A stretch of DNA of 64,000 nt from Thermoproteota archaeon (GCA_021324265.1 JAJPJK010000008.1:33041-97040), one strand, 5' to 3'; shown: positions 1 through 64,000, counted from the stretch's first letter. Translations and numbers: made by a program. Notes: generated from the sequence alone by a model not told the origin.

Positions 1-440
1 TCATTGACCAAAGCCATCGCTATCCCTACCCTTCTCTGAGTACCTCCAGATAGCTCTTCATATTTCCTTTTTCTTATGTCCCAGAGATCCATAAGCTCGA
101 GAATACGCTTAACATCATCATTGGTTTTATTGTATACCTTCGCAATAAAAGAAACATTCTCCTCAACAGTCAAAAGATCAAAGGCTGCGAAATTCTGAGG
201 CATAACACCTATCCTTTTCTTTATCTCATTAGCTTCACTCAGCTCGAAGCCAAGAATAAAAGCTTTGCCTGAATCAGGCTTTCTTAGACATTCCAGTATC
301 TCAACAGTAGTTGTTTTACCAGAGCCGTTGGGGCCTAAGTATCCAAAAATTTCGCCTTGCTCAACATAGAAGCTTATACCATCTATAGCAACGACATTTC
401 CATATCTCTTAGTCAAGGAATTCACTTCAATAATCTTCAT
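1..440 (-). CDS. ABC transporter ATP-binding protein (C-terminus off the window edge; N-terminus complete, ATG complement at 438-440)
   Basis: The reverse-complement translation begins MKIIEVNSLTKRYG, carries a Walker A GPNGSGKTT and the ABC signature LSGGTQRR, and runs open to position 1. Confidence 0.85.
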   Translation of the reverse strand, partial: MKIIEVNSLTKRYGNVVAIDGISFYVEQGEIFGYLGPNGSGKTTTVEILECLRKPDSGKAFILGFELSEANEIKKRIGVMPQNFAAFDLLTVEENVSFIAKVYNKTNDDVKRILELMDLWDIRKRKYEELSGGTQRRVGIAMALVN

Positions 441-494
441 GGATCAAAAAATTACACATTGAAAACTTAAAAATATTCGTTAGATATTCGATAC

Positions 495-1109
495 ATGAGC
501 AAGTCTTCGAAAGGACTAAGTAACGCTATCATCGTCTTAGTGATTTATATAATTGCATTCGTAATTGTTTCTGCCATACTACAATATTTGATCGTCCAAT
601 TCCTTCCCACTTATAAAATCGATTTGAGCATGTATTCTTCTTATATATTCATTTTGCTCTCTCTTGCATTCGGAATATTAATAGGTTTTGCCTTTGCTAA
701 CGTTATTTATGAAAGTCTGAAGCAAAGACAGCCAGAGTCAACAGCCCTTGCAGTAAGAAACGTGATTAGGATTGTTGCCATAGGAGCAGTTTTAGCCTCT
801 ATAGCCGGAGGTGTAGCAGGCGGAGCAGCAGGTGTAGCATTGGGAGGCTTTTTAGCACTTGTTATAGGCTTTGCAAGCCAGCAAGTTCTAGGACAGGTTA
901 TAGCAGGGCTTTTCATCTTGATCGCTAGACCTTTTAAAATCGGAGAAAGAGTTGTCCTTTTAGGTGATGAAGGCGAAGTGCTAGATGTAGGCTCGCTATT
1001 TGTAAAAATTAAAAAAGATGATGAAACGATTGTCCTCATTCCAAACAGCTCTATAATCTCACAAAAGATATATTTAAAACGTTCAAATCAAACGAACAAA
1101 AACCTTTGA
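495..1109 (+). CDS. MscS-family small-conductance mechanosensitive channel-like membrane protein
   Basis: Hydrophobic N-terminal helices, then the Gly/Ala-rich pore helix GGVAGGAAGVALGG and the conserved MscS beta-domain motif GQVIAGLFILIARPFKIGERV...G.V.DV. Confidence 0.7.
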   Translation: MSKSSKGLSNAIIVLVIYIIAFVIVSAILQYLIVQFLPTYKIDLSMYSSYIFILLSLAFGILIGFAFANVIYESLKQRQPESTALAVRNVIRIVAIGAVLASIAGGVAGGAAGVALGGFLALVIGFASQQVLGQVIAGLFILIARPFKIGERVVLLGDEGEVLDVGSLFVKIKKDDETIVLIPNSSIISQKIYLKRSNQTNKNL

Positions 1110-1380
1110 CCCAACTTACTATAAACTTGCCTTAAGAGCATTTGAATTGCTACCAATCTCTATTCCAACATAATGGGCGTCACCTAAAAATCCTTAAGAT
1201 AATACTTATAAAATTTATTACGATAATCAAGCCATTCTTTTGTAAATTTTACGAGCTTGATTCATATTCTTTAGTATATATTCCATTTTTTACGTTATAA
1301 TTCGAATATTGTTCATGTGATGAAAAATCTCATAAAGAGTAGACTTATTTTTTTAAGAACGTATCCCATCTACCTTCGCA

Positions 1381-2775
1381 ATGAATGTGAATGAAATAAG
1401 GGTGCTTGAGAAATTCACTATAGACAATTACAACTATGTTATAGATAAGATATCAGAAAGAAAGAAAAGTTACTTCAGTAACCTTATCATATCATCAGGT
1501 CTTGCGGCCCTTGCATTTTCAAAGATGCAAAGCATAACTAATAGCGCGGATCTCATTATATACTCGTTAAAGTTTTGTTGGATCTTACCCTTGCCCATAT
1601 TTGTATTGAGCAACGTTGGTAAGTACAATCTCATAAGCAAAGAAGATCTCTTTCTTGAACCTGAGAAAATCATAACTGAGGCTAGATCAAAGCAATATAT
1701 GATAATCTTCCAAATAGTTACAAAAGGTACTAATATCAAAGCATTAGAACGATCAATCTTATCCGTAAAATATTGGATTTCAAAAATAAAGGAAAAATAC
1801 CATTATGATATCAATTCTGAAATATGGCTCGTCGTAGATGAAGAATACAAGGATAACGTAGAACATCTCATTGACGGAAACGTTAGGTTAATCGAAATCC
1901 CAAGAGATTTCACAACTAAAAAAGACACGAAATATAAAGCAAGAGCACTCGAATATGCAAATCTGATTAGAAGAAAGCTCGGCCTTAATAAAGCTAATGT
2001 ATGGGTTTATCATCAAGATGAGGAAACATGTGTGGGCGAGGACACAATAATGGGAATTCTTGAATTTGCAAACAAAGGAAATAAGCATATAGGATGTGGT
2101 ATGATAATTTATCCCTTAGATTGGAAAAATGAAGTAACTTACGCTGAAGAGATGTTAAGATCCGCTGATGACCTTAGGCTTCTTTCACTGATAAAGCAAG
2201 GTAAATTGCCCTTCGGTTACCATGGATCCCATTTTTTAACTAGAGCAGATATAGAGGATGAAATAGGTTGGGATTTCGGTGAAAACAGAGCTGAGGATAT
2301 GCTTTTCTATCTAAATGCTCAAAAAAAATCTAAGGAGTTAGGTCTGCTAAAGGGCTTTGCTTATGAGAAAGCACCTCAAAACGTTATAGATTTCTTAAAA
2401 CAGCGAAGCAGGTGGATAAAAGGTGCTTTTGATACACTTAAAAGTAGAGAATTAAACATCAGAGAAAAACCTATTATTATCTATAGTATTTTACTCTGGT
2501 ACCTCGCAATTCCTTCAATAGCGGTATCTATACTTTCAATATTCTTTCCAGGTGGAATATCACCATATCTTGGTTTCATATCAGGCTTTGTATGGTATTC
2601 CCTTATAGATAATTACAGGATAGGCTATGAAATGAATGCTAACTATATTGAGGGAGAGATAGATATAAGAAAACTCATATTCAACATGGTTAAGGGAGCT
2701 ATTTTAGAAGCAATTGCTCCGTGGTATTCACTATTCAAAAAAACCAAGGAATTTGAGATAATTAAGAAAGACTAA
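1381..2775 (+). CDS. Membrane glycosyltransferase family 2 (processive GT2-like: N-terminal TM, GT-A domain, QxxRW, C-terminal TMs)
   Basis: QRSRWIKG is a QxxRW motif. Acidic DxD-like motifs (VVDEE, HQDEET), N-terminal TM helices and C-terminal polytopic helices are present. Confidence 0.7.
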   Translation: MNVNEIRVLEKFTIDNYNYVIDKISERKKSYFSNLIISSGLAALAFSKMQSITNSADLIIYSLKFCWILPLPIFVLSNVGKYNLISKEDLFLEPEKIITEARSKQYMIIFQIVTKGTNIKALERSILSVKYWISKIKEKYHYDINSEIWLVVDEEYKDNVEHLIDGNVRLIEIPRDFTTKKDTKYKARALEYANLIRRKLGLNKANVWVYHQDEETCVGEDTIMGILEFANKGNKHIGCGMIIYPLDWKNEVTYAEEMLRSADDLRLLSLIKQGKLPFGYHGSHFLTRADIEDEIGWDFGENRAEDMLFYLNAQKKSKELGLLKGFAYEKAPQNVIDFLKQRSRWIKGAFDTLKSRELNIREKPIIIYSILLWYLAIPSIAVSILSIFFPGGISPYLGFISGFVWYSLIDNYRIGYEMNANYIEGEIDIRKLIFNMVKGAILEAIAPWYSLFKKTKEFEIIKKD

Positions 2776-2776
2776 A

Positions 2777-3694
2777 TTATATTTCGTATCCTGCTATTCT
2801 CGTCTTAGTCTTGAAAATCCTGCCCATCCTGTCTATGGTGAGTTCTATTTCTTCGCCGAAACCCTTGCTTTCCAAAGCTACCTGAAGCTCTATTGGATTA
2901 CTAACCTTCTTGCCATCCGCCTCGAAAATTATATCGCCTAACATGACTCCTGAATCCTTTGCAGGACTCCTAGGAGAAATTCTTATTACTAGTAAACCTT
3001 CAGATCTAGGAAGATCATAATACGAGGCCATAGCTTTATTTACAGCCATTACGACCATTCCTAAATAGGGTCTTATATATTTCCCAAACTTCGTATATGA
3101 ACGTAGTAAACCTTGAATAAGCTCGGAAGGAATTGCGAAACCTATACCTTGGGCAAAAGGTATCATAGCAGTAACAATTCCTATAACTTCACCTTTGACA
3201 TTCACAAGTGGGCCTCCGCTATTGCCAGGATTAACTGCAGCATCAGTCTGCATTACATATAAAGCCTCACCAGTAGGTGAAACGATAGTTCTCCCTGTTG
3301 CACTAACGACACCAAGCGTAACGCTCCTTAAACCCAAAGGATTACCTATAGCTAGCACTAGGTCTCCGATGCTATAATCGGTAGATAACTTGAGCGCAGA
3401 TATGGAGAGCTTAGACTTAAGAAGTGCAAGATCGTAAAATGGATTGATAGCAACGACTTGAGCGCTAGCAATGTTTCCTTCCTTATCGATTATCGCGATT
3501 TCCCTAGCATTCCTAATAACATGATATGAAGTAAGGAAATGGTTTTCAATAACTGAAAATCCAGAACCAATTCCTTCCCTGAGAGATGGAGAGAGGAATT
3601 CATCAAGTGCTACTTCTCGAGTTAATATGGCAACGACGGATTTGCTCGTATTCTCTGCCAATTCCTTTATTTCCTGATTAATTTTTTCCAACAT
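2777..3694 (-). CDS. HtrA/DegP-like trypsin-fold serine protease with C-terminal PDZ
   Basis: GNSGGPLVN S1 catalytic serine motif, His/Asp context upstream, and a PDZ-like C-terminal segment (GDIIFEADGKKV). Confidence 0.85.
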   Translation of the reverse strand: MLEKINQEIKELAENTSKSVVAILTREVALDEFLSPSLREGIGSGFSVIENHFLTSYHVIRNAREIAIIDKEGNIASAQVVAINPFYDLALLKSKLSISALKLSTDYSIGDLVLAIGNPLGLRSVTLGVVSATGRTIVSPTGEALYVMQTDAAVNPGNSGGPLVNVKGEVIGIVTAMIPFAQGIGFAIPSELIQGLLRSYTKFGKYIRPYLGMVVMAVNKAMASYYDLPRSEGLLVIRISPRSPAKDSGVMLGDIIFEADGKKVSNPIELQVALESKGFGEEIELTIDRMGRIFKTKTRIAGYEI

Positions 3695-3726
3695 GAAGAA
3701 ATGTTATATAAAGACACATATATCTT

Positions 3727-4851
3727 CTATTGTGGAAGTTCAAGTACTTCTTTGTAAAGCTCAAATATCTGATCAGCAATGATTCTGATATCAAATCTCT
3801 TTACAGTTCTCAACGCATTCACTGAAAGACTCTGATACTCTAAAGGATTAAGCTCAAGCATCTTATTCATTGCTAAGGCTAACTCTTTAACACTGTCCGC
3901 CTTCACTAACATACCGTTCTTCTCATTTACTACACTAGGAATTCCTCCTACCTGAGTGGCAATTACAGGCTTGCCGCAGGCAAAAGCCTCTAAAATCACC
4001 ATTCCAAAAGGCTCAAATCTTGATGGAAGCACAAGAAATCTACAATGTTGGTAATATCTTATCAATTCATATCTTGGAATTCCAACTTTCAGTATCACGT
4101 TATCTCTGAGCTTTAATCTATCAAGCATGTCTTGGATATACTGCCTTGAACCTTCGCCGATTATAACAAGACGTACTTCCTTATGCTTTTTAATGACTTC
4201 AACAAAGGCCTTAAGCAATATATCTATTCCCTTTTGATCAATATCAAATCGACCGACAAAAAGGATATAGTCTATACCCAAATCAGGAGTTTGAATTTTA
4301 AACCTTTCAAGGTTAAGACCAATTGGAATGTACGAGAGATTTTTTCTAGCTATTCCACTGCGAATGAGATAATCTTTTTCGACCTCGCTAATGGCGATGA
4401 TTCTATCTGCATAACGATAAATTTCCCTTGCGATTACATTCATCAATCTTCTTTTAACACTTTTCCTTCCAGGATCAGAATGAGTTTGGATGATATGCCT
4501 TACTCCTTTTAACGCCTTGCAAACAGCACCTATGTAGGTTGTGAAATAACCAAATGAATGTGAATGTATTAAATCTATGTCCTCTCTCCTTAATACTTCA
4601 GAAAGCATATTAAAAGAAAAATATCCTAAGCCTCTAGGAAGTAAGGGCATGCAATTATGTGCGCTAAAGCGCTTAACATATGGGAAATCCTTGATTATAT
4701 TTAAACGTTCTTTTGTTTCAAAATTATAAAAATCAGTTGTAAAAATCTCAACATCTATACTATTCATTTGAACTTGCACAAGATCAAAAACGAAATTTTC
4801 GACACCTCCTATAGAGGGTAAAAACTTTGGTACAAGATGAACAACTTTCAT
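3727..4851 (-). CDS. Glycosyltransferase family 4 (GT-B, retaining)
   Basis: EPFGMVILEAFACGKPVIAT is the GT4/GT1 EX7E motif region. The likely start is MKVVHLVPKF at 4851, an internal Met of the longer ORF, which would make it abut the upstream membrane-protein gene. Confidence 0.85.
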   Translation of the reverse strand: MKVVHLVPKFLPSIGGVENFVFDLVQVQMNSIDVEIFTTDFYNFETKERLNIIKDFPYVKRFSAHNCMPLLPRGLGYFSFNMLSEVLRREDIDLIHSHSFGYFTTYIGAVCKALKGVRHIIQTHSDPGRKSVKRRLMNVIAREIYRYADRIIAISEVEKDYLIRSGIARKNLSYIPIGLNLERFKIQTPDLGIDYILFVGRFDIDQKGIDILLKAFVEVIKKHKEVRLVIIGEGSRQYIQDMLDRLKLRDNVILKVGIPRYELIRYYQHCRFLVLPSRFEPFGMVILEAFACGKPVIATQVGGIPSVVNEKNGMLVKADSVKELALAMNKMLELNPLEYQSLSVNALRTVKRFDIRIIADQIFELYKEVLELPQ

Positions 4852-5951
4852 GATAAGATTCTGAAAACTAAGATGAAAATAGCGATAAGTATCAAAAGAC
4901 CCGACAACAAAGACCAAATAGGAAAAGCGTAATAACTCCCTATAACTCTAAGCAACACCCCAATATTGTAAATGACTAAGGCCTCAAATCTCATTGATTT
5001 AAGTGGATCAGTTTTAGAAAAAAGATTAGACACGAATATTGGAGCGAAAGCGAAAATGGTATTACCTATAAACCCCAAGGAAACACTATGAATGAACATA
5101 TCAATATTTATAATGTTTGAAACGAAGAATAGTAATCCTAAAATAATCCAAATGTAGGACACAATCATTGCGCCTTGATTATAATATACTAATTTTTTTT
5201 CTCTTGGACCAAATTTATGTATAGTAAGTGGCCTTTTACTTTCAAAGATCCTTAACGAAAATGCCATAATTATAAAACTTACAAAAAATGATAGTAGTGA
5301 ATAATACAAATTTAAAAAAAGAGTCAGATGAAGGAAAAGCGAAAGAAGAGACACGATCATGAATAATAGGGAACAGTGTGTTAAAATTCTATAGTTGATT
5401 GTCTGCCTAACAGCAACCATCCTCACTTCTACTGCATAAATTAAAGAACCAATAAAACCCAAGAAGAAAAGGAGTTGACTTTCAAACGTTAATTGCCCAA
5501 TAATAAGCAAAGAAAAAGAAAAAAGGAAAAAGGAAAGGCTAGACAAAATGAAAAAAGGATCTGCTTCAGGAAAATTAGCCTTTATCAAGGAGAATCTGAT
5601 AAAGTAAAATACTAAAAATAAAGAAGAAATTAGTAAAATTAAAGCACTAATTTCTATAAAAAAAGTATTAAAATAACTGATAATAAATAATATAAATGAT
5701 AAATCATATAATATTAGAACTGAAAGAATTACATTTTTCATATATATATTTGAAGACTTGAATTTAGGCAACATATTCAAAGCTATTCCAGACACGAAAT
5801 AAACAAGGGAGTAAATCTGGAAATAAGGATGCCAATATATTAACAAGGAAGGATTTCCAGCTCTAGCAATGTATAAAAGGCCCAAAATGGTTCCTACGAG
5901 GAGTATCGAAAAAGCTTTGTATAAAAATAGACGCTCAAGTGTTGGCTTCAT
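4848..5951 (-). CDS. Polytopic (about 10 TM) membrane protein, possibly a glycan polymerase/flippase-type partner of the adjacent GTs
   Basis: 367 aa, almost entirely hydrophobic helices with no soluble domain, in an operon-like arrangement with GT4. Confidence 0.5.
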   Translation of the reverse strand: MKPTLERLFLYKAFSILLVGTILGLLYIARAGNPSLLIYWHPYFQIYSLVYFVSGIALNMLPKFKSSNIYMKNVILSVLILYDLSFILFIISYFNTFFIEISALILLISSLFLVFYFIRFSLIKANFPEADPFFILSSLSFFLFSFSLLIIGQLTFESQLLFFLGFIGSLIYAVEVRMVAVRQTINYRILTHCSLLFMIVSLLSLFLHLTLFLNLYYSLLSFFVSFIIMAFSLRIFESKRPLTIHKFGPREKKLVYYNQGAMIVSYIWIILGLLFFVSNIINIDMFIHSVSLGFIGNTIFAFAPIFVSNLFSKTDPLKSMRFEALVIYNIGVLLRVIGSYYAFPIWSLLSGLLILIAIFILVFRILS

Positions 5952-6030
5952 CTATTACATACACGATTCAATTAAAATAAATCTAAAAGGGCTTAGCCCT
6001 ATAAATAGGAGATAAACTTAGAGTATATGA

Positions 6031-7380
6031 ATGAGAAGAACGAAAATCATAGCGACGCTCGGACCTAGCTCTACTCAGAGAATAAAAGAAATGCTCGAAT
6101 ATGTAGACATTTTCAGGATAAACTTTGCTCATGGCGACGAGGAAAGCCATAAGTTATATTTTGATATCATAAGAGAAGCTAAGAAAGATATACCTATTCT
6201 TGTTGATCTCCCTGGCCCAAAAATGAGGATAGGTGATATAAGTAAAGAAATGCTGCTTCGTCCAGGAGACAAAATAGTATTTTCGCAAAAAGAAGGTATA
6301 CCCGTTGAAGATATGAACTTTTATAAAATGGTCAAAAAAGATTCTGAAATACTTGTTGCCGACGGTAACATAAAAATTAAAATAGTTAACAAAGGAGAAG
6401 ACTTTGCCGAGGGAATTGTAATAGAAGGAGGCATACTTAGGTCTAGAAAGGGCATCAACATACCAGAAACTGAACTCGAATCAGGAGTAACTCCTAATGA
6501 TTTACGTTTGTTGGATGAAGCGTTAAAGCTTGGTGCAGATTTCATAGGTTTGTCCTTCGTGCTAAGTGAGAAGGATATAATAAAAATCAAGGAAATAGTA
6601 AAGGGGAATGTATGGATCATAGCTAAAATAGAGAAAAATCAAGCACTAAAGAAATTGGAAGCGATCATTAGAGAGAGCGACGGTATCATGGTAGCCAGAG
6701 GAGATTTAGGTCTAGAAATAGGTCTAGAAAGACTACCTTTTGTTCAAAAAAGGATAATTAAAGAATCAAGACATGCAGGAAAGCCCGTCATATTAGCTAC
6801 ACAGGTACTGAACTCGATGGTGAACAATCCAATACCAACAAGGGCTGAGGCTACAGACATAGTGAATGCTATAATTGAAGGCGTTGATGCCATCTTATTA
6901 ACAGATGAAACAGCCGAAGGCAAGTATCCAGTTGAAGCAATACAATATTTGGATAAAATAATAACTTACGCCGAAGCTAGGATTCGAAATAATAGACCTA
7001 AGCCAAGAGACGAAATCGATGATGCAATTGCACTAGCTATAGTAGAAATCGCAGAAATAGCGAACGCCAAGCTTATATTTGTTCATAGCAGAACAGGAAG
7101 CTCAATTATGCGGGTCTCACGTTTTAGACCCAGAGTAGACATAATCGGTCTATGCAAGTCGGAGCAAATTGCAAAGAGACTAAAGCTTTGCTATGGAGTA
7201 ACCCCCCTATTACTCAAAAAGGAGTTAAAAAATCTCAACCAAATAGTTTCATTTTGTGAGAGATTTTATAGGAGGAAATTTAGGAAGACAGGAAGAATCG
7301 TAATAGCAGGTGGGGATCCAAGATCAAAGGAAGGAAAGACGGACTTCATAAAGTTACATGAAATAAACACAGAGAGCTAA
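6031..7380 (+). CDS. pyk: Pyruvate kinase
   Basis: N-terminal MRRTKIIATLGPSS, MVARGDLG, and the archetypal PK barrel/C-terminal domain organisation. Confidence 0.95.
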   Translation: MRRTKIIATLGPSSTQRIKEMLEYVDIFRINFAHGDEESHKLYFDIIREAKKDIPILVDLPGPKMRIGDISKEMLLRPGDKIVFSQKEGIPVEDMNFYKMVKKDSEILVADGNIKIKIVNKGEDFAEGIVIEGGILRSRKGINIPETELESGVTPNDLRLLDEALKLGADFIGLSFVLSEKDIIKIKEIVKGNVWIIAKIEKNQALKKLEAIIRESDGIMVARGDLGLEIGLERLPFVQKRIIKESRHAGKPVILATQVLNSMVNNPIPTRAEATDIVNAIIEGVDAILLTDETAEGKYPVEAIQYLDKIITYAEARIRNNRPKPRDEIDDAIALAIVEIAEIANAKLIFVHSRTGSSIMRVSRFRPRVDIIGLCKSEQIAKRLKLCYGVTPLLLKKELKNLNQIVSFCERFYRRKFRKTGRIVIAGGDPRSKEGKTDFIKLHEINTES

Positions 7381-8174
7381 ATTTCTATTCTTGCATTTTC
7401 CTTCATGGAATACTCGTAAAAGGATTCAGGATAAAGCTTCACATTCTCATGCTTAAGCATCTTTTTCAATATAAGCCATGCTAGCGATGCCCTCTCTCCT
7501 GTAGTGCAATAGGTTATGATCTTGTTATGCTTCAATGCTAATTCCTTTAGCTGTTGCATAGCGCTTTCATCACCATATAGCACATTTACCAAAATCTCAG
7601 GATCTAAAATATATGCAGCAGGTATCTTTCCAGCTTTAGGAGTAGTTTTTATCTTCCCTTGTACTTCTTCTAACTTCCTTACATCAATTAAAAAAGCATT
7701 ATCTAAACCTTCAACCACTTTCATAACTTCCTCAAAGTTTGAGCGTATTTCATTTCTTATTCTTGCTTTATACTCCTTAGCTACAGGCTTAGGAACTCCT
7801 CTTTCAAGGGGTAAATTTTTTCTCTCCCATTCTTCCATACCACCTTTGAGAAGCATTATTTCCTCTTGGCCTAAGTATTCAAGGAACCAGTAAAGATACG
7901 CTGCGCCTGATGAGCTTATCCTATCATATGCAATGATGACTTTGTCTTCGTTTGAAATCCCATTCTTACCAAGAACTTTTACTAGCTCATCGATTTCTTT
8001 AGGCTTACTAGGATATCCTTTGCTATGCTGAGTTAAATCTGGGATATAGAACCAATTTGCTCTAGGTATATGACCCTTCACATATTTCCAAAAGGCTCTA
8101 ACATCAACTATATTGGTTTCATTTGATACGTTAATTACCTCCTCTGGCTCTATGAATAAGAGCTTATTGACCAC
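7377..8174 (-). CDS. Thiosulfate/3-mercaptopyruvate sulfurtransferase (tandem rhodanese domains)
   Basis: Two rhodanese-like halves. The active-site loop CTTGERAS contains the catalytic Cys. Confidence 0.8.
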   Translation of the reverse strand: MVNKLLFIEPEEVINVSNETNIVDVRAFWKYVKGHIPRANWFYIPDLTQHSKGYPSKPKEIDELVKVLGKNGISNEDKVIIAYDRISSSGAAYLYWFLEYLGQEEIMLLKGGMEEWERKNLPLERGVPKPVAKEYKARIRNEIRSNFEEVMKVVEGLDNAFLIDVRKLEEVQGKIKTTPKAGKIPAAYILDPEILVNVLYGDESAMQQLKELALKHNKIITYCTTGERASLAWLILKKMLKHENVKLYPESFYEYSMKENARIEI

Positions 8175-9333
8175 CGTATCTCTTTCTCAGCTCGTTAGCT
8201 GCACTGCTTATAGACCTAAGTTTATTGAATGCTACTCTAGGCGTTGCTAAAGGTACCTCTGCGAATGTACCGAAACCACAGTCTGGATTTAAATAAACCT
8301 TAGAAGCATCTACGAAGCGAAGGATTTTTTCTACGCGCTCAATGATTTCATTTGGGGCTTCAACTACATCATTCCTTGGGTTTACTACACCAAAACCTAT
8401 TTCCTTTTCACCCAAATAATCTCTGAGCGCCTCTACATCGCCGGCCCTGGGAGTTGCAAATTCCAAAACGAGTTGATTAACTTTAGTTTCAGCTAAAAAC
8501 GGCATTAAGGGCACATAATCACCTTTGAGCAAAGCTTCTTCCTTTTTACTCCAATTACCTCTGCAAACGTGAATTCCAAGCTTTACTCCAGCTACACCCT
8601 TAACAGCTTCATTTATGAGCTCAACTGCGAAATCCAGCTCCTCTTTAGGATTCTCTCTACTGAAAAGTGCAGCGCACATGAAAGTTTGCTCAACTTGCTC
8701 TCCGTAGACAACCTCTGTGAGTACAGGTTCATCAAGCTGTACAAAATCAACTCCAATTTCTTTAAGTGCAAGGATTTCCTCTCTTATCAACCTAGCTATT
8801 TCATAGCCTAGCTCTTCCCTAGAACGATAATACTTGTCACTTATTCCTGGAACCCAGCTTGCACGTGTGAGCAAATAGGGACCTGGCAAAGGTACCTTTA
8901 TGCCCCTGCTTGTATGAGCCTTCAAGAAAATTGCTTCATCTCGAGCTATACCTTTGCTACCTAGCTCAAGCTTAGAAGTTACCACAGGATTTCTTATGGA
9001 GAAAGCTGGCACATCGAGCCTTCTAAGAATAGCCTCAAATCTACTCTTATCTGGTACTATATCGACGATCTCTGCAATGGACTTTAACTCTATTCCCTTA
9101 ACTTTGTCAGCAACGAAAGAATAAAAATTATCTCTTCTTTGCTCACCATCGCTCAATATATCTACACCTGCATCTTCCTGATACTTTATAGCACTCAATA
9201 CAGCTTCATTTGCAATAAGATTGAAAGCCTCTTGATTGAGCAAGCCATCTCTCTTCATTTTAAGCGCTCTTAATAGCCAACCCGGTCTAGGCCAGCTCCC
9301 TACAACTGTTACTGGAAATAGCTTCTTGTCCAT
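8164..9333 (-). CDS. metE: Archaeal-type cobalamin-independent methionine synthase (MetE C-terminal-domain-only form)
   Basis: VTVVGSWPRP near the N-terminus, GIHVCRGN, and the LNPDCGFG zinc-binding motif characteristic of MetE/UroD-fold methyltransferases. Confidence 0.85.
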   Translation of the reverse strand: MDKKLFPVTVVGSWPRPGWLLRALKMKRDGLLNQEAFNLIANEAVLSAIKYQEDAGVDILSDGEQRRDNFYSFVADKVKGIELKSIAEIVDIVPDKSRFEAILRRLDVPAFSIRNPVVTSKLELGSKGIARDEAIFLKAHTSRGIKVPLPGPYLLTRASWVPGISDKYYRSREELGYEIARLIREEILALKEIGVDFVQLDEPVLTEVVYGEQVEQTFMCAALFSRENPKEELDFAVELINEAVKGVAGVKLGIHVCRGNWSKKEEALLKGDYVPLMPFLAETKVNQLVLEFATPRAGDVEALRDYLGEKEIGFGVVNPRNDVVEAPNEIIERVEKILRFVDASKVYLNPDCGFGTFAEVPLATPRVAFNKLRSISSAANELRKRYGGQ

Positions 9334-9634
9334 TACCTTATTATCATCCTCTCAGGTATTATTCCTTAATAATAAATTCTTATAAAGGTGAGGCTTTCAT
9401 ACATAGCTAAGTCTCATCATACAAAACAACTTTTGCTGGAATTAATGCACAAAAACTTGAAAATTATAATCATGCTGAAGAATCCTGAGAGGATGGCGAT
9501 GAGAAAAAGGCTCAGAAACTCAACATACAGAATGGGTAAAAATGTCAGGACATGTTACACGAATTACCATTATTATATCAAAAGCCTAGACTTGTATAGT
9601 TTCAATAATGAACGTTTTACTTACATCAGAAACT

Positions 9635-10213
9635 TTACTTCACTATCTTTATCTCTGGTATTATCTCTACAGTTCTAGTAAGCGAATTCCCAACGGGCGA
9701 AGAGCGTAAAGTCTCTTCCCATATTTCCTTTATGGTGTTATCATCAGCATCGGCATCTACATAGAGCTTTACTTTAATCGTCTTATAGCCAGGATTACCT
9801 TCTTTTTCTATACCTAAAAATACCAAGATATTCTCTATCTCTCCTTCCAACGCGATCTCGAAATTCCTTATCCTAATACCCCTTTTGGTAGCATTTAAAA
9901 CAAAGCCTGTAGCATAACATGCACCAAGTGCCGATAATAAATATTCTACTGCATTAGGACTTGTATCAGGACCGCCCAGCTCAGCGGGTTCAGATACTAG
10001 GAAAGAATGATTACGAACATAGGATTTGAAATTGAATCCCTCACCGAGCCACCTAATCCATGCTGTCCGCTTATTTACTTTTGCTACTAGATCCTTATTA
10101 TTCTCGATCTCCTTCATTACCTCCTTCAACTTATTCACATTTATGCCATTGATAATTTCTGGACCTTGCATAAGATGATAGAATCTATTCGAGTTATAAA
10201 GCTGTGCTAGCAA
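9635..10213 (-). CDS. OsmC/Ohr-family peroxiredoxin-like protein
   Basis: LSALGACYATGF contains the conserved OsmC Cys region, and the size fits the family. Confidence 0.6.
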   Translation of the reverse strand: MLAQLYNSNRFYHLMQGPEIINGINVNKLKEVMKEIENNKDLVAKVNKRTAWIRWLGEGFNFKSYVRNHSFLVSEPAELGGPDTSPNAVEYLLSALGACYATGFVLNATKRGIRIRNFEIALEGEIENILVFLGIEKEGNPGYKTIKVKLYVDADADDNTIKEIWEETLRSSPVGNSLTRTVEIIPEIKIVK

Positions 10214-10365
10214 TCGTTGATTATCCGCAATCTTATTAAGTAAATAAGATTAATAATATACTATATATTTATAACATGTATACTATGCCAAAACAACTAA
10301 AATTATCACTTTCACATTTTCGGTCATCTCTCTTGTATTTATATTACAAAAATCATATTTTCATA

Positions 10366-10596
10366 ATGGGAAGAACTCAGCCTTCATTGACGAATTCGAT
10401 AGATATCGAGCTTAGCAAGCTTAACAAGATAGCAGAAAAACTTAGAGATGAAGAATTGGCTGATATCATCAGAAATTCCAAGTTATATGCGAGAAAGATA
10501 CAGGAAGCTGCGCAAGATGAGCTCATAGATCCCCTCGAGGTGATCATGCTTGCAATCCTCATGTCAAGTAGGCTACGTAATAGACGCGATACCTAG
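10366..10596 (+). CDS. Small charged helical hypothetical protein; its 3' end overlaps the PolB2 start in another frame
   Basis: Taking MGRTQPSL as the likely start of the 106-aa track ORF, the ORF shows coding-like charged/helical composition. It has no recognisable domain. Confidence 0.3.
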   Translation: MGRTQPSLTNSIDIELSKLNKIAEKLRDEELADIIRNSKLYARKIQEAAQDELIDPLEVIMLAILMSSRLRNRRDT

Positions 10597-12268
10597 ATAT
10601 AATAGAATAGAGCTCATACTGAATGGCTTCCGCAGTGTAAGTGTTAGGACTACATACCCAATTTACGTGATCACCGATGACCCATATAAGGTGCTCCAGA
10701 TACCCGATATAGTGAGTTATAAAGAAGAGGAATGGAGGACGCTTGATAATAAACGCGTAAAGCTCTACAGGTTCGAATCCAGATCAATAGAAGCATATTA
10801 TTTCTTGAGGGACAAAATGCAAGTTGTGAACGAGTTCCCTAGCATAATTTCTCAAACACTTTACAGACTAAGGGCGCTACCTATGCATAAAATCAAGGTA
10901 GAGAATGACATGGTAGAGTTGCTCGAAGAAGAGCGTTCGCTTGAATTCCCAGAAATAGATTTCGCAGAAATAGAACTCGAAGACTGGTTCGGCAAATCTC
11001 CAAGAGGAAAAAGATATAATCTATTCATAAACGGAAAGCTCAGGGAGAGCGGCGATATCAGGGATCTATACGTTGAAGCCGACGTAGTGGAGTGCTCTGG
11101 AATAAGCTATGAAAAAGCTAAAGCGGCGGTTAAAATATTGAAGGAAAAGAAGCGCTCGCCTGTAAGCGTTAAGGGCCTTATAGAGTGGAGTAAAACAGCT
11201 AGAGTTCCTTTGAAGGAAATTCGATATGCTACGATAGGTAAGGCATTGACTACCAACGAAGCATGGGTAGCTTTGAAGAAAAAGTATCTAATACCCAAGG
11301 TAAAGCCAAGCGTTGAGCAGAATAAGGATCTGAACGAGTTAATGTTCGCTGATAAAGGGGGAATTATACTTTTTCCAAACGCGGGAATACATGAAAACGT
11401 GTATCAGCTAGATTTCTCTTCAATGTATCCTTCAATTATAGTCAAGTACAACATTTCAGCTGAGACTGTTAATGCATGCGAAGATATAGTCACGCCTTTG
11501 CATAGCATATGTCTAAAAGAGAAAGGTATTGTGCCAGAAGCGCTAGAAGCATTGATAGAGAGGAAGAAGAAATTAAAGGAAATAGATGAAGAACGAGCCG
11601 AAGCCATAAAATGGATCCTCGTTGCCTCATTTGGATATCTAGGATATAGGAACTCGAAATTCGGCAAGATAGAGGCTTATGAGATGGTAACATACTTTGC
11701 AAGGGAAACGATGAGGAAGGCAATGGCCATAGCTAAAGAGAAAGGACTTGAGGTTCTTCATGGAATTGTAGACTCACTTTTTATCAAAGGCGATAAAATA
11801 GATGAATTCATTGAAGACGTAAATAGGGCTACAGGCTTGAACATCAAGATCGAATCAGAATACGAATGGATCGTATTCACATCTACAAGAGAAGGACAAC
11901 CGCATCCACAAAGATACTTCGGAAAGATAAGGGGTAATGGGATGAAGGTCAAAGGCGTGATAAAGGAAAACATGCCGAACCTTGTGAAGGACTTTCTAGA
12001 ACATGTCTTCAAAGAACTAGAACATGCCCATAATGCAAGCGAGGTGAAGGAAATTTTGAACAGCTTAGAGCTTAGCGAATACAAACGCAGAGCATTTTAT
12101 GGCAAACCCATAGATTACGTGATCTGGATAAAAGACAGGCCATATATAAAGAATTCTAAAGGCTTTTACGCAGCCGAACTCGGCTATCGAGACCATGACC
12201 CATACTACTACCTAGCATACCTAGAGCGAACATATGAAGATCTACTTAGATGGATAAATGGAGACTAA
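10550..12268 (+). CDS. polB2: Family B DNA polymerase paralogue PolB2 (Dpo2-like), exonuclease-less with degenerate motifs
   Basis: Motif A is intact: YQLDFSSMYPSII (DxxSLYPS). Motif B is degenerate: KWILVASFGYLGY (N to A). Motif C YGDTDS is replaced by HGIVDS, retaining a single Asp. No Exo I/II/III motifs are present in the roughly 280-aa N-terminal region. Confidence 0.8.
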   Translation: MQSSCQVGYVIDAIPRYNRIELILNGFRSVSVRTTYPIYVITDDPYKVLQIPDIVSYKEEEWRTLDNKRVKLYRFESRSIEAYYFLRDKMQVVNEFPSIISQTLYRLRALPMHKIKVENDMVELLEEERSLEFPEIDFAEIELEDWFGKSPRGKRYNLFINGKLRESGDIRDLYVEADVVECSGISYEKAKAAVKILKEKKRSPVSVKGLIEWSKTARVPLKEIRYATIGKALTTNEAWVALKKKYLIPKVKPSVEQNKDLNELMFADKGGIILFPNAGIHENVYQLDFSSMYPSIIVKYNISAETVNACEDIVTPLHSICLKEKGIVPEALEALIERKKKLKEIDEERAEAIKWILVASFGYLGYRNSKFGKIEAYEMVTYFARETMRKAMAIAKEKGLEVLHGIVDSLFIKGDKIDEFIEDVNRATGLNIKIESEYEWIVFTSTREGQPHPQRYFGKIRGNGMKVKGVIKENMPNLVKDFLEHVFKELEHAHNASEVKEILNSLELSEYKRRAFYGKPIDYVIWIKDRPYIKNSKGFYAAELGYRDHDPYYYLAYLERTYEDLLRWINGD

Positions 12269-12845
12269 AATCTTGATAACGGGTTTCGAGGAGTTAGATA
12301 AATATTTGGCTGAAGATGATATCATCGAATTTTACTCAGAACAAAGCATAGCACTTGACATCATTTATCACAGAGTTCTTGCCTTACTTGCGCCTGTGAA
12401 CTTAATTATAGTAGGAGTTAGAGGTGGCTTCGATCCTTTAATATTCAGAACCTTTTGCAGAATTTTCAACAGGAACAATGTAAATCTTTACATTCAGAGG
12501 GCATTCAAAGCGGAGGATATAGAGCCAACTCTACTAGAATCGAAGAACAGCTTGCCATTGGTCATCTATAACCCCTATGGCTATAGGAGGCTTTACGCAA
12601 GGATAGTAAGCGCGATCAAAAATTCGAGAAGTAAAGTATTGATATTCTCTCCAATTGATAGAAAGAAGAACGGAAGTACATTAGGAGCACATGTGGCGCA
12701 TAGTATAATTGAATTGAAGGAAGCTAAGAACGGAATCAAGGCAAGAATAATTAAGAGCGTAACAACAGGTCCTATAACTTTTGAGTTTACTAAAGGAATG
12801 ATCTATTATAATTTAAGACAAAAATCACTACTGGATTGGATTTGA
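12258..12845 (+). CDS. RecA-superfamily (RadA/RadB/KaiC-like) paralogue with degenerate Walker A and B motifs, predicted ATPase-inactive
   Basis: ILITGFEELDKYL...IIEFYSEQSIALD aligns to the Rad51/RadB core STGSxxLDxLLGGGI..ITEIFGEFGSGKT, but with the P-loop replaced. The Walker B position reads LVIYNP with no Asp. Its start overlaps the PolB2 stop by 11 nt. Confidence 0.45.
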   Translation: METKILITGFEELDKYLAEDDIIEFYSEQSIALDIIYHRVLALLAPVNLIIVGVRGGFDPLIFRTFCRIFNRNNVNLYIQRAFKAEDIEPTLLESKNSLPLVIYNPYGYRRLYARIVSAIKNSRSKVLIFSPIDRKKNGSTLGAHVAHSIIELKEAKNGIKARIIKSVTTGPITFEFTKGMIYYNLRQKSLLDWI

Positions 12846-12919
12846 ATTCGGAATATTCGAGTAACTAAGGCTCAGATCAATTCAAAAACCAAGAAATACT
12901 TAAATTCATATTCTGAAAT

Positions 12920-14191
12920 ATGATATTTATGGATATGATATTCGTCGATAGGAAAAGAGAGCTGGACGTTCTAAAAGATAGATTATCCTCCTCTAATTTT
13001 GAATTAATCATAATCTACGGCAGAAGAAGGATAGGCAAGACATCGCTGATCATGAAGGTTCTCAAAGAATTTGAAAATTCAATTTATTACTTAGCAACAG
13101 AGAAAAATAACCTAGAAAAGTTCAAAGAAATCGCGAGCAAAAAGTATCCAAGTATAAAATATCTAAAGGACGACTGGGAAGCTTTCTTTCATTTCCTGCA
13201 AGATAAAATTATAGTCATAGACGAATTTCCATACCTCATAGTAGAAGATAAAACTGTACTTTCCACTTTTCAAAAAATTGCTGATGAATTGAGAGAAACT
13301 AAGACTAAAATCGTTCTTCTAGGCTCTTCAATATCACTTATGGAAGACGTTCTTTCATACAAAGCCCCGCTATTTGGAAGGAGAACGGCATCGATCAAGG
13401 TTAAGGAGCTGAAGTTCAAGGATCTTCATGAATTCGGTTTCAGCATCGAGGAAGCCATTAAAATCTACGGTTTTGCTGGAGGGGTCCCTTATTATATTAC
13501 AAAAGTAAAACCCCCTTTCATGAGTTGGGTCAATGAGGAATTAAAGAAGACCGATACCTTCCTAAAAGATGAAGTTGATTTTCTCCTAAGGTATGAGTTC
13601 AGCGAGATAGGCACATATAAGGAAATACTTTATGCAATTTCTAAGGGGAAAAATACGTTGGGAGAAATAAAGGACTTCGTTAAAATTAGAGGCGATGTAA
13701 GTTCTTATTTAAAAAAGCTTGAAAGAATTGAATTGATCGAAAGGGAGGCTCCCATCGATAGAAAAAGAGGAATATATGTGATTAAAGATCACTTTGTTAA
13801 CTTCTGGTTCAGATTCATATACCCAAATATTTCATCGATAGAAGAAGGAATTTATGAAATTGAGGAAAAGGAGTATAATGAGTATCTATCCTTTACTTTT
13901 GAAAAGATTGCTAGAGAATATGTTAAAGATAAGTACAAAGTTAAAGTTAAGAGATATTGGAGTAAAGATATTGAGATTGATATATTTTCTGATACTGTAA
14001 TTGGAGAAGTTAAATGGAGTGAGAATGTTAATCCACAAGAAGTGCTAACTACATTAAAAGAGAAAAGTGAAATGATTGGTATTACAAATAGAAAAAATAT
14101 TATTATAGCAAAAAGCTTTAGTAAAGATATCAAAGGTGAAAATTTAGAATTGGTAGACCTAAAAAAATTAGAAGAATGGTATTCTAAATAA
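12920..14191 (+). CDS. Archaeal ATPase family protein (AAA+ Arch_ATPase with DUF234-like C-terminal domain)
   Basis: Walker A YGRRRIGKTS, Walker B VIDEFPY, and a C-terminal wHTH/DUF234-like region typical of the expanded archaeal ATPase family. Confidence 0.75.
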   Translation: MIFMDMIFVDRKRELDVLKDRLSSSNFELIIIYGRRRIGKTSLIMKVLKEFENSIYYLATEKNNLEKFKEIASKKYPSIKYLKDDWEAFFHFLQDKIIVIDEFPYLIVEDKTVLSTFQKIADELRETKTKIVLLGSSISLMEDVLSYKAPLFGRRTASIKVKELKFKDLHEFGFSIEEAIKIYGFAGGVPYYITKVKPPFMSWVNEELKKTDTFLKDEVDFLLRYEFSEIGTYKEILYAISKGKNTLGEIKDFVKIRGDVSSYLKKLERIELIEREAPIDRKRGIYVIKDHFVNFWFRFIYPNISSIEEGIYEIEEKEYNEYLSFTFEKIAREYVKDKYKVKVKRYWSKDIEIDIFSDTVIGEVKWSENVNPQEVLTTLKEKSEMIGITNRKNIIIAKSFSKDIKGENLELVDLKKLEEWYSK

Positions 14192-14287
14192 ATTTAGAGC
14201 ATTTAATAGTAACTTGTACAAATGCTGAATAATTAGTATTGCCAAAGAGCAATCCAGCTTTATTACTCTTTCACAGATTTTTGAAAT

Positions 14288-15487
14288 ATGAGCCTGCCAC
14301 TGGAAGGAATAAGAGTAGTAGACTTCACCAGAGCTATGGCCGGACCTTTCTGCACCATGTTACTGGGAGACCTAGGAGCTGAAGTAATTAAAGTGGAACC
14401 TCCACAAGGAGATGAAACTAGGAATTGGAGGCCGCCAAGCATAGGCAAGCTATCTTCGTATTTTTTCAGTGTGAACAGAAATAAGAAGAGCATATCAATT
14501 GACCTCAACAAAAAAGAAGGCTTAGAAGTTGTTTATAGGCTCGTTGAAAGCGCTGATGTGCTCGTGGAGAATTTTAGGCCCGGCGTTATGCAAAGACTAG
14601 GTTTGGGTTATGAATTGTTGTCAAAGAAAAATCCAAGATTGATATACTGTAGTATATCAGGTTTTGGCCAAAATGGTCCATATAAAGATAAGCCTGGCTA
14701 TGATCTAATTGCATTAGCGATGAGCGGGCTCTTGAGCATTACAGGCGAGCCAGATAGACCCCCAGTAAAGTTCGGAGTACCTATAGCAGATATAACAGCT
14801 GGTATGATGGCAACTATAGCTATACTTTCAGCACTTCGCTACCGAGATAAACATGGAAAAGGACAGTACATAGATATTTCTATGTTCGACACACAGATTC
14901 TTATTCTTAGTCACCAAGCTTTCAATTATCTAGCTACAGGTGAAAATCCTAAAAGGCTTGGTACTGCACATCCAAACATAGCTCCATATCAGGCATTTGA
15001 GACAAAAGATGGATATATAATAATTACTGTAGGCAACGATAGGCTTTGGAGAGAATTCACAGCTGCAATAGACAGAAAAGACCTAACCTATGACAATAGA
15101 TTCGCCACAAATCCAGAGCGAATAAAGAATAGAAAAGAACTCGTAGAAGAACTCGAAAAGACTTTTAAAAACAAAAGCACAAAGGAGTGGCTATCAATAC
15201 TCGAGAATGCAGGCATTCCAGCTGCGCCGGTAAAGCTAGTCGGTGAAGCGCTTGAAGATGAACATACAAAATTTAGGAAAATGATATTTGAGATTGAGTA
15301 TGAAGAATTTGGAAGGATAAAGATGTTAGGTTTCCCTATAAAATCTAGTGCTTACGAACTGAGCCTCAATAGATTGCCACCTAAGCTTGGACAGCATAGT
15401 AAAGAGATTCTAAAAGAACTTGCTTATGGAGATAACATAATTGAAGAATTCATAAAAAAGCAAGTGATTTTCACAGATAGTTCTTGA
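14288..15487 (+). CDS. CoA-transferase family III (CaiB/BaiF/formyl-CoA transferase-like)
   Basis: The N-terminal family signature LEGIRVVDFTRAMAGPFCTMLLGDLGAEVIKVE, and a length around 400 aa. Confidence 0.85.
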   Translation: MSLPLEGIRVVDFTRAMAGPFCTMLLGDLGAEVIKVEPPQGDETRNWRPPSIGKLSSYFFSVNRNKKSISIDLNKKEGLEVVYRLVESADVLVENFRPGVMQRLGLGYELLSKKNPRLIYCSISGFGQNGPYKDKPGYDLIALAMSGLLSITGEPDRPPVKFGVPIADITAGMMATIAILSALRYRDKHGKGQYIDISMFDTQILILSHQAFNYLATGENPKRLGTAHPNIAPYQAFETKDGYIIITVGNDRLWREFTAAIDRKDLTYDNRFATNPERIKNRKELVEELEKTFKNKSTKEWLSILENAGIPAAPVKLVGEALEDEHTKFRKMIFEIEYEEFGRIKMLGFPIKSSAYELSLNRLPPKLGQHSKEILKELAYGDNIIEEFIKKQVIFTDSS

Positions 15488-15617
15488 GCTACAATACTCG
15501 GAAAATAAACTAGCCATTAAGAAGAAGAAATAAAAATTGCATGAGAGAATCTGAATCTAGAAAAGTGATAATTGATAAATTTGACATTCAAATTAAAAGA
15601 TGTCTATAATTGATTCA

Positions 15618-16562
15618 TTACTCCATTATGAAGATCCTCTTAGTTTGAACTTCATTGATAAAGTCTTCCACTATCTTTTCAATACTTGTATAAGCAGGAG
15701 ACCAACCAAGATCATTTATTATCTTAGAGTAATTCATATGTTTCGGCCAGCTGTTTAATATTTTCATTAAATCAGGTTTAGGTTTGAAACTTATCATTTC
15801 TTTACCCAACTTCTTTTCTACAACATTCGCAATTTCTTTTGCGCTTGGACTTGGAAACAAGCTCGCTATATTATAAACAATACCTTTAACTTTTTGGAAG
15901 TTCTCCAGTGTTTTGAGCAAAAGCGCTGAGACATCCTTAATGTATGCAATTGGTATTGTTGTATTTTCATCGACATAAGCTACATATTTCTCACCCTGAG
16001 CAGGCTTCTGAATCATCAACGTGGTATAAGCTGAAGCACCGCCATTTTTTCTTCCAGGACCTATAACCGAAGCGAATCTAAATGCTACGAAGTCGATATC
16101 ATGTTTATTCATCAACCAAAACCCAAGCATTTCTCCAAACTGTTTTGAAACTCCATAAAGCGTTGTAGGTAACGTATAGATTTCTTCACTAACAATTTCA
16201 GGGATGTTGGTCCCGTACGCTGCGATGCTACTCGCAAATATTATAGGTAGCTTATATTTGAGGGTAATGTTGAAGACATTCCAAGTGCCATGTATATTGA
16301 CTTCATACCATTTTTCCGGGTTTTTCTCGGCATCTGAGGAAAGCAAAGCAGCAAGATGTAAGATTGCCGATACTTTCTCTTTTTCAACAATTCTGTGGAG
16401 ATTTTCTATATCAGAAACACTACCTCTTATCAATTTAGCTTTAACATCCCTTAACAAAAGCTCATCGAATTTCAAATCATACAGAACAACTTCGTAGCCG
16501 GATTGAAGAAAATAACTCGCAACATGAGAACCTATGAAACCACCGCCTCCTGTTATTAAAAT
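15618..16562 (-). CDS. NAD-dependent epimerase/dehydratase (SDR, extended); N-terminal boundary uncertain
   Basis: The track ORF starts at MKFDELL, but the reading frame stays open upstream and encodes NKILITGGGGFIGSH, a Rossmann GxxGxxG, immediately after an in-frame TGA. No ATG/GTG/TTG precedes the Rossmann motif, so an ATT/ATA start or a sequence error is needed. This overlaps the stop of the upstream acyl-CoA synthetase. Confidence 0.7.
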   Translation of the reverse strand: MLITGGGGFIGSHVASYFLQSGYEVVLYDLKFDELLLRDVKAKLIRGSVSDIENLHRIVEKEKVSAILHLAALLSSDAEKNPEKWYEVNIHGTWNVFNITLKYKLPIIFASSIAAYGTNIPEIVSEEIYTLPTTLYGVSKQFGEMLGFWLMNKHDIDFVAFRFASVIGPGRKNGGASAYTTLMIQKPAQGEKYVAYVDENTTIPIAYIKDVSALLLKTLENFQKVKGIVYNIASLFPSPSAKEIANVVEKKLGKEMISFKPKPDLMKILNSWPKHMNYSKIINDLGWSPAYTSIEKIVEDFINEVQTKRIFIME

Positions 16563-16566
16563 CTTA

Positions 16567-18333
16567 TTATTTAGCCTTCATCACCTCTTCAAAGAAATAT
16601 TCTTTTTCACCTCTCTCTCCTTTGTTTCTTTTTCTCATTTCTAATTCTCTCAGCTCTACCCTCCTTATCTTTCCACTTATAGTCTTAGGCAACTCATCAA
16701 CGAATTCTATTATCCTAGGCACCTTATATCTAGGCAGAACATTCAAGAGATGATCCCATATATCCTTCGCAAGCTCTTTTGAAGGTATAAAACCGGGCTT
16801 AAGCGAAACAAAGGCCTTTACAACTTGATATCTCATAGGATCAGGACTTGCAACAGCTGCAGCTTCCGCTACTGCATGATGTTCAACAAGTGCACTTTCT
16901 ACTTCATAAGGGCCTATTCTATAATCAGAGGACTTTATGACATCATCGGCTCTTCCAACTGACCACCAGTAACCATTGGTATCGAAATATGCCTTATCTC
17001 CTGTGTAATAGTAACCGTTGACAAATGTCTCCTTCATCCTATTAGGATCTCCTATGTATTCTTTCATAAGGCCTATGGCCCTCCATCTTTTCAATCTTAT
17101 GGCTATATGGCCCACCTCTCCAGCGTTGTTTATTTCTCTCCCATCATCATTCAGCAACACAATATCATACATCGCAATCGGTCTGCCAAACGAACCAGGC
17201 CTGATCTTACCTCCCTTCCACCATGGGGGATTTCCAATCATCGCTGTGGTTTCCGTTTGACCATACATATCCCTAATCTCTATACCTGTAGCTTCCTTAA
17301 ACCAATAATAAAGCTCAGGGTTAAGAGGTTCTCCTGCACTCACAACTTCTTTAAGATCCTCGAATTTGAACTCATTTAATTTAACTTGAGCTCTGAACAA
17401 TCTCCAAGCTGTTGGGGGAGCACAGAAAGTATTCACATTGAAATCATTAATTGCTTGCAAGTATTTTTCTGCAGGAAGTTTTCCAGCATGATAGAATGCA
17501 CTAGTAGTTGCACCTATGCTTAAGGGAGGGAAGAAGCTGCTCCAAGCAAATTTAGCCCATCCCGGTGCGCTTAGATTGTTATGGAGATCTCCTGGCTTGG
17601 CGTTGATCATCGCGGCCGTGCTGAGATGGCCAACAGGATACGAAACAGCTGTATGGGCAACGATTTTGGGGAGCCCTGTTGTACCGCTTGTGAAGAAGGC
17701 CAACACGATATCATCTATGTTTGTTTTTGCCGCCTCTGCAAGCGCACTTTCCTTCTTTATGCTTTCATAGCTTTCCCAAGTAGCGATATCGCCTCCTACT
17801 AGAATTTTCACATTTGGCCTGCTATTGGAAGCTTTTAAGGCTTCATCCACTAGCCTAGCAGAATTAACATCTGCAATTATCGCATCAGGAGGAAATGCCT
17901 TGAACCTGTATTGCAATTCTCTTACTGTCATGACAACTGCTGTTGGAACTCCTACGAAACCGGCTTTTATCGAAGCATATGTGGCGAAGAATACCTCAGG
18001 CACTTGAGGCAGCATGATATATAATTTACTTCCTTTTCTCATGCCATGCCCTCTCAAAAAGTTTATCAATTTGTTAGCTTCACTTACGAAATCACTATAT
18101 GTATATCTTTTTACATCCCAGCTATCTAGACTAACCCAGAGCAATGCACTCTGCTCACCCCTTTCCTTTAAATGCAACCCTTCTACTATCTCTTCGGCCC
18201 AGTTAAAGAAGCTAGGCAACTGGGATGAATTCAGTGAATAGAAGAATTCTTCGTAATTTCTCCCTTTATCTTCATCGTCTTTCAAAGTAAGAATTTCTAT
18301 AAAACGTCTATATATTGATTGAAAAAAGGTCAT
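16567..18333 (-). CDS. AMP-forming acyl-CoA synthetase/ligase
   Basis: The FTSGTTGLPK AMP-binding motif, YGQTE, the GDxAxxDxDGYxxxxGRxDD-like motif (TGDKAYFDTNGYWWSVGRADD), and the C-terminal PKTISGKIRR. Confidence 0.9.
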   Translation of the reverse strand: MTFFQSIYRRFIEILTLKDDEDKGRNYEEFFYSLNSSQLPSFFNWAEEIVEGLHLKERGEQSALLWVSLDSWDVKRYTYSDFVSEANKLINFLRGHGMRKGSKLYIMLPQVPEVFFATYASIKAGFVGVPTAVVMTVRELQYRFKAFPPDAIIADVNSARLVDEALKASNSRPNVKILVGGDIATWESYESIKKESALAEAAKTNIDDIVLAFFTSGTTGLPKIVAHTAVSYPVGHLSTAAMINAKPGDLHNNLSAPGWAKFAWSSFFPPLSIGATTSAFYHAGKLPAEKYLQAINDFNVNTFCAPPTAWRLFRAQVKLNEFKFEDLKEVVSAGEPLNPELYYWFKEATGIEIRDMYGQTETTAMIGNPPWWKGGKIRPGSFGRPIAMYDIVLLNDDGREINNAGEVGHIAIRLKRWRAIGLMKEYIGDPNRMKETFVNGYYYTGDKAYFDTNGYWWSVGRADDVIKSSDYRIGPYEVESALVEHHAVAEAAAVASPDPMRYQVVKAFVSLKPGFIPSKELAKDIWDHLLNVLPRYKVPRIIEFVDELPKTISGKIRRVELRELEMRKRNKGERGEKEYFFEEVMKAK

Positions 18334-18427
18334 ATATCATTAATCTTCTTATTCGATATATGCTTTATTAGTAAATGTCATGGGAAGTGGTTGAAAGATA
18401 TAAACAACCTAGTTAAACATTATTTTA

Positions 18428-19306
18428 ATGCAATTTGGTATTTGCTTGCCAAATTACGGTGATACACTTGACATCGAAGGAATGAAGAAAATTGCCTTGT
18501 TAGCTGAAGAACTAGGATACGATTCGATATGGCTTACAGATCATATATTAATGCCAAGGAACAGCGGGACGCCTTATGAGAATATTTTAGAAACCATTAC
18601 GTCAATGGCTTATCTTTCTTGTTTAACTAGGAAGATCAAAATTGGCATCTCATCCTTAGTAATAGCACTTAGAAATCCTGTAATCGTGGCAAAAGAGCTC
18701 GCAACCATAGATCTGCTGAGCAATGGTAGGGTGATGCTAGCTGTTGCTACAGGCTGGAATGAAAAGGAATTCAACTTTCTTGGCTCAAACTTTCATAAAA
18801 GAGGAAAAATAGTTAATGAAAGCATAGAACTCATGCTCAGTCTCTGGCAAGGTAAAAATAGCTTTGAAGGAAGGAATCTAAGGATAAAATTTCAGGATGC
18901 AGTTTTCAGTCCTAACGTAAAAAGGGAGATCGAAATCTGGATCGCTGGGAACAGCGAATTTGCAATGAAAAGGGCAATTAAATATGGACATGCATGGCAT
19001 CCCAACATATATCCTCTTGATTTCTTCAAGAAGCTAGTGGATAGATACATGTCTCTTACTACAAAGCCCAAACCGATAAGAGGAAGAATAGGATTCGATA
19101 TTTCTGCAAAAGAAAATACATACATAGGTTCCCAAGGAGAAAGGAGGATTCAGCTATCGCAGGATATGAATGAAAACAGAAAAATAATCGAGAAACTTGA
19201 AAGTATGGGCGTAGATTATCTCGTATTGGCTACAAATCCAAATGGTAGAATTCTTGTAGAAAAACAAGAAGAAGCGATCAAAGTTTTCGCGAGTAAATTC
19301 CTTTGA
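18428..19306 (+). CDS. Luciferase-like monooxygenase/F420- or flavin-dependent LLM-class oxidoreductase
   Basis: LGYDSIWLTDH and TIM-barrel LLM signatures, plus ATNPNG near the C-terminus. Confidence 0.75.
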   Translation: MQFGICLPNYGDTLDIEGMKKIALLAEELGYDSIWLTDHILMPRNSGTPYENILETITSMAYLSCLTRKIKIGISSLVIALRNPVIVAKELATIDLLSNGRVMLAVATGWNEKEFNFLGSNFHKRGKIVNESIELMLSLWQGKNSFEGRNLRIKFQDAVFSPNVKREIEIWIAGNSEFAMKRAIKYGHAWHPNIYPLDFFKKLVDRYMSLTTKPKPIRGRIGFDISAKENTYIGSQGERRIQLSQDMNENRKIIEKLESMGVDYLVLATNPNGRILVEKQEEAIKVFASKFL

Positions 19307-19307
19307 A

Positions 19308-20462
19308 TTGGGTAAAATACTTCAAGCTTCCTCAATAATCGCATCTAGAACAATTTATGGCCTAAACTGGTATACGATCTCGCCTTTATACTTGGCGATA
19401 GCAAGTGATTTAGCAATAAATTATGGAGAACTAGGAATTGTTGCTATGGCTTTTTTAGCAGGAGCTACGATCTTCCAAATACCTGCAGGAATATTCGCAG
19501 CAAAATTCGGAAATAAACATGTAGCTATTCTAGGAATGCTAATTCTTTCTTGTGCTTCGCTTTTTTCCGGTTTGAGCTGGAACTTTAGCTCCTTGATTGC
19601 AGCTAGATTCATGCTAGGCATTGGCGCTGCATTTTTCTTCTCGCCTTCTTTACATACGCTTAGATTGATATTCGAAAAACGTAGACAAGGCATCGTAGTA
19701 GGAGCATATAATTCGGCATTCAACATTGGAGCGGGTATTGCTCTGCTATCATGGGGAATAATTTCGATGCATATTGGTTGGAGATCTTCTTTGATCTTAG
19801 GAGGTATTCTTGGTCTTATACTGACTGTTGAAAACTACTTTGTTCTTGATGATATAAGGAATGAAAACAGAGCTAGCTTCGGAGAAGTTTTGAAAAACAG
19901 AAATCTAATTACTATAGGAATAGCTACGGCTGGATTTTGGGGCATGAACTATACTCTAACGCAGTTCATTGATTCATATCTTGTAGCATACAAAGCAATA
20001 CCAGAAGTGCTAGCAGGATACACATCATCGATGACACTTCTAGGAGCGATAGCAGGGAATATGCTCATAGGTGAGTTGACTGATAGGAAAGGTAGAAGAA
20101 AGGAAACACTTATCATACTAATCATAATTACAGCTTTGATAACGCTAGCTACACCATTCCTTAATTACTACACACTATGGCCTTATGTGATTGCTCAAGG
20201 ATTCCTTTCAGGTGGTGTTTTTGCGCTCATCTATGCAATAACGATGGACGAGATAGAATTAGATGAAGGACTTAAACCTCTTTCTGCATCAATCATAAAT
20301 TCACTAAATATAGGCATTGGCTCATTTGCATCTCCACTTTACACCTATACGACTAGCTTGATCGCGCCAGATGCAGGATGGTATGCAATCTCAATATTAA
20401 GTTTGGCTTTATTAACACTAATAATAAAAACTAATTTAAAGCACTCAAGACTGCCTGTATAA
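19308..20462 (+). CDS. MFS transporter
   Basis: 12 predicted TM helices. An MFS motif-A-like loop (DRKGRRK) sits between TM8 and TM9. Confidence 0.7.
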   Translation: MGKILQASSIIASRTIYGLNWYTISPLYLAIASDLAINYGELGIVAMAFLAGATIFQIPAGIFAAKFGNKHVAILGMLILSCASLFSGLSWNFSSLIAARFMLGIGAAFFFSPSLHTLRLIFEKRRQGIVVGAYNSAFNIGAGIALLSWGIISMHIGWRSSLILGGILGLILTVENYFVLDDIRNENRASFGEVLKNRNLITIGIATAGFWGMNYTLTQFIDSYLVAYKAIPEVLAGYTSSMTLLGAIAGNMLIGELTDRKGRRKETLIILIIITALITLATPFLNYYTLWPYVIAQGFLSGGVFALIYAITMDEIELDEGLKPLSASIINSLNIGIGSFASPLYTYTTSLIAPDAGWYAISILSLALLTLIIKTNLKHSRLPV

Positions 20463-21105
20463 ATCTATTCTCTGGCTGAGCTCCTAGCAGTTCTACGGAT
20501 TCATTGATTACAATCTTAGGTACTGCTTGAACATCATACTTTATGGCAACCTCTTCGATTTCCCCAACATCTATGATTTCACTCCTAACGTTACCATTCT
20601 CTATAGCAAAGCTGTTAGAAGTCCTCGCAGCTAAAGGACAATAAGGACAGGATAGCGTTATGAGTATCTTGATATTCACAGGCTTATTTATCGAAGCTAG
20701 TTTTTCCTTCGTACTATTGGAGAGTTTAGTTTGAGAATTGGAGAGATTCCTGATTGTTTCTATGAAAACCGTGAATTCATAGCCGCCTGGTATACCAACG
20801 TATCTGATATTCCTTCTTCCTTCTTTTTCCAAGATTACTGTTGGTGCATATTCTACTTCATATTCTTTTGTTTTTTGCAATTCTTCCTCAATCATGTGAT
20901 ATTCGACCTTGACTTTACTTGAATTGGCCTCAATGAGATCTAAAATTACCTTGAGATCTGCGCAATAGTGACACCTTTGAGGATGATCTAAAAAAGCTAC
21001 GAGCTTTACCTCATCTCTCATGTTAGCTAAATTGTTCCTTATATAATCGGCAATTTCTTTGAGCTCTTCCTCTGAAAGATGACCGTGTGCTTCTTCTTCG
21101 GTCAT
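20431..21105 (-). CDS. Protein disulfide oxidoreductase (two thioredoxin-fold units, glutaredoxin-like PDO)
   Basis: Two CxxC sites (CHYC and CPYC) about 110 aa apart, at the size and spacing of hyperthermophile PDOs. Confidence 0.8.
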   Translation of the reverse strand: MTEEEAHGHLSEEELKEIADYIRNNLANMRDEVKLVAFLDHPQRCHYCADLKVILDLIEANSSKVKVEYHMIEEELQKTKEYEVEYAPTVILEKEGRRNIRYVGIPGGYEFTVFIETIRNLSNSQTKLSNSTKEKLASINKPVNIKILITLSCPYCPLAARTSNSFAIENGNVRSEIIDVGEIEEVAIKYDVQAVPKIVINESVELLGAQPENRFIQAVLSALN

Positions 21106-21137
21106 GATAAAGAAATTGATTTATCTTATTTATATGT

Positions 21138-22115
21138 TTAGAGTAAAATCCCAAAATTTTTTAGAACTAAAGCTAAAAGAAGACCTAAAACAAAGAATAT
21201 ACCGAAAAACCTATTAAGCCACAATGAAGCTGCTACATACCAGATCTTCTTCTCATGTGATAGATAATACTTTGAGAATGCGAAATAAAATGGAATCGTT
21301 AAAAAAATGATCGAAGTCGTAAGTGGTAATAGCCTAAGTACTATAAAAATCATGATGAAAATGTAAGATAGCAGACCAATGAATATCGATACTTTCTTAG
21401 CGTTCTCAATACCTATCACAACAGGCAACGTCTTTACGCCGAGTTTTTTATCGCTTTCATACTTGTCTATGTGCTTTCCAAAGAGGATTAACATGACCAT
21501 GAGCGCATAAGGTATCGAAATTAAAAACACATTTAAGTCAAGTGAACCCGTGATTGCGAAATAACTCCCCCCAACCATGAGCGGGCCCCAAACAATAAAT
21601 GTTGAAATCTCACCTAGCGCAATGTACTTAAGCTTAGGCCCTGCTTGATAGGCATAACCGAAGAATATGCCTAATAAAGTGAACACAACAATTAAGGGAC
21701 CTCTGATCATTGCAAGATAAGCTGCAAACGTAGCTGCAATAACATAGTGAATAATGATCATGTTTATTAACCCCCTTTCTGAGACCAAACCGTCCAATAT
21801 GGGATGTGGCATATACTGTGCTCTGAAGTAGCTTTTACTATCTAAACCATTCTTATAATCGAAATAGTCATTCAACAGATCTGCACCACTATGGGCAAGC
21901 AGCATTCCGAATAAACAAAGCAAAAAAGGTATCAATTCAAAATTATTGGATAAAGCTGCCAATAACCCAGCAATCAAAACAGAGATTACAGTTATTATAT
22001 CTATAACTGCCCTAGTCATTACGAGATATTTTGATAATGGATCCCAAGAATTAATATCGCCCTCTACCTGACCTCGCCACATAATATTGATCCATCTTTT
22101 CACTGGAATAGACAT
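21138..22115 (-). CDS. ctaB: UbiA-family prenyltransferase, likely heme O synthase (protoheme IX farnesyltransferase) given the oxidase context
   Basis: Polytopic protein with an Asp-rich motif LNDYFDYKNGLD (NDxxDxxxD). It sits directly downstream of the oxidase subunit I/II genes. Confidence 0.65.
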   Translation of the reverse strand: MSIPVKRWINIMWRGQVEGDINSWDPLSKYLVMTRAVIDIITVISVLIAGLLAALSNNFELIPFLLCLFGMLLAHSGADLLNDYFDYKNGLDSKSYFRAQYMPHPILDGLVSERGLINMIIIHYVIAATFAAYLAMIRGPLIVVFTLLGIFFGYAYQAGPKLKYIALGEISTFIVWGPLMVGGSYFAITGSLDLNVFLISIPYALMVMLILFGKHIDKYESDKKLGVKTLPVVIGIENAKKVSIFIGLLSYIFIMIFIVLRLLPLTTSIIFLTIPFYFAFSKYYLSHEKKIWYVAASLWLNRFFGIFFVLGLLLALVLKNFGILL

Positions 22116-22179
22116 TCCAAAAAATTAATCAGAATGATAAATTTTAAACTATCCTAACATAAAAAAATTCTTATTGAAC

Positions 22180-23832
22180 TTAATAGAGCTCTGGCATCGT
22201 TTCAAGTCTCCAGTAAGACAAGAAATACACTGTAAGCAATATCGCAACCACAATTATGCAAATCGCTAAAGCTCCTCGCTTACTTATGCTTGCTTCATTC
22301 TTGACTTCAAAGCTAGTTATCATCCCATCGAATAAATTTCCTCCCTTTTTGCCTGTGAAAATCGTTACTGCCACATTCAATATGAAAAGAACGCCACCAG
22401 CTATAGCCAAACCTGCACCTAATAAAATTAAAGGCGTTAATGACCAAGCAGGAAGAAGATCGCTTGGATTGATGAAATCCCTCCTTGGATCACCATTGAT
22501 GCCGAGAATCGTCATAACTAAGCCTAGAATTATTATACCGATTCCAAATAGGAAAATTTGGAGCTTTGCTAATTTAGTACTATAGAGCCTTCTTGAAGTC
22601 AGGATAGGTAGAGCGTAGTAAATGAAGGCCATGAATGCCAGCGTTGTCCCCCCTGCTACCATGAGATGGAAGTGTCCTGGTACCCAGAGCGTATTATGAT
22701 AGTTTAGATTTGGTTGAAGTGTTGTTTGAGGTTGGGCGGTTATACCTCCTATACCCATAGATATGAGAGCAAACAATGTAGCAGCAATTGCAGGATTCGT
22801 CCAAGGTATTCTCCTCAGCCAACCAAAGAGGCTTGTATGCCCAGATGCTCTTATAGTTGCTTCGAGTGCTCCCGTCAAAGCGAAAGCGTGTAAAAGCGTT
22901 GGAACAGATAAGAAATGGGAACCGACGCTACCTGATGCTTGCTTCAGCACTGTTGAGAAGCCGGGATCAACTAGTATATGATGACCTATGCCAGGTATTA
23001 CGAAAAGTGCAGCTAAGGCGAAGGCAACTTTTGCATATCTCTCATTGATGAACTTAGCAGCTGTTAAACCTGTTCCAATAGCTAACAATGCATATAAAAC
23101 GGCGATCGTTGCTACCACGTTTACATATTGCGCATCATGACCTAGGCCCCAGAAGAACCATCGGTATGCCATAACATTCATACTTGTCAAACCCAATCTC
23201 CAAGCAAGTGTGTAAATAAGTGTTAAAGCGCCTTGAAAAACTACTGTTAAAGCTATGATGCCGGCTATCGCTGCACCCCAAGTCACTAATGGTAATGAAC
23301 CTTTATAGGCTTCATTTATCTTCGCATAATATATAGTCAAAAAGAACAATACGACCGCAATACCTGCACCGAAAACAAAAATAGCATACCCTATGTAAAA
23401 GAGATCATTCGCTGCCAAAGGAGGATAAGCTGTGAATAATACATCAGCATTGCCTGTAAGAATTGAATATTCAACCGTTATCTGACCATAAAGCATCGCA
23501 GCAAAAGCGAACCATGCTATGCGATATCCATAAATCGGATAATTGAGCAGTACAGAAGAAGCGAAATATAATATGGCTATTTCTGCCCAAAGTATCCAGA
23601 AAATTAGCATGTTCATTCCATGAAATGTTAACCACTGATAATAATTGATGTTGTTGATACCAAGGAAATTTATAAGTGAAGGTACTGCTGATCTTCCTGA
23701 CGCAACGAAAATTGCAGCAATGCCTCCTATGCTTATCGATATTAATGCAAGTATTAAATTAGCTATTATGAGATGCTTAGTAGTTCTATAAATCTTAAGA
23801 CCTCCAAAGCTTGAGACCTCGTAGTCGCTCAT
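22180..23832 (-). CDS. Heme-copper oxidase subunit I
   Basis: 12 or more TM helices, and the conserved His ligand motifs HHILV and GHFHLMVAGG. Confidence 0.85.
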   Translation of the reverse strand: MSDYEVSSFGGLKIYRTTKHLIIANLILALISISIGGIAAIFVASGRSAVPSLINFLGINNINYYQWLTFHGMNMLIFWILWAEIAILYFASSVLLNYPIYGYRIAWFAFAAMLYGQITVEYSILTGNADVLFTAYPPLAANDLFYIGYAIFVFGAGIAVVLFFLTIYYAKINEAYKGSLPLVTWGAAIAGIIALTVVFQGALTLIYTLAWRLGLTSMNVMAYRWFFWGLGHDAQYVNVVATIAVLYALLAIGTGLTAAKFINERYAKVAFALAALFVIPGIGHHILVDPGFSTVLKQASGSVGSHFLSVPTLLHAFALTGALEATIRASGHTSLFGWLRRIPWTNPAIAATLFALISMGIGGITAQPQTTLQPNLNYHNTLWVPGHFHLMVAGGTTLAFMAFIYYALPILTSRRLYSTKLAKLQIFLFGIGIIILGLVMTILGINGDPRRDFINPSDLLPAWSLTPLILLGAGLAIAGGVLFILNVAVTIFTGKKGGNLFDGMITSFEVKNEASISKRGALAICIIVVAILLTVYFLSYWRLETMPELY

Positions 23833-24347
23833 GCTACCACCTCAATCACCATCCTCATACTTCCATGACCATAACCGCAGTATTCACTACATATTACATA
23901 GTATGTTCCAGCGTTTTTGAAGTTCATAGTGAAAACATATTCCATTCCTGGCATTACCATAATGCTATATACAGTTCCGTTGCCTACTATCGTGAAACCA
24001 TGAATAACATCTAGGCTTCCTAAATGGAACCTATAATCAACACCTTTCTTTAGCACAAGCGTAGAAATAGACCAAAAATATTGTTGAGCTGCAATATAAA
24101 TATCAGTATTCGGAGGGACCAATTTTCCATTATAAATACTTGAGAAGTTATTTGCGATTTCTTTATATGCTGTAGGATTAAATTCTCTAGCGGAGCTAGG
24201 AACTTCATGCTTGGGGTCAATTAGAGGCCAACTTAACGTTGTTGCGGCAAGTATAATAGCTACAGCCAAGGCTATTGCGATCCATATTTTTTCTTGTTTA
24301 CTGAATTCCTTATACCATTCCTCAACTGGTTTAGGTATGAGCGGCAT
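23829..24347 (-). CDS. Heme-copper oxidase subunit II (cupredoxin, CuA-type)
   Basis: N-terminal TM anchor, then the CuA motif H...CSEYCGYGHGSM. Confidence 0.85.
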   Translation of the reverse strand: MPLIPKPVEEWYKEFSKQEKIWIAIALAVAIILAATTLSWPLIDPKHEVPSSAREFNPTAYKEIANNFSSIYNGKLVPPNTDIYIAAQQYFWSISTLVLKKGVDYRFHLGSLDVIHGFTIVGNGTVYSIMVMPGMEYVFTMNFKNAGTYYVICSEYCGYGHGSMRMVIEVVA

Positions 24348-24349
24348 GA

Positions 24350-24496
24350 TTATGGATGGTGAGGCGATAAGCTAATACCATGCATTCCCATGACCTCAAA
24401 CAATACCCAAATACCATAGAATGCCATGATGCTGAAGGCCAACATTCCCCATAGCCATAAGTTATCCAACAAACTGGTCTTAACTCGTTTGCTCAT
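24350..24496 (-). CDS. Small (48 aa) single-TM protein encoded immediately upstream of oxidase subunit II, a possible small oxidase subunit; not in the ORF track
   Basis: Manual translation of the minus strand gives MSKRVKTSLLDNLWLWGMLAFSIMAFYGIWVLFEVMGMHGISLSPHHP. Its stop lies 3 nt before the coxII start, so it is operonic. Confidence 0.4.
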   Translation of the reverse strand: MSKRVKTSLLDNLWLWGMLAFSIMAFYGIWVLFEVMGMHGISLSPHHP

Positions 24497-24714
24497 TGAA
24501 GAAATAAATTAAAATATAATTATATTTTTTATCCCGAAATAATAAGGATATTTTAATGAATATATTAAAATATATATCAATATTTTTGTATATAAAATCA
24601 CCATCTTAAAAGTATATAGTAATCCCGAATCATAATATTTTATAAGACTTCTAAGCACTTAATTCGCAAGACTTAACCAAGAAATTCTTTTACCGAGAAA
24701 AAGAAAAATAAAAT

Positions 24715-25710
24715 GTGGCAAAGACAGCTATACATGCTGAAGATCTTGTAAAAATTTATGCAAACAACTTCAAGGCGCTTAATGGTATAAGCCTAAGTGT
24801 TGAAGACGGTAAAACTTTTGCTTTAGTAGGCCCCAATGGCGCTGGAAAGACAACACTGATAAGAATACTAACGACACAAATAAGACCAAGTTCAGGGAAT
24901 GCATTCGTAGAGGATTTAAATGTTCTAACACAAGACGATGAAATAAGAAGAATCATAAGCTATGTGCCACAAGAAATAAGCGTTTGGACAGATCTTAGCG
25001 GATATGAAAATTTGCTCATCTATGCGAAAATATTCGGTATTCAAAAAGAAGAAAGGAAAAAGAGAATTGATGAGGTCCTAAACAAGATGGGTCTTTATTC
25101 TGTTAAGGATGAAATGGTTCGCTACTACTCAGGTGGAATGATGAGAAGGTTGGAAATAGCATGTGCACTTTTGACCAAGCCAAGGATTCTATTCTTAGAT
25201 GAACCAACAATAGGTTTAGATCCTGCAGCAAGGAAGGTCGTTTGGGATGAATTGAAAAGTTTCAAGGAAGAATACGGTATCACGATCTTTTTCACAACGC
25301 ATTATATGGATGAAGCTGATATGTATGCTGACGAAATTGCACTTATAAACAGAGGCGAGCTGATAAAGAAAGGAAATCCTGAAGAATTGAAAGGCTTGAT
25401 TGGTGGTGAAATAATTCAGTTGGAATTAGATGGATATGATGAGGAGATCCTCTACAAGATCAGAGAGTTGGATTTCGTTAATGAAGTATTCAGAGAAGGA
25501 AATGAAATAAGGATTGTGACCAAAGGTAAAGGCCTTGAGCTTTTTGATTTTTTGGACTTCATTAAAAGACTTGGCATAAAAATAAAGAAGATATCACTGA
25601 AGCAAGTCTCCTTAGACGATGTATTTCTGAAGTACGCAGGCAGTAGCATCGAGGCTAGGGGGCGTGCTGTTGAAGTCGCAAGAGTTAGAAGTAGGATTAG
25701 GAAGGCATGA
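24715..25710 (+). CDS. ABC transporter ATP-binding protein (DrrA/ABC-2 type), GTG start
   Basis: Walker A GPNGAGKTT, signature YSGGMMRR, Walker B LFLDEPT, and a C-terminal accessory domain. Confidence 0.9.
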   Translation: MAKTAIHAEDLVKIYANNFKALNGISLSVEDGKTFALVGPNGAGKTTLIRILTTQIRPSSGNAFVEDLNVLTQDDEIRRIISYVPQEISVWTDLSGYENLLIYAKIFGIQKEERKKRIDEVLNKMGLYSVKDEMVRYYSGGMMRRLEIACALLTKPRILFLDEPTIGLDPAARKVVWDELKSFKEEYGITIFFTTHYMDEADMYADEIALINRGELIKKGNPEELKGLIGGEIIQLELDGYDEEILYKIRELDFVNEVFREGNEIRIVTKGKGLELFDFLDFIKRLGIKIKKISLKQVSLDDVFLKYAGSSIEARGRAVEVARVRSRIRKA

Positions 25711-26474
25711 ACATAATAGAAGTTCTTAGATACATGGGAGTTATGATGGAATTAGAATTCAGGAGAATTATGCACGATAGGACGGAACTATATACAAGAG
25801 CTATTCAGCCCATACTTTGGCTAGTTTTATATGGAACAGTTATGAGTATAGTGAGAGCTATTCCTACAGGAAATGTTTCATATATAGCATATATAACGCC
25901 TGGGATATTGCTTCAATCAACAACTTTCGTGTCTGTATTTTTTGGTCTTCAAATGGTATGGGAAAGAGAATCGGGCGTTTTGAAGAAGCTATTAACCACA
26001 CCTTTACCAAGGTCTTCGATAGTAATTGGAAGATCAATGGCTGCAGGAATAAGATCTCTATTCCAGATTTTATTGATTGTACCAGTAGCTATGCTATTGG
26101 GCGTTCAGTTCATCAATGTTGCGTTCTTTATTCTATCAGTCCTCATTATATTTCTTGTTTCAGGCGGTTTTGCATCATTATCTATTATCATTGCATCCTT
26201 CATGAAGACAAGAGAAAGATTTATGGGTATAGGGCAAGCCATTACCATGCCACTTTTTTTCGCAAGCAATGCGCTTTATCCTGTAGAACTTATGCCTAAG
26301 GCGATACAGTACTTTGCGTATTTCAATCCTATGAGCTATGCAGTAAGTGCTACGAGAGCTTTGATGATAACAGGCGATTTATCTACATTACTATTTGATA
26401 TTTTAGCGATAATGATTTTCGACATTATCATTTTCATATTTGCTTCATTAGCTTTCAAAAGGATAATAGAATAG
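25707..26474 (+). CDS. ABC-2 family transporter permease
   Basis: Six TM helices, overlapping and coupled to the upstream ATPase, with an ABC-2-type topology. Confidence 0.8.
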   Translation: MNIIEVLRYMGVMMELEFRRIMHDRTELYTRAIQPILWLVLYGTVMSIVRAIPTGNVSYIAYITPGILLQSTTFVSVFFGLQMVWERESGVLKKLLTTPLPRSSIVIGRSMAAGIRSLFQILLIVPVAMLLGVQFINVAFFILSVLIIFLVSGGFASLSIIIASFMKTRERFMGIGQAITMPLFFASNALYPVELMPKAIQYFAYFNPMSYAVSATRALMITGDLSTLLFDILAIMIFDIIIFIFASLAFKRIIE

Positions 26475-26514
26475 ATTAACCTTTTATTTTCTATTTTTTT
26501 AATAAGTATAGAGA

Positions 26515-27468
26515 ATGGAAAATCGTAGCTCAACGATTCTCGAGACTCAAATAAGCATCCTTGCTTCACTAATCCAGGAAAGAAGCTCAAAAGATGATAA
26601 GATCATACCGACGCTCAATCCCATTTTAGGCATATCTTATAAAATAGGTGAAATAGATTTTTCCTATGAACAGATTAAAGATTTAGAAGAAAAAGGTCTA
26701 CTTCAAAGGATAGGCTTGAAATCTTTCGTAGCATGCCCAATATGCAGCTCAATAATTGTTAATTTAAATCTTGTCTGTCCAAATTGTAAAAATCAATCTC
26801 TTGAAAGAAAAGAATTCATAATACACTATGAATGCAATTACATCGATGAAATGTCGAAGTTTCTAAAAGATGAAGAGCTTACATGTCCTAAATGTAAAAA
26901 GTCATTGAAAAAAGTGGGGATCGATTATGGTAAACCTGGCAAGTTGTATAAATGCAGCAGTTGTGGAGAAATTTCGCAGTATCCATTAGTGGTAATAACA
27001 TGTTTTAATAATCATATATCCAAGATAGATGAAGCCGAATTGATATCATACCCTATTTATAGGATATCATCATCACAGTTATCTTCTACCACGCTTGAAG
27101 TAATAAAAATTTTAAATCAATACTTTTTACAAAGCTATCCTAATTTGAAAGTTGAGAGTCCAAAAACTATTTACCTAAATCCTAAGGAAAAATATATGAT
27201 CCCATTATATATTTCTGATACCTACACTAATAAAAAAATCTATATTGACTTTATAAATAACGAGAAAGAATTTGAAGAAAAAGCATTAAAACTATTGAAA
27301 ATTGCTTTACTTGATAATGCTAAAATTATAGTTGTAATAAATAATTATACTATAGATCCTGATTTATTTGATCCAAAAAGAATTAGATTACTTAATATTT
27401 ATAGTAAAAATATTGAAGAAATATCAAAATTATTAATCAATGAAATAGAAAAGATTCTTAAACAGTGA
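26515..27468 (+). CDS. Cytosolic wHTH-like plus tandem zinc-ribbon protein (copy 1), partner of the membrane GT2 synthase
   Basis: No TM helices. The N-terminal ...LEEKGLLQRIGLKSF looks like a winged-helix recognition region. Four Cys pairs (CPICSS, CPNCKN, CPKCKK, CSSCGE) and conserved blocks HYECNYI, VGIDYGKPGKLYKC and NNHIxKIDEAE are present. Its stop overlaps the GT2 start (27465/27468). Confidence 0.55.
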   Translation: MENRSSTILETQISILASLIQERSSKDDKIIPTLNPILGISYKIGEIDFSYEQIKDLEEKGLLQRIGLKSFVACPICSSIIVNLNLVCPNCKNQSLERKEFIIHYECNYIDEMSKFLKDEELTCPKCKKSLKKVGIDYGKPGKLYKCSSCGEISQYPLVVITCFNNHISKIDEAELISYPIYRISSSQLSSTTLEVIKILNQYFLQSYPNLKVESPKTIYLNPKEKYMIPLYISDTYTNKKIYIDFINNEKEFEEKALKLLKIALLDNAKIIVVINNYTIDPDLFDPKRIRLLNIYSKNIEEISKLLINEIEKILKQ

Positions 27469-28799
27469 ATCTTAGGAGAATTATCTACTTTTCAATTTTA
27501 TTAGTTTTAATTATTTTCTCTATGCTTTTTCTATTAAGACAATTTTTGGTATTTCTTGCTTATACTATTACTATAGTTTACACTATTTGGGGAATTTATC
27601 ATCTCATTTTATTCTTTTATGGACTTGGAGAACCGTTTGAACCAAAAAACAAATCTAGTCTACCTAAAATCTCTGTAATAATACCTTCTAGAAATGAGCC
27701 AATACTAGGCAGAACGATTGAAACAATTGTTCAACATGTGGATTATCCACTAAACAAAAAGGAAATTGTGGTCGTTACAGAAGACCCTCTTAGTGAAAGG
27801 ATTGCTTTCTGGTATCAACAGTCATACCCAAATGTGGTAAAGCTTCTAATGAGAAAAGAATTTTTCCCAACGAAACCTAGCGCGCTAAATGATGCTTTCC
27901 ATTTTACAACAGGTGATATTGTAGGCATCGTAGATGTTGAAGATATTTTAGAAAGAGATGCTTTTAAAAAAATCTCCAGTGCAATGGAAGGTCATGGTTT
28001 TGATATTGTTCAAGCATTGCTCAGAATCTCAAATGAAAATGACAGCTGGATAACAAAAATTTTCGCAATGGAATATGCGGGATGGTTTAGAATAATGTTG
28101 AATGGAAGAAGTAAACTCGGTTTATATACGCCTCTCGGAGGTACTGGCAACTATTTCAGAAGGAATTTGATAGGATATGTTGGAGCTTGGAATCCAATAA
28201 ATTTAACTGAAGATGCAGAGATTACAGTGCGTTTCGTTTTAGCACAACGTAAAGTGGTGGTAATAAACGTGCGTCAATGGGAAGAAGCACCAGTAACTTT
28301 CAAAGCTTGGTTAAAGCAAAGGACAAGATGGTTTAGAGGTTGGTTGCAAACGTTATGGAGCTATTCTGGTTTAATTTTTAAACCTTGGGCCGTAAGGAGA
28401 ATCGGCTTTTTCACTTTATTCAGCACGATTGTAATGCTAATTGCTCCTCTTCTTGTTGTTTTCAATTGGGTTGCTTATTCTTTAACAATTTTTTGGCTGT
28501 TAGAGGCATATGACATCCTTCATACTCGTCTAATGTCGGGTACATTTCCTTCGTTTGCATTCTTTCCTTTACTTTTCAACTTTCTATACTATTTGATTTG
28601 GCTTTATGGTGCTAAACTCGAGAAAATAGGAAAGAAAAACTATCTCTATTTACCACACATGATATTCTATATGAACTTCATGATGCCCCTTGCAAGCCTA
28701 AGAGCACTCTATCAAGAGATATTCAAACCCATATCTTGGGAAAAAACTGAACACCCAGGAAGAGGTGTCAGGTGGGTGGTAACAGAAAAAAATAAATAA
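27465..28799 (+). CDS. Processive membrane glycosyltransferase family 2 (PgaC/NodC/hyaluronan/cellulose-synthase-like), copy 1
   Basis: Two N-terminal TM helices, a GT-A domain with VDVEDI (DxD), TED, the QxxRW motif QRTRWFRGW, and four to five C-terminal TM helices. About 444 aa. Confidence 0.8.
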   Translation: MNLRRIIYFSILLVLIIFSMLFLLRQFLVFLAYTITIVYTIWGIYHLILFFYGLGEPFEPKNKSSLPKISVIIPSRNEPILGRTIETIVQHVDYPLNKKEIVVVTEDPLSERIAFWYQQSYPNVVKLLMRKEFFPTKPSALNDAFHFTTGDIVGIVDVEDILERDAFKKISSAMEGHGFDIVQALLRISNENDSWITKIFAMEYAGWFRIMLNGRSKLGLYTPLGGTGNYFRRNLIGYVGAWNPINLTEDAEITVRFVLAQRKVVVINVRQWEEAPVTFKAWLKQRTRWFRGWLQTLWSYSGLIFKPWAVRRIGFFTLFSTIVMLIAPLLVVFNWVAYSLTIFWLLEAYDILHTRLMSGTFPSFAFFPLLFNFLYYLIWLYGAKLEKIGKKNYLYLPHMIFYMNFMMPLASLRALYQEIFKPISWEKTEHPGRGVRWVVTEKNK

Positions 28800-28923
28800 T
28801 AAAATATTTTTTATTTTAGCCTGTAAAAATTAATTATTATCTTTCTTTGATACTATATCAATAGCTACAAAAATAATTTTAGATAACACATATAAAACTC
28901 GGGAAATAAATCTATATGGAATG

Positions 28924-29556
28924 CTAAAATGTCTCTTCGTATATTGCATTCCAAAATTCTAGTTCATATTTTTGAATGGTCAACGCAAGTAAAGGAATCT
29001 CTTTGTATTCCTCTAAGCTGTACTTCTCCAGAATCTTTAGCGCAAAATACTCGAGTTCTCTATCCCATTTAGCTTCTACAAAAAAAGGTAGATATAGGTT
29101 GTAGTTTTTGTTTATGAGTAAACCTATTTTATTGATATTTTCTATAAATATTGGAAAGTTGATCAAAATTAGAATTATTTGCTCAGGTAATGAACGGAAA
29201 TATGCTATATAAAAAAAGAAGTGGGTAAAGGCTACCGCTCTAGGATTTGGGACGATCGTCTCTTTTTTGATCCCAAGCTTATCCAAAGATTCATCTACTT
29301 TCTTAATTGCTTCTTGATGACTGATTATCAGTTTGAGGAAGAAATCGTTATCAGGATATTCGGATCGAGAATACATAAGTGCTAGAGCTTTTGAATCACT
29401 TCTAGCGATATAGTATTGTTGTTGAAGAAGATTTCTTATTTTGTCAATAGAAATCTTACCTTGGCTGAGATCTTCTATAAATCTATGGCGCGAAATTTTT
29501 AGGTTTATTTCTTGAAGTTCATATCTGAGCTTTTCTAGAAATTCCAACGGTTTCAT
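28924..29556 (-). CDS. TenA/thiaminase-II family (heme-oxygenase-like fold) protein
   Basis: The N-terminal pattern HRFIEDLSQGKISIDKIRNLLQQQYYIARSDSKALALM matches the TenA hPFhxxLxxGxLxxxxFxxYLxQDYxYL...ALAL signature. Confidence 0.55.
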   Translation of the reverse strand: MKPLEFLEKLRYELQEINLKISRHRFIEDLSQGKISIDKIRNLLQQQYYIARSDSKALALMYSRSEYPDNDFFLKLIISHQEAIKKVDESLDKLGIKKETIVPNPRAVAFTHFFFYIAYFRSLPEQIILILINFPIFIENINKIGLLINKNYNLYLPFFVEAKWDRELEYFALKILEKYSLEEYKEIPLLALTIQKYELEFWNAIYEETF

Positions 29557-29894
29557 AAAATAAAATTATATGCAAGACAAATAATTTAGAGTCTAGATCT
29601 GCTTTCAATACCTTAATAAAGGTAGTCCTTTATTGAGACACACTCTTCGTAGCTGCGTTTATAGCCAGTATACCGAACATTAAGAAAAGCAGTTAACTAA
29701 AATTGTTTGCATAATAACTTGTACCAAAGCCATTATCCTGAGTCAGCCATCCAACTTAGCCTTAATCGCCCTTGCTAAAGATTCATTGAAGCATCTAACT
29801 AAAGCTTTTTCCTTCATAACTGAAAACGATTCGTACTTAGAAAATACATCAACTAACAAAAAGAGATGATGCTACAGTTTACAGAAACAATTTC

Positions 29895-29989
29895 CCCATG
29901 AATTTTTTAATTTTTTTAAAAATCTTCCCCTTTTTTTTGAAAAATAATAAAAAAATTTTTTTAAAAAAAGATAAAACAATTTTCACAGC
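29895..29989. promoter_or_regulatory. Extremely AT-rich tract with long homopolymeric A/T runs immediately upstream of the second ZnR-GT2 module
   Basis: The sequence aatttttttaatttttttaaaaatcttccccttttttttgaaaaataataaaaaaatttttttaaaaaaag ends about 20 nt before the 29990 start codon. Confidence 0.4.
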
Positions 29990-30958
29990 ATGCAACTGGA
30001 ACGATTGCATGTTGGAAATGAAGTTAATTTGAATTATCAGGAGGGGGATATGATAATCGGATTGTTACAAGGAATTAAACCCGATGAAGAATTGATCCCT
30101 ATTTATAACCCCGTTTTAGGTATTTCCTATAAGATTAAAGGTATAGATTTAATGTTAGAACAACTCGAGGAGCTTGAGAATAGAGGTATACTTGAGCGTG
30201 TTGGTATAAAATCGTTTCCTATTTGTCCTTTCTGTAATACTTCGTTATTCAAGCCAAACATAGTATGCCCCTCATGTAAATCACCTTCTTTGATAAAATC
30301 TGAATTTTTAGTACATTACGAATGTAATTATATTGGGGAAATTTCTGAGTTTCAGAAAGAGACAAATATTTTTGTTTGTCCAAAATGTAATAGACAACTA
30401 AAAAGAGTAGGGATAGATTATGGCAGACCAGGTAAACTCTATAAATGCAAAAAATGTAATGAAATAAACCAATATCCTTTAATTGAACTTGAATGTACAA
30501 ACAACCACATATTTAAGATTGACGAGGCTGAAATGAGGCAGTATCCGATATATAAAGTATCCATTCAACGTAAAATACCCTTCATCACAGAAATATATGA
30601 AGAACTCAAAACTGCATTAAAATATTTTTCAGAAAATTTAACAATTAAATACTTAGAAAGCATAAAAATTGATGAGAATCAAATATATAACATTCCAATT
30701 TCAATAACCGAAAATAATAAAAAGATTAAAATTTTTATAGATTTTATACTAGATGAAAAGGATATCGATAAAAAAATAATAAATATATTTAAAACTATAT
30801 TAAAATTTGATGTGATATTTATCCTAGTTTTAAGAAGTGATCTTGTCGATACTGAGATATTTAATCCAAAGAAATTCACTGTTTTATATATCAAAAAAAT
30901 TGAAAAAAATGAAATTATTGCAAGGCTTCTAGGTGCTATATTTAACAAAATCATTTGA
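29990..30958 (+). CDS. Cytosolic wHTH-like plus tandem zinc-ribbon protein (copy 2, paralogue of 26515-27468)
   Basis: About 55% identical to copy 1 by eye. Shared blocks include NPVLGISYKI, HYECNYI, VGIDYGRPGKLYKC, NQYPL, NNHIFKIDEAE and the same four Cys pairs. Confidence 0.55.
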   Translation: MQLERLHVGNEVNLNYQEGDMIIGLLQGIKPDEELIPIYNPVLGISYKIKGIDLMLEQLEELENRGILERVGIKSFPICPFCNTSLFKPNIVCPSCKSPSLIKSEFLVHYECNYIGEISEFQKETNIFVCPKCNRQLKRVGIDYGRPGKLYKCKKCNEINQYPLIELECTNNHIFKIDEAEMRQYPIYKVSIQRKIPFITEIYEELKTALKYFSENLTIKYLESIKIDENQIYNIPISITENNKKIKIFIDFILDEKDIDKKIINIFKTILKFDVIFILVLRSDLVDTEIFNPKKFTVLYIKKIEKNEIIARLLGAIFNKII

Positions 30959-32299
30959 ATGAAAAAGAAGTCTCTTTATTTTATTATTTTATTATTATTA
31001 ATATGCATACTTATTTTATTTAGTCTAAGGCCATTTATTATATTTCTAGCTTATTTTATTTTAATTATTTATACTTTTTGGGGAATATATCATATAGTTC
31101 TCTTAATTTTTGGATTAAGATCACCCTTCCAACCTAGATTAAATCCAATCTCGTACCCCAAAATTTCAGTAATAATACCTGCTAGGAATGAAATAGTTTT
31201 AGGAAGAACAATTGAAACAATACTTCATGATGTGAAGTACCCATTAGGAAAGAAAGAAATAATAGTTGTAACAGAGGATTCGTTATGTGAAAGAATTACT
31301 CTATGGTATCAACAAAAATATCCAGAAATTATAAAATTGTTAAAGAGGAAAGAATTCTTTCCCACGAAACCAAGCGCTCTTAATGATGCTTTTCAATTTG
31401 CTACAGGCGAGATTGTAGGAATTGTAGATGTTGAAGACATATTGGAAATAGATGCTTTTTATAAGATTGCATCTGCTATGAAAGGTCACGATATAGATAT
31501 AATTCAAGCAATACTAAGAGTATCCAACGAAAATGATAGTTGGATAACTAGGATTTTTTCAATGGAATATGCAGGTTGGTTTAGGATCATTCTCAATGGT
31601 AGAAGCAAAATGGACCTATTTACACCCTTAGGTGGAACAGGGAATTATTTTAAAAAGGAACTAGTCAAGTTTGTAGGAGGTTGGGATTCTCTTAATTTAA
31701 CAGAAGATGCAGAAATCACTGTGAGGTTCACATTATCAAAGAGGAAAGTCGTTGTATTAGATCTTAGACAATGGGAAGAAGCACCAGTAACTTTCAAAGC
31801 TTGGTTAAGGCAAAGGACAAGATGGTTTAGGGGTTGGATGCAAACATTTTGGAGCTACTTTAATCTCTTATTCAAGAGATGGGCAATCAAGAGAATAGGA
31901 TTCTTTAACATTCTGAGTATAATGATAATGCTTATTGCGCCATTTCTAGTTATACTTAATTGGGTTGCATACTCTTTAACAACCTTGTGGTTGTTAGAAT
32001 ATTTTAGGATATTACATACTAACGTAATGGCAGATACATTTCCTTTCTTCGCAATAGCTCCTACCTTATTTAATATTCTTTATTACTACATATGGCTAAA
32101 AGGAGCTAGTTTAGAAAAGATAGGAAAGAAAAATTACCTATACATTCCTCATATGATATTTTATATGAATGTTATGATGCCATTGGCAAGTCTAAGAGCC
32201 TTATACCAAGAAATAACAAAACCAATTTATTGGGATAAAACAGAGCATGATGGAAGAGGAGTTAAATGGATTACAGTGGTCGGTAAAACTAATCAATGA
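30959..32299 (+). CDS. Processive membrane GT2 synthase, copy 2 (paralogue of 27465-28799)
   Basis: Same architecture, with QRTRWFRGW and VDVEDI. It lies immediately adjacent to its partner gene (30958/30959). Confidence 0.8.
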   Translation: MKKKSLYFIILLLLICILILFSLRPFIIFLAYFILIIYTFWGIYHIVLLIFGLRSPFQPRLNPISYPKISVIIPARNEIVLGRTIETILHDVKYPLGKKEIIVVTEDSLCERITLWYQQKYPEIIKLLKRKEFFPTKPSALNDAFQFATGEIVGIVDVEDILEIDAFYKIASAMKGHDIDIIQAILRVSNENDSWITRIFSMEYAGWFRIILNGRSKMDLFTPLGGTGNYFKKELVKFVGGWDSLNLTEDAEITVRFTLSKRKVVVLDLRQWEEAPVTFKAWLRQRTRWFRGWMQTFWSYFNLLFKRWAIKRIGFFNILSIMIMLIAPFLVILNWVAYSLTTLWLLEYFRILHTNVMADTFPFFAIAPTLFNILYYYIWLKGASLEKIGKKNYLYIPHMIFYMNVMMPLASLRALYQEITKPIYWDKTEHDGRGVKWITVVGKTNQ

Positions 32300-32500
32300 T
32301 TACATTAAATTATTTCATTTATAATTAACTATACAAAAATAGGTGGCTAAAATTAAATTGGAATTTATAAATACCAAAAAATCTACATTATGTTTCGTAA
32401 TATACTATTACCATATTAAAGAATTCTTATTTAGATTTAAATCTTAGGTCTATATCTTATTTTCTAAAAGACTATAAAAAACTTGGAAATTTATAATATA

Positions 32501-33562
32501 TTAAAGTTCTGATAAAAAACTAAGAGATTGAGAGATGATTTCTATGCTTTTAAGAAAATCCTTTATTGAGACATGCTCTTCGTCGGTGTGTTCATATCTA
32601 GGATTTCCTGGACCGTATGAAATACAATTCAAGTTGAAATTCTTTGCAAAGTAATTCATATCTGAACTTCCGCTCTTAATCACTATTCTGGGTTTTCTTT
32701 TTAACATTTTGGCAATGGACTTTTTAAACGCAAAAACTAAAGGACTTGACTTATTTGCTAAAACAGGATCGCACTCTGAAAGCCATTCAATATTAATTAA
32801 CGAATTTTTTGATGTGATAATTTCCAATATTTTATTCTTTACATTCAGCGCATTAATACCTATAGGAATTCTAACGTCAACGATTGCTTTGCAAAAATCA
32901 GGAATTACATTATTCGCGATTCCACCTTCAATTAAAACAGGGTTTACCGTGATGGAATTAATACTTTTAGATACATCTATTTGATTTAATTCCTCTAACT
33001 TTTTTAAGAGATCTACAATTTCTTTTATTGCATTCATATCTTCTTTCGATGCATGGGCTTTTGAAGTTCTGCATGTTATCTTTAAGGCTACGCGGCCGCG
33101 ATAACCAATAACAACTCCATCAAGATTTGAAGGTTCGCCGAAAATTGCATAGTCAGATTTTAAAAGCTCTTTGTTTATTTTTAATATTCCGGGATTTTCG
33201 CTTTCTTCTCCGATGACGCATGCTATTTTCAGCTCAAGATTATAGTCCTTTTTTAAAGCTGCAAAAATCAAAGCTAATAGAGAAGTCTTAGCGTCTACAC
33301 TTCCTCTTGCAAAGATAATATCGTCTTCTTTTTTAAAGGGGATAATTCCAGGTACGGTATCAACATGACCACAAAGTAATACTTTTTTATATCCTTTCCC
33401 TATTCTAGCTATTAAATTTCCTTCGATTATTGTTGTTTCAATTCCAAATTCTGAAAATAAGTCCTTAAGAAAATCTATCGCTTTCTCTTCATTACCTGAA
33501 GGAGAATATATCTTCAAAAATTCTTCTAGTGTTTTAATAGGTTCCATTTGCAATCTTTTCAA
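32501..33562 (-). CDS. lysK: M20-family deacylase: [LysW]-lysine/ornithine hydrolase (LysK/ArgE-like)
   Basis: The M20 metal-binding motif region CGHVDTVP, and its position at the end of the lysWXYZJ cluster. Confidence 0.75.
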   Translation of the reverse strand: MKRLQMEPIKTLEEFLKIYSPSGNEEKAIDFLKDLFSEFGIETTIIEGNLIARIGKGYKKVLLCGHVDTVPGIIPFKKEDDIIFARGSVDAKTSLLALIFAALKKDYNLELKIACVIGEESENPGILKINKELLKSDYAIFGEPSNLDGVVIGYRGRVALKITCRTSKAHASKEDMNAIKEIVDLLKKLEELNQIDVSKSINSITVNPVLIEGGIANNVIPDFCKAIVDVRIPIGINALNVKNKILEIITSKNSLINIEWLSECDPVLANKSSPLVFAFKKSIAKMLKRKPRIVIKSGSSDMNYFAKNFNLNCISYGPGNPRYEHTDEEHVSIKDFLKSIEIISQSLSFLSEL

Positions 33563-34688
33563 TTGCCTCTTTTATTTGCTCAATTCTTATATTCAAAGGT
33601 GGAAGAAATCTTAGAGTATTAGGCGCTGTATAACAACAAATTAAACCATTTTTCATTAATCTATTCAACGTATTTTTAACGTCGATTTTAAATTCAATAG
33701 CGACCATCAAGCCTTTCCCTCTAATCTCTTTAATCCCTTTGTTATCTAAGTTTCTTAATCCTTTAAGGAATTCTTCTCCCATAATTTTTGCATTTTCCCA
33801 TAGCTGATTATCAACTATGAATTTCAAAACATTCTTTGCTACCGCACAAACTAAAGGATTAGCACTAAACGTGCTTGTATGTTCTCCTGTCTTAAGTAAA
33901 TTGAACTCCTCTCTAGTTATAACACAACCTACTGGAAGACCGCCTGCCAATCCTTTACCAATGCATAAAATATCTGGAATAACTTTACTGTATTCAAAAC
34001 AAAAAAGTCTTCCTGTTCTCCCTAAACCTGTTTGAATTTCGTCGAGTACTAATATAATGCCCTTTTCATCGCAAATATCACGAATTGTTCTTAAATACTC
34101 CTCATCGGGAATTATTACTCCAGATTCTCCTTGTATCGGCTCAACTATTATAGCTCCGGTCTCTTCGTCTATTTTCTCCATTAAATCTTCAATATTGTTA
34201 TATTTAGCAAACTCGACATATTGCAAAAGTGGTTCAAAACTTTCTCTATATTTTTTCTTACCTGTTAAAGAAAGAGCACCAAAAGTTTTTCCATGATATG
34301 AGTTTTCCATGCTAATGATTTTCTTCTTCCCTTTTTTTCTGACCAATTTAATGGCGAGTTCAATAGCTTCAGAGCCACTGTTAGTCAAGAAACATCTACT
34401 TAATTCGCTGGGTAATACACTGAAGAGCAGTTCTAAAAATTCTGCCCTAACATCTAAATATAATGAAGAATGGCATGTGATTATTTTATTGATTTGTTCG
34501 ATTATTGCATTTTTTATGACTTCATGATTGTGTCCTAGCAAGGCAACACCATATCCGCACATGAAATCTAAATACTTCTTGCCCTCGATATCATAGACAT
34601 AGAATCCCTCACCTCTTTCAATAACTACAGGTAGCTTGTAGAAACTATTTAATTGATGCAAATCCTCAATTTCCCTATAATTTAACAT
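33534..34688 (-). CDS. lysJ: Class-III aminotransferase (acetylornithine/LysW-gamma-semialdehyde aminotransferase, LysJ/ArgD)
   Basis: The PLP Lys motif region DEIQTGLGRTG and the N-terminal GxGVxxLGH. Confidence 0.85.
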   Translation of the reverse strand: MLNYREIEDLHQLNSFYKLPVVIERGEGFYVYDIEGKKYLDFMCGYGVALLGHNHEVIKNAIIEQINKIITCHSSLYLDVRAEFLELLFSVLPSELSRCFLTNSGSEAIELAIKLVRKKGKKKIISMENSYHGKTFGALSLTGKKKYRESFEPLLQYVEFAKYNNIEDLMEKIDEETGAIIVEPIQGESGVIIPDEEYLRTIRDICDEKGIILVLDEIQTGLGRTGRLFCFEYSKVIPDILCIGKGLAGGLPVGCVITREEFNLLKTGEHTSTFSANPLVCAVAKNVLKFIVDNQLWENAKIMGEEFLKGLRNLDNKGIKEIRGKGLMVAIEFKIDVKNTLNRLMKNGLICCYTAPNTLRFLPPLNIRIEQIKEAIEKIANGTY

Positions 34689-35488
34689 GGTGTAAGGATT
34701 GTTTTCTTCGACATATACTCAAGATTGCTAAGATTGAGATCTTCAGCGAAACCATTAGCGATGATGACTTTTTTCGTGCCATTTCTTAGAGCTTGCATCG
34801 AAGCTAAAAGCTTCATCTTCATTCCCTGACCAATGCGTTCCATTATTTTCTCGATTTCATTAGCATCCAATTCTTCAATCAGCTTTCCATCAACATAAAC
34901 GCCATCTACATTTGTAAGGAAAATGAGATGATCAGCCTTCATGGCAGAGGCAATCGCAGATGCCATACGGTCGCTATCAACATTAAGCATTTCACCTTCA
35001 ATGCCTATGGCTACAGGTGAAACAATTGGAATGAAACCCCCTTCTATTAGCATATTGAAGACTTTCACATCAACATTTTTAATAACTCCAGTAAAGCCAC
35101 CTTCAATGAAAAACTTCCTATCACCTTCTTTGATGAGTAAGCGTTTCTTTCGTTCCGCCATTACACAAAGACCATCAATACCAGTAATGCAAAATGGCCT
35201 TAGCCCTTGTTTCAAAAGTTTAAGCGCTATTCTTTTGGAGATTAGACCACTCATGACCATTGAATAAACTTTTATTGTTTCTTCATCAGTATACCTGCTC
35301 TCAATACCTGAACTGGAAGTAACGAATTTTTGTCTTACTCCAAGTCTTTCAGCGATATACGTTACTTCATCTCCCCCTCCATGAATCAAAACAACAGGCT
35401 CAAGCTTCGCAACGTTGGCGATTTCTGCAAAGAGCATTTCATTGCTTCTTTCACCAACCAATTCACCTCCCAACTTTATTACCTTCAT
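34682..35488 (-). CDS. lysZ: Amino-acid kinase family: [LysW]-aminoadipate/glutamate kinase (LysZ/ArgB)
   Basis: Its start is KLGGELV and it is followed by LIHGGG, a layout typical of ArgB/LysZ. Confidence 0.85.
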   Translation of the reverse strand: MKVIKLGGELVGERSNEMLFAEIANVAKLEPVVLIHGGGDEVTYIAERLGVRQKFVTSSSGIESRYTDEETIKVYSMVMSGLISKRIALKLLKQGLRPFCITGIDGLCVMAERKKRLLIKEGDRKFFIEGGFTGVIKNVDVKVFNMLIEGGFIPIVSPVAIGIEGEMLNVDSDRMASAIASAMKADHLIFLTNVDGVYVDGKLIEELDANEIEKIMERIGQGMKMKLLASMQALRNGTKKVIIANGFAEDLNLSNLEYMSKKTILTPC

Positions 35489-36528
35489 ATTGGGAATGGT
35501 GAAGAACTATACAAACCTTCTGCTTCATCAAAACCGAACATAATATTCATGCATTGAACAGCATTTCCCGCTGCACCTTTCACAAGATTATCAAGTGCCG
35601 ATATTAGAACCAATCTTCGATTAGACTCATCTATTTCGAAGCCTATGTCGCAGAAGTTCGAACCAATTAGATTCTTTGGATCAGGATAACGATAAATTCC
35701 CCTTTCTTCTCTCACTATTCTTATGAATTTTTCGTTGACGTAATATGTCCTATAGATTCTCCAAAGATCCTTTATCTCTACTTCTTTTTCAATGAAACAA
35801 TGTAGCGTAGCTAAAAGCCCGCGAACAATATCGACAGCATGAGCTGAAAGTGCTATCTTAGTTTTCTTTATCCTAGCCAGCTCTTGCTCAATTTCTGGCG
35901 TATGTCTATGATTAATTGGCTTGTAAGCCCTAATGCTATTAGCTCGCTGAGAGTGAATTGAGCTAAAAGAATTTTTTGAACCTGAACCAGAAGAACCCAT
36001 TTTCGAATCGATGATTACTGTGCTATCTACAATTCCTTCTTTCACCAAAGGATATAACGCTAAAATGGAAGAAGTTGCTATGCAACCAGGACATGATACG
36101 AGTTCTGCATCCTTGATCTCACTTCTATTAAGCTCGGGAAGGCCATAGACAGCTTTTTTTAAAATATCAGGATGAGGATGACTGAAGCCATAATATCTAA
36201 TGTAATCAGCTGGGTCCTTAAGCCTAAACATAGGAGTGAGATCGATTACCTTAAGCCCACGCTTAAGAAGCGCAGGGACTAACCTAAGTGAAGAATTGTA
36301 TGAAGATGAAACAAATGCGATATCACACTTCGAGGCCTTTTCGAGGTCATACCCTTCAAGCCTATAGTTGAATATTTTCCTGAGATTGGGATGTAATTGA
36401 TGCAGGAATTTTCCTTTGTGAGATTCAGAAGCTATCAAGGCTAGTTCAACTGAGCTGTGCTGAAGCAGAAGTCTTATTAGCTCGCCCGCAACATAGCCTG
36501 AGGCCCCGAAGATAGCTACTTTAACCAT
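35485..36528 (-). CDS. lysY: N-acetyl-gamma-glutamyl-phosphate/LysW-aminoadipyl-phosphate reductase (LysY/ArgC)
   Basis: N-terminal Rossmann VAIFGASGYVAGELIRLL and the catalytic Cys region SCPGCIATS. Confidence 0.85.
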   Translation of the reverse strand: MVKVAIFGASGYVAGELIRLLLQHSSVELALIASESHKGKFLHQLHPNLRKIFNYRLEGYDLEKASKCDIAFVSSSYNSSLRLVPALLKRGLKVIDLTPMFRLKDPADYIRYYGFSHPHPDILKKAVYGLPELNRSEIKDAELVSCPGCIATSSILALYPLVKEGIVDSTVIIDSKMGSSGSGSKNSFSSIHSQRANSIRAYKPINHRHTPEIEQELARIKKTKIALSAHAVDIVRGLLATLHCFIEKEVEIKDLWRIYRTYYVNEKFIRIVREERGIYRYPDPKNLIGSNFCDIGFEIDESNRRLVLISALDNLVKGAAGNAVQCMNIMFGFDEAEGLYSSSPFPI

Positions 36529-37360
36529 TCACAACGTACTCTATGATTTTTTCTGCAATATCGTGTGCTGTGCATGCCTGTGCGCCTTTAAATTCTGGCG
36601 TTGGATTTACATCATTGACCAAATAGCCTTCTTTGGATTCCATCACATCAATGCCGAATATACCCCCATTTAATGTCTTGGAAATTTTTTCTGCTAAACT
36701 TTTTAGTTCTTCATTCAATTCACAAGGCGTAGTTATTGCACCTTGAGCTACGTTCGTTGCCCAGACTCCTTCTTTAGAATTCCTGTATACACATGCTATA
36801 ATATCTTTTCCTGCAATAATCATGCGTATATCTCTAGGAGGTCTTTCAACTAGTTCTTGGACATAATATACATTGTTAGGGGGATGCATAATGTTATCGA
36901 ATAGATCTAAAATAGGCTTCATTTCTTGCTTGCTAAATATTGGCGTAACATATCTCCCCCAGCTGCCAACTAAAGGCTTTACCACGGCCCTAAAATCGAG
37001 CTTTTCTATCGCTTCCTCAGCTTTTTCCCTATCGAACGCTATATAAGTTCTAGGCGTTTTTATGCCTGCTTTATTCAGTAATAACGTTAAAAAGAGCTTA
37101 TTGCCAAGGATAGCAGAAACACTAAACTTATTCATGACTTTAAGGCCAACATCTTCTAGTATCTTTGAAGCATAAAGTCCATGATAATGACTTATGCATC
37201 TCTGAAGCACCAAGTCATAGTCATCGAACTGAATGCGAGATAAATCAAGTATAATTTCGTTCAGGTTCAATAAAATAGGCTTTAGCCCTTTTTTTAAAGC
37301 TGCATCTAATAATCTTTTCTCTTCCCACCTTGGTCTATCTATTAAGATTGCTATCTTCAA
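36521..37360 (-). CDS. lysX: ATP-grasp RimK/LysX-family ligase (alpha-aminoadipate/glutamate--LysW ligase; LysX/ArgX)
   Basis: RimK-type ATP-grasp of about 280 aa, placed immediately upstream of the carrier-protein gene. Confidence 0.8.
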   Translation of the reverse strand: MKIAILIDRPRWEEKRLLDAALKKGLKPILLNLNEIILDLSRIQFDDYDLVLQRCISHYHGLYASKILEDVGLKVMNKFSVSAILGNKLFLTLLLNKAGIKTPRTYIAFDREKAEEAIEKLDFRAVVKPLVGSWGRYVTPIFSKQEMKPILDLFDNIMHPPNNVYYVQELVERPPRDIRMIIAGKDIIACVYRNSKEGVWATNVAQGAITTPCELNEELKSLAEKISKTLNGGIFGIDVMESKEGYLVNDVNPTPEFKGAQACTAHDIAEKIIEYVVNG

Positions 37361-37361
37361 A

Positions 37362-37547
37362 CTACTCTCCCCAGTCTTCTTCTATCTTCTCAGCTTCCTT
37401 TATTATCACTCCCTTCTCAGTTACCTTAACGACCTCATATTCTGATCCGCACTCAGGACATGTTATAAGTTCACCTACTACTACGTCATCCTGAATCTCT
37501 ATATCAGCATCACAGAGTTCACACTTTACAAGCTTACTCATCACCAC
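37362..37547 (-). CDS. lysW: LysW/ArgW amino-group carrier protein
   Basis: 61 aa with a Zn ribbon (CELCDADIEI...CPECGS) and the hallmark C-terminal EDWGE tail used for gamma-glutamyl attachment. Confidence 0.85.
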   Translation of the reverse strand: MVMSKLVKCELCDADIEIQDDVVVGELITCPECGSEYEVVKVTEKGVIIKEAEKIEEDWGE

Positions 37548-38745
37548 CGCCGCTTTTCAAATTACTTAGAATAGTCGGCAAGCCCCAAATTTCAATGAAC
37601 CCTAGCGCGTTTTTCTGATCAAAGATTGACTTGAAGGAATAAGTGGCTATATTTAGATCATATCCTGAATATTGAGAACTCCTAGATACGATTCTATAGC
37701 CGCCTTTATAGAGCTTCAAAGTTACCTTACCAGTAGCGAAATCTTGAGTTGAATCGATGAAAGCTTCAAGATTTCTTCTTAGTGGATCAGCCCATAAACC
37801 TGCATACACAAGCCATGACCATTCTTTTTCCACAAGTTTTTTGAAGAAGAGCTGATTTCTGTTGAGAATAAGTTTCTCCAATTCTGAATGTGCTTCGATC
37901 AAACATGTCGCAGCAGGACACTCATATACCTCCCTAGACTTGAAGCCTATTGCTCTATCCTCCATATGATCTATTCTTCCTACTCCATTCTGACCAGCAA
38001 TGCTATTCAGCGTTACAATGAGGTCGCTTAGTTTCATTTTTTCACCATTAAGTTCTACAGGGATTCCCTTTTCGAAACCTATCGTTACGTATGTGCTTTT
38101 ATCCGGAGCTTTTTCTGGAGCCACTGTCCATTCAAAGTAATCCTCAAGTGGCTCTGCTGAAGGATCCTCCAAAATATCGCCTTCGATACTCCTACCCCAA
38201 AGATTTTCGTCTACACTCACTCTACTTCTAGAAGGTTTGAAATCAAAACCTTTAGCTTTAAGATATTCAAGTTCCTGGTCTCTATTCATGTTCCACTCCC
38301 TCACAGGTGCAATAATTTTAAGCTTAGGGTCAAGAGCCCTTATAGTAATATCGAACCTGATCTGATCATTCCCTTTACCTGTGCATCCATGGGCTACATA
38401 GCTCGCTCCTTCTTGCTTAGCAATTTTTACCAACCAAGAAGCTATCAATGGCCTTGCCAGCGCGGTGCTAAGTGGATATTTATCCTCATAGAGCCCATTT
38501 GCCTTGATACACTTAGATATGTATTTGTCAGCGAATTCATCTAAGGCATCTATAGTATAATGTTTTTTGGCCCCAAGTAGCTTTGATTTCTCTTCAATGT
38601 TTCCGAAATCCTCTTTTTGCCCTATCTTCAATGTTACGGTGATCACATCTAGGTCATATTTTTCCTGTAACCAGAGTACTGCAGTAGATGTATCGAGACC
38701 TCCAGAGAAGCCAAGTACAACCTTTTCTTTCATAGGAAAAAGCAT
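37534..38745 (-). CDS. argG: Argininosuccinate synthase
   Basis: The N-terminal PP-loop VVLGFSGGLDTS and its length and conservation pattern. Confidence 0.9.
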   Translation of the reverse strand: MLFPMKEKVVLGFSGGLDTSTAVLWLQEKYDLDVITVTLKIGQKEDFGNIEEKSKLLGAKKHYTIDALDEFADKYISKCIKANGLYEDKYPLSTALARPLIASWLVKIAKQEGASYVAHGCTGKGNDQIRFDITIRALDPKLKIIAPVREWNMNRDQELEYLKAKGFDFKPSRSRVSVDENLWGRSIEGDILEDPSAEPLEDYFEWTVAPEKAPDKSTYVTIGFEKGIPVELNGEKMKLSDLIVTLNSIAGQNGVGRIDHMEDRAIGFKSREVYECPAATCLIEAHSELEKLILNRNQLFFKKLVEKEWSWLVYAGLWADPLRRNLEAFIDSTQDFATGKVTLKLYKGGYRIVSRSSQYSGYDLNIATYSFKSIFDQKNALGFIEIWGLPTILSNLKSGGGDE

Positions 38746-38778
38746 TTAAGGGTTATTATTTAAATATATTGACTGCTA
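38746..38778. promoter_or_regulatory. 33-bp divergent intergenic region (argG on -, ACT protein/argH on +) with a TATA-like element ttattatttaaatat
   Basis: The genes are divergent and leave too little space for 5' UTRs, implying leaderless transcripts in both directions. Confidence 0.35.
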
Positions 38779-39480
38779 ATGGCCAAGAAAAAGAATAAAA
38801 AACCAATTTTGGTCAAGAATAGCGTAACCGCACTCACAAGAGAGTTAGTAGAAAACGATACAGCCTTGAGCATGGTCTTGGCTGAAAACATCGTTAACAT
38901 AAGCGCTCTAGCTAGGAAATTGGAATCAACGATAAGTGCAAGGCTAGGTAAAAAAGTGAATGTTCAAGCAATAATTTCTGCACTAAAAAGAATAAGGGAA
39001 ACGTTAAAGATTGAGTTCGCTAAGAATATAGAAGTCTTAAAATTAAGCAGCCTAAGTGTCAGGACGGATTTGGCAAAGATTTCGATAAAAGCTAGAAAAG
39101 AAAACGCTGAAACTATGGCAAGGCTCATGCTGAAATTTAACGAATCTATAATGCAGATTTCTTGGAGCCCAACAGCCTATACAATTGTATTCGACGAATT
39201 CCTCATGCCATCTTTTACATCTCAGTTCAAGAATGAAGATTTGTTAGAAATGAAAAATGATCTTGCAGCAGTCATCATTCACAGTCCAGAAAAAATCATT
39301 GAAACACCAGGGTGTGTTTCTACAATTATCTCTAAGGTAGCATTAAGTGGAATAAACATTGAAGATGTCGTTTCTACTTATACCTATACTTTATTGCTTT
39401 TTAAAAGGGAAGATGCCTCAAGGGCTTTTCATGCATTAAACAATCTGATCTCTGAGCTTAGAAAGATGAGAAATGAGTAA
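38779..39480 (+). CDS. ACT-domain (amino-acid-binding) regulatory-type protein
   Basis: The C-terminal segment ISKVALSGINIEDVVSTYTYTLLLFKREDASRAFHALNNL resembles the terminal ACT repeat of aspartokinases. It overlaps the argH start. Confidence 0.4.
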   Translation: MAKKKNKKPILVKNSVTALTRELVENDTALSMVLAENIVNISALARKLESTISARLGKKVNVQAIISALKRIRETLKIEFAKNIEVLKLSSLSVRTDLAKISIKARKENAETMARLMLKFNESIMQISWSPTAYTIVFDEFLMPSFTSQFKNEDLLEMKNDLAAVIIHSPEKIIETPGCVSTIISKVALSGINIEDVVSTYTYTLLLFKREDASRAFHALNNLISELRKMRNE

Positions 39481-40858
39481 AGATATATACAGATCTAGAC
39501 TGAGCAAATCCTTATCTGAAAGAGCTAGAAAATATCTATCTTCGATAAAAGAAGATGCTGAGTTTTTCAATGAGGAAATACAGACACAAATTGCACACGT
39601 AGCGATGCTCCAAAGAATAGGCATTTTTGAAAAAGAGGAAGCAAAAAGGATAGTAGATGCCTTAATGGCGATAAGCAAGGAAGAGTTGATATCTTCAACA
39701 TTCGAGGACATCCATGAGTTCATTGAAGCAAAGCTAATAGAAAAGCTAGGTGAAGTTGCAATGAAAATACAAACTGGCAGATCGAGAAATGATCAAGTGG
39801 CAACAATTACAAGACTTAAACTCAAAAACTTATTATTGAAATCGCTTGAAGCAGAAATAAAATTCGTTAAAGACTTGTTGGATAGAGCTGAGAAGGATAT
39901 AGAGTGCCTAATAATATACAGAACTCACAGAAGGGATGCCCAAGTAGCTAATCTATCTCATTACTGGCTAGCTTTTGTCGATTCTTCGATGAGAAACCTT
40001 GAAAGGATAATTGAAGCATATCATAGATGCGATCTTTCACCTCTCGGTGCTTCAGCATGTGGAGGAAGTCTTATTCCTTTAGATCGCGAGTTTACAAAAG
40101 AAATGTTAGGCTTTAGTGGTTTGATAGAAAATAGCCTTGACGCAGTAACAACTAGAGATTTCATACTCGATTCTCTACATGCTCTCACATGCATCATGGT
40201 TGATCTTTCCAGAATGGCAGAAGATTTGATATACTGGACTGATATGAAAATATTAGATATTGATGATAGCCATGCATCAACTTCAAGCTTGATGCCACAC
40301 AAGAAAAATCCAGACGTCCTAGAAATGATAAAAGCAAGAGCAAAAGAAGTAATTTCTGGATATGGTACTGTTTCCAACATTTTATCTTCTCTACCCTCTG
40401 GATATAACAGAGAACTACAACGTGTCAAAGCAATTGTAATTGAGAAAACAAAGCTTGCTATAGAAAGCATCGAGATGATGGCTGAAGTAGTTCACTTAAT
40501 CAAATACGACAAGAATAAAGCAGAAGAAGCTATTTTAAGAAGCGAAAGCATAGCTACGGATATAGCCGAATATCTAGTTCTCAACACTAAAATTCCATTC
40601 AGGGAGATACATAAAGGAGTAGCAAATATTTTCAGAGAGTTAAGCAATAAAAAAGAAATTATGGACAGAATATCATCATATTTCAAGATTGAAAGTTTGG
40701 AAAAATTAGAACCAAAATTACTATTGAGTTTAAGGAAAAGCCTAGGTTCGCCTAATCCTTCTGAGATTAAAAGAATGCTTAGCGATAGAAAAGATAAAAT
40801 TGTTTACTTCGAAGACTTCTTAGAAAAACATAAAAAAGTTGTTAAAGAAGTTACATAA
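39473..40858 (+). CDS. argH: Argininosuccinate lyase
   Basis: Fumarate-lyase signature GSSLMPHKKNPD. Confidence 0.9.
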   Translation: MSKDIYRSRLSKSLSERARKYLSSIKEDAEFFNEEIQTQIAHVAMLQRIGIFEKEEAKRIVDALMAISKEELISSTFEDIHEFIEAKLIEKLGEVAMKIQTGRSRNDQVATITRLKLKNLLLKSLEAEIKFVKDLLDRAEKDIECLIIYRTHRRDAQVANLSHYWLAFVDSSMRNLERIIEAYHRCDLSPLGASACGGSLIPLDREFTKEMLGFSGLIENSLDAVTTRDFILDSLHALTCIMVDLSRMAEDLIYWTDMKILDIDDSHASTSSLMPHKKNPDVLEMIKARAKEVISGYGTVSNILSSLPSGYNRELQRVKAIVIEKTKLAIESIEMMAEVVHLIKYDKNKAEEAILRSESIATDIAEYLVLNTKIPFREIHKGVANIFRELSNKKEIMDRISSYFKIESLEKLEPKLLLSLRKSLGSPNPSEIKRMLSDRKDKIVYFEDFLEKHKKVVKEVT

Positions 40859-40920
40859 AGATATATGGCTATCCTAATTAATTATTAATCTTTAAAAAAT
40901 AAAAGAAGTATTATTTAATA

Positions 40921-41490
40921 ATGACTAAATTGGAGAAGGCTGTAAGGATGGCCATTTCCAGAGTGGTTGCTATAGCCATTGTAGTTATAATTGTTGTAGC
41001 TGCCGTAGCAGGAGTTTATCTTTACACACTTCTAACATCGCAGAAAATACCACAGATGACTTTAGCTCCAACTAGTTACGAGGTAATTCAAGGCGAACCA
41101 ATTAATTTTACATTCTATAACTTGATTCCGAATACAATAATAGTATTACACACTGGTGATGGAAATACAAAGAATGTGACTGCAACAAGCAGTCAGGCAT
41201 CTATTGTTTATACTTATCAGAATGGAGGACATTACCTTGTTTACGCGGATGAGATACAGAATGGAAAGATTATAAATAGCACATTCAATTCACTCATACA
41301 AATCATTGTAACACCTACTCTGAACAAGGATATATCGGATAAGGTTTCGATACCTACAATTGGTTTTAACACCACCAAAAATCCTGATGCACCAATAGTT
41401 CCAGTAAACAATACAGTTATCTCATACGAAGAAAACCCAATGATAGGAGGAGCGGGCGATAGCCTGTTTTACTGGTGGGTTAAAGGCTGA
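40921..41490 (+). CDS. Membrane-anchored extracellular protein, rich in N-glycosylation sequons, encoded where an ABC substrate-binding protein would be expected
   Basis: N-terminal TM anchor (VVAIAIVVIIVVAAVAGVYLY) and multiple NxT/S sites (NFT, NVT, NST, NTT, NNT). Only 189 aa, against 600 aa or more for Opp/Dpp binding proteins. Confidence 0.4.
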   Translation: MTKLEKAVRMAISRVVAIAIVVIIVVAAVAGVYLYTLLTSQKIPQMTLAPTSYEVIQGEPINFTFYNLIPNTIIVLHTGDGNTKNVTATSSQASIVYTYQNGGHYLVYADEIQNGKIINSTFNSLIQIIVTPTLNKDISDKVSIPTIGFNTTKNPDAPIVPVNNTVISYEENPMIGGAGDSLFYWWVKG

Positions 41491-41535
41491 ATTTTTTATA
41501 AATTTATTTTTTATGAATTCACTTGAATATTTAGT

Positions 41536-42591
41536 ATGAAACTTTGGGCCTATATATTGAGAAGAATACTCATACTCATCCCAACTCTTATAGGGCTGAC
41601 CTTGATGGTTTTCGTTATCATTCATCTGCAAGGTAATAACCTTCTCTTGGCACAATATCTCAACCCCAGACTCACAGGTCCTGCGAAACAGCAACAACTA
41701 GAGGCGCTAACTGAAAGATTCCATCTAAACGATCCTGTATATATCCAGTATTTTTACTGGCTCCAACAGATAATAACTGGTGATTGGGGCTATACTAACA
41801 CGCCCATATATAGTGGATCTGTTACGACTGCAATTTCCCTCTTTCTGCCCAATACTATTATTATTGCAGTATTTGCATCAATAATAATATGGCTATTAAG
41901 TATACCCTTGGGAGTTTCTTCTGCTGTTAATAGAGATTCAATCAGAGATCATCTGATAAGGGTTTCATCATTCACGCTTTATGCGATGCCTATCTATTTA
42001 ATAGCAATAGCTTTGATCATATTGCTTGGAGTTTATTTCCATGTTTTACCTTTTAGCGGCCCAGTAAATCCTTTACTTGTATCGAATCTAGATTGGTATA
42101 AAAATGGTATCTCTTATCCTACACATATATTACTCATCGATGCGCTCATACATGGAAATTTAACTGTCGCATGGGATGCTTTCCTCCATGTCATAATGCC
42201 TTCAGTTACCTTAGCTTTAGGTATTATGGCCGGGATAATTAGGATACTAAGGGCTAGCATGCTCGAAGTGCTCGAACAAGATTACATCAGACTTGCAAGA
42301 GCAAAAGGTGTACCTGAAAAAATAGTGATCAACTTACATGCAAGAAGGAATGCGCTTCTGCCTGTTGCTACATCATTTGGCTACACTGTAGCTGGTCTTC
42401 TAGGAGGAGCAGTTGTTATCGAAACAGTATTCAACTATCCAGGAATAGGCTATTGGACTACCCAAGCTCTACTCGTAAATGACGTAGGAGGTATAATGTC
42501 TTCAACATTGTTGTTCGGACTTATCCTTGTATTTACAACCTTGATCCTAGATATCTTATATGCGTTAATAGACCCGAGGATAAGATATTAA
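41536..42591 (+). CDS. Peptide/nickel ABC transporter permease (DppB/OppB-like)
   Basis: BPD_transp_1 topology with an N-terminal signal-anchor, and the conserved EAA-like loop region. Confidence 0.85.
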   Translation: MKLWAYILRRILILIPTLIGLTLMVFVIIHLQGNNLLLAQYLNPRLTGPAKQQQLEALTERFHLNDPVYIQYFYWLQQIITGDWGYTNTPIYSGSVTTAISLFLPNTIIIAVFASIIIWLLSIPLGVSSAVNRDSIRDHLIRVSSFTLYAMPIYLIAIALIILLGVYFHVLPFSGPVNPLLVSNLDWYKNGISYPTHILLIDALIHGNLTVAWDAFLHVIMPSVTLALGIMAGIIRILRASMLEVLEQDYIRLARAKGVPEKIVINLHARRNALLPVATSFGYTVAGLLGGAVVIETVFNYPGIGYWTTQALLVNDVGGIMSSTLLFGLILVFTTLILDILYALIDPRIRY

Positions 42592-43481
42592 TGGAAAAAA
42601 GAATGGAAGCTAAGGAGATTGAAGGTCTGCGATTATCATTGGTAATATTTTTCTCGAACAAAACTGCAGTTGTAGGATTAATGATTTTCATGGCATACGT
42701 AATAGATGCGCTTTTGATGCAATTTGCACCTTCTATGCTGGGCGTGAATAACCCTAATGCGCTCGCTTTTGACTATTCCAACACAATACCTCAGCCTCCA
42801 AGTCCAGAGCATATCCTAGGCACAACTTACTTCGGAGTAGATTTGCTACAAGCAATAATGCAGGCAATAAGAATAGATCTTGGCTACTCAGGATTAATTG
42901 TAATAAGTGGAGCTCTTATAGGCGCTTTATTTGGGATCATATCTGCTTATGCAGGTGGTTGGTTCGATGAGATCCTTATGAGAATAACTGATATATTCTT
43001 CGGCATACCATATCTAGTTTTAGCCTTAGGCGTAGGCTTTGCACTAGGTAGGACGATTGAGAGCATGATCATCGCATTGATAATAGTATGGTGGCCACTC
43101 TATGAAAGATATACAAGAAGCCTTACACTCAGTATTAAGGAACAAACTTTTATTGAAGCAGCAAAAGCATCAGGCGTAAGCGATCTTAAAATCATGATCA
43201 AACACATATTCCCGAATACTCTTCCGCCTGTTCTAGTACAAATATCACTCGACCTAGGAGTTGTAATGGCGATATTCGCAACCTTAACTTTCATAGGTTT
43301 CTTACCGACGGGCAACTTACCTGAGCTTGGTTATCTCACAAGTCTAGGATTGAATTATATCCAAATAGCTCCTTGGGCAACAATCTTCCCAGGTCTAGCA
43401 ATAACCATTTTTGCATTAGCAGTCAACTTAATGGGAGATGGATTGAGAGATGTCATAGATCCAAGAAGGCGAAGTTCATGA
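42591..43481 (+). CDS. Peptide/nickel ABC transporter permease (DppC/OppC-like)
   Basis: OppC-type permease with six TM helices. Confidence 0.85.
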   Translation: MEKRMEAKEIEGLRLSLVIFFSNKTAVVGLMIFMAYVIDALLMQFAPSMLGVNNPNALAFDYSNTIPQPPSPEHILGTTYFGVDLLQAIMQAIRIDLGYSGLIVISGALIGALFGIISAYAGGWFDEILMRITDIFFGIPYLVLALGVGFALGRTIESMIIALIIVWWPLYERYTRSLTLSIKEQTFIEAAKASGVSDLKIMIKHIFPNTLPPVLVQISLDLGVVMAIFATLTFIGFLPTGNLPELGYLTSLGLNYIQIAPWATIFPGLAITIFALAVNLMGDGLRDVIDPRRRSS

Positions 43482-44824
43482 GCGAAGGGCCTGTAATCAA
43501 AATCGACGATCTACATGTTTATTTTTTCACTAGGAGAGGAATTTATCAAGCACTGAGGGGGGTTAATCTAACCCTTAATAAAGGAGAAGTATTAGGTCTT
43601 GCAGGAGAAAGCGGGTCAGGTAAATCAACACTTGGATTAGCAATTATGGGCTTGCTTCCGAGAAATGCGATAATTCCAAAAGGGAGCATAATTTTGGGAA
43701 ATGGGACAGATTTGGTAGAGAAGATAAGAGGGAAAGCTCCATTCAAGAAAGACAAGTTGAATCTTAGGAAAAATGAGTTGCTGATTAGAAATTTGAACAA
43801 ACACTTACAGAAAATAAGGGGTAAGAGGATATCTATGGTCTTCCAAGAACCAATGACCGCGCTGAATCCTGTTTTGCAAATAGGTTACCAAATAGCTGAG
43901 ACCGTACTATACCATGACGCTGAAAGGCTAATAAGAAGGGCGCTAGCTAGAGAAAAAGTTACACGGGAAGACTTAAGGAATATGATAAAAATCCTAAAGA
44001 ATGAAGGAGAAAGAGGTATATATGAGTATGCGCTTAAAGCGGGGCTGAATGGTATTGAGGAACAAATATTTGCTATATGGAATAGGGAGGATATACATGA
44101 AGCAAAGAAGGAAAAAATGATAATTGATCTGGCAAAAGATAAACTTGGTCTCTTTGAACGAATAGGTTTAAAATTAGCACGTAAAGGAATGTTAAAAATA
44201 CCTTTAATTTCCAGATTAGCTAGGAGAGCACTCATCAAAGAAGGCTATAGAGTAGCTAAGGAGTTACTTTCATCATTAGGTATACCGCAGGTTGATTCTG
44301 TAGTGAAAATGTATCCACATGAATTATCTGGAGGTATGCGCCAAAGAGTGGTGATTGCCATAGCGCTGGCAAATAATCCTGATGTTGTGATCTTAGATGA
44401 GCCAACGAGTGCGCTAGACGTAACTATTCAGGCCCAGATTTTGGAGTTAATAAGAAATCTGAGAAAGAAAACAAATGCAGCATTCTTATTCATCTCCCAC
44501 GATTTGTCCGTACTCGCTGAAGTTTCTGATAGAATCGCAATAATGTATGCTGGTAAAGTTATGGAGGTGGGAAGAGTTGAACAAATATTCGAAGAGCCAT
44601 TGCATCCTTACACAAAGATGCTTCTAGATGTCATACCTACAATGGAGAAAGATACGCTTAAACCGGCTAAAGGAACAATCCCTGATGCAAGATATCCGCC
44701 TCCAGGCTGTCCATTTGCGCCTAGATGCCCATTTGCAAAGGAGGATTGTTTGAAGTTCGATAGAGAGATAGCAGTGACCAAGGATCACATAGTTTCGTGC
44801 ATTCTCTACGAAAATAAAAAATGA
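43478..44824 (+). CDS. Peptide ABC transporter ATP-binding protein (DppD/OppD-like) with a large insertion
   Basis: The start MSEGPVIKIDDL overlaps the oppC stop (ATGA). Walker A GESGSGKST, signature LSGGMRQR, Walker B ILDEPTSALD, and the C-terminal oligopeptide-ATPase Cys motif are present. An insertion of about 120 aa lies between the Q-loop and the signature. Confidence 0.85.
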   Translation: MSEGPVIKIDDLHVYFFTRRGIYQALRGVNLTLNKGEVLGLAGESGSGKSTLGLAIMGLLPRNAIIPKGSIILGNGTDLVEKIRGKAPFKKDKLNLRKNELLIRNLNKHLQKIRGKRISMVFQEPMTALNPVLQIGYQIAETVLYHDAERLIRRALAREKVTREDLRNMIKILKNEGERGIYEYALKAGLNGIEEQIFAIWNREDIHEAKKEKMIIDLAKDKLGLFERIGLKLARKGMLKIPLISRLARRALIKEGYRVAKELLSSLGIPQVDSVVKMYPHELSGGMRQRVVIAIALANNPDVVILDEPTSALDVTIQAQILELIRNLRKKTNAAFLFISHDLSVLAEVSDRIAIMYAGKVMEVGRVEQIFEEPLHPYTKMLLDVIPTMEKDTLKPAKGTIPDARYPPPGCPFAPRCPFAKEDCLKFDREIAVTKDHIVSCILYENKK

Positions 44825-46104
44825 TCGCAGCTTTCGGAATAAGGAAATATTTCAATGTTAAACAAAGCATGCTTAGCAACCTCATGCTTAAGGCCGTCGA
44901 TGGTGTCGATCTAAAAATAAGAAAAGGTGAGATCTTTGGACTTGTAGGCGAGAGCGGATCGGGGAAGACCACTTTGGGAAGAATTCTTGTAGGTCTTCTC
45001 GAACCTACTGAAGGTGACGTTCTTTTCGATGTAGATGAAGATGTGACTTCAAGATATGAAAATGCTCTATTAAAAGGAGACAAAGAAGAACTTGAAGCAC
45101 TAAGCAAGAAATATTCTATATTCAAGAAAAGGGGCAACAATAGAAAGATATTAAGAAGGAAAATGAACATAGTTTTCCAAGATCCATATTCATCGCTTGA
45201 TCCTAGAATGAGAATAATTGATATAGTGAAAGAACCAATGATCGCAACTGACTATCTAAAAGGAGAAGCTGCAGAAAAACGAGTTCTTGATCTCCTAGAG
45301 GAAGTAGGTCTTGGAAAGAGTTTTGCACAGCGTTATCCACATGAGCTCAGTGGAGGCCAAAGGCAGAGAGTAGCTATAGCAAGAGCTCTTGCTACTGAGC
45401 CTGAGTTTGTTGTCCTAGATGAACCAACAAGTGCGCTAGACGTATCAGTGCAAGCACAGATTTTGAATCTGCTTAAGAAACTCAAACAAGAAAGAGAATT
45501 AACAATGCTTTTGATAACGCATAACATAGCTGTTGTTAGTTATATGGCTGATAGAGTAGGAGTTATGTATGCTGGCAAGCTTATGGAGGTCGGCGATAAA
45601 ATACAAGTCCTAAAGAATCCTAAGCATCCTTACACTGTTTCGCTAATATCCGCAGTTCCTCAACCTAAACCAAGATCTATAAGGCAAAGAATTGTGCTTA
45701 AAGGCGAACCGCCTAACCTAATATTCCTACCCAGAGGATGTATATTTCATCCTAGATGCCCATTTGCCTTCGAAGAATGCGGATGGTCAACAGACGAAAT
45801 AGTCGATGATTTATCTTATCTCATAAGCAGTAAATATTACGAGAGTTTCGGCGAAAGTGTATCGATTCGAACCAAGGATGAAAATACTATTATTATAGAA
45901 AACGCGAAGGCAGAGCTCATATCAGAAATTGTAGAAAAAGAAAAAGCAAATCTCAAGAGCCTAACAGCAATAAAAAAGATAACTCAAGAAGTTAATTATG
46001 TCGAGATTAAAATACATGATTTCATAACACCTGAACTCTATAAATTAGATGACGGTAGAAAAGTAGCCTGTTTATTATTTAGAGCTGAAGAGAAAAACGC
46101 CTAA
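44821..46104 (+). CDS. Peptide ABC transporter ATP-binding protein (DppF/OppF-like) with a C-terminal extension
   Basis: Walker A GESGSGKTT, signature LSGGQRQR, Walker B VLDEPTSALD, and a tail of about 100 aa after the conserved HPRCPFA region. Confidence 0.85.
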   Translation: MIAAFGIRKYFNVKQSMLSNLMLKAVDGVDLKIRKGEIFGLVGESGSGKTTLGRILVGLLEPTEGDVLFDVDEDVTSRYENALLKGDKEELEALSKKYSIFKKRGNNRKILRRKMNIVFQDPYSSLDPRMRIIDIVKEPMIATDYLKGEAAEKRVLDLLEEVGLGKSFAQRYPHELSGGQRQRVAIARALATEPEFVVLDEPTSALDVSVQAQILNLLKKLKQERELTMLLITHNIAVVSYMADRVGVMYAGKLMEVGDKIQVLKNPKHPYTVSLISAVPQPKPRSIRQRIVLKGEPPNLIFLPRGCIFHPRCPFAFEECGWSTDEIVDDLSYLISSKYYESFGESVSIRTKDENTIIIENAKAELISEIVEKEKANLKSLTAIKKITQEVNYVEIKIHDFITPELYKLDDGRKVACLLFRAEEKNA

Positions 46105-46108
46105 CTTT

Positions 46109-48022
46109 TTGATGGATAAGCTTGTAGCTATCGATATAGGAGGCACATTTACAGATATAGTCATTTATGATGGTAAGATAAAAATTAGAAAGATTTTTAC
46201 AGGGAACAACCCTGAAACACTGGTCGACTCATTGATCAAAGAGTTCTTAGATTTCAAAATTCTTCATGCGACTACGCTCGCTACTAACGCGATCCTAACC
46301 AGACAAGGCTTACCCAGAGTAGCAATGATCACTACAAAGGGATTTAAGGACGTAATAGAAATAGGTCGCCAAAATCGGCCCAAACTATATGACCTCTTTT
46401 TCGAAAAACCGAGACCGCTTGTTGAAGAAGAAATGAGGTTTGAGGTAAATGAAAGAATAGATTCACGTGGGAAAATTCTCGCGCATCTTGATCATAACGA
46501 ACTCAATGAAGTCCTTAAAAGAATTAAGTCCAAGGAAGTTCAAGTTATTGCTGTTTGTTTATTGAATTCTTATGTTAACCCCGAACATGAAAGAACAATA
46601 GCTTCAGAAGCAAGGAAAAGCTTTGAATACGTCTCAGCTTCCTACGAAGTAGCAAACGAGCCTAGAGAATATGAAAGAACTTCTACAACTGTAATAAACG
46701 CATTACTCATGCCTATATTAAGTAAGTATCTTGCAAGATTCAAGCAAGTCTATGTTATGTCTAGCGCTGGAGGACTTGTCGATAAACACGAAGCAATTCA
46801 AAGACCCGTGCAACTCATCGAATCAGGACCTGCCGCTGGCGTTATTGCGAGTGCAGAACTAGCGAGAATACTTGGCATAAAAAATGTAATAAGCCTAGAC
46901 ATGGGTGGAACAACTGCAAAGGCATCATCAATTTTAGATAATACGATCTCCATTACCAGTGAATACGAGGTTGCCGGTGAAGTACATCATGGTAGGATCA
47001 TCAAGGGTTCCGGATACCCACTAAGATTCCCCTTCATAGATCTGGCGGAAGTTTCTACAGGTGGAGGAAGTATAATATGGAAAGATAAAGAAGAAGCATT
47101 AAGAGTTGGGCCGATCAGTGCTGGTTCTTATCCTGGTCCTGCATGCTATCGCTTAGGCGGACAAAATCCTACAATAACTGATGCCAATCTTTTGCTGGGA
47201 AGAATTAGCGATGAAATATCGGGCTATAAGCTAGATAAAGCTGCCAGCATAAAAGTGCTAAGCAAACTGGGTGATCCTTATCGAATTTCTAGAGATGCAC
47301 TTTCCATCGCTAACTTAGAACTAGCAAGAGCGATAAGGCTGGTAACCATTGAAAGAGGCTACGATCCGATTGATTTTCATTTATTCGCCTTTGGAGGAGC
47401 TGGGCCCCAGCACGCATGCTTTGTTGGCGAGGAAATCGGCATAAGGAAGATTGTAATTCCGCCTATGCCGGGGCTTTTCAGCTCATTTGGTCTCTTATTA
47501 TGTGATGAGAAATATGAGCTAAGAGGAAGGCCAAAAGATAATCTTGAAGAAAGTTTCGAAGAACTCGAGAAAGAGTTAGAACACAAGCTTGGAAAGGTTG
47601 ATTACTTTGAAAGATATGCAGACATGAAATACAAAAGACAAGGATGGGAAATCATTGTTAAAATACCTAGCCCTTGCAGCGAGAAAGAAGCATATGAACT
47701 TTTTGAAGAAATACACATGAAAAATTATGGCTTCAAGCTTGAGGAAAAGATAGAGATAGTTACGATAAGGGTATTCGCAGTAATAAAGAAAAGACTCAAG
47801 GTAGAGGACCTAATTGAATACAGCATAGCTGGTCATGAAGTGAAGAAAAGGCTTGTATATCTCGATGATTTACAAGAAATACCCGTTTATCCGAGAGCTT
47901 TCCCAATGGGCACTGAAATTGAAGGTCCTGCAATAATTGAGGAATACAGTAGCTCCACATTCATCCCCAAAAATTGGAAAGCTAGAATAATAGAACTTGG
48001 ATGCATATTGCTTGAGAGATGA
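46109..48022 (+). CDS. Hydantoinase A/N-methylhydantoinase A/oxoprolinase-family (HyuA-like) subunit
   Basis: N-terminal ASKHA fold [12 protein letters not shown] and conserved Hydantoinase_A blocks. Confidence 0.85.
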
Positions 48023-49551
48023 TCTGGGAAATCATTCAGAAATCACTAGAATTCATTGCAGAAGAAATGGGTATCGTGCTTAAGCGTTCTTCAGTATCAC
48101 CAAATATAAGGGAAAGAAATGATTTCAGTTGCGGAATAATAGATGAAGAGGGTAGAATACTTGCTCTCGCTGAACACATTCCTGTTCATCTAGGCTCCTT
48201 CAAAGTCATGGCTAAAAATTGCATAGAGTACATACAAGAATTAGAAGAAGGAGATGTCTTGCTATTCAACGATCCATATATATCTGGAACTCATCTCAAC
48301 GACTTAACCTTGGCTAGACCTGTTTTCCACAATAATAAGCTAATAGCTTTAACCCTGAATAAAGCGCACCATGTAGATGTAGGAGGCCCTATACCTGCGA
48401 GCATAAATCCCAATGCCAAGACGATTTATGAAGAAGGTTTGATCATACCGCCAGTGAAGATTATGCGAAAGAATGAAATTATAAAGGAAGTGATAGATTT
48501 GATCAAAAGTAACTTCAAGGTTCCAAGTGCTTTCGTTGCTGATCTAAAAGCCCAGATAGCAGCAAGCATCAATGGCGAGAAAAGAATAAAAGAACTAATT
48601 GATAAAGTATCACTCGATGAATTCAAGGAAGCGAACTATAAAGCATTTAACTATTCAAAGAGGATAGTAGAAAAGAACTTGAGTGAATTTAGAGGCTACA
48701 GTTGCAATGCGGAAGACTACTTGGAGCTTGAAGAAGAACTCCTAACTATAAAAGTAAAAATTAACATAAATGATAAATTCTCAGTTGATTTTAGGGGCTC
48801 TTCCAAACAGATCGAAAGACCTTTGAATGCCGTCTATGGCGTTACGTTCTCATCCGTTTCCTTTGCACTGAGATGTTTGATAAGAGATTATCTTCCTCTA
48901 AATGAAGGATTCTATGAAATCATAAGCGTAAATGCTGACGAAGGCACAATCGTGAATCCCAAAAAGCCTGCTCCAGTTTCTGCTGGAAATCTAGAAACTA
49001 GCCAAAGGATTGTAGATGCAATATTTAAGGCTTTAGCAACTATCATGCCGAACAAAATTCCAGCTGCGGGATGTGGCACAATGATGAATGTTATGATGGG
49101 CGGAATAAGAAATGGGGAGTTTTGGAGTTATTATGAAACAATTGGTGGCGGATCCGGGGCAAGACCCAACAAAGATGGTGTTTCTGCGACACATACAAAC
49201 ATGACAAATACGCTAAACACACCCATTGAAATAGCTGAACTTGAATATCCTTTGCTATACACTATTTATGAAATCAGGAGAAACAGTGGTGGGTATGGAA
49301 AATATAAAGGTGGGGATGGCATTGTAAGAGGATTTAAAATCACCGAAAGAGCGACTTTATCGATTATTTCCGATAGATTTAGGATCCGCCCATGGGGATT
49401 AAATGGAGGTGGCCAAGGAGAAAGAGGAAGAAATACATTGATAAGAAATGGAATTCCAAAAGAGATGCCAAGTAAATTCACTATTGAACTCATTCAAGGA
49501 GATGAAGTCATAATTGAAACACCTGGAGGCGGAGGTTTTGGGGAAAAATAA
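48019..49551 (+). CDS. Hydantoinase B/N-methylhydantoinase B-family (HyuB-like) subunit
   Basis: Hydantoinase_B family blocks (GDVLLFNDPY, GGGGFG at the C-terminus). Coupled to hyuA by an ATGA overlap. Confidence 0.85.
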   Translation: MIWEIIQKSLEFIAEEMGIVLKRSSVSPNIRERNDFSCGIIDEEGRILALAEHIPVHLGSFKVMAKNCIEYIQELEEGDVLLFNDPYISGTHLNDLTLARPVFHNNKLIALTLNKAHHVDVGGPIPASINPNAKTIYEEGLIIPPVKIMRKNEIIKEVIDLIKSNFKVPSAFVADLKAQIAASINGEKRIKELIDKVSLDEFKEANYKAFNYSKRIVEKNLSEFRGYSCNAEDYLELEEELLTIKVKININDKFSVDFRGSSKQIERPLNAVYGVTFSSVSFALRCLIRDYLPLNEGFYEIISVNADEGTIVNPKKPAPVSAGNLETSQRIVDAIFKALATIMPNKIPAAGCGTMMNVMMGGIRNGEFWSYYETIGGGSGARPNKDGVSATHTNMTNTLNTPIEIAELEYPLLYTIYEIRRNSGGYGKYKGGDGIVRGFKITERATLSIISDRFRIRPWGLNGGGQGERGRNTLIRNGIPKEMPSKFTIELIQGDEVIIETPGGGGFGEK

Positions 49552-49554
49552 TAA

Positions 49555-50634
49555 CTAACTCTTTCTAGAATCAGATTTGTTCTTTAATTTTGACATTATT
49601 GAGTTTATTTCATCTATGGATAAAGTATACGTAGGTTTCTCTGGCAGCAAGCCAGAAGGTCTAAAAATTAAAATTAAGGTTAATACTATTCCAAATGCTA
49701 AAGGAGTAAAGAATGTCACGTCGAATGGTAAATAAGGCTCTAAATAGAATTTGTAGATATCAGTCAGCCTTAATGTCACAACGAATACACTTGCGCCAAT
49801 AAAAGTACCTATATTATTCGCAAGGCCTCCTACTACAATTATGACCCAAGGATAAAATGTATAATCTAGTCGCCTATATGAATCTGCTACTACAGTTGAA
49901 AAATACATTGCCAGCAAAGCGCCTGCTAAAGCAGCGATGGCACCTGCGAACATTGATACGTTTCTTCTGTATACTACAATGTCCTTACCATAAGATTGCG
50001 CCAGCACCTCATTATCTCTAATAGCTCTCATTGCTCTGCCGAGAGGACTGTTAACAAATCTATTAATCACAAAATAAATTATCAATGCAGAAATTACGAG
50101 AATTCCTATTATAATCCATTGCTTGAGAGTATAATTAGATATCCATGCGAAGAAGTCAGGAACGGTTACGCCTACGCTCGAGTTAACAGGGTATTTTGAA
50201 TATTTACCTATGGAGACTAATATTTCACCCATAGCGAGCAAAGTCATCCCGAGATAGTCTTCCCTTAATCTTAATGCAGGGTAGCTACCTAACAAGCCTA
50301 AAATCGCTCCTATTGCCATTGCAATTATAAGCGTTAATAAAAGCAATCCTATAGAGAAGAGAGGATTTGCAGCTAAAAAAGGATCAAAGAAACCACTAAC
50401 AACACTAAAATTATTGTCATAATAATTTAACCCCTTTGAATATATATCTAGGACATATGAAAGTATGAGACCTGGAATGCTTCCCATTACGAACGCACCG
50501 CCTGCTACAGTTAATACTTTTCCAAAATTCGGAATGCCAAGATATCCAAATTCCATATTCAGACTTAAGGAGATTATGAAGTAAGCTGCAAGCCAAGGAA
50601 CAATATCACGAACTATGAGCAAGGGATCAGCCAT
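49555..50634 (-). CDS. Branched-chain amino acid ABC transporter permease (LivM-like)
   Basis: BPD_transp_2 family topology. Confidence 0.8.
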   Translation of the reverse strand: MADPLLIVRDIVPWLAAYFIISLSLNMEFGYLGIPNFGKVLTVAGGAFVMGSIPGLILSYVLDIYSKGLNYYDNNFSVVSGFFDPFLAANPLFSIGLLLLTLIIAMAIGAILGLLGSYPALRLREDYLGMTLLAMGEILVSIGKYSKYPVNSSVGVTVPDFFAWISNYTLKQWIIIGILVISALIIYFVINRFVNSPLGRAMRAIRDNEVLAQSYGKDIVVYRRNVSMFAGAIAALAGALLAMYFSTVVADSYRRLDYTFYPWVIIVVGGLANNIGTFIGASVFVVTLRLTDIYKFYLEPYLPFDVTFFTPLAFGIVLTLILIFRPSGLLPEKPTYTLSIDEINSIMSKLKNKSDSRKS

Positions 50635-50661
50635 CTTTAGCTCTATTCATTTTTATTCATA

Positions 50662-51570
50662 TTAATGTTTTAGGAACTTGCTCAGCAATCCACCAATTCC
50701 TTGCGGGAAAATAAGCAATACTATGCTCATTATAACTAAAGGTACAATAGGTTGAAATGGGATAAAAAACGTAAAACCTAAGCTAACAATGCCATAAGTA
50801 ACTAAGACTGAAGTGGCACCTACTATTATTCCGCCCAAAATTGTACCAAAAAGGCTGCTTATTCCTCCCAAAATTGTCGCAGCGAACATATATGGTAGGA
50901 ATTCATCGCCAGAATAAGTGTTAACGCTCTGGAAAAATGCAAAAAATATTCCAGCCATCCCAGTGAGCGCCCCGCTCAAAAACCAAGAGAATAAATATAC
51001 AGCATTAGTATTAATGCCAACAACTGAAGCGAGTGAAGGGTTTTCGATAGAAGCCCGCATTGCAATACCAAACTTCGTCTTAAATAAAAGTAAATATAGC
51101 GATATGAAAACAACTATAACTGCGATTATTCCTAATATGAAAGAGAAGTTTATACCAAATACATCAAAATCAGAATTAATAAAATTAACATAAGATATAC
51201 TAACAAAGTAAGTATAATTCATCCAACTAGCAAAAATATTTATAATACTATAGCTTATTATATCTAGATTTAAGGTTGCGATCATTAAGATAACTATACT
51301 TGCACCTCTGTTCATCAAAGGCCTTATAACTAGAAGATAAAAAAGTAAAGAGAAAAGTCCGACTAACAGAAATGAAACAGGAATGAAATAAAAAGGAGAA
51401 ATCCTTAAAACGCCTTGTGCAAAAATTCCAAGATAGGTACCTAACGTTAAGTATGGCCCTTGAGCGAAATTAGGAACTTTTGTTGTTTGATAAGTTAATG
51501 TTAGGCCTAATGCTGATAATATAGTAATTATCGAGTAATATACAGCAGCATATGTTATAGGGTCTAGCAT
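50662..51570 (-). CDS. Branched-chain amino acid ABC transporter permease (LivH-like)
   Basis: BPD_transp_2 family topology, of the size and hydropathy expected for LivH. Confidence 0.8.
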   Translation of the reverse strand: MLDPITYAAVYYSIITILSALGLTLTYQTTKVPNFAQGPYLTLGTYLGIFAQGVLRISPFYFIPVSFLLVGLFSLLFYLLVIRPLMNRGASIVILMIATLNLDIISYSIINIFASWMNYTYFVSISYVNFINSDFDVFGINFSFILGIIAVIVVFISLYLLLFKTKFGIAMRASIENPSLASVVGINTNAVYLFSWFLSGALTGMAGIFFAFFQSVNTYSGDEFLPYMFAATILGGISSLFGTILGGIIVGATSVLVTYGIVSLGFTFFIPFQPIVPLVIMSIVLLIFPQGIGGLLSKFLKH

Positions 51571-51613
51571 TTTTGTTATAAAACTTTAAATACATATATA
51601 TAACTATTTTGTT
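51571..51613. promoter_or_regulatory. Divergent promoter region between the Liv permease operon (-) and the Liv substrate-binding-protein gene (+)
   Basis: A 43-bp AT-rich spacer containing the TATA-like runs tataaaacttta and atatatata. Confidence 0.35.
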
Positions 51614-52903
51614 ATGGCACAAACGACCTCTTGGGTAACTAGAGCAGTAGTTTTCCTAATAGTAGGTTTGCTAATAGGTGTAGCAATAGGATATTTCGTA
51701 TTCCCAAGTACTACAGCGCCAGCTCCGGCGGGAGGAGGAAGAGCTTTACCATCAGAAATAAAATTTGGTGCTTTACTTGCACTGACAGGAGAGCTCGCAT
51801 CGTTTGGCAACGACCACATGGTTGCATTACAACTAGCTGTTAGCGAGGCAAATAATTATCTTCAAAAGGCAGGAATACCTTCAAAGGTTACTTTAGATGT
51901 CGAGGACACGCAAACAAATCCTAATGTAGCTCTGCAGAAACTTCAAGCTATGTATGCAAATGGTATTAAGTTTGTTTTCGGCCCTCTTTCAAGCAATGAA
52001 CTTAGAAATTTGATAGCCTACGCAAAAAGCAATGGAATACTTCTCTTTAGCCAATCTTCAACAGCCATAGATTTGGCCAACGCTACAAGAGGCTACGTAT
52101 TCAGGGGATCTCCAAACGATGCGGCACAAGGAGTTGCGCTAGCATTGGCAATGCAAAAAGTAGGAATTAAGTATTTGATCATAATGAACAGACATGATAC
52201 TTATGGAGACGGCTTAGCATCTTCTGTAGCTACCAATTTCAAAAACCTTGGAGGAACAGTACTTGGCCAAATACCATATGATTATAATAAGCAGGAATTT
52301 ACGGTAGAGGTACAGCAATTGAACACTATGGTACAAAGTGCAGTAAATCAATATGGAAATAAAACAGTAGCTGTAGAGCTCATAGCGTTTGAAGAAGCCG
52401 CAGTCATAATAACAGAGGCCCTTCAATATCCTGTATTATCTCAAGTTAGATGGTTCGGATCTGATGGAACAGCTGGATCTGCTAAGTTAACAGAGGATCC
52501 AGCGGTAGCCAATTTCTGTATAAAGACAAAATTCTTAAACACGATAACTGCTCCTGCTGCTGAAAATGACATAACAATAAAGGTGAAGAATTACGTTATG
52601 CAAAAGTTAGGAAGGGAGCCAGATTCATATACATACGTTGTCTACGATGAATTCTGGCTTCTATTTTATGCGATATTGTCAGTAGGATATGATCCAGCTA
52701 AGGTTGCTGCTGCATTGCCCTATGTAGCACAAGGCTACGTAGGTGCTAGTGGTCCAATACAATTCGATCAATATGGAGATAGAGTGCCGGTAGCATACGC
52801 TATCCAAGCAATAGTATATAACGGAACAGCATACACATGGGAAAACGTAGGACAGTACTTACACGTAGATAACTCGGTAACGCTACAGTCAAACTACGAT
52901 TAA
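51614..52903 (+). CDS. Liv-type (Peripla_BP_6) substrate-binding protein with N-terminal membrane anchor
   Basis: The N-terminal TM is followed by a Gly/Pro-rich linker, then IKFGALLALTGELASFGND typical of LivJ/K-family binding proteins. Confidence 0.8.
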   Translation: MAQTTSWVTRAVVFLIVGLLIGVAIGYFVFPSTTAPAPAGGGRALPSEIKFGALLALTGELASFGNDHMVALQLAVSEANNYLQKAGIPSKVTLDVEDTQTNPNVALQKLQAMYANGIKFVFGPLSSNELRNLIAYAKSNGILLFSQSSTAIDLANATRGYVFRGSPNDAAQGVALALAMQKVGIKYLIIMNRHDTYGDGLASSVATNFKNLGGTVLGQIPYDYNKQEFTVEVQQLNTMVQSAVNQYGNKTVAVELIAFEEAAVIITEALQYPVLSQVRWFGSDGTAGSAKLTEDPAVANFCIKTKFLNTITAPAAENDITIKVKNYVMQKLGREPDSYTYVVYDEFWLLFYAILSVGYDPAKVAAALPYVAQGYVGASGPIQFDQYGDRVPVAYAIQAIVYNGTAYTWENVGQYLHVDNSVTLQSNYD

Positions 52904-52905
52904 AT

Positions 52906-53292
52906 TTAACTGACTATTTTTATCGGTTCTATTTTTATTATAACCCTTTTTTCATTTCCTCTCCAAGGATATTTGTCTAAATTCAAATATTTCTTTGCCA
53001 GTTTATCAATATGAGCGTCAGCATTTTCATAATCGAATCCTATCACTTTTCCTTTAATATAAGCACTCCTATAAGGATTTTCATTCGAATATATGGCGAT
53101 TCCAATCTTTGAATTGTTTTTAACATTCTTAAACTTGGCTCTGGCTGTGGTCGTATTGATCAGAATAGTATCTCCATCATGATCTATCCATGTTATTGTC
53201 ACATGGGGATATCCATTCTCATCTATCGTAGCAAAGCTAGCAAAATTTTTTCCTTCAATCAAATCCAAGACCTCTTTATTTAATTTACCCAT
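52906..53292 (-). CDS. Pyridoxamine 5'-phosphate oxidase-like FMN/F420-binding split-barrel protein
   Basis: 128 aa with a PNPOx-like split-barrel pattern (FASFATIDENGYPHVTITW). Confidence 0.55.
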   Translation of the reverse strand: MGKLNKEVLDLIEGKNFASFATIDENGYPHVTITWIDHDGDTILINTTTARAKFKNVKNNSKIGIAIYSNENPYRSAYIKGKVIGFDYENADAHIDKLAKKYLNLDKYPWRGNEKRVIIKIEPIKIVS

Positions 53293-53376
53293 GGATAAAA
53301 CTCCGATTAATGATGATAAATTCTTTGCGCCAGGACAGAAGCTTTAAATTGTTCCATTTAATATACCTCCAACATA

Positions 53377-54621
53377 ATGAGTAAATTCAAAACAAAGGAA
53401 GCTTTCTTCATTGCACTGGGGGGTCAGGCTCCCTTCGTTAGCTTTTTTATATTCGGAGGGTATGTCAACTCTTTATTAGGTTCTTCCAGCGCTTTAGCCA
53501 CGTTTATAGCTGGGCTATTAATATTTGTAAACGGCTTAGTTACAAATGAGCTCAGCAAACGATTTCCTTATTATGGAGGATATTACGCTTACAGCTACTT
53601 TACACTCAGCTCATCTCTTTCCTTCACCACATTCTGGACTTTTTTACTATTCAATGTAACCTACGCGTTAGCATATCTTTACGGCACTGCTTACATGCTA
53701 ACTACATACTTATTTCACAACGATCTAATTGCATTCATATTTTCACTCGCAGCAATCATGATATTGTATTCCTCGGGAAGAAAACCGACTGCAACATATG
53801 CTATCATAGCCGGTTCTTTAGAACTTGCAATCATGGTTTTCCTAGGTCTATATTTGCTTTATCTTTCATCTTTCAACTTCCTCAATCCTTTCGAAATAAA
53901 AGGAGACTTATCCCGAGGGATTCTTTTTGCTGCAGGTATTCCAACAGGCTATATAGTCCTGTCTTCCATAGCCGAAGAAGTCGAAGACTCAAGAAAGGTA
54001 ATTGGTAAAATGATGCTCATAGTAATAGTAATCGGAACGCTACTCAGTGCTTTTGACCTTTATGCGTTAAGCGCATTAAACGTGGCAGTTATAGATGCAC
54101 TTCTTTTAGGCTTGGGAATTTTTGTATTCCCCATAGTCCTCTTTACTGCCGTGAATGATGGCTTTCTCGGAGTAATGGCCTATCTTGTATCTACGACAGG
54201 TTTATTAAAATCATTGAGATATGGGTTTGGAGATTTTCTAAAAGGCAAAGCAGGCTTCTTTTCCTTCTTCATATATTTGATCATACCTATTCTGCTGTTC
54301 TATATGGTTGGAAATAACTTTGCTCTATTTGAGGCATGTGGTTATTTATCACTCTTAGCAAACTTCTTTTTGAATGCAATGGCTGCCGCAGCTCTACTAA
54401 GAATTGGAATTTCTAGACTGATTAGGAAAAGAGCATGGATATATCAATTAACCATTTCAATTTTCTCTTTGATATCGAATGTAATCATCGTTATTTTGAA
54501 CATTCAAAGCGGCGAGCCTTTACTTGTATACTTTTTTATGGGCTGGCTGATAATAGGTTTCGTAATATCATCAATAATCGAGGTAGTCAGAGAAATTCAA
54601 GAAGAAGCGAAGAAACAATAA
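53377..54621 (+). CDS. APC-superfamily amino acid/polyamine permease-like membrane protein
   Basis: 12 TM helices, with an N-terminal glycine-rich unwound-helix motif ALGGQAPFVSFFIFGGY. Confidence 0.55.
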   Translation: MSKFKTKEAFFIALGGQAPFVSFFIFGGYVNSLLGSSSALATFIAGLLIFVNGLVTNELSKRFPYYGGYYAYSYFTLSSSLSFTTFWTFLLFNVTYALAYLYGTAYMLTTYLFHNDLIAFIFSLAAIMILYSSGRKPTATYAIIAGSLELAIMVFLGLYLLYLSSFNFLNPFEIKGDLSRGILFAAGIPTGYIVLSSIAEEVEDSRKVIGKMMLIVIVIGTLLSAFDLYALSALNVAVIDALLLGLGIFVFPIVLFTAVNDGFLGVMAYLVSTTGLLKSLRYGFGDFLKGKAGFFSFFIYLIIPILLFYMVGNNFALFEACGYLSLLANFFLNAMAAAALLRIGISRLIRKRAWIYQLTISIFSLISNVIIVILNIQSGEPLLVYFFMGWLIIGFVISSIIEVVREIQEEAKKQ

Positions 54622-54627
54622 AATTCA

Positions 54628-55302
54628 TTAGCCCATAAGCTCCTTTACTTTTTTGAAAACATCTTCAAAATCTTCTTCTCTCAATCTGCCTGTCCTTCTA
54701 TTTCTCTGACTGGGATGATAAGTTAAAATGATGTATGGTGAATTATTCGATTTATATATTAGTCCATGCTCGAATTTAGGCTTTTTTATACCAAACCCAT
54801 AAACAGATTCAAATATTTTGAAGAACGTATCATAAGCGATTCTGCCCAATAGAACAATGTATTTAGGTCTTATCAACTTAAGTTCCCTAATTAAATATTC
54901 AGAACAGTTCCTTATCTCAGAGGCCAGTGGCCTGTTATTTGGTGGGGCACATCTTATACTTGCTGAAAGATAACAATTCTTCAACATTAGTCCATCATCT
55001 TTGCTCACAGAAACAGGTTTATTTGCAAAGCCGTATTTATGAAGTACTTTAACTAAAAGATCTCCTGATGCATCACCTGTGAACATCCTACCTGTTCTAT
55101 TTGCTCCATGTGCAGCAGGTGCTAAACCAAGAATAAAAAGCTCAGCTTTTCTATCTCCGAAACCTGGAACAGGCTTCCCCCAATATTCCCATTTGGAGAA
55201 TGCTTTTTTCTTTTTTCTTGCGACTTCTTTAATATAGCTCACAAGTCTAGGGCAACGAGTACAATTGATTATCTCTGAGTTTAACTTATCCCATGAATCC
55301 AT
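54628..55302 (-). CDS. Uracil-DNA glycosylase, family 5 (UDGb-type) with 4Fe-4S cluster cysteines
   Basis: Motif GLAPAAHGANRTG (GLAPA instead of GE(A/G)PG) and four Cys (CTRC...C...C). Confidence 0.75.
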   Translation of the reverse strand: MDSWDKLNSEIINCTRCPRLVSYIKEVARKKKKAFSKWEYWGKPVPGFGDRKAELFILGLAPAAHGANRTGRMFTGDASGDLLVKVLHKYGFANKPVSVSKDDGLMLKNCYLSASIRCAPPNNRPLASEIRNCSEYLIRELKLIRPKYIVLLGRIAYDTFFKIFESVYGFGIKKPKFEHGLIYKSNNSPYIILTYHPSQRNRRTGRLREEDFEDVFKKVKELMG

Positions 55303-55317
55303 CTTTAAAAATTAACT

Positions 55318-55701
55318 CTACGCCCTATTAGTTTTTGTAGATAGCACTGAGATTACAAAGGAGATTAAATAAAGTGTATGAGTTGCTATGCAAAAAGGAC
55401 ATAGGGCCTTTATTATTGCGAGCTGTATATACTCTAGATATATGATGAAAGCAAGACCCAAAACTCCCAAGATTAACAAGGGAAAAAGAAGATTTCTTTG
55501 AAGCGAGAAAGCCATTGCAATGAATCCTATTATGCCAAGCAAAGAAACAGGTATTCCGAATAATTTTGAATAATTGCTTGTTATTACGAGGTCGCATCCA
55601 CCAGAAATAGGACAAGCACTTAATGTTAAAGTCAGATAAGTTAGATACGATGATAAAACCAAGCCTGAAAAAATTAAGATCAGCGCTATATACTTTAGCA
55701 T
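55318..55701 (-). CDS. Vitamin K epoxide reductase (VKOR)-family membrane thiol oxidoreductase (DsbB analogue)
   Basis: Four TM helices, a loop Cys pair CPISGGC and the TM4 active site CPFC. Confidence 0.65.
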   Translation of the reverse strand: MLKYIALILIFSGLVLSSYLTYLTLTLSACPISGGCDLVITSNYSKLFGIPVSLLGIIGFIAMAFSLQRNLLFPLLILGVLGLAFIIYLEYIQLAIIKALCPFCIATHTLYLISFVISVLSTKTNRA

Positions 55702-55707
55702 GAATTC

Positions 55708-56892
55708 CTAATATCTGTAAAAACCTTCGTTGGTCTTTACTCCTAGCTTATTTTCCTTGACCATTTTACTCAGTAGAGGATCGATCTCTATTTCTTCGCC
55801 CGTTATTTCGCTCAGCTTCTCTAATGCAGCCACGACTCTATCAATACCAAATTCATCTGCGAATCTGAATATCCCTTTTGGATAACCAAGCCCAAGCATT
55901 ACAGCCTTATCGATATCAGACTTTGTAGCTATACCCTCTCTGAGCAAATATGCAGCTTCATTTATGGCATGAGCTAGGATTATCGAAGGATCAAGCTTCG
56001 TTGCCCTTTCTTTTTCTAGCTGAGGTTTCTGATACTTGCCTGGCCCTGGATAGGTATAAAAGCCTTTGCCAGTCTTAACACCGTATTCTTTATTCTTGAA
56101 CTTTTCCTCAAGAATAGGGCATAGCCTTGCCTTAAAGCCTCGACTCGTCATGATGCCATGTATGAAATAGAATACATCGAGACCACTATAATCAGCAACC
56201 TCAAATACACCCATAGGGAAATTCAACCTATATCTCAATACTGCATCGACATCTTCAACGTCCGCAACTCCGTTATAAACGAGCATACAAGCAGTATCCA
56301 CAACTCTCGCTAATATCCTATTGACAACGAAGCCGGGTATATCTTTGTTCACAACTACGATCTCTTTCTCTAGCTTTTTACAAAGTTGAATAGAAACATT
56401 TAACGTAGCATCATCGGTATATTTACCCCTAACTATCTCAACAAGTTTCATGAGAACTGGCGGATTGAAGAAATGCGTACCGATGACCTTGCTCTTTCTT
56501 TGAGTGGATTCAGCGATCTCAGTGATTGGTAAACTGCTAGTATTGCTAGCGAGTATAGCTTGGCTCGGAGCAAGCATGTCTGCTTTTTTAAATATATCCC
56601 TTTTGACATTGAGATCTTCAATTGCAGCTTCTATCATGAAATCGGCATCCTTCAATACCTCATCCAAGCTTGTGCTTGTCTTTATCCTCGCCAATACCTG
56701 CGAAGGCTCTTCTTTAATTTGCTTCTTCTCATATAACTTCTCTAAACTCCATTTTATCTTCTCAATTGCACTATTCAATATATTCTCTGCTACATCGTTC
56801 AAACTTACTTCAAAGCCAGAAATAGCGCAAATCTCTGCTATGCCATGACCCATTGTACCTGCGCCTATAACTGCGATCTTACTAACTTCCAT
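55708..56892 (-). CDS. 3-hydroxyacyl-CoA dehydrogenase (NAD-binding plus C-terminal domains)
   Basis: Rossmann IAVIGAGTMGHGIAE and the length and organisation of HADH. Confidence 0.85.
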   Translation of the reverse strand: MEVSKIAVIGAGTMGHGIAEICAISGFEVSLNDVAENILNSAIEKIKWSLEKLYEKKQIKEEPSQVLARIKTSTSLDEVLKDADFMIEAAIEDLNVKRDIFKKADMLAPSQAILASNTSSLPITEIAESTQRKSKVIGTHFFNPPVLMKLVEIVRGKYTDDATLNVSIQLCKKLEKEIVVVNKDIPGFVVNRILARVVDTACMLVYNGVADVEDVDAVLRYRLNFPMGVFEVADYSGLDVFYFIHGIMTSRGFKARLCPILEEKFKNKEYGVKTGKGFYTYPGPGKYQKPQLEKERATKLDPSIILAHAINEAAYLLREGIATKSDIDKAVMLGLGYPKGIFRFADEFGIDRVVAALEKLSEITGEEIEIDPLLSKMVKENKLGVKTNEGFYRY

Positions 56893-57124
56893 GAGATGTT
56901 TAGCCTTAGTAAGTTATAAGTATTCTTAAAAAACTAAAGGCTAACTATCAATAACAATTACTATTTCTCGTGTCCATCAAAAATTTCTTTAATTCCCGGC
57001 TCAAGATCATACAGTAAAGTATCATTAATGCGTTCTTTGGAAATAACTCATTTCTCAAACCTATGAATAGCTAAGCGAAGAAACTTTGTTGAGTTATTAT
57101 CGATATATTTATGTTCAATGAAAA

Positions 57125-57973
57125 ATGAATGTGTACAAAATTAAGGAAGAAGTAAGAATAAAGGAAATCGAGCTAAAAGTAAAAAACCTTGAGGAACTCA
57201 TAGAATTTTATGTGAACATTTTAGGATTTAAGGTCTTTAATGAAAAAAATGACTTTGCCGAGCTTGGTTCTGGTAAGGATCCTTTTCTAAGATTGGTAAG
57301 AGCTGAGAATTTAAAAGATGAAAGTTACAGGAGTACTGGTCTATATCACGTTGCCTATTTGCTGCCCAGTAGGAAGGATCTCGCTATCATGCTAAAGCAT
57401 CTGCTCGATTCAGAAGCTCCGATAGAAGGTTTTGCTGACCACTTAGTAAGCGAGGCAATTTACTTACGCGACCTAGAGGGAAATGGAATAGAAGTTTACT
57501 GTGATAGACCAAGGGATCAATGGATAAGAAGTGGAAATAAAATAGCGATGAGCACAGAGCAGCTTGATGTGGATTCGTTGTTAGAGCTGAGTAAAGGAGG
57601 AGATTGGAAGGGGTTCAGTGAGCATGGTAGAATAGGGCACATTCATCTCAAAGTCTCTAATCTTTCTAAAACCGAATATTTTTATACACAAGTTCTGAGC
57701 TTTGATCTAACTTTGAGATATTATGGAGCTATATTCCTCTCTACAGGAGGCTACCACCATCATATAGGAGCAAATGTTTGGCAGAGCCTTAATTCCGGAC
57801 CTAGAAGTGAGGACATGAGAGGACTTTCATACTTCACTATTAAACTCCCTAATGAGCAAGTATTTGAGAATATTGCACAAAACATTGTCAAGCATAATGT
57901 TTGGCACATCAGAGAAAAGACTGAGTTATATACAAAAGATCCTGATAATATTGCGATAAAAATTATTGCTTAA
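57125..57973 (+). CDS. Two-domain VOC-superfamily extradiol ring-cleavage dioxygenase/glyoxalase-like protein
   Basis: Two glyoxalase/bleomycin-resistance/dioxygenase modules with His ligands (HVAYLL, HIHLKV). Confidence 0.65.
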   Translation: MNVYKIKEEVRIKEIELKVKNLEELIEFYVNILGFKVFNEKNDFAELGSGKDPFLRLVRAENLKDESYRSTGLYHVAYLLPSRKDLAIMLKHLLDSEAPIEGFADHLVSEAIYLRDLEGNGIEVYCDRPRDQWIRSGNKIAMSTEQLDVDSLLELSKGGDWKGFSEHGRIGHIHLKVSNLSKTEYFYTQVLSFDLTLRYYGAIFLSTGGYHHHIGANVWQSLNSGPRSEDMRGLSYFTIKLPNEQVFENIAQNIVKHNVWHIREKTELYTKDPDNIAIKIIA

Positions 57974-58842
57974 AGGAATTCTTCAAGTATCTCTTTCGCT
58001 TCTTCCAAGCTGGGCATAGGTTGTTCAACGAGCGGTTTGTCTTTCAAAATCTCGAAATACTCGGTATAGGTAGGTTTCTCAGTTACGTAGAAAAGACCAA
58101 TGGGTATTTTTGGTCCGAACTCTCTGGCTTTTTTGAAGGCTGCATCGATATCTCTAGGATCATGACCAGTTTCTTCGAGCTTATAAATCCTCTGTCTGAA
58201 CCAATCATAGGTGTTAAGTTTGTTGAATGTTACACAAGGGCTGAAAACATCGATGAGCGCAAAGCCTTTGTGTAAAATTCCGTTCTTTATCAACATCGCT
58301 AAGTGCGCAGGATCTCCTGAAAATCCTCTTGCTACGTAGGTAGCACCGCCTGCTATAGCTAGAGCAATGGGATTTATTGGCTCATCTATAACTCCATATG
58401 GCGTGGACTTCGTCTTATGACCTTGCAAGCTTGTAGGTGAAGCCTGTCCTGTAGTTAAGCCATAAATTTGATTATCCATTACTATCATCGTTATATCAGG
58501 ATTTCTTCGCATCACATGTATGAAATGACCCATACCTATTCCATATCCATCACCGTCACCAACAGTCACAACAACTTCAAGCTTGTGGTTCGCTAACTTG
58601 GCTGCAGTAGCTACTGGAAGGGCTCTACCATGTATACCATGGAAGCCATATGTTGTAGTAAAGCCTGGAAGATTAGAAGAGCAACCTATGCCAGAAACTA
58701 TAAGCACATCCTTTGGTTCTAGCCTGAGCTCAGCGAGTGCTCTCTGAAGTGCGTTGAGCACACCGAAATCCCCACATCCGGGGCACCAATCAGGTCTTAT
58801 CTCACCGACAAACTTCCTTATATCAGCGACTGCTAGCGTCAT
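57970..58842 (-). CDS. 2-oxoacid:ferredoxin oxidoreductase beta subunit (TPP-binding)
   Basis: The TPP motif GDGDGYGIGMGH, and Cys ligands for the 4Fe-4S cluster (CPGCGDFG). Confidence 0.85.
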   Translation of the reverse strand: MTLAVADIRKFVGEIRPDWCPGCGDFGVLNALQRALAELRLEPKDVLIVSGIGCSSNLPGFTTTYGFHGIHGRALPVATAAKLANHKLEVVVTVGDGDGYGIGMGHFIHVMRRNPDITMIVMDNQIYGLTTGQASPTSLQGHKTKSTPYGVIDEPINPIALAIAGGATYVARGFSGDPAHLAMLIKNGILHKGFALIDVFSPCVTFNKLNTYDWFRQRIYKLEETGHDPRDIDAAFKKAREFGPKIPIGLFYVTEKPTYTEYFEILKDKPLVEQPMPSLEEAKEILEEFL

Positions 58843-60593
58843 TTCTTAACTACCTCAATTGCTCTCTCATAAACATCAATCGGCGTAATAGGTTCACCGT
58901 CATACCTCAGCACTTTATTTTCTATATTTATACCTGTGAACATTCTAATTAATCTTCCTACTTGCGAGGTATAATTGCTCTCGACGATCATTGTTCGCTT
59001 CGCATTGCTAAGTATTTCCGATATTTCCTTAGCATGCATTGGATAAAGATATTTAAGCTCTAACGAATTAGCAACGATACCGTTTTCCTCGAGCATCTTT
59101 ATCGCTTCTTTAACAGTAAAACATGTAGAGCCCCAGCTTACGATAGTAAGATCTGCATCCTCAGGGCCTTGAAGTCTAGGTGCTGGCAGTTCTTTTATCA
59201 AATATTCTAGCTTCCTCATCCTCTTTTCCATCATTGCTTTCCTTATCTTAAGCATTGAAGGAAGACCTGCTAATACATCACTGACTAGATTGCCCTTCTC
59301 ATCATGTTCATCACTCGCAGCAACATGCATATAGCCAGCAGTGCCTGGAAGAGCTCTCGGCGATACTCCGTTTTCTGTTATCATGTATCTTTTGTAATCT
59401 TTTATTTCTCCTTCTTTAACTATCCATCCTCTATCAATTTTTACATCTAGATTTATTTCATCAGGATCCAGTGTTTCGATGCGCTCAGACAGATATAAGT
59501 CAAGTAAAATGATTACAGGCAATTGGTAACGCTCAGCAATATTGAAGGCTTCTATGGCTGTGTAATAACAATCTTTAACACTTGTAGGCGCAATTATTAC
59601 TTTCGGAAAATCACCTTGTCCTGCACCTAGTACTTGAAAGACATCTGCTTGTTCAGTTTTTGTAGGCAATCCTGTCGAAGGCCCTCCCCTTTGAGACTCG
59701 ACGACAACTATAGGAGTTTCTGTCATCGCTGCAAGGCCTATTGCTTCAGTCATCAAAGCGAAACCTCCGCCAGATGTGCCGCACATTGCCCTAACTCCAG
59801 CTAGTGCCGCTCCAATGGTCATGTTTATCACTGATATCTCGTCCTCAGGCTGAACAACGAGCATTTTACCTTTTGGCGCATGCTCAGCAAACCAATGCAA
59901 AATACTCGAAGCAGGTGTCATTGGGTATGCTGCATAGAACTTGCATCCAGCTCTATAAGCACCAAAGGCAAGTGCAATATTGCCTGCCATTGTTAGCCTT
60001 TTTTTCTTGGAATAGTCAAAGTTTATTGCAAGTGGAGCTAAATTGTTCTTCGCATATTCATATCCTGCCCTAGCTGCATTCAAATTCATTTCTATGATTT
60101 CCTTTGACTTATCCCCAAAGGTTTCTCTGATCTGGTTCTCAAGCGCTTCGATAGGTAGCTTTATGAGGTATGTGAAAGCACCTATTGCAACTACATTTTG
60201 GATAACGCTCAATGTTGAGAAGCGCCGGGCGATTTCTTGTAAAGGTATTTTGTATTCCAAGAACTTCTTTACCTTCTCGTTATCCCTTATCTCGAATTTC
60301 TTAGGATCGTATATAACGATACCACCCTCCTTTAGCCAAGGCATATCCTCGGTAATACCATCCTTATTGAGCGTGATGAGCACATCAAACATATCACCAA
60401 AATGAAAGAGCTTATCATTTGAAATTCTAATCTGATACCAAACATGTCCTCCTCGAATTACAGACTGATAGCCTCTAAAGGCAAAGACGTGCAAACCATT
60501 CCTTGAGCAGAGCTTGATAACCATTTCGCCAGCGGATTCAATACCATCCCCTGCAGCGCCTGCGATCCTTAAAGCCAAAGAGTTATTCATCAA
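58839..60593 (-). CDS. 2-oxoacid:ferredoxin oxidoreductase alpha subunit (fused alpha/gamma-type)
   Basis: 584 aa with POR N/transketolase-like domains, coupled to the beta subunit. Confidence 0.85.
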   Translation of the reverse strand: MMNNSLALRIAGAAGDGIESAGEMVIKLCSRNGLHVFAFRGYQSVIRGGHVWYQIRISNDKLFHFGDMFDVLITLNKDGITEDMPWLKEGGIVIYDPKKFEIRDNEKVKKFLEYKIPLQEIARRFSTLSVIQNVVAIGAFTYLIKLPIEALENQIRETFGDKSKEIIEMNLNAARAGYEYAKNNLAPLAINFDYSKKKRLTMAGNIALAFGAYRAGCKFYAAYPMTPASSILHWFAEHAPKGKMLVVQPEDEISVINMTIGAALAGVRAMCGTSGGGFALMTEAIGLAAMTETPIVVVESQRGGPSTGLPTKTEQADVFQVLGAGQGDFPKVIIAPTSVKDCYYTAIEAFNIAERYQLPVIILLDLYLSERIETLDPDEINLDVKIDRGWIVKEGEIKDYKRYMITENGVSPRALPGTAGYMHVAASDEHDEKGNLVSDVLAGLPSMLKIRKAMMEKRMRKLEYLIKELPAPRLQGPEDADLTIVSWGSTCFTVKEAIKMLEENGIVANSLELKYLYPMHAKEISEILSNAKRTMIVESNYTSQVGRLIRMFTGINIENKVLRYDGEPITPIDVYERAIEVVKK

Positions 60594-60837
60594 CGTATCT
60601 ATTTAGAAACCTATTTATATTTGTTCTGAATCCGAAACCAAGTAATTTTTCATATGTAGAAACAAGCCATGAAGGAATTTTTTTAAAAATTTTCAATTTT
60701 TTCCCAAAAAATTAGAAAAAACGAAAAGAATAAATACAAATATTTATTCATAAGCTCATGCTCGGAGATCCAATACCTGATTGGCCATATGTACCAGTTT
60801 AGATAGATTTTTATATTAATAATTAACTATTTTTCTT

Positions 60838-62010
60838 ATGCCTATTCAGGAAACGGAAAAAAGTACTTTTCGCTTAAAAGAAGATGACTTAATCATCATG
60901 AACGCCTTGGAGAAATATGGCCCAAGGATCGGTTTAATTTGGCTTAAGAAAATGCTGGAAAAGGAGAACTTCAAGGGGAGCTACAGCAAGCTCATATATA
61001 GATTTTCGAAGCTAATAAACGCGAACGCGTTGCTATTTAAAACAGTCATAGACCATAGAAAATTGGGCTTGATGTTGACTTTCTTAAATATAAGAGCGCC
61101 TATAAAGAGAATAGAACTGATTAAAAAAGCAGTCGAAATTAATAATACTGTTGTTTTCCACAGCAGAATGTATGGTGAACATAATTACACAGCGATATTT
61201 GCGATACCTGAAGATAGCTACATGGATTTCAGAGCATATACTGAGCTAATCCACGTGCTCGATGTCGAGGATCTTAATAGGCAAATTATTAAAGAGACAA
61301 TATATCCGCCAATTGGCCTTGGATGGTATGATCGACAAAGAGGCGAAATTATATGCAATTTTGATAAGTTAAAATTAGAAATCGAAGAACTGCTAGACAA
61401 GGAAAAGAGGAAGAAAAAAGAAGAAGAAAAAAGAAGCGAAGAAAAGATCATAACACCAGTTAAGCTGGATGAAATGGACTTGAAGATCTTAAAGAATTTT
61501 GAAAAAAATGCAAGAGCTTCAGTTACAGATATAGCTAAAACGCTTGATGTAGTACCGCCTTTAGTCACCTATCACTTAAATGAGCATATAAACGAATACG
61601 GCTTAATCAAAAAGTACTTTGTAGCAGTTAATCCAAAACTTTTCATAAAAGACGACGCCTACGTAGCGTTGCTCGTGAAGTTCAAAAATGATTTATGGAG
61701 CAAAGCATTCATTGAAGCTATTAAGGATAAGCTATTTATCCATGCTATAAGAATTCTCTCAGATGATTCGATTCTAATGCATATGCACTTACCTTTCAAT
61801 GGTGTCATGCCACTTGAAAGGCTTTTGTGGGAATATACAAAGGAAGATATTGTTGAAAAGTTCGAAATTAATAGGATTGATGAAACTGAATCACAATCTT
61901 ATACGCTTCCATATGAACTCTACAAGAATGGTAGATTCAACTATCCACATGAGGAAATAATGAGGAAAGTAGAGGCACTCATAAGCGCTCCTGAACAAAT
62001 CGCCAAATAG
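60838..62010 (+). CDS. Tandem-duplicated Lrp/AsnC-like transcriptional regulator (two HTH plus RAM-like repeats joined by a K/E-rich coiled-coil linker)
   Basis: Repeat 1 is DLIIMNALEKYGPRIGLIWLKKML followed by a RAM-like segment. Repeat 2 is DLKILKNFEKNARASVTDIAKTLDVVPPLVTYHL followed by a RAM-like segment. The linker is KEKRKKKEEEKRSEEK. Confidence 0.45.
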   Translation: MPIQETEKSTFRLKEDDLIIMNALEKYGPRIGLIWLKKMLEKENFKGSYSKLIYRFSKLINANALLFKTVIDHRKLGLMLTFLNIRAPIKRIELIKKAVEINNTVVFHSRMYGEHNYTAIFAIPEDSYMDFRAYTELIHVLDVEDLNRQIIKETIYPPIGLGWYDRQRGEIICNFDKLKLEIEELLDKEKRKKKEEEKRSEEKIITPVKLDEMDLKILKNFEKNARASVTDIAKTLDVVPPLVTYHLNEHINEYGLIKKYFVAVNPKLFIKDDAYVALLVKFKNDLWSKAFIEAIKDKLFIHAIRILSDDSILMHMHLPFNGVMPLERLLWEYTKEDIVEKFEINRIDETESQSYTLPYELYKNGRFNYPHEEIMRKVEALISAPEQIAK

Positions 62011-62018
62011 TTTTCTTA

Positions 62019-62459
62019 ATGGTTGGTCCTGTAGTTGCAGTAGGAGCGTTGATTAGGAACAAGAAGGGAGAAATACTGTTAGTTCAGTCTCCTAAGTGGC
62101 TAGAAAAACGATACAGCGTTCCTGGCGGCCATGTAGAGTTGAATGAACGTCTAAGCGATGCTGTGGTAAGGGAAGCAAAAGAAGAAACTGGACTTGATGT
62201 TAGGCCGATAAAGCTCTTGCTAATTCAAGAGGTCATAAATCCTGAAGAATTCTATGAAAGAGAAAGACACTTCATTTTTTTCGATTTTTTATGCGAAGCT
62301 ATGAGCGAAGATGTGAAGTTAGATAATGTTGAGCTCATAGATTACGTTTGGGTTGAGCCAAAGAAGGCACTCGATTTGAAACTTGAAAGTTATACGCGCA
62401 GGCTAGTAATGAAGTACTTGAAATATCTAGAAGGAGACAGAGAAACAGAGATCGTTTAG
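62019..62459 (+). CDS. NUDIX hydrolase
   Basis: Nudix box GGHVELNERLSDAVVREAKEETGL. Confidence 0.85.
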   Translation: MVGPVVAVGALIRNKKGEILLVQSPKWLEKRYSVPGGHVELNERLSDAVVREAKEETGLDVRPIKLLLIQEVINPEEFYERERHFIFFDFLCEAMSEDVKLDNVELIDYVWVEPKKALDLKLESYTRRLVMKYLKYLEGDRETEIV

Positions 62460-62493
62460 ATAAATTTTTCTATTGCAATGATTTAAAAAACAA

Positions 62494-63135
62494 ATGAGTC
62501 TCTTTGGCTTCATAAGTGATGTGATTATAGGCTTCATTTCTAGCTATGGATTGCTCGGTGTTTTAATTCTGATGATCCTAGAAAGTGCTTTGCTGCCCTT
62601 TCCAAGTGAAGTTATCATGCCATTTAGTGGTTTTGTAGCATATAACAAGAATGAGGGGATTTATGGATTGCTTTTATATAGCACAGCAGGCGTAATAGGC
62701 AATCTAATTGGTGCATGTATATCATACTTAATTGGTATGCTTGTAAAGAGAGAAGTTCTTGATAAATATTTAAAATATCTTTTCATTAAGAGAAGCCACC
62801 TAGATAAGGCTGAACATTGGTTTAAGAAAAATGGCTATTTAGCAGTTTTCCTAGGTAGGATGATGCCTGCGATAAGAACAGTTATCAGCCTCCCTGCAGG
62901 AATCTTTAAGCTGAATATCCCAGCTTTTCTTATATTGACAATTATCGGTAGCTTCCCATGGAACTTCGGACTTGCATATATGGGCTATCTATTAGGAGAA
63001 AAATGGAGTGTTATCTTAGATTATTCTCCATACATAGATGTAGTTATCGTGATCGCAGTTGTACTTTTCTTGCTCAATTTCTTTGAAATTTTGACAACTA
63101 AAAAACTAGCCAAGATCATTCCCATACATAAATAA
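62494..63135 (+). CDS. DedA/SNARE-associated (TVP38) family membrane protein
   Basis: DedA-type topology, with the conserved G(R/K)xxPxxR motif region FLGRMMPAIRTVISLPAG. Confidence 0.7.
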   Translation: MSLFGFISDVIIGFISSYGLLGVLILMILESALLPFPSEVIMPFSGFVAYNKNEGIYGLLLYSTAGVIGNLIGACISYLIGMLVKREVLDKYLKYLFIKRSHLDKAEHWFKKNGYLAVFLGRMMPAIRTVISLPAGIFKLNIPAFLILTIIGSFPWNFGLAYMGYLLGEKWSVILDYSPYIDVVIVIAVVLFLLNFFEILTTKKLAKIIPIHK

Positions 63136-63157
63136 GCCAAAGGAGAATATAGAAGAG

Positions 63158-64000
63158 ATGAATGGTCTGGCTCCGTTCATAATATTAGTGATTGTTTTAT
63201 CTTTTCTAACCATTTTCAATCTGCCCTTAAACGTGATATTCAACGATTCTTTACCTAAGCTACCTAATCAAATGATAGAGCTTGGTCAAATCAACGATGA
63301 TTCGAAGATAAATCTTACGATAGGACTCAAGATGCAAAACCAAAGTTACCTTGAAGCTCTCATAACGAGTGGAAAGATAGCTACCCCAATTCCTCATAGC
63401 TTATTAGAACAGTTTCTGCCAAGCAATGAAGCTTACAAAAGAGTTCTAGATTTCGTTGCTAAGGCTAATCCGTATAAGATAACTACGTTTAAGGACAGGT
63501 TGCTTATATCATTCGAAGCAAACGCTAAAAACATAGAAAATTTACTAAAGGTAAAAATATACAAAGCGTATTATAATGGATCTATTTATTATTATTCCAC
63601 CTCGCCAATATTAAGTGGAGAAATTGCACAATACATCGAGGGATTTGCAGGTCTTAACAACTTCACGCATTATAAAAACATGTTGTCAATGCAACTCGAG
63701 AACGCTGCGCTTACACCTAATGCTTTGCGCTCAATATATGGGATAAATAAACTCATAGATAAGGGCTTCAATGGTACAGGCCAAACATTAGTTATTGCAT
63801 CTGTAGGTACTTTTAGGCAAGCTGATGTAAATAGCTTCTTCAACGCCTTTAACTTACCAACAGGAAACATCGAAGTCCATCAAGTTCAGGGCACGCTACT
63901 AGCAATCGAAGCTGAAACTACAATCGATATAGAGTGGGCAAGAGCTACTGCGCCTGGAGCAAGGATTGTACTTGTTACTATATCAGATTCAAGTTTTGAT
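63158..64000 (+). CDS. Secreted sedolisin/kumamolisin-like S53 peptidase with N-terminal pro-domain (3' end off the window edge)
   Basis: Signal/TM segment, a pro-kumamolisin-like activation region, then GQTLVIASVG and the ETTIDIEWARA (E/D catalytic region) pattern. It runs open to position 64000. Confidence 0.6.
   Translation, partial: MNGLAPFIILVIVLSFLTIFNLPLNVIFNDSLPKLPNQMIELGQINDDSKINLTIGLKMQNQSYLEALITSGKIATPIPHSLLEQFLPSNEAYKRVLDFVAKANPYKITTFKDRLLISFEANAKNIENLLKVKIYKAYYNGSIYYYSTSPILSGEIAQYIEGFAGLNNFTHYKNMLSMQLENAALTPNALRSIYGINKLIDKGFNGTGQTLVIASVGTFRQADVNSFFNAFNLPTGNIEVHQVQGTLLAIEAETTIDIEWARATAPGARIVLVTISDSSFD

What the first reader, a model, noticed from the sequence alone, without database searches (positions are those of the whole stretch)
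10550..12845. Degenerate family-B polymerase (PolB2/Dpo2-like) translationally coupled to a degenerate RecA/RadB-like protein
The 572-aa PolB lacks the exonuclease motifs and has altered motifs B (N to A) and C (YGDTDS to HGIVDS, one Asp left), as described for the 'inactivated' archaeal PolB2 family. Its stop overlaps by 11 nt the start of a 195-aa protein. That protein's N-terminus aligns to the RecA-fold core of Rad51/RadA/RadB (ILITGFEELDKYL...IIEFYSE), but it has lost the P-loop (GxxGxGKT replaced by SEQSIALD) and the Walker B Asp (LVIYNP). Two catalytically crippled members of core DNA-transaction families, expressed as a coupled pair, suggest a structural or scaffolding complex. This could be a damage-tolerance or recombination-associated module; Sulfolobales Dpo2 is reported to be damage-inducible. 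A PolB2 and inactive-recombinase pairing is not something I know to be described.
Basis: partly seen in the sequence, partly recalled or inferred. Interest (0 to 1): 0.7.

Follow-up and report, generated by a model that had tools for sequence, protein, structure and literature searches.

The report
Known PolB2–iRadA–PPB2 damage-tolerance operon
The two overlapping genes are real, but they belong to a three-gene archaeal operon (PPB2, PolB2/Dpo2, inactive RadA) already described in 2014 and modelled as a translesion "mutasome" in 2025, so this is another ordinary copy of a known system.

Summary
A 572-aa family-B polymerase (10550-12268) overlaps a 195-aa gene (12258-12845) by 11 nt. The polymerase has motif C HGIVDS and no detectable exonuclease motifs.

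The 195-aa protein has a RecA/Rad51 core. Its AlphaFold model has pLDDT 88.8, and nearly all of the top 50 Foldseek PDB hits are Rad51/DMC1/RadA. A family profile hits Pyrococcus RadA at E=1.5e-6. The P-loop is lost.

- The pairing is already described, by Makarova et al. 2014 (PMC4104785) and Timinskas et al. 2025 (PMC11791011).
- The polymerase is probably not a dead scaffold. It is 54% identical to S. islandicus Dpo2, an active damage-inducible translesion extender polymerase. The catalytic Asp residues of motifs A and C are invariant in 43 orthologues.

The three genes are neighbours in 21 of 21 testable genome loci, and in 4 of 4 loci found starting from PolB2. The promoter carries the Orc1-2 damage-response element ANTTTC, which lies at -60 to -40 in 17 of 20 loci (0.57 expected). 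The inactive RadA ends in a PCNA-binding-like motif, QKSLLDWI.

Verdict: already known, low interest.

The parts
10308..10332 (+). Damage-response promoter element. It has two ANTTTC hexamers (ACTTTC 10308-10313, ATTTTC 10316-21). The second lies within ATTTCGGTCATCTCTC-type context (ATTTTCGGTCATCTCTC, 10316-10332), which fits the S. islandicus consensus AATAGTTTCRGWDTACTCWS.
   Evidence: Sequence. This is the only promoter-context match to ANTTTCN6CTCNC in the 64 kb. ANTTTC lies at -60 to -40 of the PPB2 start in 17 of 20 related loci, against 0.57 expected. The motif and its binding by Orc1-2 are described in PMC6061795.
10338..10345 (+). TATA-box-like TTTATATT, 21-28 nt upstream of the PPB2 ATG. 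This implies a leaderless or nearly leaderless operon mRNA.
   Evidence: Read directly from the sequence. A-T-rich boxes sit at the same distance in the related loci. The transcription start itself is inferred, not shown.
10366..10596 (+). PPB2 (arCOG07300), 76 aa, N-terminus MGRTQPS. The longest ORF starts at 10276, but that start is an over-extension.
   Evidence: The MGRT N-terminus is conserved in 19 of 19 homologous upstream genes and is the 'MGRT' motif of PMC11791011. It is 38% identical (E=2e-15) to the 88-aa gene upstream of S. shibatae Dpo2. NCBI annotates the 76-aa form, HLI46967.1.
10537..10543 (+). Shine-Dalgarno-like GAGGTGA, 6 nt upstream of the PolB2 TTG start and inside the end of the PPB2 gene.
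   Evidence: Sequence. Its function is inferred from known complementarity to the 3' end of archaeal 16S rRNA.
10550..12268 (+). PolB2 (Dpo2 orthologue), 572 aa, TTG start. It overlaps PPB2 by 47 nt.
   Evidence: Pfam DNA_pol_B. It is 54% identical to S. islandicus Dpo2 and 52% to S. acidocaldarius 'DNA polymerase II'. The AlphaFold model has pLDDT 93.8. The listed Foldseek hits are archaeal family-B polymerases and engineered variants of them, plus E. coli Pol II.
11297..11356 (+). PolB2 loop, residues 250-269 (KVKPSVEQNKDLNELMFADK), ending in the conserved D(K/R) motif (D268-K269). In the published models this strand-helix loop binds iRadA in the way a RadA polymerisation motif would, and the DK contacts the PPB2 arm.
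   Evidence: D268 is invariant in 43 PolB2 sequences. Loop alignment. This region has the lowest confidence inside the monomer model (pLDDT 76-85). The binding role comes from PMC11791011 and was not tested here.
11411..11434 (+). Polymerase motif A, DFSSMYPS (288-295), with the catalytic Asp retained.
   Evidence: D288 is invariant.
11609..11635 (+). Polymerase motif B, KWILVASFG (354-362). Lys is kept, Asn is replaced by Val and Ser by Ala.
   Evidence: Alignment to 5mdn. K354 is invariant.
11759..11776 (+). Polymerase motif C, HGIVDS (404-409). This is the HxxxD form typical of PolB2, with the second Asp retained.
   Evidence: D408 is invariant. HxxxD is described in PMC8764526.
12233..12256 (+). 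PolB2 C-terminal YEDLLRWI. It resembles a PCNA-binding motif but lacks the leading Gln.
   Evidence: Binding was not tested.
12258..12845 (+). iRadA, 195 aa: a RadA/Rad51 ATPase-core fold without the N-terminal domain and without a P-loop. Its start overlaps the end of PolB2 by 11 nt.
   Evidence: AlphaFold pLDDT 88.8, pTM 0.86. Foldseek PDB hits are almost all Rad51/DMC1/RadA, probability 1.0, E about 1e-7. The family profile hits Pyrococcus RadA at E=1.5e-6. A distant relative passes Pfam Rad51 at 3e-11.
12336..12359 (+). Degenerate Walker A position, SEQSIALD (residues 27-34), in place of RadA's GEFGSGKT.
   Evidence: Profile alignment to RadA chains 4a6p and 1pzn. Family alignment.
12558..12575 (+). 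Strand equivalent to Walker B, LVIYNP (101-106). Asn replaces the Asp that most orthologues keep.
   Evidence: Strand E101-104 in the model. Family consensus vIDPY. The equivalence to Walker B is inferred from topology.
12819..12842 (+). iRadA C-terminal QKSLLDWI (188-195). It fits the PCNA-interacting pattern QxxLxxW[ILF].
   Evidence: PCNA-binding motifs at iRadA C-termini are described in PMC11791011. Binding was not tested here.

Best explanation
Window 10308-12845 is a chromosomal copy of the archaeal 'PolB2 mutasome' operon, with gene order PPB2 - PolB2 (Dpo2) - iRadA.

Regulation (inferred). One promoter, made of an ANTTTC damage-response element and a TATA box, drives a nearly leaderless mRNA. 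After DNA damage an Orc1-2-type regulator would activate it.

Translation (inferred). The three reading frames overlap by 47 nt and 11 nt and are translated together.

Assembly (inferred from published models). PolB2 would bind one iRadA through a loop that mimics the RadA polymerisation motif. A PPB2 trimer would insert one N-terminal MGRT arm between PolB2 and iRadA, near the DNA. iRadA cannot bind ATP and would act as a structural subunit and PCNA tether through its C-terminal QKSLLDWI.

Function (by homology). PolB2 is an exonuclease-free but catalytically active polymerase. It would extend mismatched or lesion-paired primer ends during translesion synthesis, giving damage tolerance at the cost of mutations.

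Shown here: gene structure, folds, loss of the ATP-binding loop, conservation of the polymerase catalytic residues, conserved gene neighbourhood, and the conserved promoter motif.

Taken from the literature on orthologues: polymerase activity, damage induction, and complex architecture. The complex exists only as AlphaFold models.
For: Gene layout and overlaps.

PolB2 identity:
- Pfam and NCBIfam matches.
- 54% identity to S. islandicus Dpo2 and 56% to the S. shibatae enzyme over the full length.
- The model and its PDB matches.
- D268, D288, K354 and D408 are invariant over 43 orthologues that go down to 31% identity.

iRadA identity.

PPB2 identity.

Neighbourhood:
- Of 22 genome loci holding an iRadA homologue, 21 have PolB2 next to it. 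The other is cut by a contig end.
- 18 of the 22 have a detectable PPB2.
- Four further loci found from the PolB2 side all carry iRadA (hmmsearch 5e-56 to 2e-78) and an MGRT protein.
- S. shibatae has the same layout, with 46-nt and 7-nt overlaps.

Promoter element.

Literature:
- Operon (PMC4104785).
- Heteropentamer model, MGRT arm, RadA-like binding motif and PCNA motifs (PMC11791011).
- Active extender polymerase lacking exonuclease (PMC8764526).
- Orc1-2-dependent induction of the Dpo2 genes (PMC6061795).
Against: - Nothing was measured for this organism, which is an uncultured archaeon. Activity, induction and complex formation are all transferred from Sulfolobales orthologues at 38-56% identity.
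- The complex itself is still only an AlphaFold prediction, even in S. islandicus. A 2026 review still calls for experimental verification.
- I could not run a multimer prediction for the window's proteins.
- No Orc1-2 gene was sought in the window.
- The related loci share ancestry, so the promoter-motif count partly reflects relatedness. Against that, the flanking bases are diverged.
- The window's iRadA has Asn where most orthologues keep Asp. The significance of this is unknown.
Confidence: 0.88

Rival explanations
1. Both proteins are catalytically dead, and the pair is a purely structural or scaffolding complex acting in recombination or damage signalling, with no DNA synthesis.
For: The first Asp of motif C, the Asn of motif B and the exonuclease motifs are absent. 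iRadA has no P-loop. This was also the literature's view up to 2014 (PMC4104785).
Against: The S. islandicus orthologue (54% identical, same HxIxD motif C) is a robust polymerase in vitro. It is reported to be required for targeted mutagenesis. The metal-binding Asp of motif A, the second Asp of motif C and the Lys of motif B are invariant across 43 orthologues. A dead scaffold would not be expected to conserve them.
Confidence: 0.06
2. The complex acts in replication initiation or its regulation rather than in translesion synthesis. Examples are origin-independent, recombination-like initiation or control of origin recognition, as Makarova et al. 2014 offered as an alternative.
For: In many Euryarchaeota the operon sits next to an Orc1/Cdc6-family gene. 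iRadA derives from a recombinase.
Against: In Sulfolobales the Orc1 paralogue linked to these genes (Orc1-2) is a damage-response regulator, not an initiator. The window's promoter carries its binding motif. The genetics and biochemistry of Dpo2 point to lesion and mismatch extension. No orc1/cdc6 gene is adjacent in the window. The downstream AAA gene is of the ATPase_2/DUF234 type.
Confidence: 0.04
3. The 195-aa gene is an unrelated neighbour whose overlap with the polymerase gene is incidental. In that case there is no functional pair.
For: No Pfam or NCBIfam family matches it directly. Short overlaps are common in compact archaeal genomes.
Against: Adjacency holds in 21 of 21 testable loci found from the iRadA side and in 4 of 4 found from the PolB2 side. 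These span Sulfolobales, Acidilobus, Caldisphaera, Thermosphaera, Tardisphaera and Marsarchaeota, and the gene order varies.
Confidence: 0.01

Closest known systems
Sulfolobales Dpo2 operon (S. islandicus SiRe_0614-0616; PolB2 + PPB2/arCOG07300 + iRadA), the 'PolB2 mutasome' of Timinskas, Timinskas and Venclovas 2025
   Same: - Same three genes in the same order, with the same style of overlaps. S. shibatae has 88, 552 and 191 aa with 46-nt and 7-nt overlaps.
- PolB2 is 54-56% identical, iRadA 41% and PPB2 38%.
- Same HxIxD motif C, DK loop motif, MGRT arm and missing P-loop.
- Same ANTTTC element at about -50.
   Different: - The host is a separate, uncultured lineage. Its best genome matches are only about 54% identical for PolB2.
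- PolB2 has two small insertions in the N-terminal domain.
- iRadA ends in a full QxxLxxWI motif, where Saccharolobus has GGLLKYMV.
- iRadA has Asn instead of Asp at the Walker-B-equivalent position.
- PolB2 also ends in a PIP-like LLRWI.
E. coli Pol V mutasome (UmuC-UmuD'2-RecA)
   Same: A damage-induced translesion polymerase that works with a RecA-family subunit and a small oligomeric accessory protein. PMC11791011 draws this architectural analogy.
   Different: - Pol V is a Y-family polymerase, not B-family.
- Its RecA is the active cellular recombinase borrowed from a filament, not a dedicated ATP-blind paralogue.
- UmuD' and PPB2 are not homologous.
- Regulation is by LexA rather than Orc1-2.
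RadB and other archaeal RadA paralogues (aRadC / KaiC-like)
   Same: A RecA/Rad51 core without the N-terminal helix-hairpin-helix domain, about 200 aa.
   Different: From general knowledge, RadB and aRadC keep Walker A and B and bind ATP. The window protein has SEQSIALD in place of the P-loop. It is tied to PolB2 rather than to recombination genes.
Eukaryotic Pol zeta (Rev3-Rev7 plus accessory subunits)
   Same: A B-family polymerase without proofreading, specialised as an extender after lesion insertion and working as a multi-subunit complex. This is a functional analogy.
   Different: The accessory subunits are unrelated: HORMA and Pol31/Pol32 rather than iRadA and PPB2. There is no RecA-fold partner.

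Membership tests
PolB2 (Dpo2) group of family-B DNA polymerases | Family-B polymerase fold (palm, fingers, thumb) | tested here: met
   Pfam DNA_pol_B E=2e-12. phmmer to 5mdn E=7e-28. Model pLDDT 93.8, with Foldseek hits to archaeal PolB and E. coli Pol II at E about 1e-23 to 1e-27.
PolB2 (Dpo2) group of family-B DNA polymerases | Motif C changed from YxDTD to HxxxD, with the first Asp lost and the second kept | tested here: met
   HGIVDS at 404-409 aligns to YGDTDS. All but two of 43 orthologues have the His, and D408 is invariant. The feature is defined in PMC8764526.
PolB2 (Dpo2) group of family-B DNA polymerases | Conserved D(K/R) motif in a loop before motif A | tested here: met
   D268-K269. 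D268 is invariant. The feature comes from PMC11791011.
PolB2 (Dpo2) group of family-B DNA polymerases | Exonuclease domain decayed, with no exonuclease active-site motifs | tested here: inconclusive
   There is no PF03104 match in this protein or its close homologues, while longer distant relatives have one. Sequence alignments to solved enzymes start at residue ~201. The N-terminal 200 residues are about 150 shorter than in canonical enzymes. I did not make a residue-level structural superposition of the Exo I-III positions.
PolB2 (Dpo2) group of family-B DNA polymerases | Close relationship to the experimentally studied S. islandicus Dpo2 | tested here: met
   54% identity over 97% of the length to P0100. 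56% identity to the S. shibatae enzyme. No phylogenetic tree was built.
PolB2 (Dpo2) group of family-B DNA polymerases | DNA polymerase activity with mismatch or lesion extension and no 3'-5' exonuclease | not testable with these tools
   Biochemistry exists only for the S. islandicus enzyme.
iRadA (inactivated RadA of PolB2 operons; arCOG07763/04294/08101) | RecA/Rad51-type ATPase-core fold | tested here: met
   Foldseek PDB: nearly all listed hits are Rad51/DMC1/RadA, probability 1.0, query-normalised TM 0.57-0.71. The profile hits RadA chain 4a6p at E=1.5e-6.
iRadA (inactivated RadA of PolB2 operons; arCOG07763/04294/08101) | No N-terminal helical (oligomerisation / DNA-binding) domain | tested here: met
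   Residue 2-3 of the family profile aligns to residue 114 of full-length Pyrococcus RadA (1pzn). The protein is only 195 aa.
iRadA (inactivated RadA of PolB2 operons; arCOG07763/04294/08101) | ATP-binding residues (Walker A) replaced | tested here: met
   GEFGSGKT in RadA aligns to SEQSIALD in the window. No Gly-Lys-Thr/Ser occurs anywhere in the family at that position.
iRadA (inactivated RadA of PolB2 operons; arCOG07763/04294/08101) | Encoded next to PolB2 and PPB2 | tested here: met
   21 of 21 testable loci, plus 4 of 4 found from the PolB2 side.
iRadA (inactivated RadA of PolB2 operons; arCOG07763/04294/08101) | Physical binding to the PolB2 loop through the RadA-polymerisation-like interface | not testable with these tools
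   No multimer prediction was available here. Published AlphaFold-Multimer and AlphaFold3 models exist only for other species.
PPB2 (arCOG07300) | Small protein (about 75-90 aa) with the conserved N-terminal MGRT arm | tested here: met
   76 aa starting MGRTQPS. The same start occurs in all 19 homologous genes examined.
PPB2 (arCOG07300) | Three-helix fold that forms a trimer | not tested
Sequence homology to the S. shibatae protein is E=2e-15.
RadB (euryarchaeal short RadA paralogue) | Intact Walker A and B motifs with ATP binding (general knowledge) | tested here: not met
   Walker A is absent. The protein resembles RadB only in lacking the N-terminal domain.
Orc1-2 DNA-damage regulon (Sulfolobales) | ANTTTC element about 23-55 nt upstream of the start codon, upstream of the TATA box | tested here: met
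   ATTTTC at -50 and ACTTTC at -58. The extended match ATTTTCGGTCATCTCTC is the only promoter-context one in the window. The motif is conserved in 17 of 20 loci against 0.57 expected. The motif definition is in PMC6061795.
Orc1-2 DNA-damage regulon (Sulfolobales) | Induction after DNA damage that depends on an Orc1-2 protein | not testable with these tools
   This needs transcript measurements. I did not look for an Orc1-2 gene in this genome.

The most novel reading that the evidence does not exclude
Two modest points are not excluded by the evidence.

(1) In this lineage both PolB2 (YEDLLRWI) and iRadA (QKSLLDWI) end in PCNA-binding-like motifs. The published survey says this is rare. The complex might therefore grip two different subunits of the heterotrimeric crenarchaeal PCNA at once.

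(2) The ANTTTC damage element sits at the same distance upstream of the operon in Sulfolobales and also in Acidilobus-, Tardisphaera- and Marsarchaeota-like genomes. The Orc1-2 damage regulon may therefore be much older and wider than the Sulfolobales, where it was defined.
Probability: 0.3. Interest if true: 0.3.

Novelty: already known. Interest (0 to 1): 0.15.

Why it matters
As a discovery it matters little. The PolB2 / inactive RadA / small helical protein operon was reported in 2013-2014. Its polymerase was shown to be an active translesion extender in 2020-2022. The three-protein complex was modelled in 2025.

The copy in this window adds one more diverged sequence set from an uncultured thermoacidophile-like archaeon, with every family hallmark intact. 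The sequences could serve groups trying to solve the complex experimentally, which had still not been done by early 2026. The conserved promoter element gives a small extra argument that damage-inducible control of this operon extends beyond the Sulfolobales.

Tried and rejected
- Pfam and NCBIfam scans of the 195-aa protein gave nothing usable. A profile of close homologues only (A2) found no PDB sequence at E<=10. The RadA link appeared only after distant relatives were added (A3) and by structure comparison.
- The first word-indexed protein search found only 3 relatives. A profile search was needed to reach the Sulfolobales orthologues.
- The full-library representative search returned only 33 hits at E<=0.001. 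The family is thin and fast-evolving at the sequence level.
- I considered the 106-aa ORF from ATG 10276 as the upstream gene. I rejected it in favour of ATG 10366, because of the conserved MGRT start, the TATA box at -21 to -28 and NCBI's own 76-aa call.
- I considered whether the downstream ATPase_2/DUF234 gene (12920-14191) belongs to the operon. It follows iRadA in only one other locus (L006) and is separated by a 74-nt gap, so I left it out.
- I considered a mobile-element origin for the polymerase. The neighbours are ordinary metabolic genes, so I rejected it.
- tRNA and Rfam scans of the whole window found nothing.
- No multimer prediction was possible with the tools, so the PolB2-iRadA interface was not tested for this sequence.
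Full report
**1. What is in the sequence**

The region holds three same-strand, overlapping reading frames, not two.

- ORF listing gives 10550-12268 (TTG start, 572 aa) and 12258-12845 (ATG, 195 aa). The second start lies 11 nt before the first stop.
- Upstream, the longest ORF runs 10276-10596. It contains an internal ATG at 10366 followed by MGRTQPS. I take 10366-10596 (76 aa) as the real gene, for the reasons given in section 4.
- The TTG at 10550 is the first start codon after an in-frame TGA. It lies 6 nt after GAGGTGA, a Shine-Dalgarno-like sequence.
- Close relatives begin with the same residues, and the Saccharolobus enzyme begins 5 residues later in the alignment.
- The first and second genes therefore overlap by 47 nt.

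The flanking genes are ordinary chromosomal ones: pyruvate kinase, rhodanese, a methionine-synthase-like gene, OsmC, a family III CoA-transferase, glycosyltransferases and others. I found no sign of a mobile element.

**2. The polymerase**

Sequence matches:

- The 572-aa protein matches Pfam DNA_pol_B (E=2e-12) and has no exonuclease-domain match.
- NCBIfam places it nearest a 'type B DNA polymerase' model, below that model's cut-off.

Alignment against solved structures begins at residue ~201-210 and shows:

| Motif | Window sequence | Comment |
|---|---|---|
| A | DFSSMYPS | intact |
| C | HGIVDS | against YGDTDS |

The protein is 54% identical to the S. islandicus protein, 52% to S. acidocaldarius 'DNA polymerase II', and 56% to the S. 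shibatae orthologue across the whole length.

In an alignment of 43 orthologues down to 31% identity, D268 (the DK loop motif), D288 (motif A), K354 (motif B) and D408 (motif C) are invariant. Motif C reads H-x-[IVLM]-[IV]-D in all but two sequences.

The AlphaFold model is confident (pLDDT 93.8). It matches archaeal family-B polymerases and E. coli Pol II. The only internal dip in confidence is at residues ~250-280, the loop before DK.

**3. The 195-aa protein**

- It has no direct Pfam or NCBIfam match.
- A profile built from three close relatives reached 50 proteins. These include unnamed proteins of Saccharolobus, Sulfurisphaera, Acidianus, Metallosphaera, Stygiolobus and Tardisphaera.
- The AlphaFold model (pLDDT 88.8, pTM 0.86) matches solved structures that are almost all Rad51, DMC1 or RadA (probability 1.0, E about 1e-7).
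- A profile that includes distant relatives hits Pyrococcus RadA at E=1.5e-6. That alignment places RadA's GEFGSGKT opposite the family's 'Ge.edlvs', which is SEQSIALD in the window.
- One distant relative passes Pfam Rad51 at 3e-11.
- The alignment starts at the ATPase core of RadA, so the N-terminal domain is absent.
- The strand LVIYNP (101-106) corresponds by topology to Walker B. It carries Asn, whereas most orthologues keep Asp.
- The C-terminus QKSLLDWI fits the PCNA-interaction pattern. Related C-termini (GLxxW[LIV], or QxxLxEW[LF] in distant members) recur through the family.

**4. The third gene and the promoter**

- The 76-aa product is 38% identical (E=2e-15) to the 88-aa gene upstream of S. 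shibatae Dpo2.
- In 19 of 19 related loci the homologous gene starts (M/V/L)GRT.
- NCBI annotates the same 76-aa form.

Upstream lie ACTTTC (-58), ATTTTC (-50) and TTTATATT (-28 to -21). The stretch ATTTTCGGTCATCTCTC fits the 20-bp S. islandicus damage-response consensus AATAGTTTCRGWDTACTCWS, whose ANTTTC core is bound by Orc1-2 (PMC6061795).

The extended pattern occurs three times in the window. The other two matches are inside the polymerase gene on the opposite strand.

Across 20 loci, ANTTTC lies between -60 and -40 of the PPB2 start in 17, against 0.57 expected from each locus's own motif frequency. The flanking bases are diverged.

**5. Is the neighbourhood conserved?**

Survey starting from iRadA:

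- 22 genome loci encode a relative.
- 21 have the polymerase adjacent; the other is cut at a contig end.
- 18 also have a detectable PPB2.
- The order is usually PPB2-PolB2-iRadA. In three loci iRadA is on the opposite strand.

Survey starting from the polymerase: S. acidocaldarius, Caldisphaera, Thermosphaera and a Thermoprotei metagenome bin were examined. All four have an iRadA (hmmsearch 5e-56 to 2e-78) and an MGRT protein beside the polymerase, in varied orders. In one locus DUF72 genes flank the operon.

**6. What is already known**

- Makarova et al. 2014 described the predicted operon PolB2 / arCOG07300 / inactivated RadA in archaea and some bacteria. They proposed that the products form a complex acting in damage response or replication control (PMC4104785).
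- Sun et al. 2018 showed that the Dpo2 genes are the only polymerase genes induced by NQO, and that the induction depends on Orc1-2.
- Feng et al. 2022 purified S. islandicus Dpo2. They found robust polymerase activity, no exonuclease activity, and efficient extension of mismatched and lesion-paired ends (PMC8764526).
- Timinskas et al. 2025 renamed the partners PPB2 and iRadA and modelled a PolB2:iRadA:PPB2(3) heteropentamer in 40 species. They identified the MGRT arm, the DK motif, a PolB2 loop that binds iRadA like a RadA polymerisation motif, and PCNA-binding motifs found mostly in iRadA (PMC11791011).
- A 2026 review notes that the complex still awaits experimental proof.

**7. Most likely mechanism**

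- DNA damage activates an Orc1-2-type regulator, which binds the ANTTTC element and switches on a nearly leaderless tricistronic mRNA. This step is inferred.
- The overlapping frames favour coupled translation. This step is also inferred.
- PolB2, iRadA and a PPB2 trimer assemble, going by published models of orthologues.
- iRadA cannot bind ATP, which is shown here. It would serve as a structural subunit and PCNA tether, which is inferred from its C-terminal motif.
- PolB2 extends primer ends opposite lesions or mismatches, by homology to the S. islandicus enzyme. The invariance of the catalytic residues supports this.

I give this explanation about 0.88. The 'dead scaffold' reading gets about 0.06, a replication-initiation role about 0.04, and incidental adjacency about 0.01.

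**8. Verdict**

The claim of an undescribed pairing is wrong, and the inference of catalytic death is outdated. The window holds a typical, complete member of a known operon, so novelty is 'already known' and interest is low (0.15).

Two residual points may be worth a look. First, both PolB2 and iRadA have PCNA-binding-like C-termini here. Second, the damage-response element is conserved upstream of this operon well outside the Sulfolobales.

Noticed in passing
window 10276-14191; locus L001 (7,153-bp contig k141_561894): NCBI labels the identical proteins (HLI46967.1, HLI46969.1, HLI46970.1) as 'MAG TPA: Geobacterales bacterium', which is a bacterial order. The genes, the promoter style and the closest relatives are all archaeal (Sulfolobales-like Thermoproteota). 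The short contig was probably mis-binned into a bacterial genome bin.
   Followed up: partly
upstream of PPB2 in loci L004-L026 (e.g. L011 about 2864, L019 about 57, L016 about 3041): The ANTTTC damage-response element sits about 43-58 nt upstream of the operon in Sulfolobales. It sits at the same distance in Acidilobus-, Tardisphaera-, 'Thermoproteati'- and Marsarchaeota-labelled genomes. This suggests that the Orc1-2-type regulon reaches beyond the order where it was defined.
   Followed up: partly
window 12233-12256 and 12819-12842: PolB2 (YEDLLRWI) and iRadA (QKSLLDWI) both end in PCNA-binding-like motifs that share the core LLxWI. The published survey says such motifs rarely occur in both subunits of one species.
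   Followed up: partly
window 12570-12572 (iRadA residue N105): The Walker-B-equivalent Asp, kept in most iRadA orthologues (consensus vIDPY), is Asn in the window and in a few other family members, P0002, P0035 and P0058. Its significance is unknown.
   Followed up: no
window 12920-14191 (+): The downstream gene encodes an archaeal ATPase_2 + DUF234 protein (423 aa), 74 nt after iRadA. A 61%-identical homologue lies about 680 nt downstream of iRadA in one Sulfolobaceae genome bin (L006) and in no other locus. It is probably a separate transcription unit.
   Followed up: partly
window 10276-10365: Gene callers disagree on the PPB2 start. Metagenome pipelines-106 aa from upstream ATGs, which would place the promoter elements inside the gene. 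NCBI aa. The conserved MGRT start favours 76 aa.
   Followed up: yes
locus L029 3153-3764 and 6046-6870: In a distant PolB2 locus the operon is flanked on both sides by DUF72 genes. This family is noted in PMC11791011 as enriched near polB2 and is related to UV-damage endonuclease.
   Followed up: no
window 1-64000: ARAGORN found no tRNA gene and no Rfam family reached its gathering score anywhere in the 64 kb.
   Followed up: no
window 4848-5951 (-): A 367-aa ORF among the glycosyltransferase genes has no Pfam match at E<=1e-5.
   Followed up: no

Follow-up and report, generated by a model that had tools for sequence, protein, structure and literature searches.

Two related gene pairs in one archaeal window

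What is the function of a small Cys-rich protein encoded directly upstream of a membrane glycosyltransferase, in an arrangement that occurs twice in one stretch of archaeal DNA? Within the window, by which we mean the whole 64-kb stretch that was analyzed, the four ORFs concerned were found on the plus strand at exactly the coordinates given in a first-pass annotation: the small protein of pair 1 (partner 1, 317 aa) at 26515..27468, its GT2 glycosyltransferase (GT2-1, 444 aa, GTG start) at 27465..28799, the small protein of pair 2 (partner 2, 322 aa) at 29990..30958, and GT2-2 (446 aa, ATG start) at 30959..32299. The small proteins are 44% identical (BLASTP, E 3e-78) and the GT2s 72% identical (E 0), values well above chance for both proteins and in agreement with the proposed paralogy. 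The duplication had been described as tandem; the pairs are indeed duplicated but do not strictly follow one another, being interrupted by a TenA-family gene on the minus strand (28924-29556) and by a 433-bp spacer.

Within each pair the first stop codon overlaps or abuts the next start, as had been noted: in pair 1 the two genes share 4 nt (GTGA, which holds the GTG start and the TGA stop), and in pair 2 TGA abuts ATG with no overlap (TGAATG). The identical GT2-1 protein appears in public annotation with an internal ATG start and a length of 425 aa. The GTG start is supported by conservation among orthologs of the first 19 residues, which correspond to TM1. On inspection of the sequence, a TATA-box-like element, TTTTTTTAATAA (26494..26505, plus strand), begins 21 nt 5´ of the pair-1 ATG and probably acts as the promoter for a bicistronic pair-1 mRNA with a short leader or none. 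A second such element, TTTTTTTAAAAAAA (29956..29969, plus strand), begins 34 nt 5´ of the pair-2 ATG and is probably a separate promoter for that pair.

The small proteins belong to the TackOD1 family

The first-pass annotation could not place the small zinc-ribbon protein in any family, but profile searches assigned both copies clearly to TackOD1 (PF18551, arCOG06883), with 116.7 bits for partner 1 (residues ~50-180) and 109.8 bits for partner 2 (E 1.6e-31) against a Pfam cutoff of 32; PF18551 is present in all homologs of the small proteins. According to Galperin et al., 2018 (PMC5847659), the name stands for 'thaumarchaeal output domain 1', the function has been termed 'obscure' since 2018, the architectures include REC-wHTH-TackOD1 and stand-alone forms, and the conserved pattern comprises eleven Cys in five CxxC and one HxxC motifs, likened to the Zn-binding insert of PriA helicase. 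Makarova et al., 2016 (PMC4858521) note TackOD1 in thaumarchaeal type IV pilus loci, which together with REC fusions make up the contexts described in these two sources.

Partner 1 has three parts: an N-terminal helix with a small sheet (residues 1-62), a Zn-ribbon core (63-184, nt ~26701-27066) and an Mrr-like PD-(D/E)xK fold (185-317, nt ~27067-27465). The four CxxC pairs previously counted in the core are present, but the count was incomplete, since each copy also carries one HxxC and one CxxxH motif, giving 12 conserved ligands, sufficient for three predicted Zn sites. The predicted ligands are C74/C77, C88/C91, H104/C107, C124/C127, C147/C150 and C163/H167 in partner 1, and C79/C82, C93/C96, H109/C112, C130/C133, C153/C156 and C169/H173 in partner 2. 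The window proteins share with published TackOD1 a stand-alone form and a Cys/His-rich core of multiple Zn ribbons, but differ in showing a variant ligand pattern, with CxxxH throughout the GT2-linked clade where the broad family has its last CxxC and the number of ligands still at 12, and in signature residues of their own (Y105-E106, G139-x-P141-G142, Q155, H167 and D172-E173). By sequence, the GT2-linked proteins form a distinct subfamily that is strictly paired with GT2. The HYECNYI, VGIDYG(K/R)PGKLYKC and NNHIxKIDEAE blocks pointed out earlier are found in both partners.

The proposed winged-helix-like N-terminus was not borne out. No HTH family matched the small proteins in Pfam at E<=1, and the model of partner 1 has a long helix (H3-23), three short strands and a second helix (H51-59) rather than a three-helix wHTH, so assignment as a wHTH regulator is not supported; the sequence EQIKDLEEKGLLQRIG merely resembles, in our own reading, a recognition-helix and wing segment.

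In the model, the C-terminal domain adopts a restriction-endonuclease-like alpha/beta fold matching the Bax1 nuclease domain, Can2/VC1899, restriction enzymes and Mrr-like AF1548. Unlike these Mrr_cat and PD-(D/E)xK proteins, the window copies do not conserve catalytic-type residues: the GxSGxxH...D...KxxD motif of the broad family is mostly replaced (L221, P223, K224, Y227, I263 and L266), with D245 alone kept, and D245 (partner 1 numbering) is the sole fully conserved acidic position of the domain in the GT2-linked clade. The domain is probably a degenerate, non-catalytic binding module. It is not mentioned in the available portions of PMC5847659 and PMC4858521. Neither this domain nor the signaling context of the wider family, described below, figured in the first-pass annotation.

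The glycosyltransferases resemble cellulose and hyaluronan synthases

GT2-1 matches PF13641, PF13632 and PF00535. An AF2 model of GT2-1 (pLDDT 89.2, pTM 0.88) comprises TM1 (residues 3-22), TM2 (24-53), a GT-A domain (69-273), an interface helix (279-304) and C-terminal helices at 315-348, 363-385 and 392-420. The motifs TED (105-107), D157-V-E-D160, TED (248-250) and QRTRW (285-289) are invariant across 62 GT2 orthologs, and GT2-2 carries the identical set; QRTRW is as previously read, but the strict DxD reported earlier is instead a DxxD variant. The tail is likewise invariant, W425-E-K-T-E-H-x-G-R-G in GT2-1 and W-D-K-T-E-H-x-G-R-G in GT2-2. The top Foldseek matches of GT2-1 are BcsA (TMq 0.63-0.66, E 1e-15) and hyaluronan synthase (HAS; TMq 0.5-0.55), and PcManGT (6yv7; TMq 0.61, TMt 0.76) is also a good match. 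In fold and in catalytic motifs (TED, DxxD, TED, QxxRW), the proteins agree with inverting membrane GT2 synthases and fall structurally into the membrane-embedded cellulose-synthase/hyaluronan-synthase-like class, in line with the HAS-like assignment of the annotation. The model matches PcManGT and BcsA to a similar degree, so that processive synthesis and an exopolysaccharide as product are putative.

Orthology to PgaC/IcaA, NodC or CelA/BcsA was ruled out by NCBIfam scores far below the equivalog cutoffs: 65-67 bits against 422 (TIGR03937), 35-36 against 550 (TIGR04242) and 24 against 699 (TIGR03030), respectively. Pfam profile searches gave no PilZ, PgaD or Alg44 homology in the pair proteins. 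The third, divergent GT2 reported at 1381-2775 does exist (QRSRW, PF13632); its identity is merely 28% over 79 aa and it has no TackOD1 neighbor.

TackOD1 and GT2 are conserved and duplicated as a unit

The gene immediately upstream of the GT2 ortholog is TackOD1 in all of the first three homolog contigs (3/3), in GTDB Thermoproteota MAG loci (4/4) and in 49 of 52 metagenome loci, or all 49 that are informative, the other three being contig ends or a fragment. The same order holds for P0006 and P0030, homologs of ~28-32% identity. The reverse look-up from GT2 found TackOD1 upstream in Nitrosocaldus, Nitrososphaera and Calditenuis (3/3), with the pair kept though the broader neighborhoods differ. 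Among 44 junctions, the genes overlap in 23 and are separated by 4-22 nt in 20. The TackOD1 and GT2 distance matrices are correlated (Pearson 0.95, 46 pairs, with 0/999 Mantel permutations as high), a correlation that any two genes inherited together should show; for residue-level covariation, 46 pairs are not enough. The window copies are each other's nearest neighbors in both trees, and for TackOD1 and GT2 alike a further locus (L003) lies nearer to pair 1.

From these sequence comparisons, the two genes stay together throughout Nitrososphaerota and Thermoproteota, have been duplicated as one unit and are translationally coupled or nearly so, much as the annotation had supposed. The annotation had also allowed that the small protein might fall into a known family lacking linkage to GT2 genes; the family is known, yet the linkage is strongly conserved. 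A literature search found no published description of the TackOD1-GT2 pairing, in keeping with the earlier statement that no such GT2 partner was known in archaea.

Relatives are linked to signaling, pilus and polysaccharide genes

The TackOD1 family is large (2,040 clusters at 50% identity, E<=1e-3). In relatives, 8 loci have REC genes adjoining the TackOD1-GT2 pair, and 8 have a NitrOD5-like gene or REC-NitrOD5-like fusion immediately upstream of it. We also found REC-TackOD1, TackOD1-GGDEF and UDPG/GDP-mannose dehydrogenase-TackOD1 fusions and an HhH-TackOD1-Mrr_cat relative. A more distant TackOD1 adjoins a chitin-synthase-like GT2 of another kind, together with genes for a polysaccharide deacetylase/DUF2334 protein and a Ras-like GTPase, and other distant relatives occur in type IV pilus loci. 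Neither published context is present at the window pairs: REC (by our own HMM), histidine kinase and NitrOD5-like genes are all absent from the 64 kb, and no T2SSE/T2SSF gene adjoins either pair. Such contexts characterize the surroundings of TackOD1 and are not part of its definition as a domain.

TackOD1 as a candidate regulatory subunit

Given this linkage, we propose that the pair is an autonomous two-gene operon in which TackOD1 serves as a dedicated cytosolic regulatory subunit of the cellulose-synthase-like GT2, an interpretation of sequence and model that we hold to be about evenly balanced between right and wrong. TackOD1 would be produced in roughly equal amounts with GT2 and dock on its cytosolic face, possibly at the invariant C-terminal W-x-K-T-x-H-x-G-x-G tail, which is gating-loop-motif-like, so that a signal would switch or tune glycan synthesis. 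In some relatives the signal might arrive by a phosphorelay through REC and REC-NitrOD5-like proteins; since the window has no REC gene, the input there may be the Zn/Cys-His core, sensing redox or metal, or some ligand. The product would most likely be a beta-linked surface glycan or exopolysaccharide.

More tentatively, and by analogy, TackOD1 could be a general adaptor that connects signaling to surface machines, both pili and glycan synthases, in TACK archaea: a Zn-stabilized analog of PilZ-type regulators, functionally comparable to them but not homologous, that directly binds and switches surface-building membrane machines. We regard this broader version as possible but distinctly less probable than the subunit role. 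Its inputs would be two-component systems (REC, NitrOD5-like relays), small GTPases or its own Cys/His-metal center, and its targets the cellulose-synthase-like GT2 in one subfamily and the type IV pilus ATPase/platform in another.

Of the rivals, the one that survives best, though we consider it unlikely, holds that TackOD1 is a DNA-binding transcription regulator, the first gene of an operon that it autoregulates with no contact to GT2; by extension, relatives in pilus loci would control pilus genes. TackOD1 is defined as a response-regulator output domain, and the majority of such domains bind DNA. The REC-wHTH-TackOD1 architecture and the PriA comparison, as given in PMC5847659, fit this explanation, and Zn ribbons, the Mrr-like fold, HhH-TackOD1-Mrr_cat and REC-wHTH-TackOD1 are typical also of nucleic-acid-binding proteins, which counts against a regulatory subunit. 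With a pI of 8.5-9.1, the Zn core and the C-terminal domain are slightly basic, but the overall pI is near neutral (~7.4-7.9) rather than strongly basic, the window proteins have neither an HTH match nor a modeled wHTH, and a non-rigorous comparison saw no common operator-like motif upstream of both pairs or across homologs. Fusions to GGDEF and UDP-sugar dehydrogenase would be unusual for a DNA-binding domain, and strict one-to-one, same-strand adjacency with overlaps in dozens of lineages is tighter than in typical regulator-target pairs.

Slightly less probable still is that GT2 carries out a non-processive housekeeping step, such as glycosylation of a membrane lipid (head group of a glycosyl-GDGT or archaeol) or of a dolichol-linked N-glycan intermediate, with TackOD1 as an accessory, stability or regulatory factor and no part in exopolysaccharide or biofilm. 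Between Nitrososphaera, Nitrosocaldus, Caldarchaeales and Thermoproteota, the GT2 orthologs share 49-71% identity, an unusual degree of conservation for a gene of exopolysaccharide synthesis; over a very broad clade, such identity is more in line with a housekeeping function than with an accessory one in biofilm formation. PcManGT is the sole PDB chain found by sequence (E 4e-7 over ~100 aa), weak Glyco_transf_21 (ceramide glucosyltransferase) matches were seen, and the predicted TM helices number merely ~4-5, fewer than in the BcsA channel; moreover, archaeal glycolipid glucosyltransferases are still unidentified (PMC9385802). On the other hand, the processive synthases BcsA and HAS are the best structural matches, and QRTRW, TED and the layout of two N-terminal TM helices with C-terminal TM and interface helices recall class I HAS, PgaC and NodC. 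Two diverged paralogs in one genome point to polysaccharide production, as do relatives beside deacetylase, GT-C or UDP-sugar dehydrogenase functions, and a housekeeping enzyme has no obvious need for REC-linked control.

That the PD-(D/E)xK domain is an active nuclease, making the small protein a DNA-processing or defense enzyme that merely shares the GT2 operon, is highly improbable, for despite the fold matches the motif is mostly replaced, D245 stands alone among acidic positions, and the genes found in linkage are those of GT2 and the pilus rather than of defense.

The strict pairing with GT2 throughout the ammonia-oxidizer phylum and the thermophiles related to it provides the first concrete, testable hypothesis for TackOD1 function, and the pair is an entry point to surface-glycan and biofilm control in TACK archaea, from which, to our knowledge, no c-di-GMP/PilZ regulation has been reported. 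If the PilZ-like adaptor role were true, the window pair would rank as the first module for regulated exopolysaccharide synthesis to be identified in Nitrososphaerota and Thermoproteota; should GT2 instead be the missing archaeal glycolipid glycosyltransferase, a recognized gap would be filled as well (PMC9385802). Its small size makes the pair amenable to direct testing.

Comparison with known GT2 systems

PcManGT (PDB 6yv7), a membrane GT2 of Pyrobaculum calidifontis, has a 'minimal cellulose-synthase-like fold' and belongs to the archaeal super-lineage from which the window also derives. It is reportedly an N-glycan mannosyltransferase, described by Gandini et al. in J Mol Biol in 2020, and we know of no TackOD1 partner reported for it. 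Its identity to the window GT2 is 17%; at ~350 aa it is ~90 residues shorter, and the alignment starts downstream of the two N-terminal TM helices of the window protein.

Class I HAS, NodC and chitin synthases share with the window GT2 an N-terminal TM hairpin, GT-A domain, interface helices, C-terminal TM helices and QxxRW, at 14-16% identity and TMq 0.5-0.55. The conserved motif near the GT2 C-terminus, which contains W-x-x-T, is reminiscent of their WGTR/WGTSGR-type loops.

In BcsA-PilZ, PgaC-PgaD and Alg8-Alg44, a bacterial processive GT2 synthase has a partner or domain of its own that responds to c-di-GMP. Like these systems, the window pairs combine a TED and QxxRW membrane GT2 of modeled BcsA-like fold with a small dedicated non-catalytic protein, matched one-to-one, whose relatives are fused to GGDEF or REC. 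In contrast to the bacterial systems, the window partner, with its putative regulatory role, is predicted to be cytosolic and to bind Zn, and nothing implicates a second messenger.

Two duplicated gene pairs encode a small, predicted zinc-binding protein and a membrane GT2

Four ORFs on the + strand make up two gene pairs, T1 (26515-27468, 317 aa) with GT2-1 (27465-28799, 444 aa, GTG start) and T2 (29990-30958, 322 aa) with GT2-2 (30959-32299, 446 aa), and our ORF calls match the positions in the first-pass annotation exactly. Identity is 44% between the two small proteins (E 3e-78) and 72% between the two GT2s, in agreement with the proposed paralogy, and the proposed stop/start coupling is seen at both junctions, as a GTGA overlap in pair 1 and a TGA abutting the ATG in pair 2. 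For GT2-1, the upstream GTG that overlaps the stop codon of the partner is favored because the first 19 residues, which correspond to the first TM helix, are conserved in orthologs. In a public annotation, an identical GT2 (P0168, 425 aa) begins at an internal ATG at codon 20, a start that would remove this helix (window 27465-27521).

A TATA-like element precedes each pair, starting 21 nt (pair 1) and 34 nt (pair 2) 5´ of the first ATG. Between the pairs lie a TenA/THI-4/PQQC-family gene on the - strand (28924-29556; PF03070, E 2.8e-13), which scores far under the thiaminase II equivalog cutoff, and a very AT-rich 433-bp spacer with long A/T runs (29557-29989). The flanking genes are unrelated housekeeping functions: an ABC-2 transporter, cytochrome oxidase and a heme-O-synthase-like UbiA protein on one side, and a LysX-type Lys/Arg cluster on the other.

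The third, divergent GT2 that had been noted at 1381-2775 is indeed present (PF13632, QRSRW motif), with 28% identity over 79 aa only, and has no TackOD1 neighbor. It sits between genes for an MscS-like channel (495-1109) and an HtrA-like protease (2777-3694), with a GT4 gene (3727-4917) adjacent. GT4/GT20-like and MscS-like genes are also found ~3 kb downstream of a TackOD1-GT2 pair on a homologous contig (L002, 5100-7219), and the two occurrences may be remnants of shared synteny. Elsewhere in the window, a 572-aa ORF on the + strand (10550-12268) aligns with archaeal family B DNA polymerase models over their central part only and scores well under their cutoffs; it may represent a PolB paralog that is short or has been inactivated. 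Scans of positions 1-64000 gave no tRNA genes and no Rfam families at the gathering threshold.

NCBI entries identical to window proteins (HLI45666.1 and HLI45668.1) are labeled "MAG TPA: Geobacterales bacterium". We rejected a bacterial origin given the archaeal-type PolB and oxoacid:ferredoxin oxidoreductase; since the gene content is archaeal and all relatives fall in Thermoproteota/Nitrososphaerota, the label is probably a binning error or a mislabeled contig.

The small protein belongs to the TackOD1 family

The first-pass annotation could place the small protein in no described family, but the profile search assigns both copies clearly to PF18551 (TackOD1, "Thaumarchaeal output domain 1"), at 117 and 110 bits versus a cutoff of 32. 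The defining paper describes TackOD1 as a response-regulator output domain of TACK archaea, found alone, as REC-TackOD1 or as REC-wHTH-TackOD1 (Galperin et al., 2018; PMC5847659). A word-indexed homolog search with a single partner returned four matches; family counts were taken from alignment-based and exhaustive searches, of which the exhaustive HMMER search gave 2,040 clusters at E<=1e-3 and 34 at E<=1e-30, with many alignments covering the full ~320 aa.

Twelve ligand residues are invariant in the GT2-linked clade (C74, C77, C88, C91, H104, C107, C124, C127, C147, C150, C163 and H167, T1 numbering). The four CxxC pairs recognized earlier are thus joined by one HxxC and one CxxxH, a set that would suffice for three Zn sites predicted from sequence. 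The last ligand position is CxxC in the broad family, whereas it is CxxxH in the GT2-linked clade. Residues of the partner that are specific to this clade are Y105/E106, G139-P141-G142, Q155, H167 and D172/E173. The winged-helix-like N-terminus proposed for these proteins was not borne out: Pfam gave no HTH profile match in the window copies, and in the AF2 model of the partner (104 sequences, pLDDT 91.6) this region departs from a canonical wHTH, with a long helix followed by three short strands and a second helix. No solved structure matched the Zn-ribbon core, and comparison of the partner sequence with PDB chains gave nothing meaningful. The Mrr-like domain of the broad family conserves the motif GxSGxxH...D...KxxD; because most of these residues are replaced in both window copies, the domain is probably non-catalytic here.

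TackOD1 and GT2 genes are strictly paired across Nitrososphaerota and Thermoproteota

A TackOD1 gene is followed directly by a same-strand GT2 ortholog in the first three homolog contigs, in 4/4 GTDB Thermoproteota MAG loci and at the more distant homologs P0006 and P0030. A metagenome scan, for which the query was an alignment of 15 closer sequences, gave the same arrangement in 49 of 52 loci, the other three being two contig ends and one fragment. Reverse look-ups from the GT2 in Nitrosocaldus, Nitrososphaera and Calditenuis found TackOD1 directly upstream in every case, in wider neighborhoods that are mutually unrelated. The pairing is therefore kept across Nitrososphaerota and Thermoproteota, the conservation that the first-pass annotation had proposed to check, and the 49/49 informative loci together with the reverse look-ups led us to reject chance adjacency. 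All placeable representatives down to E~1e-46 are GT2-linked. Of the 44 junctions measured, 23 overlap; a gap of 4-22 nt separates the genes at 20 others, and the last measures 72 nt.

Mean identity over 46 non-identical pairs shows the partner to be far less conserved than the GT2, at 33% (46% in the Zn core and ~25% in the N- and C-terminal parts) versus 55%. The distance matrices of the two proteins are nevertheless strongly correlated (Pearson 0.95, reached by 0/999 Mantel permutations, 46 pairs), as inheritance as a unit predicts, though contact is not thereby proven. For both proteins, the two window pairs are mutual nearest full-length relatives, and a homologous locus (L003) is nearer to pair 1 than to pair 2. 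These relationships indicate that both genes of the module were duplicated together, prior to the separation of those lineages.

The GT2 resembles cellulose synthase in its predicted structure

The GT2 matches the Pfam families Glyco_tranf_2_3, Glyco_trans_2_3 and Glycos_transf_2. Its scores against the NCBIfam equivalogs PgaC/IcaA, NodC and CelA are far under all cutoffs; we therefore rejected PgaC, NodC or BcsA orthology and consider the enzyme an ortholog of no characterized synthase. Orthologs sharing 49-71% identity occur widely, in Nitrososphaera, Nitrosocaldus, Caldarchaeales/Calditenuis and other Thermoproteota. Across 62 orthologs, D107 (TED), D157/E159/D160, E249/D250 (TED) and R286/R288/W289 are invariant, as is the C-terminal tail W425-x-K427-T428-x-H430-x-G432-x-G434, and Q285 is present in at least 90% of sequences.

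In the AF2 model (pLDDT 89, pTM 0.88), two TM helices at the N-terminus lead into a GT-A domain, followed by an interface helix and three to four helices at the C-terminus. The top Foldseek match was the cellulose synthase BcsA (TMq 0.63-0.66, E ~1e-15), followed by hyaluronan synthases (TMq 0.5-0.55) and then by the crenarchaeal PcManGT, a membrane GT2 of Pyrobaculum calidifontis (TMq 0.61, TMt 0.76); soluble GT-A enzymes scored much lower. This ranking places the modeled GT2 in the membrane-embedded cellulose-synthase-like structural class.

TackOD1 recurs in signaling, pilus and polysaccharide contexts

In a Nitrososphaerales-like clade, a conserved gene of ~100-113 aa, with copies 35-52% identical, lies directly upstream of TackOD1. 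It gives a full-length but weak, under-cutoff match to NitrOD5 (PF11537; thaumarchaeal output domain). NitrOD5-like domains are found at L008 5702-6004, L014 4641-4982, L017 3705-3998, L070 150-464, L022 586-1560, L023 1391-2356 and L034 3962-4879, and three loci carry the domain as a C-terminal fusion to a REC receiver. In several loci the TackOD1-GT2 pair is flanked by separate REC genes, and one locus has a full histidine kinase. This organization suggests a relay from REC through the NitrOD5-like protein and TackOD1 to the GT2 in this clade. The window itself has no NitrOD5-like gene, of this kind or any other, and no REC gene.

More distant TackOD1 members (26-30% identity across the aligned region) occur, alone or as REC-TackOD1, in type IV pilus loci with a T2SSE and two T2SSF genes. 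On one metagenome contig (L058, 397-6027), a TackOD1-GT2 pair is followed ~1.2 kb downstream by a second, more divergent TackOD1 beside a T2SSE pilus ATPase gene, so that both known contexts occur side by side. At another locus (L072, 844-12194), a distant TackOD1 (E~1e-32) overlaps a gene for a Ras-like small GTPase with an inserted Zn ribbon, near genes for a chitin-synthase-like GT2 (28% identical to the window GT2), a GT-C (PMT_2) protein, a 1005-aa polysaccharide-deacetylase/DUF2334 protein and a Roadblock/LC7 protein; the gene content suggests an exopolysaccharide locus with MglA/MglB-like signaling. The family also includes fusions of the types REC-TackOD1, TackOD1-GGDEF, UDP-glucose/GDP-mannose dehydrogenase-TackOD1 and HhH-TackOD1-Mrr_cat. 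Unusual fusions, all from outside the window, are represented by P0114 (743 aa), P0067, P0016/P0017 and P0064; the dehydrogenase is N-terminal, and the GGDEF diguanylate cyclase is C-terminal and found in bacteria including Enterovibrio.

Possible roles of the TackOD1 partner

In the best-supported reading, to which we give about an even chance, TackOD1 would be a cytosolic subunit dedicated to the GT2, with a regulatory or accessory function. Translational coupling would yield the two proteins in roughly equal amounts, TackOD1 would dock on the cytosolic face of the GT2, and it would there control glycan synthesis. The signal would come through a phosphorelay in relatives, and the candidates for signal input in the window organism are the Zn/Cys-His core and the degenerate Mrr-like domain. 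We infer the interaction and its regulatory effect, as well as the processivity and product of the enzyme.

That the partner is instead a DNA-binding autoregulator is a lesser possibility. The Zn-ribbon, Mrr-like, HhH and wHTH associations of the family would fit such a role, but the protein has a near-neutral pI and no HTH, relatives are fused to GGDEF and dehydrogenase domains, and a non-rigorous search of the upstream regions gave no common motif. That search, for operator-like inverted repeats or shared motifs, gave only AT-rich low-complexity matches in the window, and nothing shared across 46 upstream regions. Nearly as likely as the autoregulator is a GT2 with a housekeeping role, transferring sugars non-processively to lipids or N-glycans, with TackOD1 as an accessory factor. 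This reading is favored by the high conservation of the GT2 across the phylum and its similarity to PcManGT, and because the glucosyltransferases that make archaeal glycolipids have yet to be identified. An active nuclease is unlikely, and we rejected it on the substitutions in the Mrr-like motif of both window copies.

The evidence for gene linkage is exceptionally clear, and it offers a testable function for a large orphan domain family. The literature that we found on TackOD1, arCOG06883, thaumarchaeal exopolysaccharides and GT2s, and archaeal glycolipid glycosyltransferases describes neither the pairing nor the enzyme. Likewise, the consulted portions of the TackOD1/arCOG06883 papers (PMC5847659, PMC4858521) and of the other literature found contain no description of the TackOD1-GT2 module, of the Mrr-like domain in these proteins or of the recurrent link between TackOD1 and polysaccharide genes. 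The components belong to known families; in the literature found, no strict module was described that joins a GT2 of predicted cellulose-synthase-like structure to a dedicated partner of this class.
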